Origin: a virus
Lineage: Duplodnaviria > Caudoviricetes
DNA length: 57,732 nt
Virus record (IMG/VR): IMGVR_UViG_3300049793_000038
Coordinates: 1-57,732 of that record
Strand: one strand, 5' to 3'
Within the stretch, counting starts at the first letter, position 1; the number at the start of each line of letters is the position of its first letter. The notes below the pieces were generated by a model, which was not told where the DNA came from, did no database searches, and saw nothing but the letters and a program-made list of their open reading frames with translations. The translations under genes and the position numbers were made by a program. Positions 1 to 57,732 of this stretch are shown here, piece after piece.

Positions 1-140
1 GTTTAATATCAATATCTATTTCTATAGTTTAATATCAATATCTATTTCTATAGTTTAATATCAATATCTATTTCTATAGTTTAATATCAATATCTATTTC
101 TATAGTTTAATATCAATATCTATTTCTATAGTTTAATATC
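1..140. repeat. 26-bp tandem repeat array (left end)
   Basis: Unit GTTTAATATCAATATCTATTTCTATA at 1, 27, 53, 79 and 105, plus a 10-bp partial copy at 131; no spacers. Confidence 0.98.
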
Positions 141-241
141 TATATTCTAAGCAGCCGGATGTTCTTTAATTCTTTTTACTAACGTATGGTCTGTTTCGGT
201 ATAATATTCATCAGGGAGGTTAAGTAGAACTTTAGAATAGC

Positions 242-353
242 TCTAGGAATGTCTAGGAAGAGGCTGTAAGGGGTAAGATTAAATTTCGGGTACATACCTA
301 GCTCTAAATGAAGAAACCTCTGTAGGGTGCCTCCTAGGCTCTTTAAACGCTAT
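242..353. repeat. Dispersed ~112-bp semi-palindromic element (copy A)
   Basis: Starts TCTAGGAATGTCTAGGAAGAGGCTGTA and ends TAAACGCTAT; start, end and length match 34495-34606. Confidence 0.55.
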
Positions 354-419
354 ATGCATAAAAGGTACTAAAATACATAAAGTTACATAAAATTAATTTA
401 AAATATATAAAGTTTCTTA

Positions 420-447
420 TTGACTTCCTGTTAGAGAAAGTTATATC
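420..447 (+). promoter_or_regulatory. sigma70-like promoter
   Basis: TTGACT-N16-TATATC upstream of the first + gene; same architecture at six other sites. Confidence 0.6.
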
Positions 448-486
448 GTCTAGTAGGACATCAGCACACAGGAAAGGAAGTTTCCA

Positions 487-753
487 ATGGACACAGACAC
501 ACAAGAGGAACTGCCCTACGAAGTACGGTTGAAATTGTATTTAAGGTTTTATGATAACCAAATACTTGAGTATGCTGAGCTGTTGAAGGAAGGGCACGAG
601 AAGTTAAGGTTAGCGAATCTTGCAGGTAGGCCCCAGAATATTATGCATTTAATGTGGACGTTTTTAAGAGTCAATGGCGGTAAGTTACGGTTTGCTCGCA
701 GAAGTAGAGATAAGGCTATTAGTATGATTAAATTAGGACTGGTTAGGGTTTAA
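487..753 (+). CDS. Hypothetical protein
   Basis: 88-aa ORF with AAGGAAG RBS, downstream of a promoter. Confidence 0.7.
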   Translation: MDTDTQEELPYEVRLKLYLRFYDNQILEYAELLKEGHEKLRLANLAGRPQNIMHLMWTFLRVNGGKLRFARRSRDKAISMIKLGLVRV

Positions 754-866
754 TGAGAAAACATATTATTACTGCATTAGAACTAATTTATATTTGGTTT
801 ATTGCAACTCTTGCATATTTTTTATTAGGATTCTTTTTAAGTGAGGTACATGGATGGCTAATTTAG
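753..866 (+). CDS. Small membrane peptide (37 aa, not in ORF track)
   Basis: MRKHIITALELIYIWFIATLAYFLLGFFLSEVHGWLI; TAATG coupling to the upstream stop; overlaps the def start. Confidence 0.55.
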   Translation: MRKHIITALELIYIWFIATLAYFLLGFFLSEVHGWLI

Positions 867-1414
867 TAGCAGCAGATCACGCTGTAGTACGACATCCTGT
901 TAGGGGTGTTGCAGAGTTTGAAACTAATTATTTAGATAGATTAGAACATAGTCTAAGAGAAGTTATGAAAGAGAACAAAGGGGTTGGCATTGCAGCACCC
1001 CAGATAGGTGTACCCTTGTCGGCTGCCATAATTAGGATTAATGGAATAGAAATATTCGTAACTAACTTGCAGGTTGTAGAATCATTTAATTGGAGGATAA
1101 ATCATGAAGGTTGTCTGTCGCTTCCAGGGGAATCCCATTTGGTTCCTCGCCCAGCCAAGATTCGTATCACGTATCAGGATAAGTCTGGTCTATTCCAGGA
1201 TGTTCTAGTTTGTGATCCGGATGAAGCAGCGATTATTCATCACGAGTATTGTCATTTGCAGGGGGTGCTTATAGACGATGCTACAGAGTCTTTAGATCCG
1301 TTATATAACTATAAAGTTAACCGGTTCAACCGCTCGTTTGAACAAATTAAAATCCAATCAGAGATAGCTTCATCGTTGTCTATTGCCAAACATTCTTATA
1401 GAAAACATAAATAA
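854..1414 (+). CDS. def: Peptide deformylase
   Basis: All three PDF motifs present: GVGIAAPQIG, EGCLS, HEYCHLQG. Confidence 0.95.
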   Translation: MANLVAADHAVVRHPVRGVAEFETNYLDRLEHSLREVMKENKGVGIAAPQIGVPLSAAIIRINGIEIFVTNLQVVESFNWRINHEGCLSLPGESHLVPRPAKIRITYQDKSGLFQDVLVCDPDEAAIIHHEYCHLQGVLIDDATESLDPLYNYKVNRFNRSFEQIKIQSEIASSLSIAKHSYRKHK

Positions 1415-1429
1415 TTAATTATAACCCCC

Positions 1430-1457
1430 TTGACTCGGGTTAGGGAAGAACTATCTT
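1430..1457 (+). promoter_or_regulatory. sigma70-like promoter followed by a hairpin
   Basis: TTGACT-N16-TATCTT, then TTGTAGGGGG...CCCCCTTACAA. Confidence 0.45.
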
Positions 1458-1548
1458 ATATATTGTAGGGGGCTCAAACACCACCCCCTTACAAATCCTT
1501 CATATTATACAGCAAAGAAACTTATTTAAAAATATTATTAAAAACCTA

Positions 1549-1578
1549 TTGACTTTATACCGTAATGGTATATATTAT
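1549..1578 (+). promoter_or_regulatory. sigma70-like promoter
   Basis: TTGACT-N16-TATATTAT with an AT-rich upstream tract. Confidence 0.65.
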
Positions 1579-1610
1579 ATATTAGGTAGTGATGCAGTGG
1601 GGAGATTACC

Positions 1611-1922
1611 ATGGCTAAACAAAATGATGTGGTTGAGGGGACAGTTTGTAATTACTTGACTGTACTTAATCCAAAAGCAGCTAAGCGTAATGGAACTTGG
1701 CACGCGGAAGTTCAATGTGTTTGTGGGACCAAAAAGCTTGTACGACTTTGGAATATTCAGCATGGCGAATCAAAGTCATGTGGTTGTATGAAGGCTAAGC
1801 ATAGTTGCCCGTCATTCTATACAGGTAGGTCTATGTATGACCCAAATCAGGTTCCGGTTAGTAAGTTGGAAAAGGCATTAGCAGCTTTAAGAGAAATGCA
1901 TAATGCGAGAATTGTTGGCTAA
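1611..1922 (+). CDS. Cys-rich protein matching the N-terminal domain of the HNH endonucleases (no nuclease domain)
   Basis: CVCG...GESKSCGC matches CECG...GKTRSCGC (13167) and CVCG...GTTVSCGC (56392); lacks the DRxD..N HNH core. Confidence 0.65.
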   Translation: MAKQNDVVEGTVCNYLTVLNPKAAKRNGTWHAEVQCVCGTKKLVRLWNIQHGESKSCGCMKAKHSCPSFYTGRSMYDPNQVPVSKLEKALAALREMHNARIVG

Positions 1923-1944
1923 GATTTAAATATTCTATTTGTTT

Positions 1945-1970
1945 AGGGCTTAATAGTGAGCTCTATTTTT
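1945..1970 (+). terminator. Possible intrinsic terminator
   Basis: AGGGCTT-loop-GAGCTCT followed by ATTTTT. Confidence 0.35.
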
Positions 1971-1996
1971 ATACCCATTTCATAGGAGCCAACCAA

Positions 1997-2614
1997 ATGA
2001 ACAAATATTTTGATTCACCAGTCATTCTTGTTAATTCTGCATTCAGTGAAGACCTAACCGCTGGTTTCTTGGCTAAGATGAGTGAGCTTGAAGAAGAGAA
2101 GGAGGAGAAGGTTACGATAATAATTAATTCTCCTGGAGGTCAGATAGATGCATTAAAGACCTTGATTGATGCCATACAGTGTTCCCCTTTGCATGTTACG
2201 ACGGTTGCTTCAGGCTTAGCAGCCTCCTGCGGTCTGTTGTTGTTAATGGCTGGAGATCACCGTGCTTCATTTAGGTCAGCAAATCTTATGAGCCATATGT
2301 ATTCATCTGGGTCACGAGGGAAGTATCATGAATTGAAGGCTAGTCGGATCATCCAAGATGATACACATAGGTTCATGATAGAACATTATAAGTTGTACAC
2401 TGGACTGTCAGAAGCAGTAATTCTAAAAGACTTACTAAAAGAGGATGATGTCTGGCTAACCCCCAGCCAAGCATTGGAGTACGGACTTATTGACGAAATT
2501 ATCATACCAGACCACAAACCTATCGGACAGAAAGCTAGAAAGAAATGTGAGGCCGACCATGCAAAAGCGAAGGTCACTTGGGCTAAGCAAGTTATAGACG
2601 AAAGTATTAAGTAA
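1997..2614 (+). CDS. clpP: ClpP-family protease subunit
   Basis: IINSPGG, LAASCG (Ser), LMSH (His), EDDVWLTPSQALEYGLID (Asp region). Confidence 0.92.
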   Translation: MNKYFDSPVILVNSAFSEDLTAGFLAKMSELEEEKEEKVTIIINSPGGQIDALKTLIDAIQCSPLHVTTVASGLAASCGLLLLMAGDHRASFRSANLMSHMYSSGSRGKYHELKASRIIQDDTHRFMIEHYKLYTGLSEAVILKDLLKEDDVWLTPSQALEYGLIDEIIIPDHKPIGQKARKKCEADHAKAKVTWAKQVIDESIK

Positions 2615-2638
2615 ACTTTATATTAGGAGAACAGCATA

Positions 2639-3436
2639 TTGTCAGTAAATTTAAACATCGGAGTATTCTCAACAACAGCAGCCGCTTTATTATTAACAGT
2701 AGCATTACCATTAACCCCAATGGTGTCACAGTTCGCTAGTTCGGGTGTAACTAACCCGTCGGAGAATATAATACGCTTCGACAGCGCTTTCACTGGAGAG
2801 AGTACAGGCACTGCTAGAAGCATGATTAAGAAGTTTAATGTGGAGAAGGGCCCGCATGAGCGTATTCTTTTAGAGCTGTCGTCTCCTGGGGGGGAAGTAT
2901 TCTCCGGTAAGGATTTGCAAGCAACCATGAAATCTAGTTTACCTATTGATACTTACGTAACTTCACTTGCAGCGTCTATGGGAGCTGATACGTTTATGCT
3001 TGGTGAAAGACGATATGTAGACGAGGATGCTATGGTAGTGTTTCATGGGGGACACAGTGGGGATACATTAACTACTGAGCCAGTTTTAGAACGCCTTGTG
3101 AAGCATCTAGAAAATCCGGAGTCAACTGATGATAATTCGGATATAGCCCCTGCTATTTCTATGATAGATGCTAAGGTTGCGCAGCAAGGTTCGTATATTA
3201 CTCTGCATGACGTTCGTTCTACTTTGGATATGCTTAAGGCTATAAACCATGGGATGGTAACGCGCATTGCAGAACTTCTGCATAAGACTGATAGCACATG
3301 GACTAAAGAGCGTGTTCAAACTGAGCTGTTTGGTGACTTTAAAAGAGACATGATATTTACTGGTAAGCAGTTAGTTGAGATGGGTGTTGCTACAAATCTC
3401 AATGCACCAAATGAAGAAGATTACAAATCATACTAA
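2639..3436 (+). CDS. Second ClpP/crotonase-family serine protease with an N-terminal hydrophobic signal or anchor
   Basis: LSSPGG, LAASMG, VVFHGG, KRDMIFTGKQLVEMG; N-terminal TAAALLLTVALPL. Confidence 0.8.
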   Translation: MSVNLNIGVFSTTAAALLLTVALPLTPMVSQFASSGVTNPSENIIRFDSAFTGESTGTARSMIKKFNVEKGPHERILLELSSPGGEVFSGKDLQATMKSSLPIDTYVTSLAASMGADTFMLGERRYVDEDAMVVFHGGHSGDTLTTEPVLERLVKHLENPESTDDNSDIAPAISMIDAKVAQQGSYITLHDVRSTLDMLKAINHGMVTRIAELLHKTDSTWTKERVQTELFGDFKRDMIFTGKQLVEMGVATNLNAPNEEDYKSY

Positions 3437-3452
3437 ATAGAGAGATACTTTA

Positions 3453-3860
3453 ATGCGACGTTCAAGAAGCGCTACTTACAGGTCGGGTTTTGAAGATAAG
3501 GTTATTCTAGACCTTCAAACCCGATCAGTATCATTTCAGTATGAAACATTGAAATTAGCGTATATAGTTCCCGAGAGGGATGCTAAATATACACCAGATA
3601 TTATACTACCGAACGGTATCATCATAGAACTTAAGGGTAGATTCTTTACTGAGGATCAACAGAAGATGGTGTTGGTCATGTCACAACATCCTGAACTCGA
3701 TATCCGTATGGTGTTTATGAGATTGAAGGATAAAATATATCCTGGTTCTAAGACCACCTATGCTATGTGGTGTGGTAAGCGTGGTATAAAATATGCTGAG
3801 AAAACTATTCCTCAGGAATGGATAGATGAACCGGTTAAAGGAGTAGTGGATGGCAGTTGA
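3453..3860 (+). CDS. T7 endonuclease I-like Holliday junction resolvase
   Basis: YRSGFEDKV, YTPDIILPNGIIIELKGRF, HPELDIRMVF, SKTTYAMWC. Confidence 0.92.
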   Translation: MRRSRSATYRSGFEDKVILDLQTRSVSFQYETLKLAYIVPERDAKYTPDIILPNGIIIELKGRFFTEDQQKMVLVMSQHPELDIRMVFMRLKDKIYPGSKTTYAMWCGKRGIKYAEKTIPQEWIDEPVKGVVDGS

Positions 3861-4590
3861 GTTTAAGACATTTGAAAAAGGTGATCCGGCTTGGTTGGAG
3901 CTTAGATCAAAGTTTATTACCGCTACGGAAGTAGCAAGCTTGTTTGCATTGAACAGCTACTCCTCACCAACAAAGATGTATGAAGAGAAGATTTGCTCAA
4001 CCTTCCAAGACAATGAATACACCCGAATGGGGCGCATGATGGAGCCAGCAGTGTTTAACTTTGCAGCTGAGATCATAGGTAGGTCAGTGCACCCCTTTGC
4101 TAGTAATGGCAACACAGTTTATTTCGACAATGAGACGCATGTTTCAGCGACTCCAGATGCTTATGTATCTAGTGGTATGTTTAACAGTCCAGATGCTATT
4201 GCTTTACTAGAGGCCAAGGCCACAAGTAGAAAGAGTGCAACTAAGTGGGTAACAGAACCCCCACTTCATTACCTAATGCAGCTAGCCACTCAGAGCTATC
4301 TAGTGGGTATGGATATTGGATATCTAGCTATACTAGTTCCAGAGTATCCGCTTATGCCAGGACTGATATTTAAGACAACTTATATGCCTGAGATAGGTGT
4401 GCTAATCGAAGAAGAAGTTGCAAGGTTTAGGAAACATTTCTTTTGGGATCTGCCTAAAGATAAACCCGTCAAAAGTTATAGATGTGATACCGCGAAATGT
4501 AAGTTGATGAGACAATTATTAATTAAGAATTTAACAATAGTGCATGACGACTTCACAGTAGAAGAGGTAATGCTAGATCCATGGGATTGA
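3850..4590 (+). CDS. YqaJ/lambda-exonuclease family nuclease
   Basis: WLELRSKFITATE, GRMMEP, SATPD, LLEAK, YLMQLATQ. Confidence 0.88.
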   Translation: MAVEFKTFEKGDPAWLELRSKFITATEVASLFALNSYSSPTKMYEEKICSTFQDNEYTRMGRMMEPAVFNFAAEIIGRSVHPFASNGNTVYFDNETHVSATPDAYVSSGMFNSPDAIALLEAKATSRKSATKWVTEPPLHYLMQLATQSYLVGMDIGYLAILVPEYPLMPGLIFKTTYMPEIGVLIEEEVARFRKHFFWDLPKDKPVKSYRCDTAKCKLMRQLLIKNLTIVHDDFTVEEVMLDPWD

Positions 4591-4594
4591 TTAT

Positions 4595-5032
4595 ATGTAT
4601 ACAAGAGAACAAATAATACAAGATTACATTAATATGTTAGGCACTAATTGGAAGAAGTACGGTGTAGAGATAGTGGTAGCAGCCGATAGATTTGTTAAGT
4701 ATGCAACTATTGAGCCTACAGATAAGAAGTACAAGTCTTACCTACGCACTATATTGTATAGGTTGGTATCAGATAGTGAAAAGAATAGTATAAAATTCTT
4801 ACAGCTGTTTCCAGATTATGATGTACCTATAAAGCTTTCTAGTTTATGTTACTTACTTAAAGCAGACATTGAAAGAGATCTAGGTGAATGTTACTACCAA
4901 GTTGCCTTAGACAAGTTTGGATCAGGCTTTTCTGTTAAAGAGATTGCTGATCGTAGAGAATTAACTACACAGCAGGTTAAGTGGCGGTTAGAAAAGATTA
5001 GAGCATACACAAATAAATGGATAGAGGAGTAA
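4595..5032 (+). CDS. Putative sigma-factor-like / region-4 HTH transcription regulator
   Basis: C-terminal GFSVKEIADRRELTTQQVKWRLEKIR resembles the sigma70 region 4 HTH. Confidence 0.55.
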   Translation: MYTREQIIQDYINMLGTNWKKYGVEIVVAADRFVKYATIEPTDKKYKSYLRTILYRLVSDSEKNSIKFLQLFPDYDVPIKLSSLCYLLKADIERDLGECYYQVALDKFGSGFSVKEIADRRELTTQQVKWRLEKIRAYTNKWIEE

Positions 5033-5036
5033 ATGA

Positions 5037-5228
5037 ATGCTAGATACAAAGACAATCAACATAAGTAAAATGAACAGCTTAAGGGCCGCATTGGATGCAG
5101 CTATCCATAATAGTGGAGGTAAACCAGTTGTGTTGAAAGACGTAGTTGAAGACGCTGAGAAGCTTGTTTCATGGCTGTTAAACCCTGAACTTAAGTACGT
5201 GAAGACCCCCGTAAAGGAGACTAAGTAA
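5037..5228 (+). CDS. Hypothetical protein
   Basis: GAGGAG RBS; tight operon packing. Confidence 0.65.
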   Translation: MLDTKTINISKMNSLRAALDAAIHNSGGKPVVLKDVVEDAEKLVSWLLNPELKYVKTPVKETK

Positions 5229-5594
5229 ATGATGAACAAGAATGTGCTAACGGGGTCCATTGTAGTTAGTGAAGATGACATAGAGGTTGTACCGTTTACA
5301 AAAGCACAGATAAAAGAGATGCACGAGTGGCAAGAATCTCCCTGTGATAGGCCCCTTCTATTAGACGAAGATGTGTGGAATGTACTGGATGGCCTGTCAG
5401 ATGAGCCCAACTTGAATCTAAGTAAGTTATCTGATCTCGTTATTAGAGAACGTCTAACGGAGAGGTTTCCAGGCTATAGTATTCTAACAGTACGAAATGA
5501 TAGTATGTTTGGTGGTTCCATTGGATGCTGTTCATTCTACACATGTTCCCTGGAGAAGTATAAGTCGATAAAGGAGTCAAATAATGCTGGATAA
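5229..5594 (+). CDS. Hypothetical protein
   Basis: AAGGAG RBS; abuts both neighbours. Confidence 0.65.
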   Translation: MMNKNVLTGSIVVSEDDIEVVPFTKAQIKEMHEWQESPCDRPLLLDEDVWNVLDGLSDEPNLNLSKLSDLVIRERLTERFPGYSILTVRNDSMFGGSIGCCSFYTCSLEKYKSIKESNNAG

Positions 5595-5997
5595 GTTTTG
5601 GAGAACTAGATACGACGAGGCAAAGCGTATTAGTCGGATGTTAACAATGGTGTCCTCTTATACAGATACTACGAAAGATTTATTACCGCTAATTGGATTT
5701 CTAACTACCTTTAGAGCATATGCAGATAGATATTCTATTCTGCTAACATACGAACCAGAAGACAATGAAGAGTATCTAGGGCATTTCATTAAAATGTACT
5801 ACCCTGATGGGGATAAAGGACCGTCTGTTGTTGTGAATAGGAGTCACTCAGAGTATGTCTTAAAGCTTATTGAGTCTATTATTGATAGAGATGAGGATTT
5901 TGTAGAGAGCATATTGGATGATATGGAAATAGATGAGGATCCTGAAGAAGATCCTTTTGCGGATGCGTTTAAAGAATTAATTATTACAGGAGAGTAG
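5584..5997 (+). CDS. Hypothetical protein with an acidic C-terminus
   Basis: AAGGAG RBS; D/E-rich tail. Confidence 0.7.
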   Translation: MLDKFWRTRYDEAKRISRMLTMVSSYTDTTKDLLPLIGFLTTFRAYADRYSILLTYEPEDNEEYLGHFIKMYYPDGDKGPSVVVNRSHSEYVLKLIESIIDRDEDFVESILDDMEIDEDPEEDPFADAFKELIITGE

Positions 5998-6000
5998 TAT

Positions 6001-6456
6001 ATGACAGCACTAGTATCACCAGTTGGTAAGGTTACGTTTACTCAGTTAGAAGAACCGAGATCTTTTAAGGATGATCCTGAAACACCTAAGAAGTATTCTA
6101 TAAGTGTTGAGTTTGAGGGAGAAGCTGCTAAGTCTTTTAGATCGCAGTTAATTGATCTGGGTAAACCATGCAAGTTAGTTGATGGAAAACTTAAAATCAC
6201 CTTTTCTCGACACGAGAGGTTAGATAAACCTAGGTTAGTAGATAATAATAAAGAAGTTATTACAGATAGACCACCTTTCTTACCCAAAGGTACTGAGGTT
6301 AAGGTTCAGTTTATTGCTAAGGAATTTCCTATGTGTGTAGCGCTCATGTTAGAAGCTGTTATGATTGTGGGTGAACTAGCCCCTTCATCTTCGAGTTCGA
6401 AAGAGATAGAGGTTACCAACCCCATAGATCCTGAGTTTCTTGCTGCATTTAGTTAA
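6001..6456 (+). CDS. Single-stranded DNA-binding protein (T7 gp2.5-like)
   Basis: SPVGKVTFTQLEEP, KKYSI, PRLVD, GTEVKV; acidic/aromatic tail; immediately upstream of Pol A. Confidence 0.7.
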   Translation: MTALVSPVGKVTFTQLEEPRSFKDDPETPKKYSISVEFEGEAAKSFRSQLIDLGKPCKLVDGKLKITFSRHERLDKPRLVDNNKEVITDRPPFLPKGTEVKVQFIAKEFPMCVALMLEAVMIVGELAPSSSSSKEIEVTNPIDPEFLAAFS

Positions 6457-6476
6457 TTAGAGAGGTTTATGAGAAT

Positions 6477-8318
6477 ATGAAATTACTTTACTTGGACGCA
6501 GAAACAAGAGACCACGGTATTGACTCTGGTCTTGGGGCGGGATGGCCATACAAAGACAAGCTTAAAGTAATTGGGTTCTCATTTGCAACTAACGACACCG
6601 CCGCTGAGTGGAGACAAGGCACTAAGAACCTTGTCACACTTGTTTCTCAATGTGATGCTATTGTGTGTCACAATGCTTCATATGATATTGGTATACTTCA
6701 CATGTTAGGCATTGAGTACCAGGATAAGTTGATATATGATACATTACTTATGGCTAAGCTTAACGATAACCGATTAATGAAGTATAATCTAAACTCATTA
6801 GCTGAGAGATACTTTGGTGAGAGTAAGTTAGAAGAAGACTTCATTCCCATTGCTTGGGAGTTGGGGTTAGTTAAAAGTAAATCACAGAATGCAGTTAAGT
6901 ATGCTAAGGGTAATTTAGATAAGGTGTACGCAAAATATCCTGGTGTTGTAGCAGCTTATGCTAATCAGGACGTAGACCTTACTAAGAAGTTATTCCTACA
7001 CCTATTACCAAAGATTGAAGACCAAGACTTTACATTCTATAGTGATCTTATTAAAGCAGTTATACAGACACGAGCTAAAGGTGTTAGAGTTGATATTGCT
7101 AGAATATTTGAATCTAGAGAGATCATAGAGAAAGACCTATTTAAGGTTAATCAAACGCTGAGTTCTTATTTACAAGGCCGCAACCCAAATTCAACACAGC
7201 AACTTGCACAGATATGTGATGAGTTGAACATAACGTATCCACAGACTGCTCTTGGTAATCCTTCAATCACAGCTAAGTGGATTGAACAACAAGATGGAGA
7301 GTTCTTCTCTACACTAAATCAATATAAGAAACTAAACAAACTAATAACTGATTTCATTGATAAGACTGTTGCACTAATTGCCACAGTTGAAAATATAACT
7401 ATTGAAGAAGTTAAGAATCTCAAGTATAGTAGAATACACCCTGAGATAAACATAATGGGAGCTGCTGCAACTGGTAGATTTAGTGGGTCAAACCCCAATA
7501 TCCAACAGGTGCCTAAGCGTGATGAGTATAGTAAACCATTGATTAGAAGTATGTTTGTACCGGAAGACGGTGAGAGTTGGTATTGTGCGGACTTCAGTGC
7601 ACAGGAGCCTAGGCTTCAAGTCCACTATGCTGCACGTATAAACTCGCCAGCTGGTATTAAGATGGCTAAAGATTGGTCTGACAACCCTAATTACGACATG
7701 CATAACGCTGTGGCCATCATGGTTGGAATAGACCGCAAGGCTGCAAAGACTATAAACCTAGGCCTGAGCTACGGTATGGGGGTTGGAAAACTTTCTAAGA
7801 GCCTTGATGTTTCATTAGACTCCGCGAGAGAATTAGTTAAACAGTATCATAAAGGTGCTCCCTATTTAAAAGATTTAGTAAGTGCTGCAAAGAGCAATAT
7901 TGTACACACAGGTTACATAAAAACCATTCTTAACCGTAAGCTTTACAAAGATGATACAGTTTGGGATGATGACGGTCGTGAGAACGATTTCTCGTATAAA
8001 GCCATAAACAAATTAATACAAGGAAGCGCCGCCGATCAGACGATGGCTGCTATGGTTCTTTGTTATAGATATGGCATTGTTATATCGTTTCCAGTTCATG
8101 ACGAATTATGTATTAGCTCCAGTTCCAATCTTGAGATTACTGAGCTTAAGTATATTATGGAGAATGCTATACGATTAAAAGTTCCTAATAAGTCAGAAGT
8201 AACTGTTGGAAATAACTTTGCGGACCAAACTGATTGTAAATTATTATTGAATGAATTTGAGCAACTAGCATTAGTTAAATTTACTGAATCATTTACACCT
8301 TTAATTGATCAGTCCTAA
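6477..8318 (+). CDS. polA: DNA polymerase family A with 3'-5' exonuclease
   Basis: Exo motifs LDAET, HNASYD, YANQD; TGRFSGSNPNIQQVP; motif A DFSAQEPR; motif B RKAAKTINLGLSYG; motif C VHDE. Confidence 0.96.
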   Translation: MKLLYLDAETRDHGIDSGLGAGWPYKDKLKVIGFSFATNDTAAEWRQGTKNLVTLVSQCDAIVCHNASYDIGILHMLGIEYQDKLIYDTLLMAKLNDNRLMKYNLNSLAERYFGESKLEEDFIPIAWELGLVKSKSQNAVKYAKGNLDKVYAKYPGVVAAYANQDVDLTKKLFLHLLPKIEDQDFTFYSDLIKAVIQTRAKGVRVDIARIFESREIIEKDLFKVNQTLSSYLQGRNPNSTQQLAQICDELNITYPQTALGNPSITAKWIEQQDGEFFSTLNQYKKLNKLITDFIDKTVALIATVENITIEEVKNLKYSRIHPEINIMGAAATGRFSGSNPNIQQVPKRDEYSKPLIRSMFVPEDGESWYCADFSAQEPRLQVHYAARINSPAGIKMAKDWSDNPNYDMHNAVAIMVGIDRKAAKTINLGLSYGMGVGKLSKSLDVSLDSARELVKQYHKGAPYLKDLVSAAKSNIVHTGYIKTILNRKLYKDDTVWDDDGRENDFSYKAINKLIQGSAADQTMAAMVLCYRYGIVISFPVHDELCISSSSNLEITELKYIMENAIRLKVPNKSEVTVGNNFADQTDCKLLLNEFEQLALVKFTESFTPLIDQS

Positions 8319-8342
8319 ATGACAGCGGGAGGTGCACCATTC

Positions 8343-10034
8343 ATGGAAATAGATTTTGAACTAAAACCACTTGCACGGTATTGCACCAAATGTCCTAGGT
8401 GCAGTATGGTGCGAAAGAAACAAAGTACGAAGTCATTAAGCGTTTTCAGGGACGGTGATAGTTTTATACGTGTGAAGTGTAATCATGATTCAGAATGTGA
8501 TTACGGTAAAATGACACGGTTTAAAGATCCCGAACCTGATTTAGATTTAAAAGAAACAGTTGTGCAGGAAGACTTGATACTAACGGTTATCGATAGTGAC
8601 GCTGAACTACCGAAAACTTGGCAGAATGGGACTGTTTACTGGTATAAGGATGTTTTAGGTAGAGCACAGTATGGTGTTATTCGATACCCAAGTAAAGCCT
8701 TTGCCCCCTTAGTTATGTTAAAGAGTGGTGAATGGCGCGGGGGTGCTGGAGTTAAGTATCCCACAGGTCAGTCATTGTTTGGAGCTGAAGGCCTTCAAGG
8801 TAAGTCCAAAGTAATTATTGTTGAGGGCGAGAAATCCGCAGTAGCAGGTCAAGAAAAGTTTAAGAATACTGAGTATGCAGTTGTAACTTGGCGTGGGGGG
8901 TCTAATAGTGTAAATAACGGGGCGTGGAATTTACTTAAAGGTAAACGTGAAATAGTTCTGTGGCCCGACAATGATCTACCAGGTATTAAAGCAATGCAAG
9001 AGATTGCTAAATTATTACCAGCTAGCACGGTTAAGTTATTAGATGTATCGCACTTACCAGCTGGTTCGGATGTTGCAGATGACCCAAGTAAAGAGGATGT
9101 GGCTAAAGCCTTTGCAAATGCCTCTTTATTATCAAACACTGAGCGCGCTCCTATGACTCTGGATCAGATTAAGGCGCAGAATGAGTTTTTGAATAAGTAT
9201 AAACTCACTGGCTTTCCTGTTCTAGATGTTAATTTAAAGTTGCCGCCTTCTGGTGTATTTATTGTTGAGGGAAGGACTGGGCATGGAAAGTCGGCTTTTG
9301 CTATTAACCTTGCAGATAACTTTATTAAGGCTGGCAACAGAGTCGTTATCTTTAGCTATGAGATGCCGGCATCAAGGATACTGGGAAGATTAGTGCGTAT
9401 TAGTAATCCCGATATACCGGTAGCTGAAGCATTGATGGATGAACATGTACCGGAGTATTTGATTGAATCCATAAAGACAGGGCAGCTTGAGATCTATGAT
9501 CAGTCTGCACAGTTTAAAGCGAATGATCTAGTACAACTTCTGGATTCACCAGAGTATAACGATGCTTTAATAGTATTAGATTACATTCAGATTGTTCCGA
9601 TGTCGGGGGCTAGGTATGAAAAGCATGAGGCCATAAAGGAGCAGCTTATGGACCCACTAAGGGTAGCAGCTAATAACCATGGGTTTCTGGTTGCTGCCTT
9701 AAGTCAGTTGACACCAAATTACGCATCCCCCGAGCTAGATAGCCCTAGGGAATGTAGAGATATACATATGTCAGCTGAAGCAGTGTTTAGAGTTTGGAAT
9801 AGAGACTCGTTTGCAACACACCCTATTTACGATGCTATTGATAGTAATTATGCATTACATGTTATAAAGAATAGGGATGGGGAATCTAATCAAGTGTTTA
9901 ATTGCTCGTTAACTGGAGGCGTGCTTGTTACTCCGAAGTCTTTAATGACACCTAAAGAAGTTCTACAGCATTTAAAGAATGCTAGAAACAATAGAAACAA
10001 GATGCCAACTGCAACATCTACGGAGGCGTTCTAA
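8343..10034 (+). CDS. Primase-helicase (Zn finger + TOPRIM + SF4 DnaB-like)
   Basis: CPRC..CNH..C; IVEGEKSA; WPDND; Walker A GRTGHGKS; LDYIQ; LSQL; start moved to the ATG after GGAGG. Confidence 0.92.
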   Translation: MEIDFELKPLARYCTKCPRCSMVRKKQSTKSLSVFRDGDSFIRVKCNHDSECDYGKMTRFKDPEPDLDLKETVVQEDLILTVIDSDAELPKTWQNGTVYWYKDVLGRAQYGVIRYPSKAFAPLVMLKSGEWRGGAGVKYPTGQSLFGAEGLQGKSKVIIVEGEKSAVAGQEKFKNTEYAVVTWRGGSNSVNNGAWNLLKGKREIVLWPDNDLPGIKAMQEIAKLLPASTVKLLDVSHLPAGSDVADDPSKEDVAKAFANASLLSNTERAPMTLDQIKAQNEFLNKYKLTGFPVLDVNLKLPPSGVFIVEGRTGHGKSAFAINLADNFIKAGNRVVIFSYEMPASRILGRLVRISNPDIPVAEALMDEHVPEYLIESIKTGQLEIYDQSAQFKANDLVQLLDSPEYNDALIVLDYIQIVPMSGARYEKHEAIKEQLMDPLRVAANNHGFLVAALSQLTPNYASPELDSPRECRDIHMSAEAVFRVWNRDSFATHPIYDAIDSNYALHVIKNRDGESNQVFNCSLTGGVLVTPKSLMTPKEVLQHLKNARNNRNKMPTATSTEAF

Positions 10035-10047
10035 TGAAATTAAAGGT

Positions 10048-10479
10048 ATGGTAATGGAAAAGCCTATTACAGTTGGTAAGTTAAAACATTTACCATATCC
10101 TAGAATGCTTATACAAGCTTTCCAGGCATTGTTTGATGATTCTGATGTTATTACGTTTTGGCCTTTAGAGTTAGGGACTGGTTTAACCGCTGTGTTTCAC
10201 ATTGTTAAAGTTCCAGACCTTATACTACATAGGTATGAGTTTGTAAAATCAGAGTTTATATTTATGGAACCGTACACAGATCTTTACCTTAGAGACTTTA
10301 TGGAATTTCTAGTGAGCATTGAAGAAAGGTTAGAAGGTGATGATTTATTGGATAAAATTAGTTGGTTGGATAATAGAACTACTGAAACAAAAGAGTTCGA
10401 AGCCCTCCGACATTTCTACTGGTATAAACACGGATATGCAGCCTATCCCTTTACAGAGGAGTCTAGTGATAATGACTAA
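10048..10479 (+). CDS. Hypothetical protein
   Basis: ORF fills the gap after the helicase; start uncertain (10048 or 10054). Confidence 0.6.
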   Translation: MVMEKPITVGKLKHLPYPRMLIQAFQALFDDSDVITFWPLELGTGLTAVFHIVKVPDLILHRYEFVKSEFIFMEPYTDLYLRDFMEFLVSIEERLEGDDLLDKISWLDNRTTETKEFEALRHFYWYKHGYAAYPFTEESSDND

Positions 10480-10897
10480 TCAACCCCAAGGCCTAAAGCA
10501 TGATGAAGGTAAATTAAGGTTAGACTTAATACCTCCAACCCTAGAAGAAGCCGTAGCTAGGGTGCTGATGAATGGTGCCTTGAAGTATGAAGATAATAAC
10601 TGGTTGAAGGGTGTACCGTTCTCAAAGAACTATGGTGCAGCTAAGCGTCATCTGGATAAGTGGTATCGTGGTGTTGACTTTGATGCTGAGTCTGGTTTAA
10701 ACCACTTAGCACATGCCATTACAGACTTAATGATGATACTACACTTCCAAATGCTTAACGATACCTCTTGTGACGACCGTCCGTACAAAGGTTTACCACT
10801 AGCTCCAGAGGCCTTACCGGTTGATGAACCTACTGTGCCTGAGATAACTGCACCTATTGAAGCCATTGAAGGGGAAACTAGTACTAATGGAAATTAA
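10472..10897 (+). CDS. dATP/dGTP pyrophosphohydrolase-like (DUF5664-type) protein
   Basis: KHDEGKLRLDLIP, GALKYEDNNW, RHLDKW, DAESGLNHLAHA; start after GAGGAG. Confidence 0.82.
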   Translation: MTNQPQGLKHDEGKLRLDLIPPTLEEAVARVLMNGALKYEDNNWLKGVPFSKNYGAAKRHLDKWYRGVDFDAESGLNHLAHAITDLMMILHFQMLNDTSCDDRPYKGLPLAPEALPVDEPTVPEITAPIEAIEGETSTNGN

Positions 10898-11660
10898 CTC
10901 AACTGATATCACTAGAAAAATACTTTTCTTAGACATCGAGAACATTGCAAGACCAGAGAATATATTTAGAACATCAGGTAAGTGGCAACGACCGGCTGGG
11001 TTTAGTTCGGATCTCGCGTACATACTGTGCTTTGGATATAAGTGGTTGCATGAACCTGAGGCTAAGTGTATACTTAAAGATAAGAAACTATTTAAAAGTA
11101 ACCCCATAGGGGATGCTGAACTAATGCAACCAATATATGATGTTATAAAGGAAGCTGATGTTGTAGTATCTTGGTATGGGGCTGGCCATGACATGCCGTT
11201 TACAACAGCTCGATTAGCGGCATCTGGGTTGTATTTAGATAGAAAGATTCCGCACTTGGATCTATATAAGACTGCTAAGTCGGCTTTCTCTATGTCTAGT
11301 AACCGCCTGGACGCTGTGGCTGAATTCCTTGGGGCTGAGCGTAAGGATAAAATCAGTTATGCTAACTGGCCAATGACATGGGCGGGTGATTGGGATGCAT
11401 ACAAGCTTATTGCTGATTACTGTGAACAGGATGTATTAGTTCTAGAGTCACTGTATCATAAGATGCTTCCACTGGTAACTAATCATCCTAACATGGTTAA
11501 GCCAAAGTCCTTTAAAGAGCCGTGTGGTCAATGTACAAAGTGCGGCAGCACTAATGTTATTAAGGCTGGGTTTTGGATTGCTAACCAAGCTACTTATCAG
11601 AAGTATGCTTGTAAGAATTGTCACAGTCATGTTAAAGGTGAAAAAGTTGACAGGTTCTAA
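10887..11660 (+). CDS. RNase H-fold/DEDD 3'-5' exonuclease with a C-terminal Zn ribbon
   Basis: LFLDIE, WYGAGHDMPF, HLDLY, YCEQDV; CTKC...CKNC. Confidence 0.85.
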   Translation: MEINSTDITRKILFLDIENIARPENIFRTSGKWQRPAGFSSDLAYILCFGYKWLHEPEAKCILKDKKLFKSNPIGDAELMQPIYDVIKEADVVVSWYGAGHDMPFTTARLAASGLYLDRKIPHLDLYKTAKSAFSMSSNRLDAVAEFLGAERKDKISYANWPMTWAGDWDAYKLIADYCEQDVLVLESLYHKMLPLVTNHPNMVKPKSFKEPCGQCTKCGSTNVIKAGFWIANQATYQKYACKNCHSHVKGEKVDRF

Positions 11661-11685
11661 TATATAAATCATGGAGGTTCAGCAT

Positions 11686-11937
11686 ATGGGTGTTATGAAT
11701 AAAACAACAGTGGATAACTATAAGAAGACGTTGACATCTTATGCGGAACTGTATGAGCTCTTTAGTACAGGCAAGCGCAAAGGGAAGATGTCTTTTGTGA
11801 ATGATGAGAAGTTGGTTAAAGAAGTTATGCAGATGGCTGCTTATTTGAGGATGTTGGAAGCTCTATATCCTACCCTTAAAGATTATAAGCCAGCAAGCTA
11901 TAAAGCTATCTATTATTCTATTAAGAAAGGAAAGTGA
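11686..11937 (+). CDS. Hypothetical protein
   Basis: ATG after a GGAGG RBS. Confidence 0.65.
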   Translation: MGVMNKTTVDNYKKTLTSYAELYELFSTGKRKGKMSFVNDEKLVKEVMQMAAYLRMLEALYPTLKDYKPASYKAIYYSIKKGK

Positions 11938-11939
11938 TT

Positions 11940-12299
11940 ATGGCTAAATCTACAAAGCCCTTTAAGCAGTATATAACAACACATTCCAAATATCACCCGT
12001 GGGATTACACGTTTCTCTATAGACATATCTATGTATCTTTGAAGGATATGAAGCCCTTTATCATTGGTAAGAATTCTAATCATGTTATTTCTAAACGATT
12101 TATACGAACTTTTAAAGAAGCCCTGGAGCTAGCTAGACGCGTATCTAAAGGTAAGGTTCACAGTAAAGGGTTTCCCTCTAGATACAGGACAGTAGACCAC
12201 GAAGTTAGAGATAGAATACGTAACGGAAGTAAAGAAGAGAAGATGATAGCTAAATTATTGTATTTAATTTATAAACATTCCCAACGTTGGTGGGATTAG
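11940..12299 (+). CDS. Hypothetical basic protein
   Basis: AAAGGA RBS; operon packing. Confidence 0.65.
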   Translation: MAKSTKPFKQYITTHSKYHPWDYTFLYRHIYVSLKDMKPFIIGKNSNHVISKRFIRTFKEALELARRVSKGKVHSKGFPSRYRTVDHEVRDRIRNGSKEEKMIAKLLYLIYKHSQRWWD

Positions 12300-12302
12300 C
12301 TA

Positions 12303-12332
12303 TTGACTTTAGTGTATAAACCCTTATATCAT
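12303..12332 (+). promoter_or_regulatory. sigma70-like promoter for the phoH operon
   Basis: TTGACT-N16-TATATCAT in the intergenic gap. Confidence 0.6.
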
Positions 12333-12375
12333 GTAATGTAATAGTAGTTTTACCTATTCACATGAGGAGACAGAT

Positions 12376-13167
12376 ATGGCCAGACGTCATGTAAACACAG
12401 ACGCCGAATCAGGTTATAGTGCATCCCGACGAAAAGAGCCCCCAAGGAAACGTACAAAAGAAGACAAGGGTTTTCATAAAACTACACAAGCTGCTGAGAC
12501 CAGGCTTGCGTCTAAACAAGTAGTTCCCCAAACTGATAATCAACAGATACTGTGGGACACACTAAACTCACGTACCTTGACGATGGTAACCGGTCCTGCT
12601 GGTTCTGGTAAAACATACCTTGCTGTTCATGCAGCGGCACAAGCATTAGCTCGTAAAGAAGTTAATCAGATACTGGTATCTAGAACCATGGCAACTGTTG
12701 GTGCGGAGATAGGGCACTTACCAGGAACTGAGGTTGAGAAGATGGCGCCCTACGTAGCCCCTATGTTGGAGGCGCTAAATGAGTTCTTTGGTAAGTATGA
12801 AGTTGAGAAGATGATTAAGGCTGAGATCATTAAGATTGTGCCTGTAGCCTTGTTACGTGGTTATACCTTTAAGCACTCTTACGTACTTATAGATGAAGCA
12901 CAGAACATGACAGCACATGAGCTTAAGACCGTACTCACTCGTTTAGGTGAAGGATCTAAGATGGCTGTTATGGCCGACGTTGCGCAGGTAGATTGTACCC
13001 ATAGGAACTTCAATAGCGGGCTATTAGATTTTATGAATCGCTTACTTGTTTATACCCAGTCTGTAGCCTCAGAATTTATTGGTGTGGTTACTTTGACAAA
13101 TGACGATGTGGTTAGATCCGCGATTGTTAGAGAAATACTGGAAATATATGATGTAGAGGTGTGCTGA
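12376..13167 (+). CDS. phoH: PhoH-family ATPase
   Basis: GPAGSGKT, GHLPG, LRGYTF, IDEAQN, LTRLGEGSK, DVVRS. Confidence 0.95.
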   Translation: MARRHVNTDAESGYSASRRKEPPRKRTKEDKGFHKTTQAAETRLASKQVVPQTDNQQILWDTLNSRTLTMVTGPAGSGKTYLAVHAAAQALARKEVNQILVSRTMATVGAEIGHLPGTEVEKMAPYVAPMLEALNEFFGKYEVEKMIKAEIIKIVPVALLRGYTFKHSYVLIDEAQNMTAHELKTVLTRLGEGSKMAVMADVAQVDCTHRNFNSGLLDFMNRLLVYTQSVASEFIGVVTLTNDDVVRSAIVREILEIYDVEVC

Positions 13168-13718
13168 TGCCAGCAGAGGTATTCGGAGATGGGGACATAT
13201 TTGATCGCTTAACAATTATAGGATGTTACCATGAGAAAGTAGGTTTTAAGTGGAAACATTTATGTCAGTGTGAATGTGGGGTTGTTAAGTCAGTGTATGG
13301 CACAGATATGCAACAAGGGAAGACTAGAAGTTGTGGATGCCTAAATAGAGAGAGCTCTACTAAAAGAAATACGACCCACGGTCATGGAGGTATGACTGGA
13401 GGTAGTAACAATTCTATCACATATACCACGTGGCAATCCATGAAAGCTAGGTGCTATAACGTCAACCAGAACTGTTATTATCATTATGGAGGTAATGGCA
13501 TAACCGTTTGTGACAGCTGGAAAGATGATTTTGCTCAATTTCTTAAGGATATGGGAGAACGCCCCAGTAGGGATTACTGCTTAGATAGGGTTGACTCTGA
13601 AAAGAATTACGAACCTGGAAATTGTCGATGGGTGACTAAAGCAGACAATGCCAGGTTTGCAGTTATGAAACGAGAAGAAAACATTCGCAAGAGGAAAGAA
13701 TTAGATGAGTTCGAATAA
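13167..13718 (+). CDS. HNH homing endonuclease-like protein
   Basis: SCGC, WQSMKARC, YGGNGITVCDSW, LDRVDSEKNYEPGNCRW. Confidence 0.88.
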   Translation: MPAEVFGDGDIFDRLTIIGCYHEKVGFKWKHLCQCECGVVKSVYGTDMQQGKTRSCGCLNRESSTKRNTTHGHGGMTGGSNNSITYTTWQSMKARCYNVNQNCYYHYGGNGITVCDSWKDDFAQFLKDMGERPSRDYCLDRVDSEKNYEPGNCRWVTKADNARFAVMKREENIRKRKELDEFE

Positions 13719-14598
13719 TATAAAAGTGCTTAGTTTAGACGGCGGTGGCGTTCGTGGTTTACATACATTAGCAGTGCTACAAGAATTAGAAACAACTTAT
13801 GGGTTTAAAGTTAAAGATCATTTTGATGTCTTTGGAGGCACTTCAACTGGAGGCCTTCTAGCTGTTCTATATGCAGCTGGTTATGAGACCAGTGACCTGT
13901 TGAATCTTTATAATGTTGAGATACCAAAGATATTTACAAAAGGTGTGTGGCGCAAGGTGACCTCAGGGTTTGGCTTGTTTGATGAGAAGTATTCCAACAA
14001 AGCACTAAGTGCAGCGGCAATGAAGTATGTTGGTACCACTACAATGAACGAATTGAAGAAACCAGCATATGTTACGACAGTAGACATTACATCTACTATG
14101 ACCAAGGTTATTGGACCCGATAGCCAGATGCTTGCCAGGCTAGCGGTGTTATCTACATCTGCAGCGCCTACCTACTTCCCGCCTGTTAGTGTTGGGGATA
14201 CAGCATTAGTTGATGGAGGCTTGGTTGCTAACAATCCGTCAGTAGCGCTTATAACAGAAGTTATGAAAGACCATAAGCTAAAGACACCTGTGAAGATACA
14301 AATGCTTTCTGTTGGGACCGGTTATTGCCCTCATGGTATTACGTTAAAGCGGGCTGAGGGAATGGGCGCACTTGAGTGGGCCGGCCCTATATCGGGAACT
14401 ATGATGTCCGTGCAATCGGGATTCTATCATGACATAGCTAAGGTACTACTTGGTAAAAATTACCTACGGATTAACTCAGAGATGCCTCATGATGTCGCTC
14501 TTGATAGTCTTGACAAGGATGATTGGGACTTGCTTATGGAAATTGGTAAAGAGACTGCAAAGTCTACTTTGAAAGCGGACTTAGAGTTTATATTGTAA
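13705..14598 (+). CDS. Patatin-like phospholipase
   Basis: LSLDGGGVRG, GTSTG nucleophile elbow, SAAPTYF, DGGLVANNP. Confidence 0.93.
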   Translation: MSSNNIKVLSLDGGGVRGLHTLAVLQELETTYGFKVKDHFDVFGGTSTGGLLAVLYAAGYETSDLLNLYNVEIPKIFTKGVWRKVTSGFGLFDEKYSNKALSAAAMKYVGTTTMNELKKPAYVTTVDITSTMTKVIGPDSQMLARLAVLSTSAAPTYFPPVSVGDTALVDGGLVANNPSVALITEVMKDHKLKTPVKIQMLSVGTGYCPHGITLKRAEGMGALEWAGPISGTMMSVQSGFYHDIAKVLLGKNYLRINSEMPHDVALDSLDKDDWDLLMEIGKETAKSTLKADLEFIL

Positions 14599-14620
14599 CC
14601 CATAATAGATGGAGGTTCAC

Positions 14621-14869
14621 ATGACTAAAGTAGTTGACGTTAGTTGGATTGAAGAGAACGTTTACATGGTCACATACAATGGAGTGGTGTACTGTGTGGA
14701 AACTAATACCAACAACACTGAATCTCCAATTTCTATACATGTTAATGGATCATTACGTGGGATTGAGCTTAGAACTGATGAAGGTTTATATGCTTGTGAT
14801 ATAGATTACTCAGGGCAATATAAATTAGAACAGGTAGAAGACAGTAATGGAAATCCATTAAGTATTTGA
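14621..14869 (+). CDS. Hypothetical protein
   Basis: ATG after a GGAGG RBS. Confidence 0.65.
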   Translation: MTKVVDVSWIEENVYMVTYNGVVYCVETNTNNTESPISIHVNGSLRGIELRTDEGLYACDIDYSGQYKLEQVEDSNGNPLSI

Positions 14870-14882
14870 AATTGAGGTAAGT

Positions 14883-16796
14883 ATGAGCTATAATGAAACT
14901 AGAGAAGTGCCTTTTGGGCCTATAGGAGAGGTTGTCTTCTATAGGACCTATGCTAGGCGTATTGATGACGATGTGCCGGATGTGAAAGAAACATTTGAAC
15001 AAACTATTGATAGAGTATTAGATGGTTGTGAAAAGCAATTAAAAATCCCATACACAGCTAAAGAGAGGGAAGAAGTACGCAATACCCTACTGTCTCTTAA
15101 AGGGATGGTAGCGGGTAGGTTCTTATGGCAATTAGGCACCTCCACTGTAGATAGATTGGGCTTCATGTCTCTTATGAACTGCGCAGCTTGTGTAGTTGAT
15201 GAGCCTGTTAGGCCCTTCACATGGACGTTTGATGCCCTAATGGTGGGATCTGGGGTAGGATACAATTTACAACTTAAACATGTGTACTCACTGCCAAGAG
15301 TAAAGAAGATACCATTTATTAAACACTTACCTATAAAAGATGCTGATTTCATTGTACCAGATAGCAGAGAAGGCTGGGTTGAGCTTCTAAGACGTGTTCT
15401 AGAAGCTTATTTTATTACTGGTGAGGGTTTTACATACAGCACCATACTAGTACGAGGGGCCGGTGAAGTTATTAAAGGCTTTGGAGGCACTGCCAGCGGA
15501 CCGGGAATTCTTATTGACGGTATTGGTCGTATCCAGAAAGTTTTACAAACACGTGTTGGCCAGAAGGTTTCTCCACTTAACGTATTAGACATAATGAACA
15601 TTATAGGTAGTGTTGTAGTAGCTGGTAACGTAAGGCGTAGCGCTCAGTTAGCTATTGGGGATCTCATAGATACTAACTACCTGAACTCAAAGAACTGGGG
15701 GGAGGGTAATATACCTAATCATAGGTCTATGTCTAATAACTCAGTTGTTGTTAAGAGAATACAGGACATACCTGAATCATTTTGGGAAGGCTATAAGGGT
15801 AATGGTGAACCTTTCGGGCTAATAAATATACCGCTGTCAAAGAAGTGTGGAAGGTTAGGGGACTTTCAGTATACTGATCCCGATGTTGAGATTTATAATC
15901 CGTGTGCAGAACAAAGCTTAGAGAACTATGAGGTTTGCGCGCTTGGCGAGTGTTATTTACCAAACCATACCTCTAAAGAAGAACTATCAAATACGGTTAA
16001 GATCCTGTATAGAATCATAAAACACTCATTGCGCCTTCCGTGCCACATGCCAGAGACAGAAGCTGTTGTACATAAGAACATGCGCATGGGTATTGGTATG
16101 ACTGGCTATATGCAAGCGACAGAAGATCAGAAGTCCTGGTTACCTGAGGTATATGAGCAGTTACGGGCATATGATAAGCTGTACTCAGCAAAGATGGGCT
16201 GGCCAGAATCAATTAAATTAAGCACCTGTAAGCCCTCTGGAACATTAAGTTTGTTGGCAGGGGTAACGCCAGGAGTTCATCCTGGCTTTAGTCATTACCA
16301 CATTAGGCGTGTTCGCATGCGTACAGATGATCCTATTGTGTTAAAATGTAAGAAGGCCGGATACCATGTTGAGTATCAAGAAGGTTTTGATGGTAAACCA
16401 CAGTATGAGACATCTATAGTGTCTTTCCCTTGTAGCTTTCCATTAAGCACTGTAGTTGCTTCTCAGATTACAGCTATTGACCAATTAGAAGCAGTAAAGA
16501 GACTGCAGACAGACTGGTCTGATAACAGTGTATCATGTACGGTATACTACAAGCTAGAAGAACTACCAACCATACGTAAGTGGTTAGAAGAGAACTATGA
16601 ACATAGCGTTAAGACTATATCGTTCTTACTTCATTCTGGTCATGGATTTAAACAAGCCCCACTAGAAGAGATAACAGAAGAGCAGTACAATGAGATGACA
16701 GCTAGAATAGTAGAGCCATTAGATTTTAGTAGCGTTGGCGATGATGATGGAAATAACCTTTTCGAATGTGAGGCGGGCATCTGTCCGGTAAAGTAG
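14883..16796 (+). CDS. nrdJ: Class II (B12-dependent) ribonucleotide reductase
   Basis: RTYAR, GRFLW, GNVRRSA, NPCAEQ, KPSGT, C-terminal CEAGICPVK; no nrdB partner. Confidence 0.92.
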   Translation: MSYNETREVPFGPIGEVVFYRTYARRIDDDVPDVKETFEQTIDRVLDGCEKQLKIPYTAKEREEVRNTLLSLKGMVAGRFLWQLGTSTVDRLGFMSLMNCAACVVDEPVRPFTWTFDALMVGSGVGYNLQLKHVYSLPRVKKIPFIKHLPIKDADFIVPDSREGWVELLRRVLEAYFITGEGFTYSTILVRGAGEVIKGFGGTASGPGILIDGIGRIQKVLQTRVGQKVSPLNVLDIMNIIGSVVVAGNVRRSAQLAIGDLIDTNYLNSKNWGEGNIPNHRSMSNNSVVVKRIQDIPESFWEGYKGNGEPFGLINIPLSKKCGRLGDFQYTDPDVEIYNPCAEQSLENYEVCALGECYLPNHTSKEELSNTVKILYRIIKHSLRLPCHMPETEAVVHKNMRMGIGMTGYMQATEDQKSWLPEVYEQLRAYDKLYSAKMGWPESIKLSTCKPSGTLSLLAGVTPGVHPGFSHYHIRRVRMRTDDPIVLKCKKAGYHVEYQEGFDGKPQYETSIVSFPCSFPLSTVVASQITAIDQLEAVKRLQTDWSDNSVSCTVYYKLEELPTIRKWLEENYEHSVKTISFLLHSGHGFKQAPLEEITEEQYNEMTARIVEPLDFSSVGDDDGNNLFECEAGICPVK

Positions 16797-16820
16797 TGTA
16801 ACAATGGAGGGATCAGGAAT

Positions 16821-17063
16821 ATGATAGTAGAAGTGAATACTAAAGGCTTATCTAAAGACAAGAGAAGACTGTTGTATCCTGAGTCCTTTCTAGAATACGA
16901 TAAGACTGGACTGCTGTATTACTCCTCTAATACCCCTGAGTTTATCTTGGGGGCAGCTGTTAAAGCTGGAGATCCATACAAGGTAAGTGGTCGACACATT
17001 ACCATATATGACTTGATTGCAAAGAAGGCGGATAGTCAATTAGGGGATTATAATGACTATTAG
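16821..17063 (+). CDS. Hypothetical protein
   Basis: GGAGG/AGGA upstream; operon packing. Confidence 0.65.
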   Translation: MIVEVNTKGLSKDKRRLLYPESFLEYDKTGLLYYSSNTPEFILGAAVKAGDPYKVSGRHITIYDLIAKKADSQLGDYNDY

Positions 17064-17307
17064 TCCAAATGTATTTCAGTATGTAGCAACCTTCCTTGGA
17101 ATTATTGGTATTGGAACTCTTAATTTCTTTCCACGCTATATAAGATATGGACAGGTGACCCTTATTATGTGCAGCTTTTGTTGGATAATATATGGATTTC
17201 ATAAAGATGAATTTATGGTATGCTTCTCACAGGCTGTGTATATGTGCTTTTCAGGGATAGGTATCTATCGCTGGTCAGAGGTTAATATTAATGCAAAGGA
17301 TCACTAG
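17053..17307 (+). CDS. Small 3-TM membrane protein, possibly a PnuC-like half transporter
   Basis: Three hydrophobic segments; WIIYG...Q..Y.....G.YRW pattern. Confidence 0.5.
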   Translation: MTISPNVFQYVATFLGIIGIGTLNFFPRYIRYGQVTLIMCSFCWIIYGFHKDEFMVCFSQAVYMCFSGIGIYRWSEVNINAKDH

Positions 17308-17731
17308 TATGGATAAATTCGAACCGATACACCAGCACTTACTTATTAAAGCCATAGTTAACACAGTTATGACAGATCCTAAACAGTTTAAGAAGATGCT
17401 GGTAGCATTAGTTCGATTTCTAGGGATGAAGGCGGTTACCAGGCCTCAAGCAGTTTATATTACAGCGGATGGTAATGAGGGTATAACTGGATCCATTAAT
17501 TTAGCTACATCCCATATCGCAGGTCATGTATGGGATACGTCAGAACTGTTAATGTTCGATATCTATTCTTGTAAACCTTTCGACAGTGATGCTGTAGTTG
17601 CTAAGTTAGCATCATACTTTGATGGGTTCAGAGATGTACATTGGCTCTATGTTGATAGAGAGAAGTTCAATGTGGCTCTTTACAGAGCTGATAACCTTGG
17701 TAATATACCAATTGAGCATACTAAGGAATAG
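17291..17731 (+). CDS. speD: S-adenosylmethionine decarboxylase-like proenzyme
   Basis: HLLI, GITGSINLATSHIAGHVW (T-SH instead of E-SH), FDIYSCKPFD. Confidence 0.8.
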   Translation: MQRITSMDKFEPIHQHLLIKAIVNTVMTDPKQFKKMLVALVRFLGMKAVTRPQAVYITADGNEGITGSINLATSHIAGHVWDTSELLMFDIYSCKPFDSDAVVAKLASYFDGFRDVHWLYVDREKFNVALYRADNLGNIPIEHTKE

Positions 17732-17752
17732 TCTGCGAAAGGAAAATACATT

Positions 17753-18184
17753 ATGATTAACATTAAACTATGTCATAAGGATGCAAAGGTTCCGACACAA
17801 GCGTCTGTAGGCTCTGCTGGCTATGATCTTTATTCATGTGAAGAACTAGTTATCCCGTATGGGGGCATAGAGTTTGTGCGCACTGGTATTAGTGTACAGC
17901 TGGCGAACACTGATGAGCATATAAAGATATGTAGTAGATCAGGGCTAGCTTCTAGAGGTATCTTTCTTATCAACGCTCCAGGTATAGTAGACAACGACTA
18001 CCGAGGAGAGATAATGTGTATTATAATGAACGTTAACCCATCTAGTGAGCCATATATTGTACACAGCGGTGATAGGATAGCTCAACTGCTAATTGAGAAA
18101 ACAATATCAACTGAGTTTAATGTAGTAGAGTCGCTTGACGCTACCGACAGGGGTACGGGCGGCTTTGGGTCTACGGGAACTTGA
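17753..18184 (+). CDS. dut: Trimeric dUTPase
   Basis: AGYDL, SRSGLA, GIVDNDYRGEI, RIAQL, RGTGGFGSTG. Confidence 0.96.
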   Translation: MINIKLCHKDAKVPTQASVGSAGYDLYSCEELVIPYGGIEFVRTGISVQLANTDEHIKICSRSGLASRGIFLINAPGIVDNDYRGEIMCIIMNVNPSSEPYIVHSGDRIAQLLIEKTISTEFNVVESLDATDRGTGGFGSTGT

Positions 18185-18244
18185 TTATTATGCTGTGCTG
18201 TAACTTGACTTTTCTGCTGCTAATTATGAAGGAGATAGACGATA

Positions 18245-19150
18245 ATGTTTAAAGCTATCTACGATAGAGCAAACAAGCCTAAACTCTTCTTTGTGTTTGC
18301 AGTATTCATTACTCTTCTTTGTAGTGAGGTTGTCTTAACAACACTGGTGCCTGCATGGAAGAGTTACTTCTATGATATGTTAAAAGATAAGGATCTCAAT
18401 GGTTTTAGTATTGGTATCTATTGGTTTGGAGGTTTAATCCTTTCATTAGGTTTGGTAGCTGGTATTAAGGAGTTTATTAGTAGGCTTTTAGCTTTACAAA
18501 TTAGAATTCCGATGTCTAAGCTTGTTCTTAAGACCTGGGTACATGCGAAGGAACCAGCTACAAAGAACTTTAGTCAACCACAAACTGAGTCTATCCGGCT
18601 GTCAACTGAGAACTTCGTAATAGTTGTGCGGGAAGTGTTTATATCCGCTATGGTAGTTATAGGTTTAGCAGTGTCTAATCTAGATAAGCCTAAGGTGCTG
18701 CTGTGTGCGTTCCTCTATACAGTTGCTGTATCTATATCAGCCGTATTCTTTGGTAAGCCCTTACGAGATAGTAACCGTAAATGGCAGGAACTAGAAGGCG
18801 TGTATAGAGAGTCACTGGGAGATATTGCTGCTGGTAAAGGTGATTATACAGCTAAGGAGAAGTTCCGGCAAGCATGTCAAGGATTTTTAAGATATACCAA
18901 TATAACTATGTGCTTCACTTTATTTAGTTCCTTTAAAGGCGGCTTAATGATGTTGCTACCTTATTTTATATTCTCTGCCGATTATTTTGCCGGTACTGTG
19001 ACTTTTGGTCAATTCATGGGGACAGTAACCACGTTTGAATTGCTGGTTATGAATGCCGTGGTGTTTACTACTGTCTATCCGATGTGGACGCAAGTCCGAT
19101 CCGGTCACGCTATTGTGAAAGATTTCTATATAAAACATTTACACAAATAA
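18245..19150 (+). CDS. SbmA/BacA (or YddA-type ABC TMD)-like multi-pass transporter, no ATPase domain
   Basis: About 6 TM segments; WKSYFYDMLKDKD, QELEGVYRESL, LPYFIFSADYFAGTVTFGQFM resemble SbmA/YddA TMD motifs. Confidence 0.7.
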   Translation: MFKAIYDRANKPKLFFVFAVFITLLCSEVVLTTLVPAWKSYFYDMLKDKDLNGFSIGIYWFGGLILSLGLVAGIKEFISRLLALQIRIPMSKLVLKTWVHAKEPATKNFSQPQTESIRLSTENFVIVVREVFISAMVVIGLAVSNLDKPKVLLCAFLYTVAVSISAVFFGKPLRDSNRKWQELEGVYRESLGDIAAGKGDYTAKEKFRQACQGFLRYTNITMCFTLFSSFKGGLMMLLPYFIFSADYFAGTVTFGQFMGTVTTFELLVMNAVVFTTVYPMWTQVRSGHAIVKDFYIKHLHK

Positions 19151-19154
19151 TCCC

Positions 19155-19184
19155 TTGACAACTTTAAAATCCACTATATATTAT
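19155..19184 (+). promoter_or_regulatory. sigma70-like promoter
   Basis: TTGACA-N16-TATATTAT. Confidence 0.7.
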
Positions 19185-19219
19185 ATAGTAGGTCATTAGC
19201 AAATATAGGAGAGGGTAAG

Positions 19220-19444
19220 ATGGCTTGCTCAAATATTAGAAGTTGTGTGGAAAAGACGGTTCTATCTCGTGGAATATATGTGATTACAACACTACCACCA
19301 GAGGAAGGCCTGGCTCAGAAGGTATTTTACCTTTGGATGGCCGGCCAGCTAGTTGGGCACTCAACTAAGGTTAGGTGCTGTACTGCTTCAAAGTTATGGA
19401 GCTTATATCTTAAATCGCGTAAAGTGAGGGGGGTAGTAAAATGA
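19220..19444 (+). CDS. Hypothetical protein
   Basis: AGGAG RBS after a promoter. Confidence 0.6.
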   Translation: MACSNIRSCVEKTVLSRGIYVITTLPPEEGLAQKVFYLWMAGQLVGHSTKVRCCTASKLWSLYLKSRKVRGVVK

Positions 19445-19641
19445 CAGAGATGGAATTAGCCACACAGAAACTGTTAGAGAAGTACACAGCAGCGTTAAAG
19501 ACTATAGCTAACTTAAAGAGCCAGGTAGCAACCCTGGAGTTTGAGAATTCTTGGTTAAGGCTTGAGTTTAAGGGTAAACTTGAAGAGAGCTATTATGAGC
19601 CGGAAGGTTGGGATTGGGAAGCAGAGCCAGAGTTAAAATAA
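19441..19641 (+). CDS. Hypothetical coiled-coil protein
   Basis: ATGA overlap with the upstream gene. Confidence 0.65.
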   Translation: MTEMELATQKLLEKYTAALKTIANLKSQVATLEFENSWLRLEFKGKLEESYYEPEGWDWEAEPELK

Positions 19642-19644
19642 GTA

Positions 19645-19674
19645 TTGACTATTGATTTCATAAGACTATATATT
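19645..19674 (+). promoter_or_regulatory. sigma70-like promoter
   Basis: TTGACT-N16-TATATATT. Confidence 0.65.
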
Positions 19675-19713
19675 GTAGTGTAAGGGTTAAACTAAGGGAT
19701 AGGAGAAGTTGAG

Positions 19714-19902
19714 ATGGGTGACAAAGTGGACATAAAGACAGACAAAGGCGTGCAGGTGCTAGTTGATATAGACGAGGAGTTTGATACAATTGATATGTCA
19801 CTTAAGAATATCAGATTCTCTTCGTCAGACTTAGAAGCAGCCAACGAATTAGTGGATTTTGCTTTGAGAGCTAGAGAGCGGTATTTACGGTATAGTGGGT
19901 AA
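19714..19902 (+). CDS. Hypothetical protein
   Basis: AGGAG RBS. Confidence 0.65.
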   Translation: MGDKVDIKTDKGVQVLVDIDEEFDTIDMSLKNIRFSSSDLEAANELVDFALRARERYLRYSG

Positions 19903-19925
19903 CAACAGACAGTGGAGGTGTTAAA

Positions 19926-20129
19926 ATGGATAACAACATGAAAGTACAGACAGCCCGTGGAGAGAAAGCATTGTCATTGTTAAAAGAGCAGATTAGGATG
20001 ACAGAGAAGCTTTGTAGCGCTACAAAACGGATAGTTGATGATATGACAATGGAGGTTGATGTTCTTATGCATAGTCTCAGCAGTGAAAAGGCAGAGCGTA
20101 AACGCATGGCTGGTATAAAGTTTAAGTAG
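19926..20129 (+). CDS. Hypothetical protein
   Basis: GGAGGT RBS. Confidence 0.7.
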   Translation: MDNNMKVQTARGEKALSLLKEQIRMTEKLCSATKRIVDDMTMEVDVLMHSLSSEKAERKRMAGIKFK

Positions 20130-20152
20130 CAACTCAATAGAAGGAGGTTGAT

Positions 20153-20401
20153 ATGTATAACATAAAAGAACAGGATAAAGTTGTGCCCTACCAAACATGG
20201 AAAGCGCTGTATCTAGGGTTGTATGCCGAGCACTGCATACTAAATAAGCAACATGCTGAGCTTCGTAAATATGCAGCAGCATTACAAAGTAAGATGGCTG
20301 TGGATATGCAAGTACATCATTACAGGGCTACCAAAGGGGGCAAAGACAATTACACTGGAACGGGTATTAAGTGTACTTATAATGGAGAAAGCAATGTATA
20401 G
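20153..20401 (+). CDS. Hypothetical protein
   Basis: AAGGAGGT RBS. Confidence 0.7.
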   Translation: MYNIKEQDKVVPYQTWKALYLGLYAEHCILNKQHAELRKYAAALQSKMAVDMQVHHYRATKGGKDNYTGTGIKCTYNGESNV

Positions 20402-20474
20402 ATTAGCTAACCTCACCAGCTAAGGTTGTAGGTAGCTTCCTTAGCTGGCCTGGTTATTACAAGGAGTAAGTTCC

Positions 20475-20696
20475 ATGACAATAGATCCTAGCGGGCCATG
20501 TCCAATAGACAGGCTGATCCGAGCAGCTGCAATAATTAAGACACTTAATCCTGAGATTTCTATTGCTCGCTGCGAATATGCTGTCTGGATTGTAGGGGAA
20601 CTTGTAGATGTCTGTGTTACTCGGCGTCCGGTTGTAACCCTAGAACTGTGGGATGTATTCTTCAAAGTTAGAGAGAAGAAGGCCGCAAAGAAATAA
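20475..20696 (+). CDS. Hypothetical protein
   Basis: AAGGAG RBS. Confidence 0.65.
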   Translation: MTIDPSGPCPIDRLIRAAAIIKTLNPEISIARCEYAVWIVGELVDVCVTRRPVVTLELWDVFFKVREKKAAKK

Positions 20697-20716
20697 CTTA
20701 CTAAAGGAATTTACAT

Positions 20717-21079
20717 ATGTATCACGAATGGGGCGACGAAGACTTTGATTGGGATTCATTGTACAAAGCAGAACGCTTTATATGGATCTGGTTAAAAAGA
20801 TTAACTGGTGCTCATTTAATGCTTAAAGAGAAATATGGCACATTAAGATATTCATTTATGTTTGGTAGCTCCAAGATAGAATCAATTAAGAATATACAAA
20901 TACGTCTTGGTAACTGCCTATTTCCATTTATAATATTCATAGCTTGCTGGAGATGGCCCAATGTGGCACAAGAGATCTTGAATGACTTATTACCAAATAG
21001 AGGTAAGCCATTACCTTGGTTTGCTAGGCCTTTCGTGAAAGTTAGTCCGTGGCGCAGTATGGAGGATACAGATGACTAA
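20717..21079 (+). CDS. Hypothetical phage protein
   Basis: AAAGGA RBS; KEKYGTLRY resembles a recurrent phage hypothetical-protein motif. Confidence 0.7.
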   Translation: MYHEWGDEDFDWDSLYKAERFIWIWLKRLTGAHLMLKEKYGTLRYSFMFGSSKIESIKNIQIRLGNCLFPFIIFIACWRWPNVAQEILNDLLPNRGKPLPWFARPFVKVSPWRSMEDTDD

Positions 21080-21374
21080 AGATTATACGTTTAAAGAAGC
21101 AGAAGCGCTCTTTCAACAAATGCGAGAGCTATCAGATGAAAGGCACCGATATCATGATACGGTATGGCGACTCTGTAAGGACTTACCGTACTATATTGGG
21201 GCCACAGGTGAGGACATCCTCCCCCGCCGGAACACTCCAGAGATATTAGAATTTCAAGGTCATATAGATCGCCTTAACCTAGAACTAGCTGCTCTGGAGT
21301 CAACGCCGATTTATGTGGCCGTTAAAGAGTTTATAGAAGATGGAGCGGATGCGTTTGGTTGGTATCTTGAATAA
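21072..21374 (+). CDS. Hypothetical protein
   Basis: GGAGG RBS; overlapping start. Confidence 0.7.
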   Translation: MTKDYTFKEAEALFQQMRELSDERHRYHDTVWRLCKDLPYYIGATGEDILPRRNTPEILEFQGHIDRLNLELAALESTPIYVAVKEFIEDGADAFGWYLE

Positions 21375-21388
21375 GGGGGAGATAATTA

Positions 21389-21637
21389 ATGCAACACGAA
21401 CTAACAGCTATCTATATTCATATGGCTTTAAAACATTATAAGTGTTTATATAAGCAAATGCAAGACGCCTATGAACGTCAGAAAGCTAAGCGTGCTAAAG
21501 CTTTAATGTTTGTACAAGATCTTGAAGATAAGAATGAAGCCCTTAGAGCGGAGCTAGAGTTTAAAGAAGAGACCATATCAATGCTCTATCGTGTTATACA
21601 GATACTTAAACAGGAGGATAATCGTGGTGAAGATTAG
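21389..21637 (+). CDS. Hypothetical coiled-coil protein
   Basis: GGGGGAG RBS. Confidence 0.65.
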   Translation: MQHELTAIYIHMALKHYKCLYKQMQDAYERQKAKRAKALMFVQDLEDKNEALRAELEFKEETISMLYRVIQILKQEDNRGED

Positions 21638-21890
21638 TAATAATACCATGTACTGTAAGAACAATACACCCAACATAGTAGAAGTCGTTGACAAGATATT
21701 GAATACACCTATGAATAGAGCATCTAGATTATTAGAGCTTTATCAATTAGAAGTAGACCTAAAGAGACCTCTTTTCTATGTCAAGGATAAGTATTCTCAT
21801 AGGAAGAGATACTCTGATATCATGTATGTTAAACATATACTTAATTCTATTAGGAACCCAGTTCCTTCTCATATACCTGTAAATGCCTAA
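21591..21890 (+). CDS. Hypothetical protein (true start probably further downstream)
   Basis: AGGAGG at ~21612 suggests a GTG start near 21624-21627. Confidence 0.55.
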   Translation: MLYRYLNRRIIVVKISNNTMYCKNNTPNIVEVVDKILNTPMNRASRLLELYQLEVDLKRPLFYVKDKYSHRKRYSDIMYVKHILNSIRNPVPSHIPVNA

Positions 21891-22038
21891 CAACTACGTC
21901 GTAGGCACCACAGGGGAGCTCACTAAGAGCTAAGCCATTCCACCCTTAGTCACCTACATCTTTTATAAATGTAGGCCCTCCAGAGTCTTTAAAACGACGC
22001 ACAGAGCATATCTAATACCTTTAATCAGGAGATACTAC

Positions 22039-22248
22039 ATGACAGCAACTACGTTGTACACGGCAAAGCCGTTAAAGATAGAACTTAATATTAAAGACTA
22101 TGAAGATCTAGTCGAGAGAGCACTGGCTGGCAGTAAGAAAGCTGAGAAGCTCTTAATGAGTGATAGAATAGTTATAATCGAGCAGGAAGACGTTAGCGAC
22201 ACAGTCGCGTGTAACGTAGTTACTGGAGTTACTGATGAACTTACTTAG
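22039..22248 (+). CDS. Hypothetical protein
   Basis: AGGAG RBS. Confidence 0.65.
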   Translation: MTATTLYTAKPLKIELNIKDYEDLVERALAGSKKAEKLLMSDRIVIIEQEDVSDTVACNVVTGVTDELT

Positions 22249-22444
22249 CCTAGATTATGACCCTATTAAACATGAACAAGCCTTATTAAACAGAATAATT
22301 GAATTAGAGTACAGCTTTATGGATGGCAAGTCTTCTGATACATACTTAGAGGACATAATGTCAGTTGAATACATGATGCTAGTAGCAGAACTAGTTGGAC
22401 TGAGAAGAAGAAATAAGGAGAACCCGAATGACACAACCGAGTAA
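22235..22444 (+). CDS. Hypothetical protein
   Basis: GGAG RBS; overlap with neighbour. Confidence 0.6.
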   Translation: MNLLSLDYDPIKHEQALLNRIIELEYSFMDGKSSDTYLEDIMSVEYMMLVAELVGLRRRNKENPNDTTE

Positions 22445-22676
22445 CCAATTAGAACAGTTACAACAACAACTTGCACACCTAGAGGCAATAGTTAGTGGCT
22501 TAAATACAACATTAGTAGCCTACAAAGCATTTCATGGTCTTTTTGGACACTTCTCTGAGAGTGAGGAAGCAACTATAGTAGGCTACCAGAACCAGATAGA
22601 TGAAGCTCAACACTCTATTGCAGTCAAGAGAACTGCAATTGCAGCTTTACAGACGGTTGTTAGTATGTTACCATAG
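22428..22676 (+). CDS. Hypothetical coiled-coil protein
   Basis: AAGGAG RBS. Confidence 0.65.
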   Translation: MTQPSNQLEQLQQQLAHLEAIVSGLNTTLVAYKAFHGLFGHFSESEEATIVGYQNQIDEAQHSIAVKRTAIAALQTVVSMLP

Positions 22677-22704
22677 CGTTTAATAACAGATTGGAGATAG
22701 ATAT

Positions 22705-23010
22705 ATGCTGGCAATACCCCGAAGGGAAGACTTTAAAGCATTACTTATTAAGAAGTTTATTGGAAGGCGGATATTGTCAGACGAAGGATTGTATCCTCCT
22801 ACCATTGGTTATAAACTAGTAAATGCTAAGATGATTAGGGATTACATTAAAGAACTATTTGGTTTGAAACGTAAAGATGTTATTGTTACTTGTACTGATA
22901 ATGAAATATGCGTATTCATGACATCCCACTGCTACAGGTTATTCTACATTGCTGCTGAAGAGCTGCACCTAACCCGAACAGGGCTATACACTAATCAGAA
23001 GTGGTTATGA
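22705..23010 (+). CDS. Hypothetical protein
   Basis: GGAG RBS; last gene of the + arm. Confidence 0.6.
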   Translation: MLAIPRREDFKALLIKKFIGRRILSDEGLYPPTIGYKLVNAKMIRDYIKELFGLKRKDVIVTCTDNEICVFMTSHCYRLFYIAAEELHLTRTGLYTNQKWL

Positions 23011-23067
23011 TAATAACGCAGTTACGTTGTCACATGGTTATGATAGTATCATGGTTACACTAGACAT

Positions 23068-23127
23068 AAAAATACCCCAGCTGGACAAGTAACTAAGTCG
23101 TTACAAACCAGTCTGGGGTTTCTTTTT
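23068..23127. terminator. Bidirectional intrinsic terminator at the convergence of the two arms
   Basis: AAAAAT-ACCCCAGCTGG...CCAGTCTGGGGT-TTCTTTTT with an inner GTAAC/GTTAC stem. Confidence 0.75.
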
Positions 23128-23137
23128 GTCAGTAACT

Positions 23138-23410
23138 CTACTTTAAGACATGAAGTCCTTCAAGCATGTGCTCTGTAGTTCCTAAAGCAAGTCCGACAAC
23201 CAGCCAGCTAACTATAGCTGCTATCTTGAAGTACGTATTGAACTTAACTCTATCCTCTTTTAAGCTCATGACATCTATCTTTAACTCTTTGATGTCCTCT
23301 TTTAAACTAGTAAGTATCTCATAGATTGATTCTAGCTTACCCTGCAAGTACGGGTCGGAGTCGCTTGCTGTTCGGTTGCTTGATCTCATTTTATTTACAT
23401 CCCACTTCAC
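23138..23410 (-). CDS. Coiled-coil + single C-terminal TM protein (XhlA-like holin candidate)
   Basis: LKEDIKELKIDV coiled coil, then IAAIVSWLVVGLALG; at the end of the late operon; start may be 23389. Confidence 0.5.
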   Translation of the reverse strand: MKWDVNKMRSSNRTASDSDPYLQGKLESIYEILTSLKEDIKELKIDVMSLKEDRVKFNTYFKIAAIVSWLVVGLALGTTEHMLEGLHVLK

Positions 23411-23441
23411 AACACCTTAGATTTTACAACTACTATTAAAA

Positions 23442-24707
23442 TTAAAGTGGAACCAACCCATTCAATGTATAGGGTCCAAACGTCCTTGGACCAGCAGTAA
23501 CATGGTATAAGATCTGATAATAATGATACCCAAGAGGGATGGAAGTTCCCGCAAGGAAATCATTAGTATAATCTTTACTACTGTTGTTAAGAGTAGGGAC
23601 AGTTTGTGAGTCCAGAGCAAACCCTAGATACACAGCACCATCATTTGTAATTGAGCCTAAGTGAGTGTTGATCTGGATATTAATATTATCTAGACCTCCA
23701 ATGACAATGTCCGCCCTAGTCTCACCAAGAGTGTTGTTACCCTCAGGGATCGCGAAGTCAGTCTCTGACCCTACCCAAGCATCTGCATCAGGAGCAAACG
23801 CTCCTAATATCTTTGGTATCTTATTGTTCTCATTATACACAAACCTTCTACGGGATGAATCTTCACATTGACCAGCAACGTTTGTCGTTCTAATAGTACC
23901 CACATAACGAGTGCTTGTGTTTGTAGCTAAGGTAAGAACACCTTGGAAACGAGTTACACTAAAGGTAGCCCGTGCTGTGTCTGTACCCCATGGAACTAGA
24001 ATCATGGATGGCACACCGGAGTTATAAGTGATAAATACATCGTAGTTGGTGCCGGTTGTATCAGGTATCGCTACTGACAAAGTACCTGTGGTCAATAATT
24101 CCCATCTGGTACCATTGTATAGAGCAATCTGGTTAGTTGACATTGGTATATAATATATAACAGTTCCACCAAATGTGTTTGAGGTGTATATAGGGTTGGT
24201 TGGATGGAGCCCTATTCTACCTCCGATAGTATCCACGCTGAACTGAGCTGTAACGCCGTAGTCAGAAGCTACATGCACCACTCTAAAGTATGTACCATCA
24301 TAAACAATGGTGACGTCCTTATTCGCTGGTATTTCACCAGTCCTCACAACTCTAGACCCGTCTGCATTCCTAAGGGTTTTAACCCCTAAGCCTGCAACGT
24401 TTACTGTTGATGTCGTTGTGTTGGTGTTAGCAGGTTGAAATCGTACTCTCATACCTTCAACATAAGCTGGAGGAGACTTCTGTGAGTCCGAAACAGCCAG
24501 AAGGTAAGCGTTAGCACTTCCTGTGTCATTGTAGAAGTCACCACGAGCAGAGTATATAGATACAGCCTTAGTAACTTGATACAGATCACTTGCAGATGGG
24601 GTTATATCCACTGTATCCACTAGGTTCAATGTCTCATTCTTAAAGTCATTAAACTCAGCAGCTGGAAGTGTACTAACAGCATCAAATTTATCTGGAATAG
24701 TTCTCAT
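23442..24707 (-). CDS. Tail fiber / receptor-binding protein
   Basis: N-terminal baseplate-attachment-like segment (AAEFNDFKNE..DLYQVTKAV); DTGSANAY...GMRVRFQPANTNTTTSTVNV fiber module. Confidence 0.75.
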   Translation of the reverse strand: MRTIPDKFDAVSTLPAAEFNDFKNETLNLVDTVDITPSASDLYQVTKAVSIYSARGDFYNDTGSANAYLLAVSDSQKSPPAYVEGMRVRFQPANTNTTTSTVNVAGLGVKTLRNADGSRVVRTGEIPANKDVTIVYDGTYFRVVHVASDYGVTAQFSVDTIGGRIGLHPTNPIYTSNTFGGTVIYYIPMSTNQIALYNGTRWELLTTGTLSVAIPDTTGTNYDVFITYNSGVPSMILVPWGTDTARATFSVTRFQGVLTLATNTSTRYVGTIRTTNVAGQCEDSSRRRFVYNENNKIPKILGAFAPDADAWVGSETDFAIPEGNNTLGETRADIVIGGLDNINIQINTHLGSITNDGAVYLGFALDSQTVPTLNNSSKDYTNDFLAGTSIPLGYHYYQILYHVTAGPRTFGPYTLNGLVPL

Positions 24708-25777
24708 TAAGCTGTCCCTCCATTATCTTCAACCACTGTAGCACTTTCATCTGGAACGCTAACTTCCTCTTCTATAGCTACAACAGTTGAATCATCCTGT
24801 ACGATAACAGCTTCTTCAACAGGAAGGCCGGCTTCAAGTGGGTAATCGGGATTCATATCTGTACCCGCCTCAACCGGATAATCGGTGACTGTTGGTAGCT
24901 CGTCAACTGTGGCCTCTATTTCTACCGACGGCTCAACAACAGGCTCTACGGCAACGTCCGCTGGAACCTCACCAACAGTTGTTTCAACTGGAGTAGTCTC
25001 TAATGGTAATTCTGCTGGTGTTACAGCTTCAAGAGATTCACTCGGCGCAGTTTCACCGCTAATGACGTCAACAGTAACTACTGCTTCCGGCTCCAGGGGA
25101 GCTTCTACAGGAGCAGCTTTTTCTTGTGGTACCACCACTACCTCTTCTGGCAATGTAGGCCCTTGTGCCTCTTCCCTGGCTTCTAGAGACACGGTCTCGT
25201 CCTGCGTAGCTGGTGTAGGGGCTATCTGTACGGGCCCAACAGCTTCAACTACTACTGCTGGTTCTTCTACAGGCGTAGGAGCTTCTTCAACGACAGCAAC
25301 CTCAACCATAGGTTCTACTGCTACAGCTGGGTATATTACACCTTCACCCGACATAGCTTCAGGCATATTAAGCATTGGAACTGCGTCTGTATCTGCTACA
25401 GGTGCAGGTGTGATCTGTAACTGCTGTATCTGAGAAGTAATAACAGGTAACACGGAAGCTGCCTCATGTAGCTCTTCAATAGCTTCAACTGTTACAGGGG
25501 TACCAGGAACTACTTCAATAGCCTTTAGTGGCTCTGTGATATCCTTGAGTACAGCTTTCTCAGCTAGTACTGGTGCTACATCTAAGCCATGATCCAGGCA
25601 ATGAACATAGCGCTTGTCAAGTGTATCAAGCATTGTGTTACGCTCTTCTCTTAAGACCTCTAATAGCTGTGCTTTCAGCTCATGAAGCTCTAGCTTTAGC
25701 TCTTCTACGGATAGACTATCCTTAGTATCGACTGTAACCTTATCACCGTCATTGTCTTGGTATATAAATTGTGACAT
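24707..25777 (-). CDS. Tail-fiber-assembly-like domain fused to a long acidic low-complexity region
   Basis: LREERN...LKDITEPLKAI is paralogous to 25783-26334; about 240 aa rich in E/V/P/A/T. Confidence 0.65.
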   Translation of the reverse strand: MSQFIYQDNDGDKVTVDTKDSLSVEELKLELHELKAQLLEVLREERNTMLDTLDKRYVHCLDHGLDVAPVLAEKAVLKDITEPLKAIEVVPGTPVTVEAIEELHEAASVLPVITSQIQQLQITPAPVADTDAVPMLNMPEAMSGEGVIYPAVAVEPMVEVAVVEEAPTPVEEPAVVVEAVGPVQIAPTPATQDETVSLEAREEAQGPTLPEEVVVVPQEKAAPVEAPLEPEAVVTVDVISGETAPSESLEAVTPAELPLETTPVETTVGEVPADVAVEPVVEPSVEIEATVDELPTVTDYPVEAGTDMNPDYPLEAGLPVEEAVIVQDDSTVVAIEEEVSVPDESATVVEDNGGTA

Positions 25778-25782
25778 TATCT

Positions 25783-26334
25783 CTATTCCTTTGTAATTAA
25801 ACTATCTTCTGCTGAAGCCGCTTCAGCATCAATAGGTGTTGGTGATATTACAGCCGCAGCTTCTAGAGCAGCCAGTTTAGTTGGATCATTAACTTCATCT
25901 TCTAATAGCTTAATAGCTTTCAAAGGCTCTGTAATGTCTCTAAGCTCTTGTTTAGCAGCTATTATCTCAGCAGTATCAGTTCCTTGCTCTACAGCTCTCA
26001 TATACTGATAGTCTAGCTCTTGGAAGTAATCTTTACGTTCAGCTCTAAGCTCATTAAGTAACTGTTCTTGTACCTTGCCCAAGTGTATATCAATAGCTGA
26101 GTGTGGAGTAACATCGCACCAGCAATCTCTGTACTTCCTATCACCTGGTATATCGTCTTCTGTTATTCTGCGGACGCTGATGGCACCAGCAGGAACTGAC
26201 TTCTCTAGGACATGTGCTTCATACTCCTCGTCTGTTAGAGGTCCTAACATTTCTTCTATTGATGTCTTCGGTGCCGCATGAATTACAGCAACTGTGCCAT
26301 CCGCGTTAGTATATACATATTTTAAATCATTCAT
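25783..26334 (-). CDS. Tail fiber assembly chaperone-like protein
   Basis: DIPGDRKYRDCW, LRAERKDYFQELD, KQELRDIT; follows the fiber gene. Confidence 0.7.
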   Translation of the reverse strand: MNDLKYVYTNADGTVAVIHAAPKTSIEEMLGPLTDEEYEAHVLEKSVPAGAISVRRITEDDIPGDRKYRDCWCDVTPHSAIDIHLGKVQEQLLNELRAERKDYFQELDYQYMRAVEQGTDTAEIIAAKQELRDITEPLKAIKLLEDEVNDPTKLAALEAAAVISPTPIDAEAASAEDSLITKE

Positions 26335-26336
26335 AA

Positions 26337-35491: not shown

Positions 35492-35737
35492 TTACCGACA
35501 ACTACCACAATTACAGCAGGGCTTTGGTTTATCGCAGTTCTTCTTGTCCCTACTACACATGCTTAATGTATCCTTTAGTTTATTCTTATCTTTAGCTGGC
35601 GGTTGGCACTGGTTATCTTTGCAGTAGAACATATGGCCTGCTGGATGCCTAGCTGGCATAATTGAATGAACTGATGAGACTACTACACCACTAACTAACA
35701 CACAGAAAGCAGATATTAACAAAATATTGTACTTCAT
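35492..35737 (-). CDS. Small exported or anchored Cys-rich protein
   Basis: Hydrophobic N-terminus; eight further Cys including CCNCGSC. Confidence 0.6.
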   Translation of the reverse strand: MKYNILLISAFCVLVSGVVVSSVHSIMPARHPAGHMFYCKDNQCQPPAKDKNKLKDTLSMCSRDKKNCDKPKPCCNCGSCR

Positions 35738-35762
35738 TATCTTTTCCTCACTATATTACAAT

Positions 35763-36299
35763 TTAATTATCAGGTTCATGTTCACCATTCAAGATGATAT
35801 CCCCTGCCACAACTTCAAATGTCCCACCAACAGTAAACTTAACATCCCCATCAGTAGTAACTTCATGCGTCCCTTTAGTAACTATCTTAATGTTTCCATC
35901 TGGGTCTATGGTTATGCTGGACTTACCGTCTGTAGCATCTTTATCTGTGGCACTTTGTTTACCAGCCTCACCTTTGTGCTGGGTAATAACAATACTACCA
36001 TCCTCACTGAAGAATATTCTACTTCTAGTTTGAGGGCTGCCTAGTACAACTTCTCCAGGTTTTAAATTCTTAAACCTAAATCTAGGTGTATTACCGATAG
36101 ATACACGGTTCTCTTCAACCCCGTTAACATTCCAGGTAAGCAACTGTGAGTTCAGTGGTAGATTAGAGTAGACCCCGTAAGGTGTTATAACCTCTACGTC
36201 TGCTGTTTGACCTAGGTAAGATACTTGAGCTGTATGATATAGGTCTTTATCAGTACTTACGCGTGTGATGTATGTTCGCTTAGTTATCAACTCATCCAT
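35763..36299 (-). CDS. Baseplate spike protein (Mu gp45-like)
   Basis: EVITPYGVYSNLP, RFKNLKPGEV, beta-repeat C-terminus ending NGEHEPDN. Confidence 0.85.
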   Translation of the reverse strand: MDELITKRTYITRVSTDKDLYHTAQVSYLGQTADVEVITPYGVYSNLPLNSQLLTWNVNGVEENRVSIGNTPRFRFKNLKPGEVVLGSPQTRSRIFFSEDGSIVITQHKGEAGKQSATDKDATDGKSSITIDPDGNIKIVTKGTHEVTTDGDVKFTVGGTFEVVAGDIILNGEHEPDN

Positions 36300-36906
36300 C
36301 GTAGTCTTCCACATCAATAGTGTACTGGTGGCCTCTGAACCTAACGATTAGGCACTCACCATCTTTGTTACTGTAGAAGACTGTGGGTTGGTTATTGTCT
36401 ACAACAGCTGATTGAGGTGTAGCTACAGAAGCTATAGGGGTGTCATGTGTAGGGGCTGTGCCAGTGACTGCTTTGTTAAACAGAACTGTTTCAGCTGCTC
36501 TTCTTCTAACTAAACCCTGTAATACTCTACCTCCACCTTTATTCCAAACACGGAACTGTTCAGCGGCTCCTCTGTAGTCACTAACATTAAGCTTTCTAAC
36601 AAGAGTACTCTTTCCAAAGGCTCCTTGACCTATGTTGTAACACAGAGAGACCAGGGCATCGAACTGATTCTGGTTTATTTTAACAACTGCTAATTTATTA
36701 ACAGCATCAGCAAACTTCTGAGTATCTAATCTTAATAGAGAGTCTGCTTGCACTTGCGATATAACTAGACCAGCATAAACATCAGGTCCTGTATGTCCAT
36801 AGCCAATAGTCCATATATCAGCTGGACACTTGTATGCTGCTAGTTTACAGCCTTCAAATTCTTTTATAAGGGCGATACCGCCTGCACCTAGTTGAAAGTT
36901 ATTCAT
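36292..36906 (-). CDS. GH24 lysozyme (endolysin or baseplate lysozyme)
   Basis: LIKEFEGC..AYKCPADIWTIGYGHT, NQNQFDALVS, WNKGGG..LQGLVRRR. Confidence 0.93.
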   Translation of the reverse strand: MNNFQLGAGGIALIKEFEGCKLAAYKCPADIWTIGYGHTGPDVYAGLVISQVQADSLLRLDTQKFADAVNKLAVVKINQNQFDALVSLCYNIGQGAFGKSTLVRKLNVSDYRGAAEQFRVWNKGGGRVLQGLVRRRAAETVLFNKAVTGTAPTHDTPIASVATPQSAVVDNNQPTVFYSNKDGECLIVRFRGHQYTIDVEDYDG

Positions 36907-38054
36907 TATTTAAATCCTTTAGCTGCTGTAAAACTAGAAGCGCTGTTATCATACGAAGCATACTTAGAACCATCGGGTTCGTCACCATTCTTCGGAGCTT
37001 CACTCTTCTGTAGGACGAAAGCTTCGCGACTCATGATCTCAAGCTCTGTAGTTGAGCCTTCTATATTATCTAATCTATGTGTCGTCTTCACTATCAACAG
37101 CTCTGCATTAACATCAACAAAGTCATCAATTACCATAACTAAAGTATTTGGTTGGTATGGTTCCCCATTATAGTCATAGGGACTATGTTGTGCCATCTTA
37201 ACTGTATATGTGAAACTCTTTGCTTCTCTGATATTAGCTTCCCATTGGGCTCGTTCAGTTAACTTTTTAGTTTCAGTACATCCTTCAGCCATAGCTCGAT
37301 ACTTACGGGATGGCCTGGTGTCCTGATCAGCAGCTGTACCAACAATAAAAGCCCCCTCATCTACAGGTGTATCATCATTAGGGTCGGCTGCATGGTTCTG
37401 CTGAGCAAAGAACTTGTACTCATTTAATCTTTCAGAGTCGTCATACTTACCTGAAGCTGCTTGTATTGTATTATCTTTGGCTCCAATGATGTTTTGTATT
37501 CGTAGATTAGTTGATACAGTGCTTGCTCGTGTTACGACAACATTACCAAGACCGTCTGTCGTGAGCACTACTTGGCGTTTCGCTGCATAGGCATCCATAA
37601 ATTCAAATGCACCACCACCAACTTTACCAGAGACTAGTTCTTTCTTTGTGAACGGTTCTAAACCGGATACTTTATTAATAACTTGTACATCTGAAGCCCC
37701 AATGTCTTCTAAGGTCTTCTGTAGCACCTGATCCAACGTTATAGGAGCCTTAAACTCTAACTTACCATCAAGTTTACTGTCAACAATGTCACAGGTCTTA
37801 TCCCGTCCAGCAATAGTTATGGTGTGGAGATCGAATGCGTAATCTACACTTACTGTATCCACATAGCCAGTGAGTATGGGAACGCCATTACAGCGTACTT
37901 GACATTTGGAACCTCTTGGGATTGGAAAGGGTTCATTAATATTACAGGCTGCTATGAATTCAAAGGTTCCAGCAATTGTATCTAAGGATCGTGTAACCGT
38001 TAATGAAGTGAATTCCACGTAGCTTTTACCACCAACATCAAGTTCTAAACTCAT
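36906..38054 (-). CDS. Baseplate hub protein (Mu gpP/gp44-like)
   Basis: VTRSLDTIAGTFEF, ILTGYVD, GRDKTCDIVD, RAQWEANIR. Confidence 0.88.
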   Translation of the reverse strand: MSLELDVGGKSYVEFTSLTVTRSLDTIAGTFEFIAACNINEPFPIPRGSKCQVRCNGVPILTGYVDTVSVDYAFDLHTITIAGRDKTCDIVDSKLDGKLEFKAPITLDQVLQKTLEDIGASDVQVINKVSGLEPFTKKELVSGKVGGGAFEFMDAYAAKRQVVLTTDGLGNVVVTRASTVSTNLRIQNIIGAKDNTIQAASGKYDDSERLNEYKFFAQQNHAADPNDDTPVDEGAFIVGTAADQDTRPSRKYRAMAEGCTETKKLTERAQWEANIREAKSFTYTVKMAQHSPYDYNGEPYQPNTLVMVIDDFVDVNAELLIVKTTHRLDNIEGSTTELEIMSREAFVLQKSEAPKNGDEPDGSKYASYDNSASSFTAAKGFK

Positions 38055-38057
38055 AAG

Positions 38058-39371
38058 TTATCTATCCTTTTCGAATATACCTGATAAGATGTTTACAGGT
38101 CCTGTTAAGTAAGCAGGATCAATCTGTGCTGGAAAATTAGCTGTTTGAAGAAAGTCTACTAAGTCTAGTTTACCATAGTAAAGATAGGTAAGTACAGTTA
38201 GGGGTAGTGTCCGTCCATCTATCTGGGTTAAAAATGGCAAGTCAGCACCAATTTGAGCTAAGTAGACTGATACAACTGAGTTGGTCTCTTCCAGTACTTC
38301 CAGTAGTTCAGAGGTAGCTGTACTAATTGATGTTACGTCTCTACGTGTTGGATCATTCCTTAGAAACCCACTCACGTTACTAGAGGATGTAGTGTCGCCT
38401 ATCGCTGTTATTAGGTTCTTTAAAGTACTGTAGGCGTTACCAATAGTTGTTCTAATAACCTGGTACTGCTCAGCTGTTCTGTAGTCTAGAACAGAAGCAT
38501 TCTGAACCATTAACCCAAATGCTGAAACCTTAATGTAGGCTTCAATAAGATCTTGGCTTACCTCAACAGATACCTGCTGTATTGTCTGAGGTTTAGTTAC
38601 AAGATCTGCTAACGCGTAGCTGAACAATGAAGCGGCTATACTGAAGCCAGCCTCGCCCGTTGATGTAATTAAATCAATAGAGTTTATCAGTACACTAGCT
38701 TCTCGAATAAAGCTTGCTCTATCTAAAGGGTACAGGCCAACCTTAGAATCAAAAGATTTATGAAACTTAACAAAGTCTGCTGTAGCGTCTGATTGAAATT
38801 CTGTACGGGTAGTGTATGTTAGAGACGTTGCCTCAACTACAGCACTGAACCTTCGGAAGGCATCTGATACATGGGTAATTGATCTACCAAACTTAGGGGT
38901 TGCTGGATATGCTAATTGATAGAAGCTATCTCTAGCTGCAAATAAATTGCCAACAGCAATATACACACTACTAGAACTGAGGGATCCACCTGCTGGAAAG
39001 TTTAATGGTTGAGCAACCTTAAACGTCATGTTGATGCAGACATGCCCTAGATTGCCAGTATCCTCATTGATATCATAGGACTCCACAGCACATATACGTA
39101 TACCGTAGAAGGGATGTATTAAAGTTCCATAGTTTGGTGTCTCCAATGCATTTTTCAATGCGTCTCTATTAGAGAAATAGACTGCTGTGGGGATAGAAGC
39201 CTTTATACGTATGGTCTCATTCATAAGACCAAGATCCTCTACATATCGATTGTCTTGATTGGGGAACTCATGTACAACTGTTTTACGCCCACCACAAATA
39301 TTAGAGTCCTCAATAAGGAAGCTAACGCCATTATAGGAACCAGGATAGAGTTGGGAGAGGATCTCAGACAT
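38058..39371 (-). CDS. Mu gpN-like DNA circulation / tail protein
   Basis: GSYNGVSFL, GGRKTVVHEFP, YVEDLG, GTLIHPFYG. Confidence 0.88.
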   Translation of the reverse strand: MSEILSQLYPGSYNGVSFLIEDSNICGGRKTVVHEFPNQDNRYVEDLGLMNETIRIKASIPTAVYFSNRDALKNALETPNYGTLIHPFYGIRICAVESYDINEDTGNLGHVCINMTFKVAQPLNFPAGGSLSSSSVYIAVGNLFAARDSFYQLAYPATPKFGRSITHVSDAFRRFSAVVEATSLTYTTRTEFQSDATADFVKFHKSFDSKVGLYPLDRASFIREASVLINSIDLITSTGEAGFSIAASLFSYALADLVTKPQTIQQVSVEVSQDLIEAYIKVSAFGLMVQNASVLDYRTAEQYQVIRTTIGNAYSTLKNLITAIGDTTSSSNVSGFLRNDPTRRDVTSISTATSELLEVLEETNSVVSVYLAQIGADLPFLTQIDGRTLPLTVLTYLYYGKLDLVDFLQTANFPAQIDPAYLTGPVNILSGIFEKDR

Positions 39372-39385
39372 GTGATATGTACCTT

Positions 39386-41455
39386 TTACCTTTTAGCTTC
39401 TTGTTGTGCTTTATTTGTAGACGTGTAGTTACCTGCTTTGGATTTACCAACTGAAAGATTAAGTCCACCAGCACCGGCAGCATTGACAGAGGCATTACCA
39501 CCAGGATCTTTAATACTGATACTGATATCACCACTAACCTTATTGTTTAGGTTAAGCTTACTCGGGGCCATCTTCAAAGGAGGTACTGGAGGTAGGGAGC
39601 CCACTAGAGGTGAGTTAAATAGCTTTGCTTCTTCTGCTCTTCTATTCACAAGACCCTGGAGAACGGCACCTCCACCTTTATTCCAAACTTTAAATTGCTC
39701 ACTAGCCCCTGCCGTATCGCCGGCATTAAGCTTCCTAAGAAGTGTGCTTTTAGCGAACGCCCCTAGACCTATGTTATAACTTAGTGATGTGAGAGCATCA
39801 GATTGGTTTTGATTAATCTTAGTAGTAACTAACTTATTTACGCCATTTGAAAATTTAACACTATCAGCATACAAGAAGGCGTCAGCTTGAGCTTGTGTGA
39901 TTTTCATTCCTGGATGAACGTCGGGACCCGTATGTCCATAACCAATTGTCTGGACACCTACGGCATCACTATAAGCTTTTAATTTGTTACCTTCAAATTT
40001 CTTTATGAGATCAAGGCCACTTGCAGATGGCGCAGTACTTTCCTTGTCTTTCATCTTCCAGTAAGCATCTAGTGTAGGTGCCATCTTTTTACCAGTAACA
40101 GCTCTGCCAAGGTTGTTGACAAATAGGGCAACACCGTCGTTTATGGGTTTCAGGGCTGACCCAACAGCCTCATACGCAGGGGCGGCAACAGATTTAATGG
40201 ATGCTAAACTCTGATCAACTCTACCCATAACACTTTGGGGCCGTCCATCCTTAAATTTACCTTGTTCATCGGTTATACCCATGAAATATCTAAAATCTTG
40301 AAGCATTCCACTCAGTTTAAAAGAGGCTTTATCCAGCATCTCCAAGAATGCATGACCAATCTTGGTGTCATCAACCATAAGCATAAGACTATGCCAGGCG
40401 GCCTTAACTTCCTCTATGTGAGTAATGCCGTAGACCAATGCTGCAAAGGCACCTGCAATTAAGCCAGGCCAGCCAAGAAACATAAGTCCAGCAACTGCCA
40501 ATTTAGCAACTAAGGCTGTAAAAATTAGCATAATCCCACCTAAAACAGCCTTTACCTTAAGGCTACCCAGAGTGATGCGTTCCCACATGCCATCCCAAGA
40601 TATGTTCTCACCCTTCTTCAAGGAATCCCTAACACCTTCTATCTCTTTAGCCATGCGAAGCATGGTCTCACCTTTGAAGGCAAAGGAGTTACCAAAAGCA
40701 ACTAAGAATAACTTACCGACACTTTCCTCTAACTCTTTAACTCCCAAGGTCATCCGGTTCATCTTGACCCAGTCTTCATCCTTGAACTTCTCAGCAGAGC
40801 CTCCCCAGACCTTTTCAGCAGCAGTTAGCATTTTAGCTTGAATAGCAACCCAGTTCTTCTCTTGCTGCATATCCTTCTGCATCTGCTTGATTTCTTCCAT
40901 GGTGCCAAGCTTAAGTTCTCTAGCTGTCATCATGAAACCACGCTTACTCATCATGCGTTGAATTTTAGCTGAGGCGCTATCTACCGCAGCTTCATCCCCA
41001 CCCATTTCAGCAGCCATGTCCATACCAAGTTGGGCGGCGCGCATCATGTTCTTTCCAGAGACATACCCAGTCTTCAGCATAGGGGCTATCATCTTTCCCT
41101 TGATATCTTCAACATCAAAAGCCCCAGTCATTGAACCTTTTTCAATTAGATTATCAAGTTCTTTCTTACCAACATTAATACGATCTTTTGCTTTCTCAAA
41201 CATACGATCGTATTTCATGCCTAAGTAATCATCATGAGCACCCGCTTTAGCAAACTCTTTCATCTTACTAAACGCAAAGAAGCCAACCATAGCGGTAGCT
41301 AATCCATTAATCTTGGCACTGGTAGCGGCTGCAATTCTACCGATACCACCCATTTTAGTTTCAATGGCATGTGCAGAAGATTGAATTGATTTTGCTGTAC
41401 CACTAAACTTATCAAGAAGCGTTATGGCTACTTGTACATTACCGCCTTGTGACAT
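39386..41455 (-). CDS. Tape measure protein with a C-terminal GH24 lysozyme domain
   Basis: N-terminal ITLLDKFS; helical A/M/K-rich body with a hydrophobic segment; LIKKFEG...TIGYGHT...WNKGGG. Confidence 0.88.
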   Translation of the reverse strand: MSQGGNVQVAITLLDKFSGTAKSIQSSAHAIETKMGGIGRIAAATSAKINGLATAMVGFFAFSKMKEFAKAGAHDDYLGMKYDRMFEKAKDRINVGKKELDNLIEKGSMTGAFDVEDIKGKMIAPMLKTGYVSGKNMMRAAQLGMDMAAEMGGDEAAVDSASAKIQRMMSKRGFMMTARELKLGTMEEIKQMQKDMQQEKNWVAIQAKMLTAAEKVWGGSAEKFKDEDWVKMNRMTLGVKELEESVGKLFLVAFGNSFAFKGETMLRMAKEIEGVRDSLKKGENISWDGMWERITLGSLKVKAVLGGIMLIFTALVAKLAVAGLMFLGWPGLIAGAFAALVYGITHIEEVKAAWHSLMLMVDDTKIGHAFLEMLDKASFKLSGMLQDFRYFMGITDEQGKFKDGRPQSVMGRVDQSLASIKSVAAPAYEAVGSALKPINDGVALFVNNLGRAVTGKKMAPTLDAYWKMKDKESTAPSASGLDLIKKFEGNKLKAYSDAVGVQTIGYGHTGPDVHPGMKITQAQADAFLYADSVKFSNGVNKLVTTKINQNQSDALTSLSYNIGLGAFAKSTLLRKLNAGDTAGASEQFKVWNKGGGAVLQGLVNRRAEEAKLFNSPLVGSLPPVPPLKMAPSKLNLNNKVSGDISISIKDPGGNASVNAAGAGGLNLSVGKSKAGNYTSTNKAQQEAKR

Positions 41456-41593
41456 GATTAGTGTATCCTTTTTTAGTAATGTCTGTTATGGGTAGGCTTA
41501 GGTACCTGGAAATAGAATAGGGCACTCAGTGAGCTCCCCTGTGATCCCCAGCTGCTACCTACAGCAGCGCATAGCGAAGCTATTAGATGCTAC

Positions 41594-41823
41594 CTAGCTG
41601 GTCCATACAGTACCACTAGCACTGCCGGTATCAGGTGTCGAAGAAGCTTTATTCTGTTCAGTAGTGATCCTGTTTGCAGCTTCAATCCAAACGCCTACTT
41701 CTGTGAGTGGCATATCCATAAAGTCACTTAAGGTTATGCCACCTTTAAACACAATCATAAGGCGCCCGAATATGTAAGGTAATTCTTCCTCGAGTGCTAG
41801 GTCGAAGAAGACACTATAAAAAC
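41594..41823 (-). CDS. -1 frameshift extension of the tail assembly chaperone (not in ORF track)
   Basis: GTT TTT A slippery run at 41823-41817; the -1 frame is open to the stop at 41594 and reads GGITLSDFMDMPLTEVGVWIEAA. Confidence 0.65.
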
Positions 41824-42264
41824 TGCTAGGTATTCACCCATTAATTTCTCAAAGTCCTCAAACTTAATGGCATCCAGCAGTTTATCTTGTAGTTTTACAC
41901 CAGGGGCTACTTCACAGATACCTGCAGACAACAGTAGTGCTTTAAATTCATTCTCAAGAGCTACTAAGTCAATATCAGACATGTAAAATAAGCTCATGAT
42001 GGTAGGGCCGTCAATCTCCATATCCACTACAGGTTCAGTTGTGGCATTTTCTGCAACAACTGCTGGACGGTCTTGGGTGTTCTTCTGCATAGATAAAATA
42101 GAGCGGAAGTATCCTTGCTTAAGTCTTATTAGACTAGCTCTATGACGACTTGTAGGGGCTAGAAGCTTAAGTTCATAACTAAAGACTTCGTCACCAGCCT
42201 GTGCATATTTGATTGGGTCAGTAAGTTTAAATGTAAATTCTGTTACTGGAAGTTTCTTGTCCAT
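41797..42264 (-). CDS. Tail assembly chaperone
   Basis: Between tube and TMP; FKLTDPIKY, LDAIKFEDFEKLMGEYLAVF. Confidence 0.75.
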   Translation of the reverse strand: MDKKLPVTEFTFKLTDPIKYAQAGDEVFSYELKLLAPTSRHRASLIRLKQGYFRSILSMQKNTQDRPAVVAENATTEPVVDMEIDGPTIMSLFYMSDIDLVALENEFKALLLSAGICEVAPGVKLQDKLLDAIKFEDFEKLMGEYLAVFIVSSST

Positions 42265-42322
42265 GTGTAGTGCCTTTGGTACGCGCAGCAAAGCTGCTGG
42301 TTAATCCTCAAGAAAAGTAAGT

Positions 42323-42361
42323 AGGCGTGGAGGTCATACCTAAATATGAAATCACACGCCT
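42323..42361 (-). terminator. Hairpin / possible terminator after the tail tube gene
   Basis: AGGCGTG...CACGCCT with inner TCATA/TATGA; T-rich downstream on the - strand. Confidence 0.45.
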
Positions 42362-42373
42362 GTATGCGGTTAA

Positions 42374-42778
42374 TTATATTGCTGAGCTGCCAACAAACTC
42401 TAAGTCGATTTCAGAATCTGTACCAAAAGCCACCGTGTAATCACTTGTGCAAAGTGCGTTAGTGATTGTACGTGTAATGGTCTCTCCAGATAGGTTGTCC
42501 TGGCCAGAGATGGTAATAACATGACCATGCTGGTTTGCCTTAATGGCGCGCATGTTAGTAATGTTATCAACGGTTGGTTCAATCTTAAACTTAACAGTTG
42601 AGAGTTTATGCTTAACATCGTCTGCGACGATCTGTTGAACAGCTCCACCACCGCCAGTCTGTACGATAACCTTCTGAGCTCCAAAGCCTTCAGTGAAGGA
42701 TAAAGAGTTAGGAACGTAAGCGATTACTAGATTATCAATAACAATTGACGGGTCTACTATTTTTCTAATTATAGCCAT
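42374..42778 (-). CDS. Tail tube protein
   Basis: 134-aa beta-rich ORF directly after the sheath gene; ends EIDLEFVG. Confidence 0.75.
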   Translation of the reverse strand: MAIIRKIVDPSIVIDNLVIAYVPNSLSFTEGFGAQKVIVQTGGGGAVQQIVADDVKHKLSTVKFKIEPTVDNITNMRAIKANQHGHVITISGQDNLSGETITRTITNALCTSDYTVAFGTDSEIDLEFVGSSAI

Positions 42779-42802
42779 GATTTAGATATTCCTTTCTAAG
42801 GA

Positions 42803-44371
42803 TTAAAGACTTCCGTCAGTGTTAAAGGTTACGCGGATGTTACCAAGGATTTCACGTAATTGGACAACGATTGGCATCATCATATCAATACTAACACGTC
42901 CGTTGGCTAAATCTAAAGTCACGTCTAGATTATCACGATAGAATTTTAAGTTAGCTTCACCGGCACGAGCTAAAACAACCTCACCTAGATCTAAATACAA
43001 GCTGCATAGGAACGCTTTGATACTTGCCTTGTTAGCCATGGTGAAACCAGGAATAAGCCCCTCAGCATCAGTCAAACGACATTGAGCATACTTTGCACGA
43101 CAGTTGTTGAAGTAGTATTCACGAATTTGAGATAGTGTATCTACATATTCCAAGAACTTAAATGAAGTGTTGGGGTTACCGGCAACGTCAGTCATATATG
43201 TAGTACAAACTTCACCAACGATAACAGTGTTATTGGCAATGTTGTTACCAATAGAAGAAACACCAGCAGCTTTCAAGTTCAACATCTGTACCCTAGAAAA
43301 TCCATCACCTTTAGTGATTAGTGGAACGTCCAATAGTGGTGTGTTGAAGTAAGGTAGGGACGCCATGTGCATACCACCAAACTGGTCACGGCCCTGGTCT
43401 GTACCAACAACGAATGGGGCAACGTTAGCACCATCAGTTAGGCGCAATGCTCTAATAGCTTGGAACTTAGCAGCAATAACATCGGGTACTTCTCTCAAAG
43501 CACAGCCTTTAAGTCCGGCACGGTCCACAGCTGGGAAGCCATAACCAACTAATAGCGGTTGGTTTGCAGATGAAAGCCATGTGGCCAGTGTACCATACGA
43601 AGCAGCTTTAGCCATAAAGACAACACCATCAACCACATCATTAGTAACGTTGAAGCGGCCATCCATTAGGGTGTCAATAGTTTCTAGATCCCAAGTTCCT
43701 GGATACAGGATACCTTGCCATCTGTGGCCATCCATGGTATCTTCAATACCTTCAAGATCAGGATCGCCAGCACCGTTGGATATAGCTGTAAGCGTGCAGG
43801 TAATGCCGGCAGGTAGGTCACGAACCTCTAGGGTTAAGCCATTCACAAACGTACCTTTAGATTTAGCTGTGATTGTAACAGCTCCAGCACTATTATCTGC
43901 TGTAAATAAGGAGTTAGTATCTGCAGTAATTTTAGCTTCCAATAAGTCACCAACCTCGGTAGCTGTGTCTTCAGCTGAAACCACTAAAGTGTACTTGTTT
44001 TCTTTCTGTGAGCCAACAACAACTGTTATAGTCCCGCCAGCGGTCGCTTCACCAGCAAATGTAAATATACCAGTACCGGCAGTGCCATCTGCATCTTCTT
44101 CAAAAGCAATGGCATCAAGCGGAGTAATTGGATTGATTGCACGGAATGCTTTGATGACAGCAGATATTTGACTGTCTATACCAAACAATGCATTCCATTC
44201 ACCATCATTACCAATGTCTGGATTTAGATCTCCTGAAGTGGCACTTCCTGTGTCCATCTGTCCAATAACAAGTGTTCTGTGGGGGTAGTTACCAACATCC
44301 TGTTGAGCAGGCAAGATGTTAAACGTAACTGCTGGCATCGAGATCCGGCTCGTATAATTGTTAGTCGTCAT
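42803..44371 (-). CDS. Contractile tail sheath protein (Mu gpL-like)
   Basis: LVIGQM, ALFGIDSQI, VTITAKSKG, TTYMTDVAGNPNTSF, IVVQLR. Confidence 0.88.
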   Translation of the reverse strand: MTTNNYTSRISMPAVTFNILPAQQDVGNYPHRTLVIGQMDTGSATSGDLNPDIGNDGEWNALFGIDSQISAVIKAFRAINPITPLDAIAFEEDADGTAGTGIFTFAGEATAGGTITVVVGSQKENKYTLVVSAEDTATEVGDLLEAKITADTNSLFTADNSAGAVTITAKSKGTFVNGLTLEVRDLPAGITCTLTAISNGAGDPDLEGIEDTMDGHRWQGILYPGTWDLETIDTLMDGRFNVTNDVVDGVVFMAKAASYGTLATWLSSANQPLLVGYGFPAVDRAGLKGCALREVPDVIAAKFQAIRALRLTDGANVAPFVVGTDQGRDQFGGMHMASLPYFNTPLLDVPLITKGDGFSRVQMLNLKAAGVSSIGNNIANNTVIVGEVCTTYMTDVAGNPNTSFKFLEYVDTLSQIREYYFNNCRAKYAQCRLTDAEGLIPGFTMANKASIKAFLCSLYLDLGEVVLARAGEANLKFYRDNLDVTLDLANGRVSIDMMMPIVVQLREILGNIRVTFNTDGSL

Positions 44372-44384
44372 AATCACTTATTCC

Positions 44385-45491
44385 TTATAGTGGTTCATCA
44401 TCGAGATTAATCTGTGTGAGTAATACCTCAACATCAAAATCATTTAACTGGTGTAGGTTTAGATCACGGAAAGCTCTTGTGAACTCTGGATCAACGATGT
44501 CGTTAGTGGTTATATCTGTTACTGCTTCAAATTCAAACTCATGAATATAATAAGAATTTAAATACTGTAGCTGTCTATGTTGTTTGAAATTCAAAGTAGA
44601 TTGAGTTTGATCAACAAAGTATGTGGGGTAAGACTTACCAACTATACTCTTTATCAGGTATCGTGCAACATCGGCCATTAAATCTCTGCCCAGTCTGCCC
44701 GATAGATCATCCTGCATGGGAACGAACACATACACATGTACTGCATTCATAAGCGATTGTCTAAACACAGCCCCAGCATTATTACTAGACACCGGGTCCG
44801 TGATTGTGTACTTAGATTTAGCAGCTGTTACAGACCCCATCACAACAAAGGCCCAGAGAGCATTGGCAGAAGCTTTTGTATAGCTTGCTTGTGCTCGTTC
44901 TAGGCTTGCGGCTGCTGTTATTCTTGGAGGCGATCTAACTACTTTCGAAGGGCCGTAGGCTGTGCCGGTGAAGCTATCTAGGGTAGTGTATGTAAAAGTA
45001 GTTGTTGTTGGTACTGTTAGTATCTTTTGCCAACCGCTAAACCCATATCTCCAAGGTTCCAGTAAGTATCCAAATGTATCATCCTCACCAACAGTTGTAG
45101 GTCCAGTGTTAGGAACTTTAATTGTAAAGGTTCTTCTATTGGGAACACTTAATAGTGTAAATGTACCATTGAATCCTGCATAGCTATTGCCTACTAAATC
45201 TACCGTAGGAAACCATGGAGCTGTCGTTGGATGCTTAGTTAAGTCATGATCTGTAGTTGTAACTACTGTCGCTACCGTTCCTGCCCGTGTTATGGACGTT
45301 ATAGCTGTTTGCCTGGAGGCATTGGCTACATACACATATTTACCAGCAGTAAGTCCATGAGCTGTGGGGGTTACAGCAGTAACTGTGGCACCACCTTTGG
45401 TTAGGCTAGTCAATGGTATATCTGTGGAAAATACATTTGTTAAGCCAGGTAATACTGATTGTATCTGAAATATGATGTCAGCTGCTTTCAT
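44385..45491 (-). CDS. Tail completion / terminator protein with inserted beta domains
   Basis: Position before the sheath gene; AHGL/DHDL FCCH-like modules; C-terminal YIHEFEFE. Confidence 0.65.
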   Translation of the reverse strand: MKAADIIFQIQSVLPGLTNVFSTDIPLTSLTKGGATVTAVTPTAHGLTAGKYVYVANASRQTAITSITRAGTVATVVTTTDHDLTKHPTTAPWFPTVDLVGNSYAGFNGTFTLLSVPNRRTFTIKVPNTGPTTVGEDDTFGYLLEPWRYGFSGWQKILTVPTTTTFTYTTLDSFTGTAYGPSKVVRSPPRITAAASLERAQASYTKASANALWAFVVMGSVTAAKSKYTITDPVSSNNAGAVFRQSLMNAVHVYVFVPMQDDLSGRLGRDLMADVARYLIKSIVGKSYPTYFVDQTQSTLNFKQHRQLQYLNSYYIHEFEFEAVTDITTNDIVDPEFTRAFRDLNLHQLNDFDVEVLLTQINLDDEPL

Positions 45492-45496
45492 AAGAA

Positions 45497-45889
45497 TTAC
45501 CTTTCAACATATTGTCTTAACCTAATTCCAATGATGTTCTCGAACTGTGTAATGAACTCAGAGAACCCAGCATCTGGCAGGAATGGTCTAGCTAGCATCT
45601 TTGATGTGCCATCTTGTAAATACTGTGCGTATTCAACATTGGTTGTTATTGTTACAGAAGACCAGCCACTTACATGATCAGCAATAGATCCCATCAACAT
45701 GCCTGAGGCCACACCAGGAAACCCCCCAGGGCTGCTAGGACTGCCAGCAGACTCCATGCCTTCATGTATGCGCTCAACCCACTTGGTTCCTATTTCATTC
45801 ATGGCTGTTTGCAGTGGAGTTTTTAATGTGTTAAGCTTATTGATTGACTTCATCAAGCCATCCATACCACTTACTGTAACACTTATCAT
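45497..45889 (-). CDS. HK97 gp10-like neck protein
   Basis: SGMLMGSI, NVEYAQYLQDGTSKMLARPFL. Confidence 0.82.
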   Translation of the reverse strand: MISVTVSGMDGLMKSINKLNTLKTPLQTAMNEIGTKWVERIHEGMESAGSPSSPGGFPGVASGMLMGSIADHVSGWSSVTITTNVEYAQYLQDGTSKMLARPFLPDAGFSEFITQFENIIGIRLRQYVER

Positions 45890-46299
45890 GTTACAGCATT
45901 CACTTTAGACGCTGCACTAGATGTAGAGCCTGATAGTACAGCTTCTAGTTTTAAGAACTTATTCTGTTCATCAAGGTTAGTGAACCTAAGTATATCGTAA
46001 TACTTACTCGCATAGCTTATGAATGTTTCATTGGTAACATCAGATCTATAGCGAATATAGAATATGTGTGTTGGCTGTACGGCGGTAGCACCACCTAGAT
46101 CAACCCCGTTAATCACTGAAACTGATTTAGGTGTTTCAATCATACTATAGACATCTGCAATTGTTGACAGCACTTCTGTATAATCGAAGTCACCCCCTTG
46201 GGGTGGTGTGAGTACACGTGTGAGTAGTGAGATCTTCCGATTAAGCGAACCAGCACAGAGTGTGTAACAAGTTTTGGAAAGAACTACTGATTTTACCAT
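45886..46299 (-). CDS. Head closure (stopper) protein
   Basis: AGSLNRKI, THIFYIRYRSDV, YDI..FTNLDEQNKFL. Confidence 0.82.
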   Translation of the reverse strand: MVKSVVLSKTCYTLCAGSLNRKISLLTRVLTPPQGGDFDYTEVLSTIADVYSMIETPKSVSVINGVDLGGATAVQPTHIFYIRYRSDVTNETFISYASKYYDILRFTNLDEQNKFLKLEAVLSGSTSSAASKVNAVT

Positions 46300-46946
46300 G
46301 AATATCTCCTATGAGGAGGGTATGGGACTAGTTCAACAATTCTATACGAATCTAATAATCCTCTAGCACCACTTGGGATACCTGTAGCACAAGGTCCGCA
46401 ACCAGCTTCTGCTGTACCGCAGTCTCCACGATTCTCGTATAGGTTGGCAACCATCATGGATATTGCTAGCTTAATAGCTGATGGCACGGATGCAGCTGCA
46501 CCATAACCTGCAGTGAATGTAATTCTAACTGCTTGTTCTTTATTAAAGACTTGTGGCCATATATATGTGGGAGCTAGTTTAATTCTAGAGTAAGCCGGAT
46601 CAAAGACCGTGGTGTATGTTGCAGAAGACAAGAGGGTGTTAACGTTACTTATGTCATCATAATATATATTAGTAATCGCTATTAATGGGGATCTACGCAA
46701 TTCTATGATGTCTTCAAAGTAATCTCGGTATGTGATATATGTTTTAGTTACGAAGTCTCTACGTGTGTAGCGCTCAGCTTGATCTGTAGCGGTTGTTATT
46801 AGAAGAGTTAGTAGAGTGTCATCATCTGAGCCAGTTATTCTTAATAATGTTTTTATCTCTGTTAAAGAAACAGGAAGTTCAGATGCAGCTGTAACTAACT
46901 TATACGGGTAAGCACATGGGGAGGTTGTATCTATATAGGATGACAT
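46293..46946 (-). CDS. Head-tail connector (adaptor) protein
   Basis: PVSLTEIKTLLRI..DDDTLL, ITFTAGYG, VPSAIKLAISMMVANLYENR. Confidence 0.88.
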   Translation of the reverse strand: MSSYIDTTSPCAYPYKLVTAASELPVSLTEIKTLLRITGSDDDTLLTLLITTATDQAERYTRRDFVTKTYITYRDYFEDIIELRRSPLIAITNIYYDDISNVNTLLSSATYTTVFDPAYSRIKLAPTYIWPQVFNKEQAVRITFTAGYGAAASVPSAIKLAISMMVANLYENRGDCGTAEAGCGPCATGIPSGARGLLDSYRIVELVPYPPHRRYSW

Positions 46947-47009
46947 GTGTGAACTCCACTAAAGTTAGCTTAAAATGAGGAATGCTAGTTAACGTCCAGT
47001 ATTAAGACG

Positions 47010-47077
47010 TGCACATGTGGGGCGTTAAGTCCACCTCCAGCGATCAATCACGCTGTACTACTCTATACGAATGTGCA
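47010..47077 (-). ncRNA. Degenerate tRNA-like cloverleaf
   Basis: TGCACAT/ATGTGCA closing stem; TC-GTAT..GTAC D-like arm; AGCG/CGCT arm; GTGG/CCAC arm lacking TTCRA. Confidence 0.4.
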
Positions 47078-47079
47078 GT

Positions 47080-47216
47080 TGGCCCCATCGGGACTCGAAC
47101 CCGAATTCCCTTCCCTACAAGCACGGAAGGATCCTTATTACTGCTCATGTCTTACGACATCTCAGATTTCCCATAGTGAGCGGTTTACAACTTCCAGCTC
47201 ATTAGACGATAGGGTC
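47080..47216 (-). ncRNA. tRNA-like RNA with an expanded D-loop and a non-canonical anticodon loop
   Basis: Acceptor GACCCTA/TGGGGCC; TC-GTCT...GGAT D stem; CCTTCC/GGAAGG stem with a 10-nt loop; perfect TCGGG-TTCGAGT-CCCGA T arm. Confidence 0.7.
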
Positions 47217-47227
47217 ATATTTTAAAT

Positions 47228-47698
47228 TTAAACGCCGTATGCAAACCAATGAATCACTTGGCCTTCTACAGTGTTATAAGTTGAACCATCAGCCACTACT
47301 AAATTACCTCCAGTGAAGGTTACATCAGCATCTGCTGTTACCACGTTATTTGTAGCATCTAAAACCATTACTTGAACAGTTGCAACAGTAGTTAAACCAG
47401 TTGCGATTGTCAAAGTATTAGCAACAGCCTCACCTGCGGTAGTACTGTGAGCACCCGCGGCAATAAGCTTTCCAGCTACAGGAGCTGCTACAACATAACC
47501 AGCTGTGTTCACTCCATCAATAGTGTTAAGTTCAGCAGCTGATGCTGTTACATCTGTGCTGAGCATGTTGTTAATGTCATCTGCTGTTGCAGTAACAGCA
47601 GTTCCACCTATTTTCCAGGTTCCGTCTAGGTTAAGTACGTTATCCGTACCTCCCCCAGCTGGTTGTGAGAAATAGTTTGCAGAAGTATTATTAGCCAT
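47228..47698 (-). CDS. Putative head decoration / head fiber protein
   Basis: Follows the capsid genes; VTATADDIN / VTASAAELN repeats; T/A/G-rich. Confidence 0.6.
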   Translation of the reverse strand: MANNTSANYFSQPAGGGTDNVLNLDGTWKIGGTAVTATADDINNMLSTDVTASAAELNTIDGVNTAGYVVAAPVAGKLIAAGAHSTTAGEAVANTLTIATGLTTVATVQVMVLDATNNVVTADADVTFTGGNLVVADGSTYNTVEGQVIHWFAYGV

Positions 47699-47711
47699 CT
47701 TTATCTACTCC

Positions 47712-48119
47712 TTATACTAATTGAGTAGTGTAAGGCGCTTTTAATGGATGTCCACCAATACAGATCAAAGATCCATCAATAACACCAGAGTTAGCAGATG
47801 GTGTAATAGTGCAACGTACATAGCGCGCATTACCAGCGTAACCAATCTTAGCGCTCTTATTGTCAGAACTGAATAATAGACCAAGAGCTTCAACACCAAT
47901 CAGAAAAGTATCTGAAACAGCAGTGAAGGTACTGTTATCATCAGAATCTTCAACAAGAATAACAAAGGTTGCGTCAACATCAGCAATAGACCCAAAAGAG
48001 GCAATGAAGGTAACTGATTCAAAACCAGCTCGGTCAGCAGATGCGATGAAAGCAGTGTTACCTGTTTCTTGTTTCACATGGTCTGCTATGACCTTTATAT
48101 TGTTACATAGATCGTACAT
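47712..48119 (-). CDS. Putative capsid decoration protein
   Basis: Directly after the MCP; DRAGFES, VEDSDDNSTF, GYAGNARYVR. Confidence 0.65.
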   Translation of the reverse strand: MYDLCNNIKVIADHVKQETGNTAFIASADRAGFESVTFIASFGSIADVDATFVILVEDSDDNSTFTAVSDTFLIGVEALGLLFSSDNKSAKIGYAGNARYVRCTITPSANSGVIDGSLICIGGHPLKAPYTTQLV

Positions 48120-48138
48120 TTATATCTCTCCAACTAGG

Positions 48139-49236
48139 TTAAGCACTGATTGTCATAGTGACAAGAGCGTCTGGATTAACAACAGCACCACCAAGACGGC
48201 GGTTCATAACGAACTTAACTTGACGGCTGGAAGCTAAAGTATAATCATCACGAATGATGCCCATGCCTTGACGTTCAACAATCATGTAAGCTTCTTGGAA
48301 ATCACCAAGAACAACTGGAACAGCACTTGCACCAATAGCAGGCATATCTTGCATAAGAACAACAGGAACACCAGCAATGCTACCAGCAACGTTACCTAAA
48401 GCTAAGTTTGGATTTCCGTCTAAGCCTTCATCAAGAAGATACTCACCTTGACCATTCTTCAACTTACGAGCAGCTACATATGTAGCACGATTCATAATGA
48501 ATGTTGGGTTACGATACTTGAACGCAGCTAACATATCCCAGAAAGCGTCTGCTGTTAGAAGTGTGGCATGTCCAGAGTTAACATTGGTCATTCCAGACGC
48601 ATTCAAGATACCTTGTGCACGATCAACCCCGTTACCATTTATAAAAGCTGCGCCTTCAAACTGAGCAAACTTTTGAGCGGCACGCATGTTGATTTCACCA
48701 ATCATGTCGAATGCGGAGTCATTCAAGATTTCATAAGTCATACGAGCTTCAGCCATTACTGGATGAGCAGGGATGGTTACACGGCCATAACCTGGTTGTG
48801 ATTCAGTCACCGTACCGCCTTCACCAGCCGCATATACAGTCATATCACTTTCGTTTGTGTTTACGTCAAGTGACTTACCTGAAATAGTTACAACGCGAGC
48901 AAGTCTACGGAAGTCAGACACTTCTATAATCTTATGTATGATCTGGTTATACATATCCTGTGGAACTAAGTACCCACCATCTGTATCACGATCAGTGCGA
49001 AGATACTTCTCTTCTTTTGTCCTTAGGTAAGAATCAAAAGCTTTTACGTCATCTGATCTTTCAGACTGAGCGGCACCTGATGGAACTCTGTACATCTGTT
49101 TCTCCATGGAAGCCAAGCTAGCTTTCAATTCTTCAATAGTTGCTTCAAGGTTTGATTTCTCTTCAGCAGGCGCAGCTGCTTTCTTTTCCATCAAATCACT
49201 TATCTCTGTGATAAGAGTTTTAGTTTCGGTATTCAT
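48139..49236 (-). CDS. HK97-fold major capsid protein
   Basis: N-terminal coiled-coil delta domain, DGGYLVP, EILNDS, AFINGNG, GVPVV..DMP, GDFQEAY, RRLGG. Confidence 0.95.
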   Translation of the reverse strand: MNTETKTLITEISDLMEKKAAAPAEEKSNLEATIEELKASLASMEKQMYRVPSGAAQSERSDDVKAFDSYLRTKEEKYLRTDRDTDGGYLVPQDMYNQIIHKIIEVSDFRRLARVVTISGKSLDVNTNESDMTVYAAGEGGTVTESQPGYGRVTIPAHPVMAEARMTYEILNDSAFDMIGEINMRAAQKFAQFEGAAFINGNGVDRAQGILNASGMTNVNSGHATLLTADAFWDMLAAFKYRNPTFIMNRATYVAARKLKNGQGEYLLDEGLDGNPNLALGNVAGSIAGVPVVLMQDMPAIGASAVPVVLGDFQEAYMIVERQGMGIIRDDYTLASSRQVKFVMNRRLGGAVVNPDALVTMTISA

Positions 49237-50247
49237 TTAATATAAGTCCTCTTTAATAAGATTGCGAAGTTTCGTGAGTAGATCTTGGAGTCTAGAATCA
49301 TCATCCATATTGGGGTCTTCAACGGAACCTTCAGGTTCACCAACTGAGAGATCCTTTAACTCCTCATACTTGTCTTTCTCTTCATCTAATGTCTCGCCGT
49401 CAGTGACGTCGGGTTCAGAATTTATGACTGTGTCATCTACAACAGCTAATTCCGGTTCAGGGAGAATAGTTTCAATTGATGTATCGGCGTCAGCTTTGAT
49501 TTCTTCTTCCTCACGAAGTGTACTTTCGACTACTTGAGTCATATCATCATCCTTTTCTTCTAGCTCTATACTCATGAGCTTTTTTACGTCAACTAAGCCA
49601 GCTATCCATTTTGCAGAAGAGCGACTAAACCCTGCCTCTCGCAGGACTTTCTCTAAGTCACTTAATTTTGTGACTATTTCTTTTAGCTCGTCAATTGATT
49701 TGACGGCTGTAATCTTTGCGTTAGGGTTTGCTGGTTCACTCACTACAGAGATTTCCCACAATTCTATTTCTTTTAATTCCCTTACGGCACCATTTACTTC
49801 AAAGTCTAACACTGAGTAACCAATAGACATATCAGATAAAACACCTTGTTTAGCTAGGGCATAAATCTCTTTACCACGCTGTACCTCTAGGTTAATGTCG
49901 CCTTCAACATACAACCCTTTAGCATCTTCTCTCATAGCAGAAGGAAGAAAGGCCCCAATGAGCTCTTTACTATCATGTTGGAAGTACATACGTATAGGGC
50001 GATTGGCCTCTTGATATTGTTTAATGGTTTTACTGAAGGCGCCAGGGATAATCACATCCCCAACTCTATCAAGGTCGTATGTTGCAGCGTACCCACTTAT
50101 ACGACCGAACTGTGTACCATCTTGTGTTAATTCTTTAACTTCTACAGTTTCAAAATTAAACTTAGTATACAAAACAACCGGTTGTTCTGGGACAGTAACG
50201 ACCATTTCAGGGGGTTGTTCTGGATTTAAATCTGTAATGCTAGTCAT
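49237..50247 (-). CDS. HK97-type prohead protease with an acidic C-terminal extension
   Basis: ISGYAA, DVIIPGAF, FQHD, GLYVEG, MSIGY, LWEISVVSEPANP; start after AAAGGA. Confidence 0.92.
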   Translation of the reverse strand: MTSITDLNPEQPPEMVVTVPEQPVVLYTKFNFETVEVKELTQDGTQFGRISGYAATYDLDRVGDVIIPGAFSKTIKQYQEANRPIRMYFQHDSKELIGAFLPSAMREDAKGLYVEGDINLEVQRGKEIYALAKQGVLSDMSIGYSVLDFEVNGAVRELKEIELWEISVVSEPANPNAKITAVKSIDELKEIVTKLSDLEKVLREAGFSRSSAKWIAGLVDVKKLMSIELEEKDDDMTQVVESTLREEEEIKADADTSIETILPEPELAVVDDTVINSEPDVTDGETLDEEKDKYEELKDLSVGEPEGSVEDPNMDDDSRLQDLLTKLRNLIKEDLY

Positions 50248-50260
50248 AGATATTTCCTTT

Positions 50261-51151
50261 TTAGCCCCAGGCCAAATCAACGGATCCATAGAAGTTTGTA
50301 CTTGAGCTTGTAGCTGATCCCGCAAACATTAACCATGTTAGGCACGCACCATCTTGAATTTGTGGAAGGGATGGAAGTTGGTTCATTAAGTCCCGCTCGC
50401 CAGCTACTCCAGCCGTTGTCAGTGGGACTGTCAATAGTGGTTTGCATATAACGAGGGATGCAACACCTGCACCCGATGGTGCGGCACTCAATTTAAATGT
50501 TAAGTACTTCTTTATACCAGTACCACCAGATGCCAGTGGAAGGAACGGGCCAAAGTTATTAGCAGCTGTACCACTATGTGTTATATGTGTAGCAACGGCA
50601 GATGCTGTACAGGATATGGTTCCTGGATGCTGCACCGTGGCGTTTGCTGTATCCGTATACTCAGTACCGGTAGCGGCTGTATTATCAATGTTATGAGCAG
50701 TGGCACCAAGGCTTGTACTAATGGACAAGAAAGACCTAAGTCCAACACCATTTGTGTATCGTGTAAGCGTTGTAGTATTAGTTAATGTCTGCTGTGATGC
50801 AGTAGCCATACTAATACCTGGATAGTATAAACACATATCAACAAGCATTAGTATTGTTGGAACGCCAGTAGAAGCGGCTGTAACAGCTGCAACATTTATA
50901 ACATGCTTAGTATCTGTCGACACGTTGCCGCCATGGTATAAACCAAATCCTGTCGTATCAGTAGGTACTTGAGCTGCAAGCGCTGAACCACTCCAGGTAT
51001 TAGCTATTGGACTTCCAGCACAGGAGGATAAATCGTACCACCGACCGGCTGTAAAGGCGTCGCCTCCAGTTTGTTTATTCCAGTCAGCTCTATTGTATTT
51101 ACCGTTTACTGTGACTTCATTTATAAAGTCATCATTTGATGTCCAACCCAT
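50261..51151 (-). CDS. Putative virion structural protein (paralog 1)
   Basis: T/G/A/S-rich; LYYPGI, LTRYTNGVG, GPFLPLASG shared with 51176-52075. Confidence 0.6.
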   Translation of the reverse strand: MGWTSNDDFINEVTVNGKYNRADWNKQTGGDAFTAGRWYDLSSCAGSPIANTWSGSALAAQVPTDTTGFGLYHGGNVSTDTKHVINVAAVTAASTGVPTILMLVDMCLYYPGISMATASQQTLTNTTTLTRYTNGVGLRSFLSISTSLGATAHNIDNTAATGTEYTDTANATVQHPGTISCTASAVATHITHSGTAANNFGPFLPLASGGTGIKKYLTFKLSAAPSGAGVASLVICKPLLTVPLTTAGVAGERDLMNQLPSLPQIQDGACLTWLMFAGSATSSSTNFYGSVDLAWG

Positions 51152-51175
51152 TAGTTCGCTCCAATATTCGTGTTA

Positions 51176-52075
51176 TTAATTCCAGACAAATTTAGCATCG
51201 CCAATCAGCCGTCCAGATGATATATTACCATTTGGGAACCCTAAGCAATTAAGTACTGCCCCATCATAAACTCTTATTGGTACAGGAAGGGTAGTTCCAT
51301 AGGACTTCTCAGAAGGGTACATTACAACAGTATTTACATCATGAGTAACTGTAGTCATCAATAGTGGATACACCAACACCACCGCCATGGTTCCGGTATT
51401 TGTACCGGTAAGGATCACCGACTCAATACTTCGGACGCCTGTGTCGCCAGATTGCAGCGGTATGTACGGACCTAGTTGAGACGGGTTATCACTTGGAAAT
51501 TGTTGATTATTAGTACCACAACTTAGTAGGTTACCAACCCCAGCAGACGCTGTAGTCAGCTTGACTGGAAATGAGGTCCGGCTTCCAACACCTGCTTGGT
51601 TCGTGTATGTTACTGCTATAGTTCCAGTAGCTACAGCCGCTCCACTAGTATTCACAACCATCATCTTCACACCCGACCCAGTGGTGTATCTCGGCAGTAT
51701 ACTCACATTCGTCATAGTTTGTGTGAGAATACTTGTAGCATCAATACCCGGGTAGTACAGCAATATATCATGTACTGCGTATGGCCCATAGTATATAGCA
51801 GTTTGTTGACCATAAAGGTTAAAGCCAGTTAGAAACCTGCCAGCTGGTGATACATCAGGACCTACATAAATACCCGAATTAGCTGTTGGTATTGTGGCGG
51901 TTAGTGCTGAACCAGTATATGTAGAGGCAGTAGTAGAGCCACCAAAATAGGACATATCTAACCAGGTAGCTCCACAGGGAGATGTTAAGGAGTAAATAAA
52001 TGAAGAGTATAAAGTCTGTCCATAGGTGATATCTGCATCTACATATGTAGTGATATTCTGAAAACCTACTGCCAT
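51176..52075 (-). CDS. Putative virion structural protein (paralog 2)
   Basis: LYYPGI, LPRYTTGSG, GPYIPLQSGDTGVRSI. Confidence 0.6.
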   Translation of the reverse strand: MAVGFQNITTYVDADITYGQTLYSSFIYSLTSPCGATWLDMSYFGGSTTASTYTGSALTATIPTANSGIYVGPDVSPAGRFLTGFNLYGQQTAIYYGPYAVHDILLYYPGIDATSILTQTMTNVSILPRYTTGSGVKMMVVNTSGAAVATGTIAVTYTNQAGVGSRTSFPVKLTTASAGVGNLLSCGTNNQQFPSDNPSQLGPYIPLQSGDTGVRSIESVILTGTNTGTMAVVLVYPLLMTTVTHDVNTVVMYPSEKSYGTTLPVPIRVYDGAVLNCLGFPNGNISSGRLIGDAKFVWN

Positions 52076-52079
52076 TTAA

Positions 52080-52490
52080 TCAATCCTCTGTAAATACTAT
52101 AGCTCCAGCTGCAAACTGTGGTTGAATACCATTAGTGACAGCAAGTGATGAAGTTAAAGCACCTGAGTATAGTATCTGTCCCGCTCCTGATGCTGCTGTC
52201 CCAATAGAGAAATGTGTGATTATATTCGAGCCCCCACTAGCTGCTACAAACTGTAACAGGCTGTCATTAGTAACACTGCCTCCAGTTACTGTCCAAGCGC
52301 CTGCATCCCGATCGACAGCCTTGCGAGCATAGCTTGCGTAGGTTGCTTCACTGGTAGTTTGATCTCCAGCTTCACCAGGATCTGCCGTATGCAGGGCCAT
52401 ATAGAGACTCACATTACCATCCCATGAGAAGGTGGTGCCTGTAAATGTATAAGACAAGAAATCTGTTTCTAGTGTGTTACCTTTACTCAT
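52080..52490 (-). CDS. Putative virion structural protein
   Basis: ALHTADPGEAG, SYARKAV, ITHFSIG, ILYSGAL, a pattern recurrent in phage virion proteins. Confidence 0.65.
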   Translation of the reverse strand: MSKGNTLETDFLSYTFTGTTFSWDGNVSLYMALHTADPGEAGDQTTSEATYASYARKAVDRDAGAWTVTGGSVTNDSLLQFVAASGGSNIITHFSIGTAASGAGQILYSGALTSSLAVTNGIQPQFAAGAIVFTED

Positions 52491-52594
52491 TGTAAGTCCT
52501 TTTTATCTTTACGTGCTTTTAATATTTCTCGTAAACGCTTTACAAGCTTTTTACGTAGCTCACTCTTGAAAGGCTTTCTATGATTATGTATCAT
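52487..52594 (-). CDS. Highly basic micropeptide (35 aa, not in ORF track)
   Basis: MIHNHRKPFKSELRKKLVKRLREILKARKDKKDLQ; ATGA overlaps with both neighbours. Confidence 0.55.
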   Translation of the reverse strand: MIHNHRKPFKSELRKKLVKRLREILKARKDKKDLQ

Positions 52595-53571
52595 TCACCT
52601 TCTCCATCACGACCATCACTATATATAGTGCTACACCGGCAATTACAAACATTCTCAGGACTACCGCCATCATCACCAGGATAATCTAATGCTTCACCAC
52701 CAACTTCAAATGGCTCATCTGCTGGAACTTCCTGTCCATCAGCATCAGCATGCTCCGGTCTAGTAACATCATCAAGTACAGCAATCCAGGTCTTAGTAAC
52801 AGTAAGCTCAGCTAACAAGGCACTTAATCCGCCAGCATCAGCTATATCTTCTTCTGTAATGTCTATACCATCTGATAATTCATCTAGCGCTGCTAATATA
52901 TCGGGATCATCCGTATCTGAAAGATCATTTAGTTGATCATCATTTAGATCATCAATGGCTTCTTCAACTTCTATCTTCTTTGTGGTCTCTATAGGGTAAG
53001 TTGTTTCCGTTAGGGAAATAGCTAGAGCTCTAGAATTAATACGTTTGTAGTAGTATTCTCTGGTAAACTTAGCTATATCCTCATAGGATAACATGATTCC
53101 AGCCCTGAAGGCTTCTGTATCTATCTTGTCAATATATCGTCGAATCTCAAGCTCTGTGGTAGCTGTAATGCTACCAGCTCGCTCAGTGGAAATCTTCTCA
53201 AAAAGTTCTTCGAGACGGATCCTTATACGTGTGTCGAGCTCAGGCTCCCCATAATCTTTTGTTTCTACTTTGTAATCCCAGGCTTTAGTATTAACCTGTA
53301 ATGTATTCCAATGCTTAGTAGCTGAGTCTCTAGTAAATGATATAAATAACCTTGCTGTTCTTTTATAGTGTCGTACTAATAAAGTCTTGAGCTCTTGCTT
53401 CATCTCACTTGGAAAATAGAAGACACCAGAGTCGCGGACGAACTGTGTTACTTGGGAAGTGTAACGACGGAAAGTTCGTCGGATTTCTTGTTCTAATTTT
53501 TGTTCTAGAACGACTCTGACACGCAACTGTCTTTGGAGGGCTTCTCGTTGCGTGGGTGTTAGTTTTGCCAT
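52591..53571 (-). CDS. Minor head protein (Mu gpF / SPP1 gp7 family)
   Basis: RALAISLTET, KTWIAVLDDVTRPEH, YPGD..GSPENVCNCRC. Confidence 0.88.
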   Translation of the reverse strand: MAKLTPTQREALQRQLRVRVVLEQKLEQEIRRTFRRYTSQVTQFVRDSGVFYFPSEMKQELKTLLVRHYKRTARLFISFTRDSATKHWNTLQVNTKAWDYKVETKDYGEPELDTRIRIRLEELFEKISTERAGSITATTELEIRRYIDKIDTEAFRAGIMLSYEDIAKFTREYYYKRINSRALAISLTETTYPIETTKKIEVEEAIDDLNDDQLNDLSDTDDPDILAALDELSDGIDITEEDIADAGGLSALLAELTVTKTWIAVLDDVTRPEHADADGQEVPADEPFEVGGEALDYPGDDGGSPENVCNCRCSTIYSDGRDGEGE

Positions 53572-53592
53572 TAAGGTCTCCGTTGTCTAATA

Positions 53593-54897
53593 TTAATAGA
53601 CAAATCTATTATTCTTTAATAGTTTATCCACTTCAGCTTGTGCATTGGGATCAGAGTCAATTGGCATCATAGTTGATGGTATGTAAACAACATCTCCACC
53701 AGAGAGTGGTTCATATCCCATAACAAATCTAAGTTCATTTAGTGTTAACACACCTGAAGACTGTAAAGCTTGAACCTTATCTACACGACGAGGCTCTAGG
53801 GCTTCCAAGGACTCGGGGTCATATGAGAGTGTTAGGAGTTCTTTCTTGTCGTACCTAAACATTAGGAAAGCAGTCATTTCACTGAGCAGCTTATCTAACA
53901 AAGGAAGTACAGCATTATCATAAAAGTTTAATACCGAACTCTTCATATTGTCATATGTGGAAAACTCTGCATTAACTAACGGTAATGGGATTCTAAATGC
54001 AGTAAAGATAGTGTTTGTAATACTAGACTTTAGTGTGGCGAAATCCATGTCCTTATTACTCTGAGACATCTCCTGGAAATCCGCATTCTCTAAAAGAAGA
54101 AGACGTCCAGCATTTTTACTTCCAGAGTAGAATGAATCGACTTGCTGTTGATAACGATTAAATTGATCATCTGTTAGCATCTCTGAGAACTTAAGAGCAC
54201 CACTTGGACGGGCCCCTCTTTTAAGTAGTGATAGGTTGTGTGTTGATGATTCTAAGTACTGATCAAGCTCTAAAGAGATTGGATTCAGAGGACTCATACC
54301 CATAAGCTGTCCAGCATATATGCGAGGGCTGTACGTCTTTATATGCCATATCTCAGTTTCAGCTCCATCAAAGTATCTAAAGTGACCATTAACTTCTTTA
54401 CGGGAAAACACCCTACTAGAGTTAGCACTAGTGTTTACTGTAATCGTATCTAAGTAACCATCAGTGCCTTCTTTTAAATTAACAGACATTGGGTTTACAA
54501 TCTGTAACTCCAGTGGAGGCCTGTTAACGGGACCAGTTGCAATAACAAATACATTACCCATTAGAAGGTAGAAGTTAGACAGTTGAATAAAGAACTCAGT
54601 ACCAGAGCACTGTGCGTTAGGCCTTTCAATAAGGTCTAGCAGTGGATGGTTATAAACTAGTTCATCTGCTGTTGGGTTATTAATAGCTAATGTAATTGTA
54701 GCTACAGAAGTTGAGATCATATCGACAGCTGTAAATAGGGGGGCGACTTGAGTGTAATAGTTAGCAGCCTCTTGTGGTGTTACAGTTGTGCTTGTACCAT
54801 TATAGCCATAAACACCATTAGTTAAGTAAGAATCATAGAACTTACGCTCTGCAACTGGCTTACTTTTGGAAAACAGTTTAGAGAAGAAGTTCGTCAT
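53593..54897 (-). CDS. HK97-family portal protein
   Basis: HPLLDLIERPN, GMSPL, GARPSG, NAGR, DMDF, LTLNELR..GYEPL.GGD. Confidence 0.93.
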   Translation of the reverse strand: MTNFFSKLFSKSKPVAERKFYDSYLTNGVYGYNGTSTTVTPQEAANYYTQVAPLFTAVDMISTSVATITLAINNPTADELVYNHPLLDLIERPNAQCSGTEFFIQLSNFYLLMGNVFVIATGPVNRPPLELQIVNPMSVNLKEGTDGYLDTITVNTSANSSRVFSRKEVNGHFRYFDGAETEIWHIKTYSPRIYAGQLMGMSPLNPISLELDQYLESSTHNLSLLKRGARPSGALKFSEMLTDDQFNRYQQQVDSFYSGSKNAGRLLLLENADFQEMSQSNKDMDFATLKSSITNTIFTAFRIPLPLVNAEFSTYDNMKSSVLNFYDNAVLPLLDKLLSEMTAFLMFRYDKKELLTLSYDPESLEALEPRRVDKVQALQSSGVLTLNELRFVMGYEPLSGGDVVYIPSTMMPIDSDPNAQAEVDKLLKNNRFVY

Positions 54898-54905
54898 TTA
54901 ATACC

Positions 54906-57732: not shown

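What the first reader, a model, noticed from the sequence alone, without database searches (positions are those of the whole stretch)
47080..47216. tRNA-like RNA with a ~60-nt structured D-loop insertion and a 10-nt anticodon loop
Seen on the - strand: GACCCTA TC GTCT [AA TGAGC..GCTCA ... ATGTC-GTAA-GACAT ... TAATAA] GGAT CCTTCC GTGCTTGTAG GGAAGG GAAT TCGGG TTCGAGT CCCGA TGGGGCC A. The acceptor stem (one mismatch), D stem and T arm are tRNA-like. The D-loop holds two extra hairpins, one with a GNRA tetraloop, the anticodon loop is 10 nt, and no CCA follows the discriminator. Established: tmRNA inserts replace the anticodon arm, not the D-loop, so this is not tmRNA. Inference: a tRNA mimic (decoy for anticodon nucleases, an RNase P processing signal in the late transcript, or a Y-RNA-like or virion RNA) rather than a decoding tRNA.
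Basis: partly seen in the sequence, partly recalled or inferred. Interest (0 to 1): 0.75.

Follow-up and report, generated by a model that had tools for sequence, protein, structure and literature searches.

The report
Expanded tRNA-Glu-like RNA in a phage
A soil phage carries, between its head genes and its head-tail adaptor gene, a 137-base relic of a glutamate tRNA that keeps the tRNA ends and elbow, has about 60 extra bases in its D-loop and no usable anticodon loop, and most likely serves as a cutting signal or small stable RNA.

Summary
On the minus strand at 47216-47080 lies a tRNA-shaped element: a 7-pair acceptor stem (one A.C mismatch, one G.U), a 4-pair D-stem, a 69-nt D-loop with two hairpins (one GUAA tetraloop), a 6-pair hairpin with a 10-nt loop, a perfect T arm, discriminator A and no CCA.

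New here: its frame comes from tRNA-Glu. Its T arm and acceptor 3' strand match bacterial tRNA-Glu genes (84 of 108 sites). Its first 15 bases are the single best match to the tRNA-Glu 5' consensus in the whole 57.7-kb genome.

Standard detectors reject it as a tRNA. ARAGORN's "tRNA-Tyr with a 54-nt intron" call is probably a misparse.

The host is bacterial, and I found no splicing motif. I found no homologue in 80 related viral records, and only the source run covered the element, so covariation and expression remain untested.

The closest known thing by architecture is phage T4 RNA C (species 1 RNA, 139 nt, function unknown). In 10 of 76 related phage loci the same junction holds a terminator-like hairpin.

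Best reading (about 0.45): a non-decoding tRNA-like element cut out of the late transcript by RNase P and RNase Z. Main rival (about 0.3): an inert, decaying pseudo-tRNA.

The parts
47210..47216 (-). Acceptor stem 5' strand GACCCTA. The base before it (47217) is T, so U is at -1.
   Evidence: With the next 8 bases it is the best tRNA-Glu 5' match in the window.
47204..47209 (-). U8 and C9, then the D-stem 5' strand GTCT, as in tRNA-Glu.
   Evidence: consensus GGCCCCATCGTCTAG.
47135..47203 (-). Expanded D-loop of 69 nt, against 9 nt in the tRNA-Glu alignment.
47177..47201 (-). Hairpin 1 inside the D-loop: TGAGC, a 15-nt loop, GCTCA.
   Evidence: It is weak in the predicted ensemble (pair probability about 0.13).
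47170..47172 (-). GGG between the two hairpins. It is a candidate for G18/G19 of the tRNA elbow (inference).
   Evidence: The placement is inferred from tRNA architecture and was not tested.
47147..47160 (-). Hairpin 2 inside the D-loop: ATGTC-GTAA-GACAT, with a GNRA tetraloop.
   Evidence: Pair probability is 0.67-0.92.
47131..47134 (-). D-stem 3' strand GGAT.
   Evidence: tRNA-Glu genes have GGAC or GGAT here.
47109..47130 (-). Hairpin in the anticodon-arm position: CCTTCC, a 10-nt loop GTGCTTGTAG, GGAAGG. The loop can close with U-A and G.U pairs around a CUUG tetraloop.
47105..47108 (-). Variable region GAAT.
47088..47104 (-). T arm TCGGG-TTCGAGT-CCCGA, which contains GGTTCGAGTCC.
47080..47087 (-). 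Acceptor 3' strand TGGGGCC and discriminator A. ACT follows, so no CCA is encoded.
46947..47079 (-). A 133-nt spacer running to the adaptor gene start. It has a GGAG ribosome-binding site before the ATG and no terminator-like site.
47228..47698 (-). Upstream 156-aa ORF with no family match. Its stop codon lies 11 nt before the element.
46293..46946 (-). Downstream head-tail adaptor gene.

Best explanation
The element is a gene derived from a bacterial-type tRNA-Glu that no longer decodes. It keeps the parts that tRNA-processing enzymes read: the coaxial acceptor/T-arm helix, the T loop, U at -1, G1:C72 and discriminator A73. It carries about 60 extra nucleotides as two hairpins in the D-loop, and a closed hairpin stands where the anticodon loop should be.

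It lies in the sense direction inside the late structural gene module, 11 nt after the last head-side ORF and 133 nt before the adaptor gene. It is therefore most likely transcribed as part of the late polycistronic RNA.

Host RNase P (5' side) and RNase Z (3' side, since no CCA is encoded) would then cut it out. That would separate the head-gene message from the neck/tail message. It would also release a stable tRNA-like RNA of about 137 nt (140 nt if CCA is added), comparable to phage T4 RNA C.

Shown: the anatomy, the tRNA-Glu ancestry, the position, and the absence of any splicing signature. Inferred: transcription, cleavage by RNase P and RNase Z, and any role of the released RNA.
For: tRNA-Glu ancestry:
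- 84 of 108 genomic sites that share the T arm and acceptor 3' strand are tRNA-Glu.
- The 5' 15-mer is the unique best tRNA-Glu 5' match in the window (12 of 15; the next best are twelve sites at 11 of 15).
- The D-stem strands GTCT and GGAT flank 69 nt instead of 9.

Non-decoding:
- ARAGORN default finds 0 genes.
- Rfam at gathering thresholds finds 0 matches.
- The best tRNA-clan match is 11.1 bits.
- The 10-nt loop is predicted to close around CUUG.

Processing determinants read directly from the sequence: U at -1, G1:C72, A73, a 12-pair acceptor/T helix with one mismatch, and a T arm that fits GGTTCRANYCC. That motif marks plant mitochondrial t-elements, which direct RNase P and RNase Z cuts at mRNA ends (PMC1920247, passages read). 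Bacterial RNase P is reported to process operon mRNAs and phage-induced regulatory RNAs (PMC4919922, passage read).

Position:
- The gap is 281 nt, while the median gap before the adaptor gene in 76 related loci is 20 nt.
- 10 of those 76 loci (7 distinct sequences) carry a terminator-like hairpin at this junction, and this phage has none.
- The junction is therefore a recurrent transcript-punctuation point.

Precedent: T4 rnaC is 139 nt, with an acceptor-like stem, a long hairpin of about 60 nt in the D region, a hairpin with a 6-nt loop, and a perfect T arm. It is described as a late RNA of unknown function (PMC9697503 and PMC3014915, passages read).
Against: - There is no expression evidence. 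No RNA run was listed, and only the source DNA run covers the element.
- I found no homologue, so there is no covariation test.
- The fold is not more stable than shuffles (z = -0.95).
- The predicted ensemble gives the T arm and D-stem almost no probability. Such predictions are known to be poor for tRNAs, which is my own knowledge and not a call result.
- The A2.C71 mismatch lies next to the presumed RNase P site.
- 66 of 76 related loci show no terminator-like hairpin at this junction, so the punctuation argument rests on a minority.
- The similarity to T4 RNA C is architectural only. Aligned identity is confined to the T arm.
Confidence: 0.45

Rival explanations
1. It is an inert pseudo-tRNA. 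On this reading the phage picked up a tRNA-Glu gene, insertions and point changes then disrupted it, and it now has no function beyond filling an intergenic spacer.
For: - It is a singleton. None of the 80 related viral records holds anything similar.
- The two departures of the acceptor 5' strand from a perfect complement are transitions, giving A.C and U.G, as expected from decay.
- The anticodon is lost.
- The fold is not distinguishable from shuffles.
- The alternative long helix with the insert is no better than chance: 679 of 2000 shuffles match it against the whole hairpin, and 222 of 2000 against its 5' strand and loop.
Against: - Compact phage genomes usually lose useless DNA quickly, and this is the largest non-coding gap in the late module.
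- The T arm and the 6-pair hairpin are perfect, and the D-stem still pairs.
- The extra sequence forms a GNRA-capped hairpin with pair probability about 0.9.
- The tertiary-contact bases U8, A14, a GG in the loop, A21 and the T-loop bases are all present (their assignment is an inference).
Confidence: 0.3
2. The released tRNA-like RNA is the point. It would act as a decoy or sponge for host tRNA-directed defences or tRNA-binding enzymes, and would be made together with the capsid genes.
For: - It keeps the acceptor/T-arm and elbow parts that many tRNA-binding proteins read.
- It lies directly after the head genes.
- Phage tRNAs have been proposed to counter tRNA-targeting defences (PMC10264068, abstract in a search listing only).
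Against: - The anticodon loop, which anticodon nucleases target, is absent or closed.
- No defence or counter-defence gene was identified beside it.
- No test was possible.
Confidence: 0.1
3. It is a real decoding tRNA interrupted by an intron. One version is ARAGORN's tRNA-Tyr(GUA) with a 54-nt insert after position 37. The other is a tRNA with a D-loop intron.
For: - ARAGORN with introns calls tRNA-Tyr(GTA) at 47217-47078. Its spliced loop TTGTAAC has U33, anticodon GUA and A37.
- Archaeal-type tRNA genes with D-loop inserts at the same place exist (L188 and L193).
Against: - When the 3' 51 nt are kept and everything upstream is shuffled, ARAGORN still calls a tRNA in 36 of 400 trials.
- The Tyr parse has a D-stem with one Watson-Crick pair, and a 20-nt variable region drawn without a stem.
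- The Tyr parse ignores the tRNA-Glu D-stem.
- 54-69 nt is far too short for a group I intron, and no intron family matched.
- I could not draw a bulge-helix-bulge motif at either insert boundary (read by hand).
- The phage encodes peptide deformylase and ClpP, which points to a bacterial host without a splicing endonuclease.
- After removal of the D-loop insert, the 10-nt loop would remain.
Confidence: 0.05
4. It is a phage attachment-site remnant, that is, a copy of the 3' part of a host tRNA-Glu gene used for integration.
For: Partial tRNA-Glu 3' halves next to unrelated DNA occur in bacterial genomes (L084, L130, L135, L164).
Against: - Both halves of the tRNA are present, including the 5' 15-mer.
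- The site lies inside the structural operon.
- No integrase appeared among the 47 window ORFs scanned. Not every ORF was scanned.
- The gene content looks virulent: its own PolA, primase-helicase and ribonucleotide reductase.
Confidence: 0.02

Closest known systems
Phage T4 RNA C (species 1 RNA, rnaC; AF158101 70908-71046)
   Same: - It is a phage-encoded RNA of about 140 nt (139 against 137).
- It has an acceptor-like terminal stem, a perfect T arm directly before the 3' strand, a long hairpin of about 60 nt in the D region, and a hairpin with a non-7-nt loop in the anticodon position.
- It is not in Rfam.
- It is described as a late RNA of unknown function (PMC9697503 and PMC3014915, passages).
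   Different: - No sequence homology beyond the T arm.
- T4 RNA C lies in the tRNA gene cluster, not in the structural operon.
- Its fold is strongly significant (z = -4.6), against -0.95 here.
- Its D region is one long hairpin, not a D-stem enclosing two hairpins.
Bacterial tRNA-Glu
   Same: - The 5' 15-mer matches 12 of 15.
- U8 and C9 are present.
- The D-stem is G10-U13/G22-U25, with U11-A24 and U13.G22.
- The T arm, acceptor 3' strand and discriminator A match.
   Different: - The D-loop is 69 nt, not 9.
- There is no YUC anticodon.
- The loop is 10 nt, not 7.
- It has an A2.C71 mismatch.
- ARAGORN default and Rfam thresholds do not detect it.
Plant mitochondrial t-elements
   Same: They are non-canonical tRNA-like structures with a conserved GGTTCRANYCC T arm. 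They lie between or beside coding regions, and their ends coincide with mRNA ends made by RNase P and RNase Z (PMC1920247, passages). This element has GGTTCGAGTCC and sits between two coding regions.
   Different: The genetic system is different, and t-elements are about tRNA-sized. Cleavage here is untested.
mascRNA/menRNA (tRNA-like 3'-end elements of MALAT1 and MEN-beta)
   Same: They are tRNA-like structures cut from a long transcript by RNase P and RNase Z to give a small RNA (PMC4919922, passage). This was the best Rfam near-match here: 16.1 bits, E = 2.8.
   Different: The score is far below the 42.5-bit threshold and rests on the generic T arm and stem. The family is vertebrate, so the element is not a member.
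Expanded tRNA-Glu-like genes found here (L202:4568-4690, L202:4197-4302, L182:2381-2497)
   Same: They share the tRNA-Glu 5' end, D-stem, T arm and acceptor, and each has a large extra structured segment. L202:4568-4690 has a D-loop insert of about 50 nt.
   Different: - The L202 genes keep a normal UUC anticodon arm.
- The L182 insert replaces the anticodon arm.
- The inserts are unrelated in sequence, and the contigs are unrelated to this phage.
- The origin of L202 is unknown.
tmRNA
   Same: It has a tRNA-like acceptor and T arm with a large insert.
   Different: - The tmRNA insert replaces the anticodon arm and carries a tag reading frame.
- ARAGORN finds no tmRNA here.
- Rfam tmRNA matches only 15 nt, at 11.1 bits against 47.

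Membership tests
Canonical tRNA (Rfam RF00005 / ARAGORN) | Detected by standard tRNA models | tested here: not met
   ARAGORN default finds 0 genes. Rfam at gathering thresholds finds 0 matches. With E up to 10, the kept tRNA-clan match is 11.1 bits and a lower-scoring one was dropped.
Canonical tRNA (Rfam RF00005 / ARAGORN) | Acceptor stem of 7 pairs and T arm of 5 pairs with a 7-nt TTCRANY loop | tested here: met
   5 Watson-Crick pairs, 1 G.U and 1 A.C in the acceptor stem, and a perfect T arm.
Canonical tRNA (Rfam RF00005 / ARAGORN) | D-loop of about 7-11 nt | tested here: not met
   69 nt.
Canonical tRNA (Rfam RF00005 / ARAGORN) | Anticodon loop of 7 nt with U33 and a purine at 37 | tested here: not met
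   The loop GTGCTTGTAG is 10 nt and is predicted to close to a tetraloop.
tRNA-Glu lineage (descent, not function) | tRNA-Glu-specific 5' end and D-stem (GGCCCYATCGTCTAR ... GGAY) | tested here: met
   12 of 15, the unique best site in the window, against alignment A2 of 16 tRNA-Glu genes.
tRNA-Glu lineage (descent, not function) | T arm and acceptor 3' strand shared with tRNA-Glu | tested here: met
   84 of 108 sites that match the pattern are tRNA-Glu. The CM hit of 24.4 bits, E = 7e-4 is partly circular, because the model sequences were selected with this pattern.
tRNA-Glu lineage (descent, not function) | YUC anticodon | tested here: not met
   No TTC or CTC sits in a 7-nt loop.
Intron-containing tRNA | Group I intron core, or a bulge-helix-bulge motif at the insert boundaries | tested here: not met
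   No intron family matched. The insert is 54-69 nt. I found no bulge-helix-bulge motif by hand at either boundary. The hand check is not exhaustive.
tmRNA | tmRNA model match and a tag reading frame | tested here: not met
T4 RNA C-like phage stable RNA | Sequence homology to T4 rnaC | tested here: not met
   Identity is confined to the T arm.
T4 RNA C-like phage stable RNA | Architecture: terminal stem, expanded D region, non-decoding hairpin and T arm, in about 140 nt | tested here: met
T4 RNA C-like phage stable RNA | Accumulates as a discrete stable RNA late in infection | not testable with these tools
   No RNA run was listed.
t-element-like processing signal | Transcript ends made by RNase P and RNase Z at the element's borders | not testable with these tools
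   Only the determinants are visible in the sequence: U at -1, G1:C72, A73 and GGTTCGAGTCC.

The most novel reading that the evidence does not exclude
This would be an independent second example, in a phage unrelated to T4, of a class of expanded, non-decoding tRNA-scaffold RNAs. In such RNAs the acceptor/T-arm half is kept for host processing and stability, and new arms grown from the D-loop carry the function. One such function would be sequestering a host tRNA-directed defence or enzyme while capsid genes are expressed. If so, T4 RNA C, unexplained for 50 years, would belong to a general phage strategy.
Probability: 0.12. Interest if true: 0.75.

Novelty: new variant of a known kind. Interest (0 to 1): 0.42.

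Why it matters
Phage tRNA-like RNAs that do not decode are barely understood. T4 RNA C and RNA D are still described as having unknown roles (PMC3014915 and PMC9697503, passages). An unrelated soil phage has a tRNA-Glu scaffold of the same overall build, placed where some relatives have a terminator-like hairpin. This gives a concrete and cheap test of whether such elements act as RNase P/RNase Z punctuation of late operons, and whether the excised RNA persists. It also shows that standard tRNA finders miss or mislabel such elements, as with ARAGORN's "tRNA-Tyr with intron" here. With a single copy and no expression data, the finding is a lead and not a result.

Tried and rejected
- Homologue search by exact pattern. 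The 30-mer and 24-mer of the T arm and acceptor gave 0 hits in viral contigs.
- Search through neighbouring proteins used alone gave 0 relatives.
- Search through an alignment of adaptor relatives gave 80 viral loci at 33-46% identity. ARAGORN found no tRNA in any of them, with or without introns. BLAST of the 281-nt gap against the whole records found nothing: 50 records with one 17-nt chance hit at E = 0.08, and 30 records with none.
- The closest adaptor relatives (P0002-P0005, 49-57% identity) exist only in Logan/ENA sources.
- Cultured phages: no DNA match. The best capsid identity was 36%.
- Sequencing runs: no RNA holder was listed. Run X1 is the probable source. Run X2 holds only fragments outside the element. 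There were no variants and no joints.
- General scans for tRNA-Glu genes with a large insert. The viral scan gave 2 loci: L181 is a chance hit and L182 has an insert in the anticodon arm. The metagenome scan gave 18 loci: 1 with a bacterial-type D-loop insert (L202), 4 of archaeal type with inserts, and 13 tandem or partial duplicates.
- A riboswitch-like alternation between two folds is rejected as evidence. The alternative 12-pair helix is matched by 679 of 2000 shuffled inserts against the whole hairpin, and by 222 of 2000 against its 5' strand and loop.
- Repeats of the gap elsewhere in the genome do not exceed chance.
- A tRNA-Glu covariance model did not span the insert. It chose a local alignment of 47134-47080, so it says nothing about the 5' half.
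- Self-cleaving ribozymes: no Rfam match at E up to 10. A hammerhead-like CUGA..GA stretch lacks the GAAA core (by eye).
- Attachment-site remnant: see the rivals.
- The script returned no rows because of a faulty filter. One search replaced it. One search was an empty script. One search failed on an undefined name and was rerun.
- Supplementary files of papers were not consulted. Supplementary Figure S7b of PMC9697503 (Northern blot of RNA C) may bear on the T4 comparison.

Full report
**What the window is.** The window is a complete IMG/VR virus record of 57,732 bp with direct terminal repeats.
- Its genes mark a tailed phage of a bacterium. They include peptide deformylase, two ClpP-like proteases, a family A DNA polymerase, a primase-helicase, PhoH, a class II ribonucleotide reductase and dUTPase.
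- On the minus strand lies a structural module. In order it runs large terminase, portal, protease, major head protein, a 135-aa protein of PHROG 5707, a 156-aa ORF without family, the head-tail adaptor, head closure protein, neck protein and tail sheath.
- No cultured phage is close. There was no DNA match, and the best capsid identity was 36%.
- The only run that covers the element is a soil metagenome, which is probably the source of this DNA.

**The observation.**
- acceptor 5' strand GACCCTA
- TC
- D-stem strand GTCT
- a 69-nt loop
- D-stem strand GGAT
- CCTTCC, GTGCTTGTAG, GGAAGG
- GAAT
- T arm TCGGG-TTCGAGT-CCCGA
- acceptor 3' strand TGGGGCC
- discriminator A, followed by ACT and not CCA

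The loop contains TGAGC(15 nt)GCTCA and ATGTC-GUAA-GACAT. The element lies in a 281-nt gap (47227-46947), 11 nt after the stop of the 156-aa ORF. In the greedy ORF map, gaps within this late module are mostly under 30 nt.

**Is it more than chance?**
- ARAGORN in default mode and Rfam at gathering thresholds report nothing in the window.
- With E up to 10, only the T arm registers: tmRNA at 11.1 bits over 15 nt, and mascRNA-menRNA at 16.1 bits against a threshold of 42.5.
- With introns allowed, ARAGORN calls exactly one gene in the window, here. It calls a gene in 2 of 60 dinucleotide shuffles of the window, both with introns over 600 nt.
- Thermodynamic stability is not distinctive (z = -0.95).

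**The decisive evidence is homology.**
- A scan of one genome per prokaryotic species for the T arm plus acceptor 3' strand found 108 sites in 99 loci. Of these, 84 are tRNA-Glu (71 UUC, 13 CUC), 10 are other tRNAs, and 14 are not called as tRNA.
- tRNA-Glu genes begin GGCCCCATCGTCTAG, and their D-stem is GTCT/GGAC or GTCT/GGAT. This comes from alignment A2, built from the 16 sequences of 73 nt that passed my length and motif filter, out of 31 distinct tRNA-Glu sequences.
- The phage 15-mer GACCCTATCGTCTAA is the only position of about 115,000 in the window, both strands, with 12 or more of 15 matches to that consensus. It lies on the same strand, 136 nt upstream of the only such T arm.
- Both halves therefore belong to one tRNA-Glu-derived gene. 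The D-loop is 69 nt where tRNA-Glu has 9.

**The ARAGORN call.** ARAGORN reads tRNA-Tyr(GUA) with a 54-nt insert after position 37. I regard this as a misparse, for four reasons.
- It uses a D-stem with one Watson-Crick pair, and a 20-nt variable region drawn without a stem.
- It ignores the tRNA-Glu D-stem.
- When the 3' 51 nt are kept and all upstream sequence is shuffled, ARAGORN still calls a tRNA in 36 of 400 trials. With only the T arm and acceptor 3' strand kept, it does so in 15 of 400.
- No splicing route is visible. The insert is far too short for a group I intron, no intron or ribozyme family matched, I could not draw a bulge-helix-bulge motif at either boundary, and the host is bacterial.

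**Structure.**
- The cloverleaf-constrained fold is -39.8 kcal/mol, against an unconstrained minimum of -41.8.
- The GUAA hairpin is robust, with pair probability 0.67-0.92.
- The 6-pair hairpin (probability 0.44) competes with an alternative helix that uses an upstream GGAAG (probability 0.55).
- That alternative is no better than chance: 679 of 2000 shuffles match it against the whole hairpin, and 222 of 2000 against its 5' strand and loop. I draw no switch from it.
- In the constrained fold the 10-nt loop closes with U-A and G.U pairs around CUUG, which leaves no anticodon-like loop.
- One reading of tRNA architecture is an inference only. The two hairpins would sit on either side of a GGG that could serve as G18/G19, in the two D-loop pockets known to tolerate length variation. 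U8, A14, A21 and the T-loop bases are all in place.

**Comparative search.**
- I found no homologue. The steps and counts are listed under Tried and rejected.
- The scans did show that expanded tRNA-Glu-like genes exist elsewhere. L202 (a 4.7-kb metagenome contig, 40% GC, ORFs without any family) has one with a D-loop insert of about 50 nt and a normal UUC arm. It has a second with a 20-nt D-loop and a 28-nt variable region.
- L182 (a 62-kb viral contig) has one in which three hairpins replace the anticodon arm.
- These are unrelated to this phage and to its insert.

**The junction in relatives.**
- In 76 related loci where it could be measured, the gap before the adaptor gene has a median of 20 nt, and 16 loci exceed 120 nt.
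- 10 of the 76 (7 distinct sequences) carry a GC-rich hairpin followed by a T run there. By the same rule, and by the tool scan, this phage has none.
- In a minority of relatives the head/neck junction is thus a point where transcripts are ended or trimmed. Here a tRNA-like structure occupies that place.

**Closest known.**
- Phage T4 RNA C (139 nt) folds into a terminal acceptor-like stem, a long D-region hairpin, a hairpin with a 6-nt loop, and a perfect T arm (z = -4.6). It has no Rfam family. It is described as a late RNA of unknown role (PMC9697503 and PMC3014915, passages read). Identity with the present element is limited to the T arm, so this is likeness of build and not membership.
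- In function, the nearest documented analogues are plant mitochondrial t-elements and MALAT1 mascRNA. These are tRNA-like structures excised by RNase P and RNase Z, which defines mRNA ends (PMC1920247 and PMC4919922, passages read).
- A review of non-canonical tRNAs lists no large D-loop expansion in the 12 of 17 term-matching passages that I read (PMC7609411). Full-text searches for phage tRNA-like RNAs with D-loop insertions found no such report in the listings I examined.
- My recollection that T4 species 1 RNA and some other phage small RNAs are RNase P substrates is from memory and was not confirmed in a call.

**Verdict.** This is a tRNA-Glu-derived, non-decoding tRNA-like element with a D-loop expansion of about 60 nt.
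- Best mechanism (0.45): excision from the late transcript by RNase P and RNase Z, which punctuates the operon and releases a stable RNA like T4 RNA C.
- Main rival (0.30): an inert pseudo-tRNA.
- Other rivals: a decoy function for the released RNA (0.10), an intron-bearing decoder (0.05), and an attachment-site remnant (0.02).
- The element is a singleton without expression data, so interest is moderate.

Noticed in passing
window 10337-10897 (+): An ORF matches the N-terminal domain of dATP/dGTP diphosphohydrolase (PF18909, E = 2.8e-28). From memory, this family is linked to phages that replace adenine with 2-aminoadenine. I did not look for PurZ or DatZ.
   Followed up: no
window 854-3436 (+), 13705-14598 (+), 17291-17731 (+), 18245-19150 (+): The phage carries unusual auxiliary genes: peptide deformylase, two ClpP-like proteases, a patatin-like phospholipase, an S-adenosylmethionine decarboxylase-like protein, and an SbmA/BacA-like membrane protein.
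   Followed up: no
L086:4137-4425, L090:2196-2351, L097:4403-4558, L108, L162 (Acidobacteriota / Thermoanaerobaculia MAGs): These loci hold tandem arrays, with a 133-nt period, of tRNA-like units. Each unit keeps the tRNA-Glu 3' half (T arm, acceptor, CCA), but a GC-rich hairpin replaces the D arm and the 5' anticodon strand. They may be the irregular tRNA polycistrons reported from soil Acidobacteria (a passage in PMC7609411; PMC5389517 seen only in a listing).
   Followed up: partly
L202:4197-4302 and L202:4568-4690: Two expanded tRNA-Glu(UUC)-like genes lie 270 nt apart on a 4.7-kb, 40% GC metagenome contig whose eight ORFs match no PHROG or Pfam family. One has a 20-nt D-loop and a 28-nt variable region. 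The other has a D-loop insert of about 50 nt.
   Followed up: partly
L182:2381-2497 (-): A 62-kb viral contig has a tRNA-Glu-like gene with normal acceptor, D and T arms. Three hairpins (about 66 nt) stand in place of the anticodon arm. ARAGORN with introns calls it tRNA-Val with a 45-nt intron. The fold z-score is -2.3.
   Followed up: partly
L188:1297-1431, L193, L195, L201: These are archaeal-looking tRNA genes with inserts both in the D-loop and after position 37. They were found by the same pattern.
   Followed up: no
L084, L130, L135, L164 (genome contigs): Isolated 3' halves of tRNA-Glu, running from the anticodon loop to CCA, lie next to unrelated sequence. They look like duplicated attachment sites of integrated elements.
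   Followed up: no
window 47218-47162 (-): An 18-codon ATG reading frame overlaps the 5' third of the element. It has no Shine-Dalgarno sequence and is probably chance (read).
   Followed up: no
window 47080-47112, run X1 record 2: A 169-nt low-depth contig in the source run shares only the T arm and acceptor, with 3 differences, and continues into unrelated tRNA-like sequence. It is presumably a cellular tRNA from another organism in the sample.
   Followed up: no
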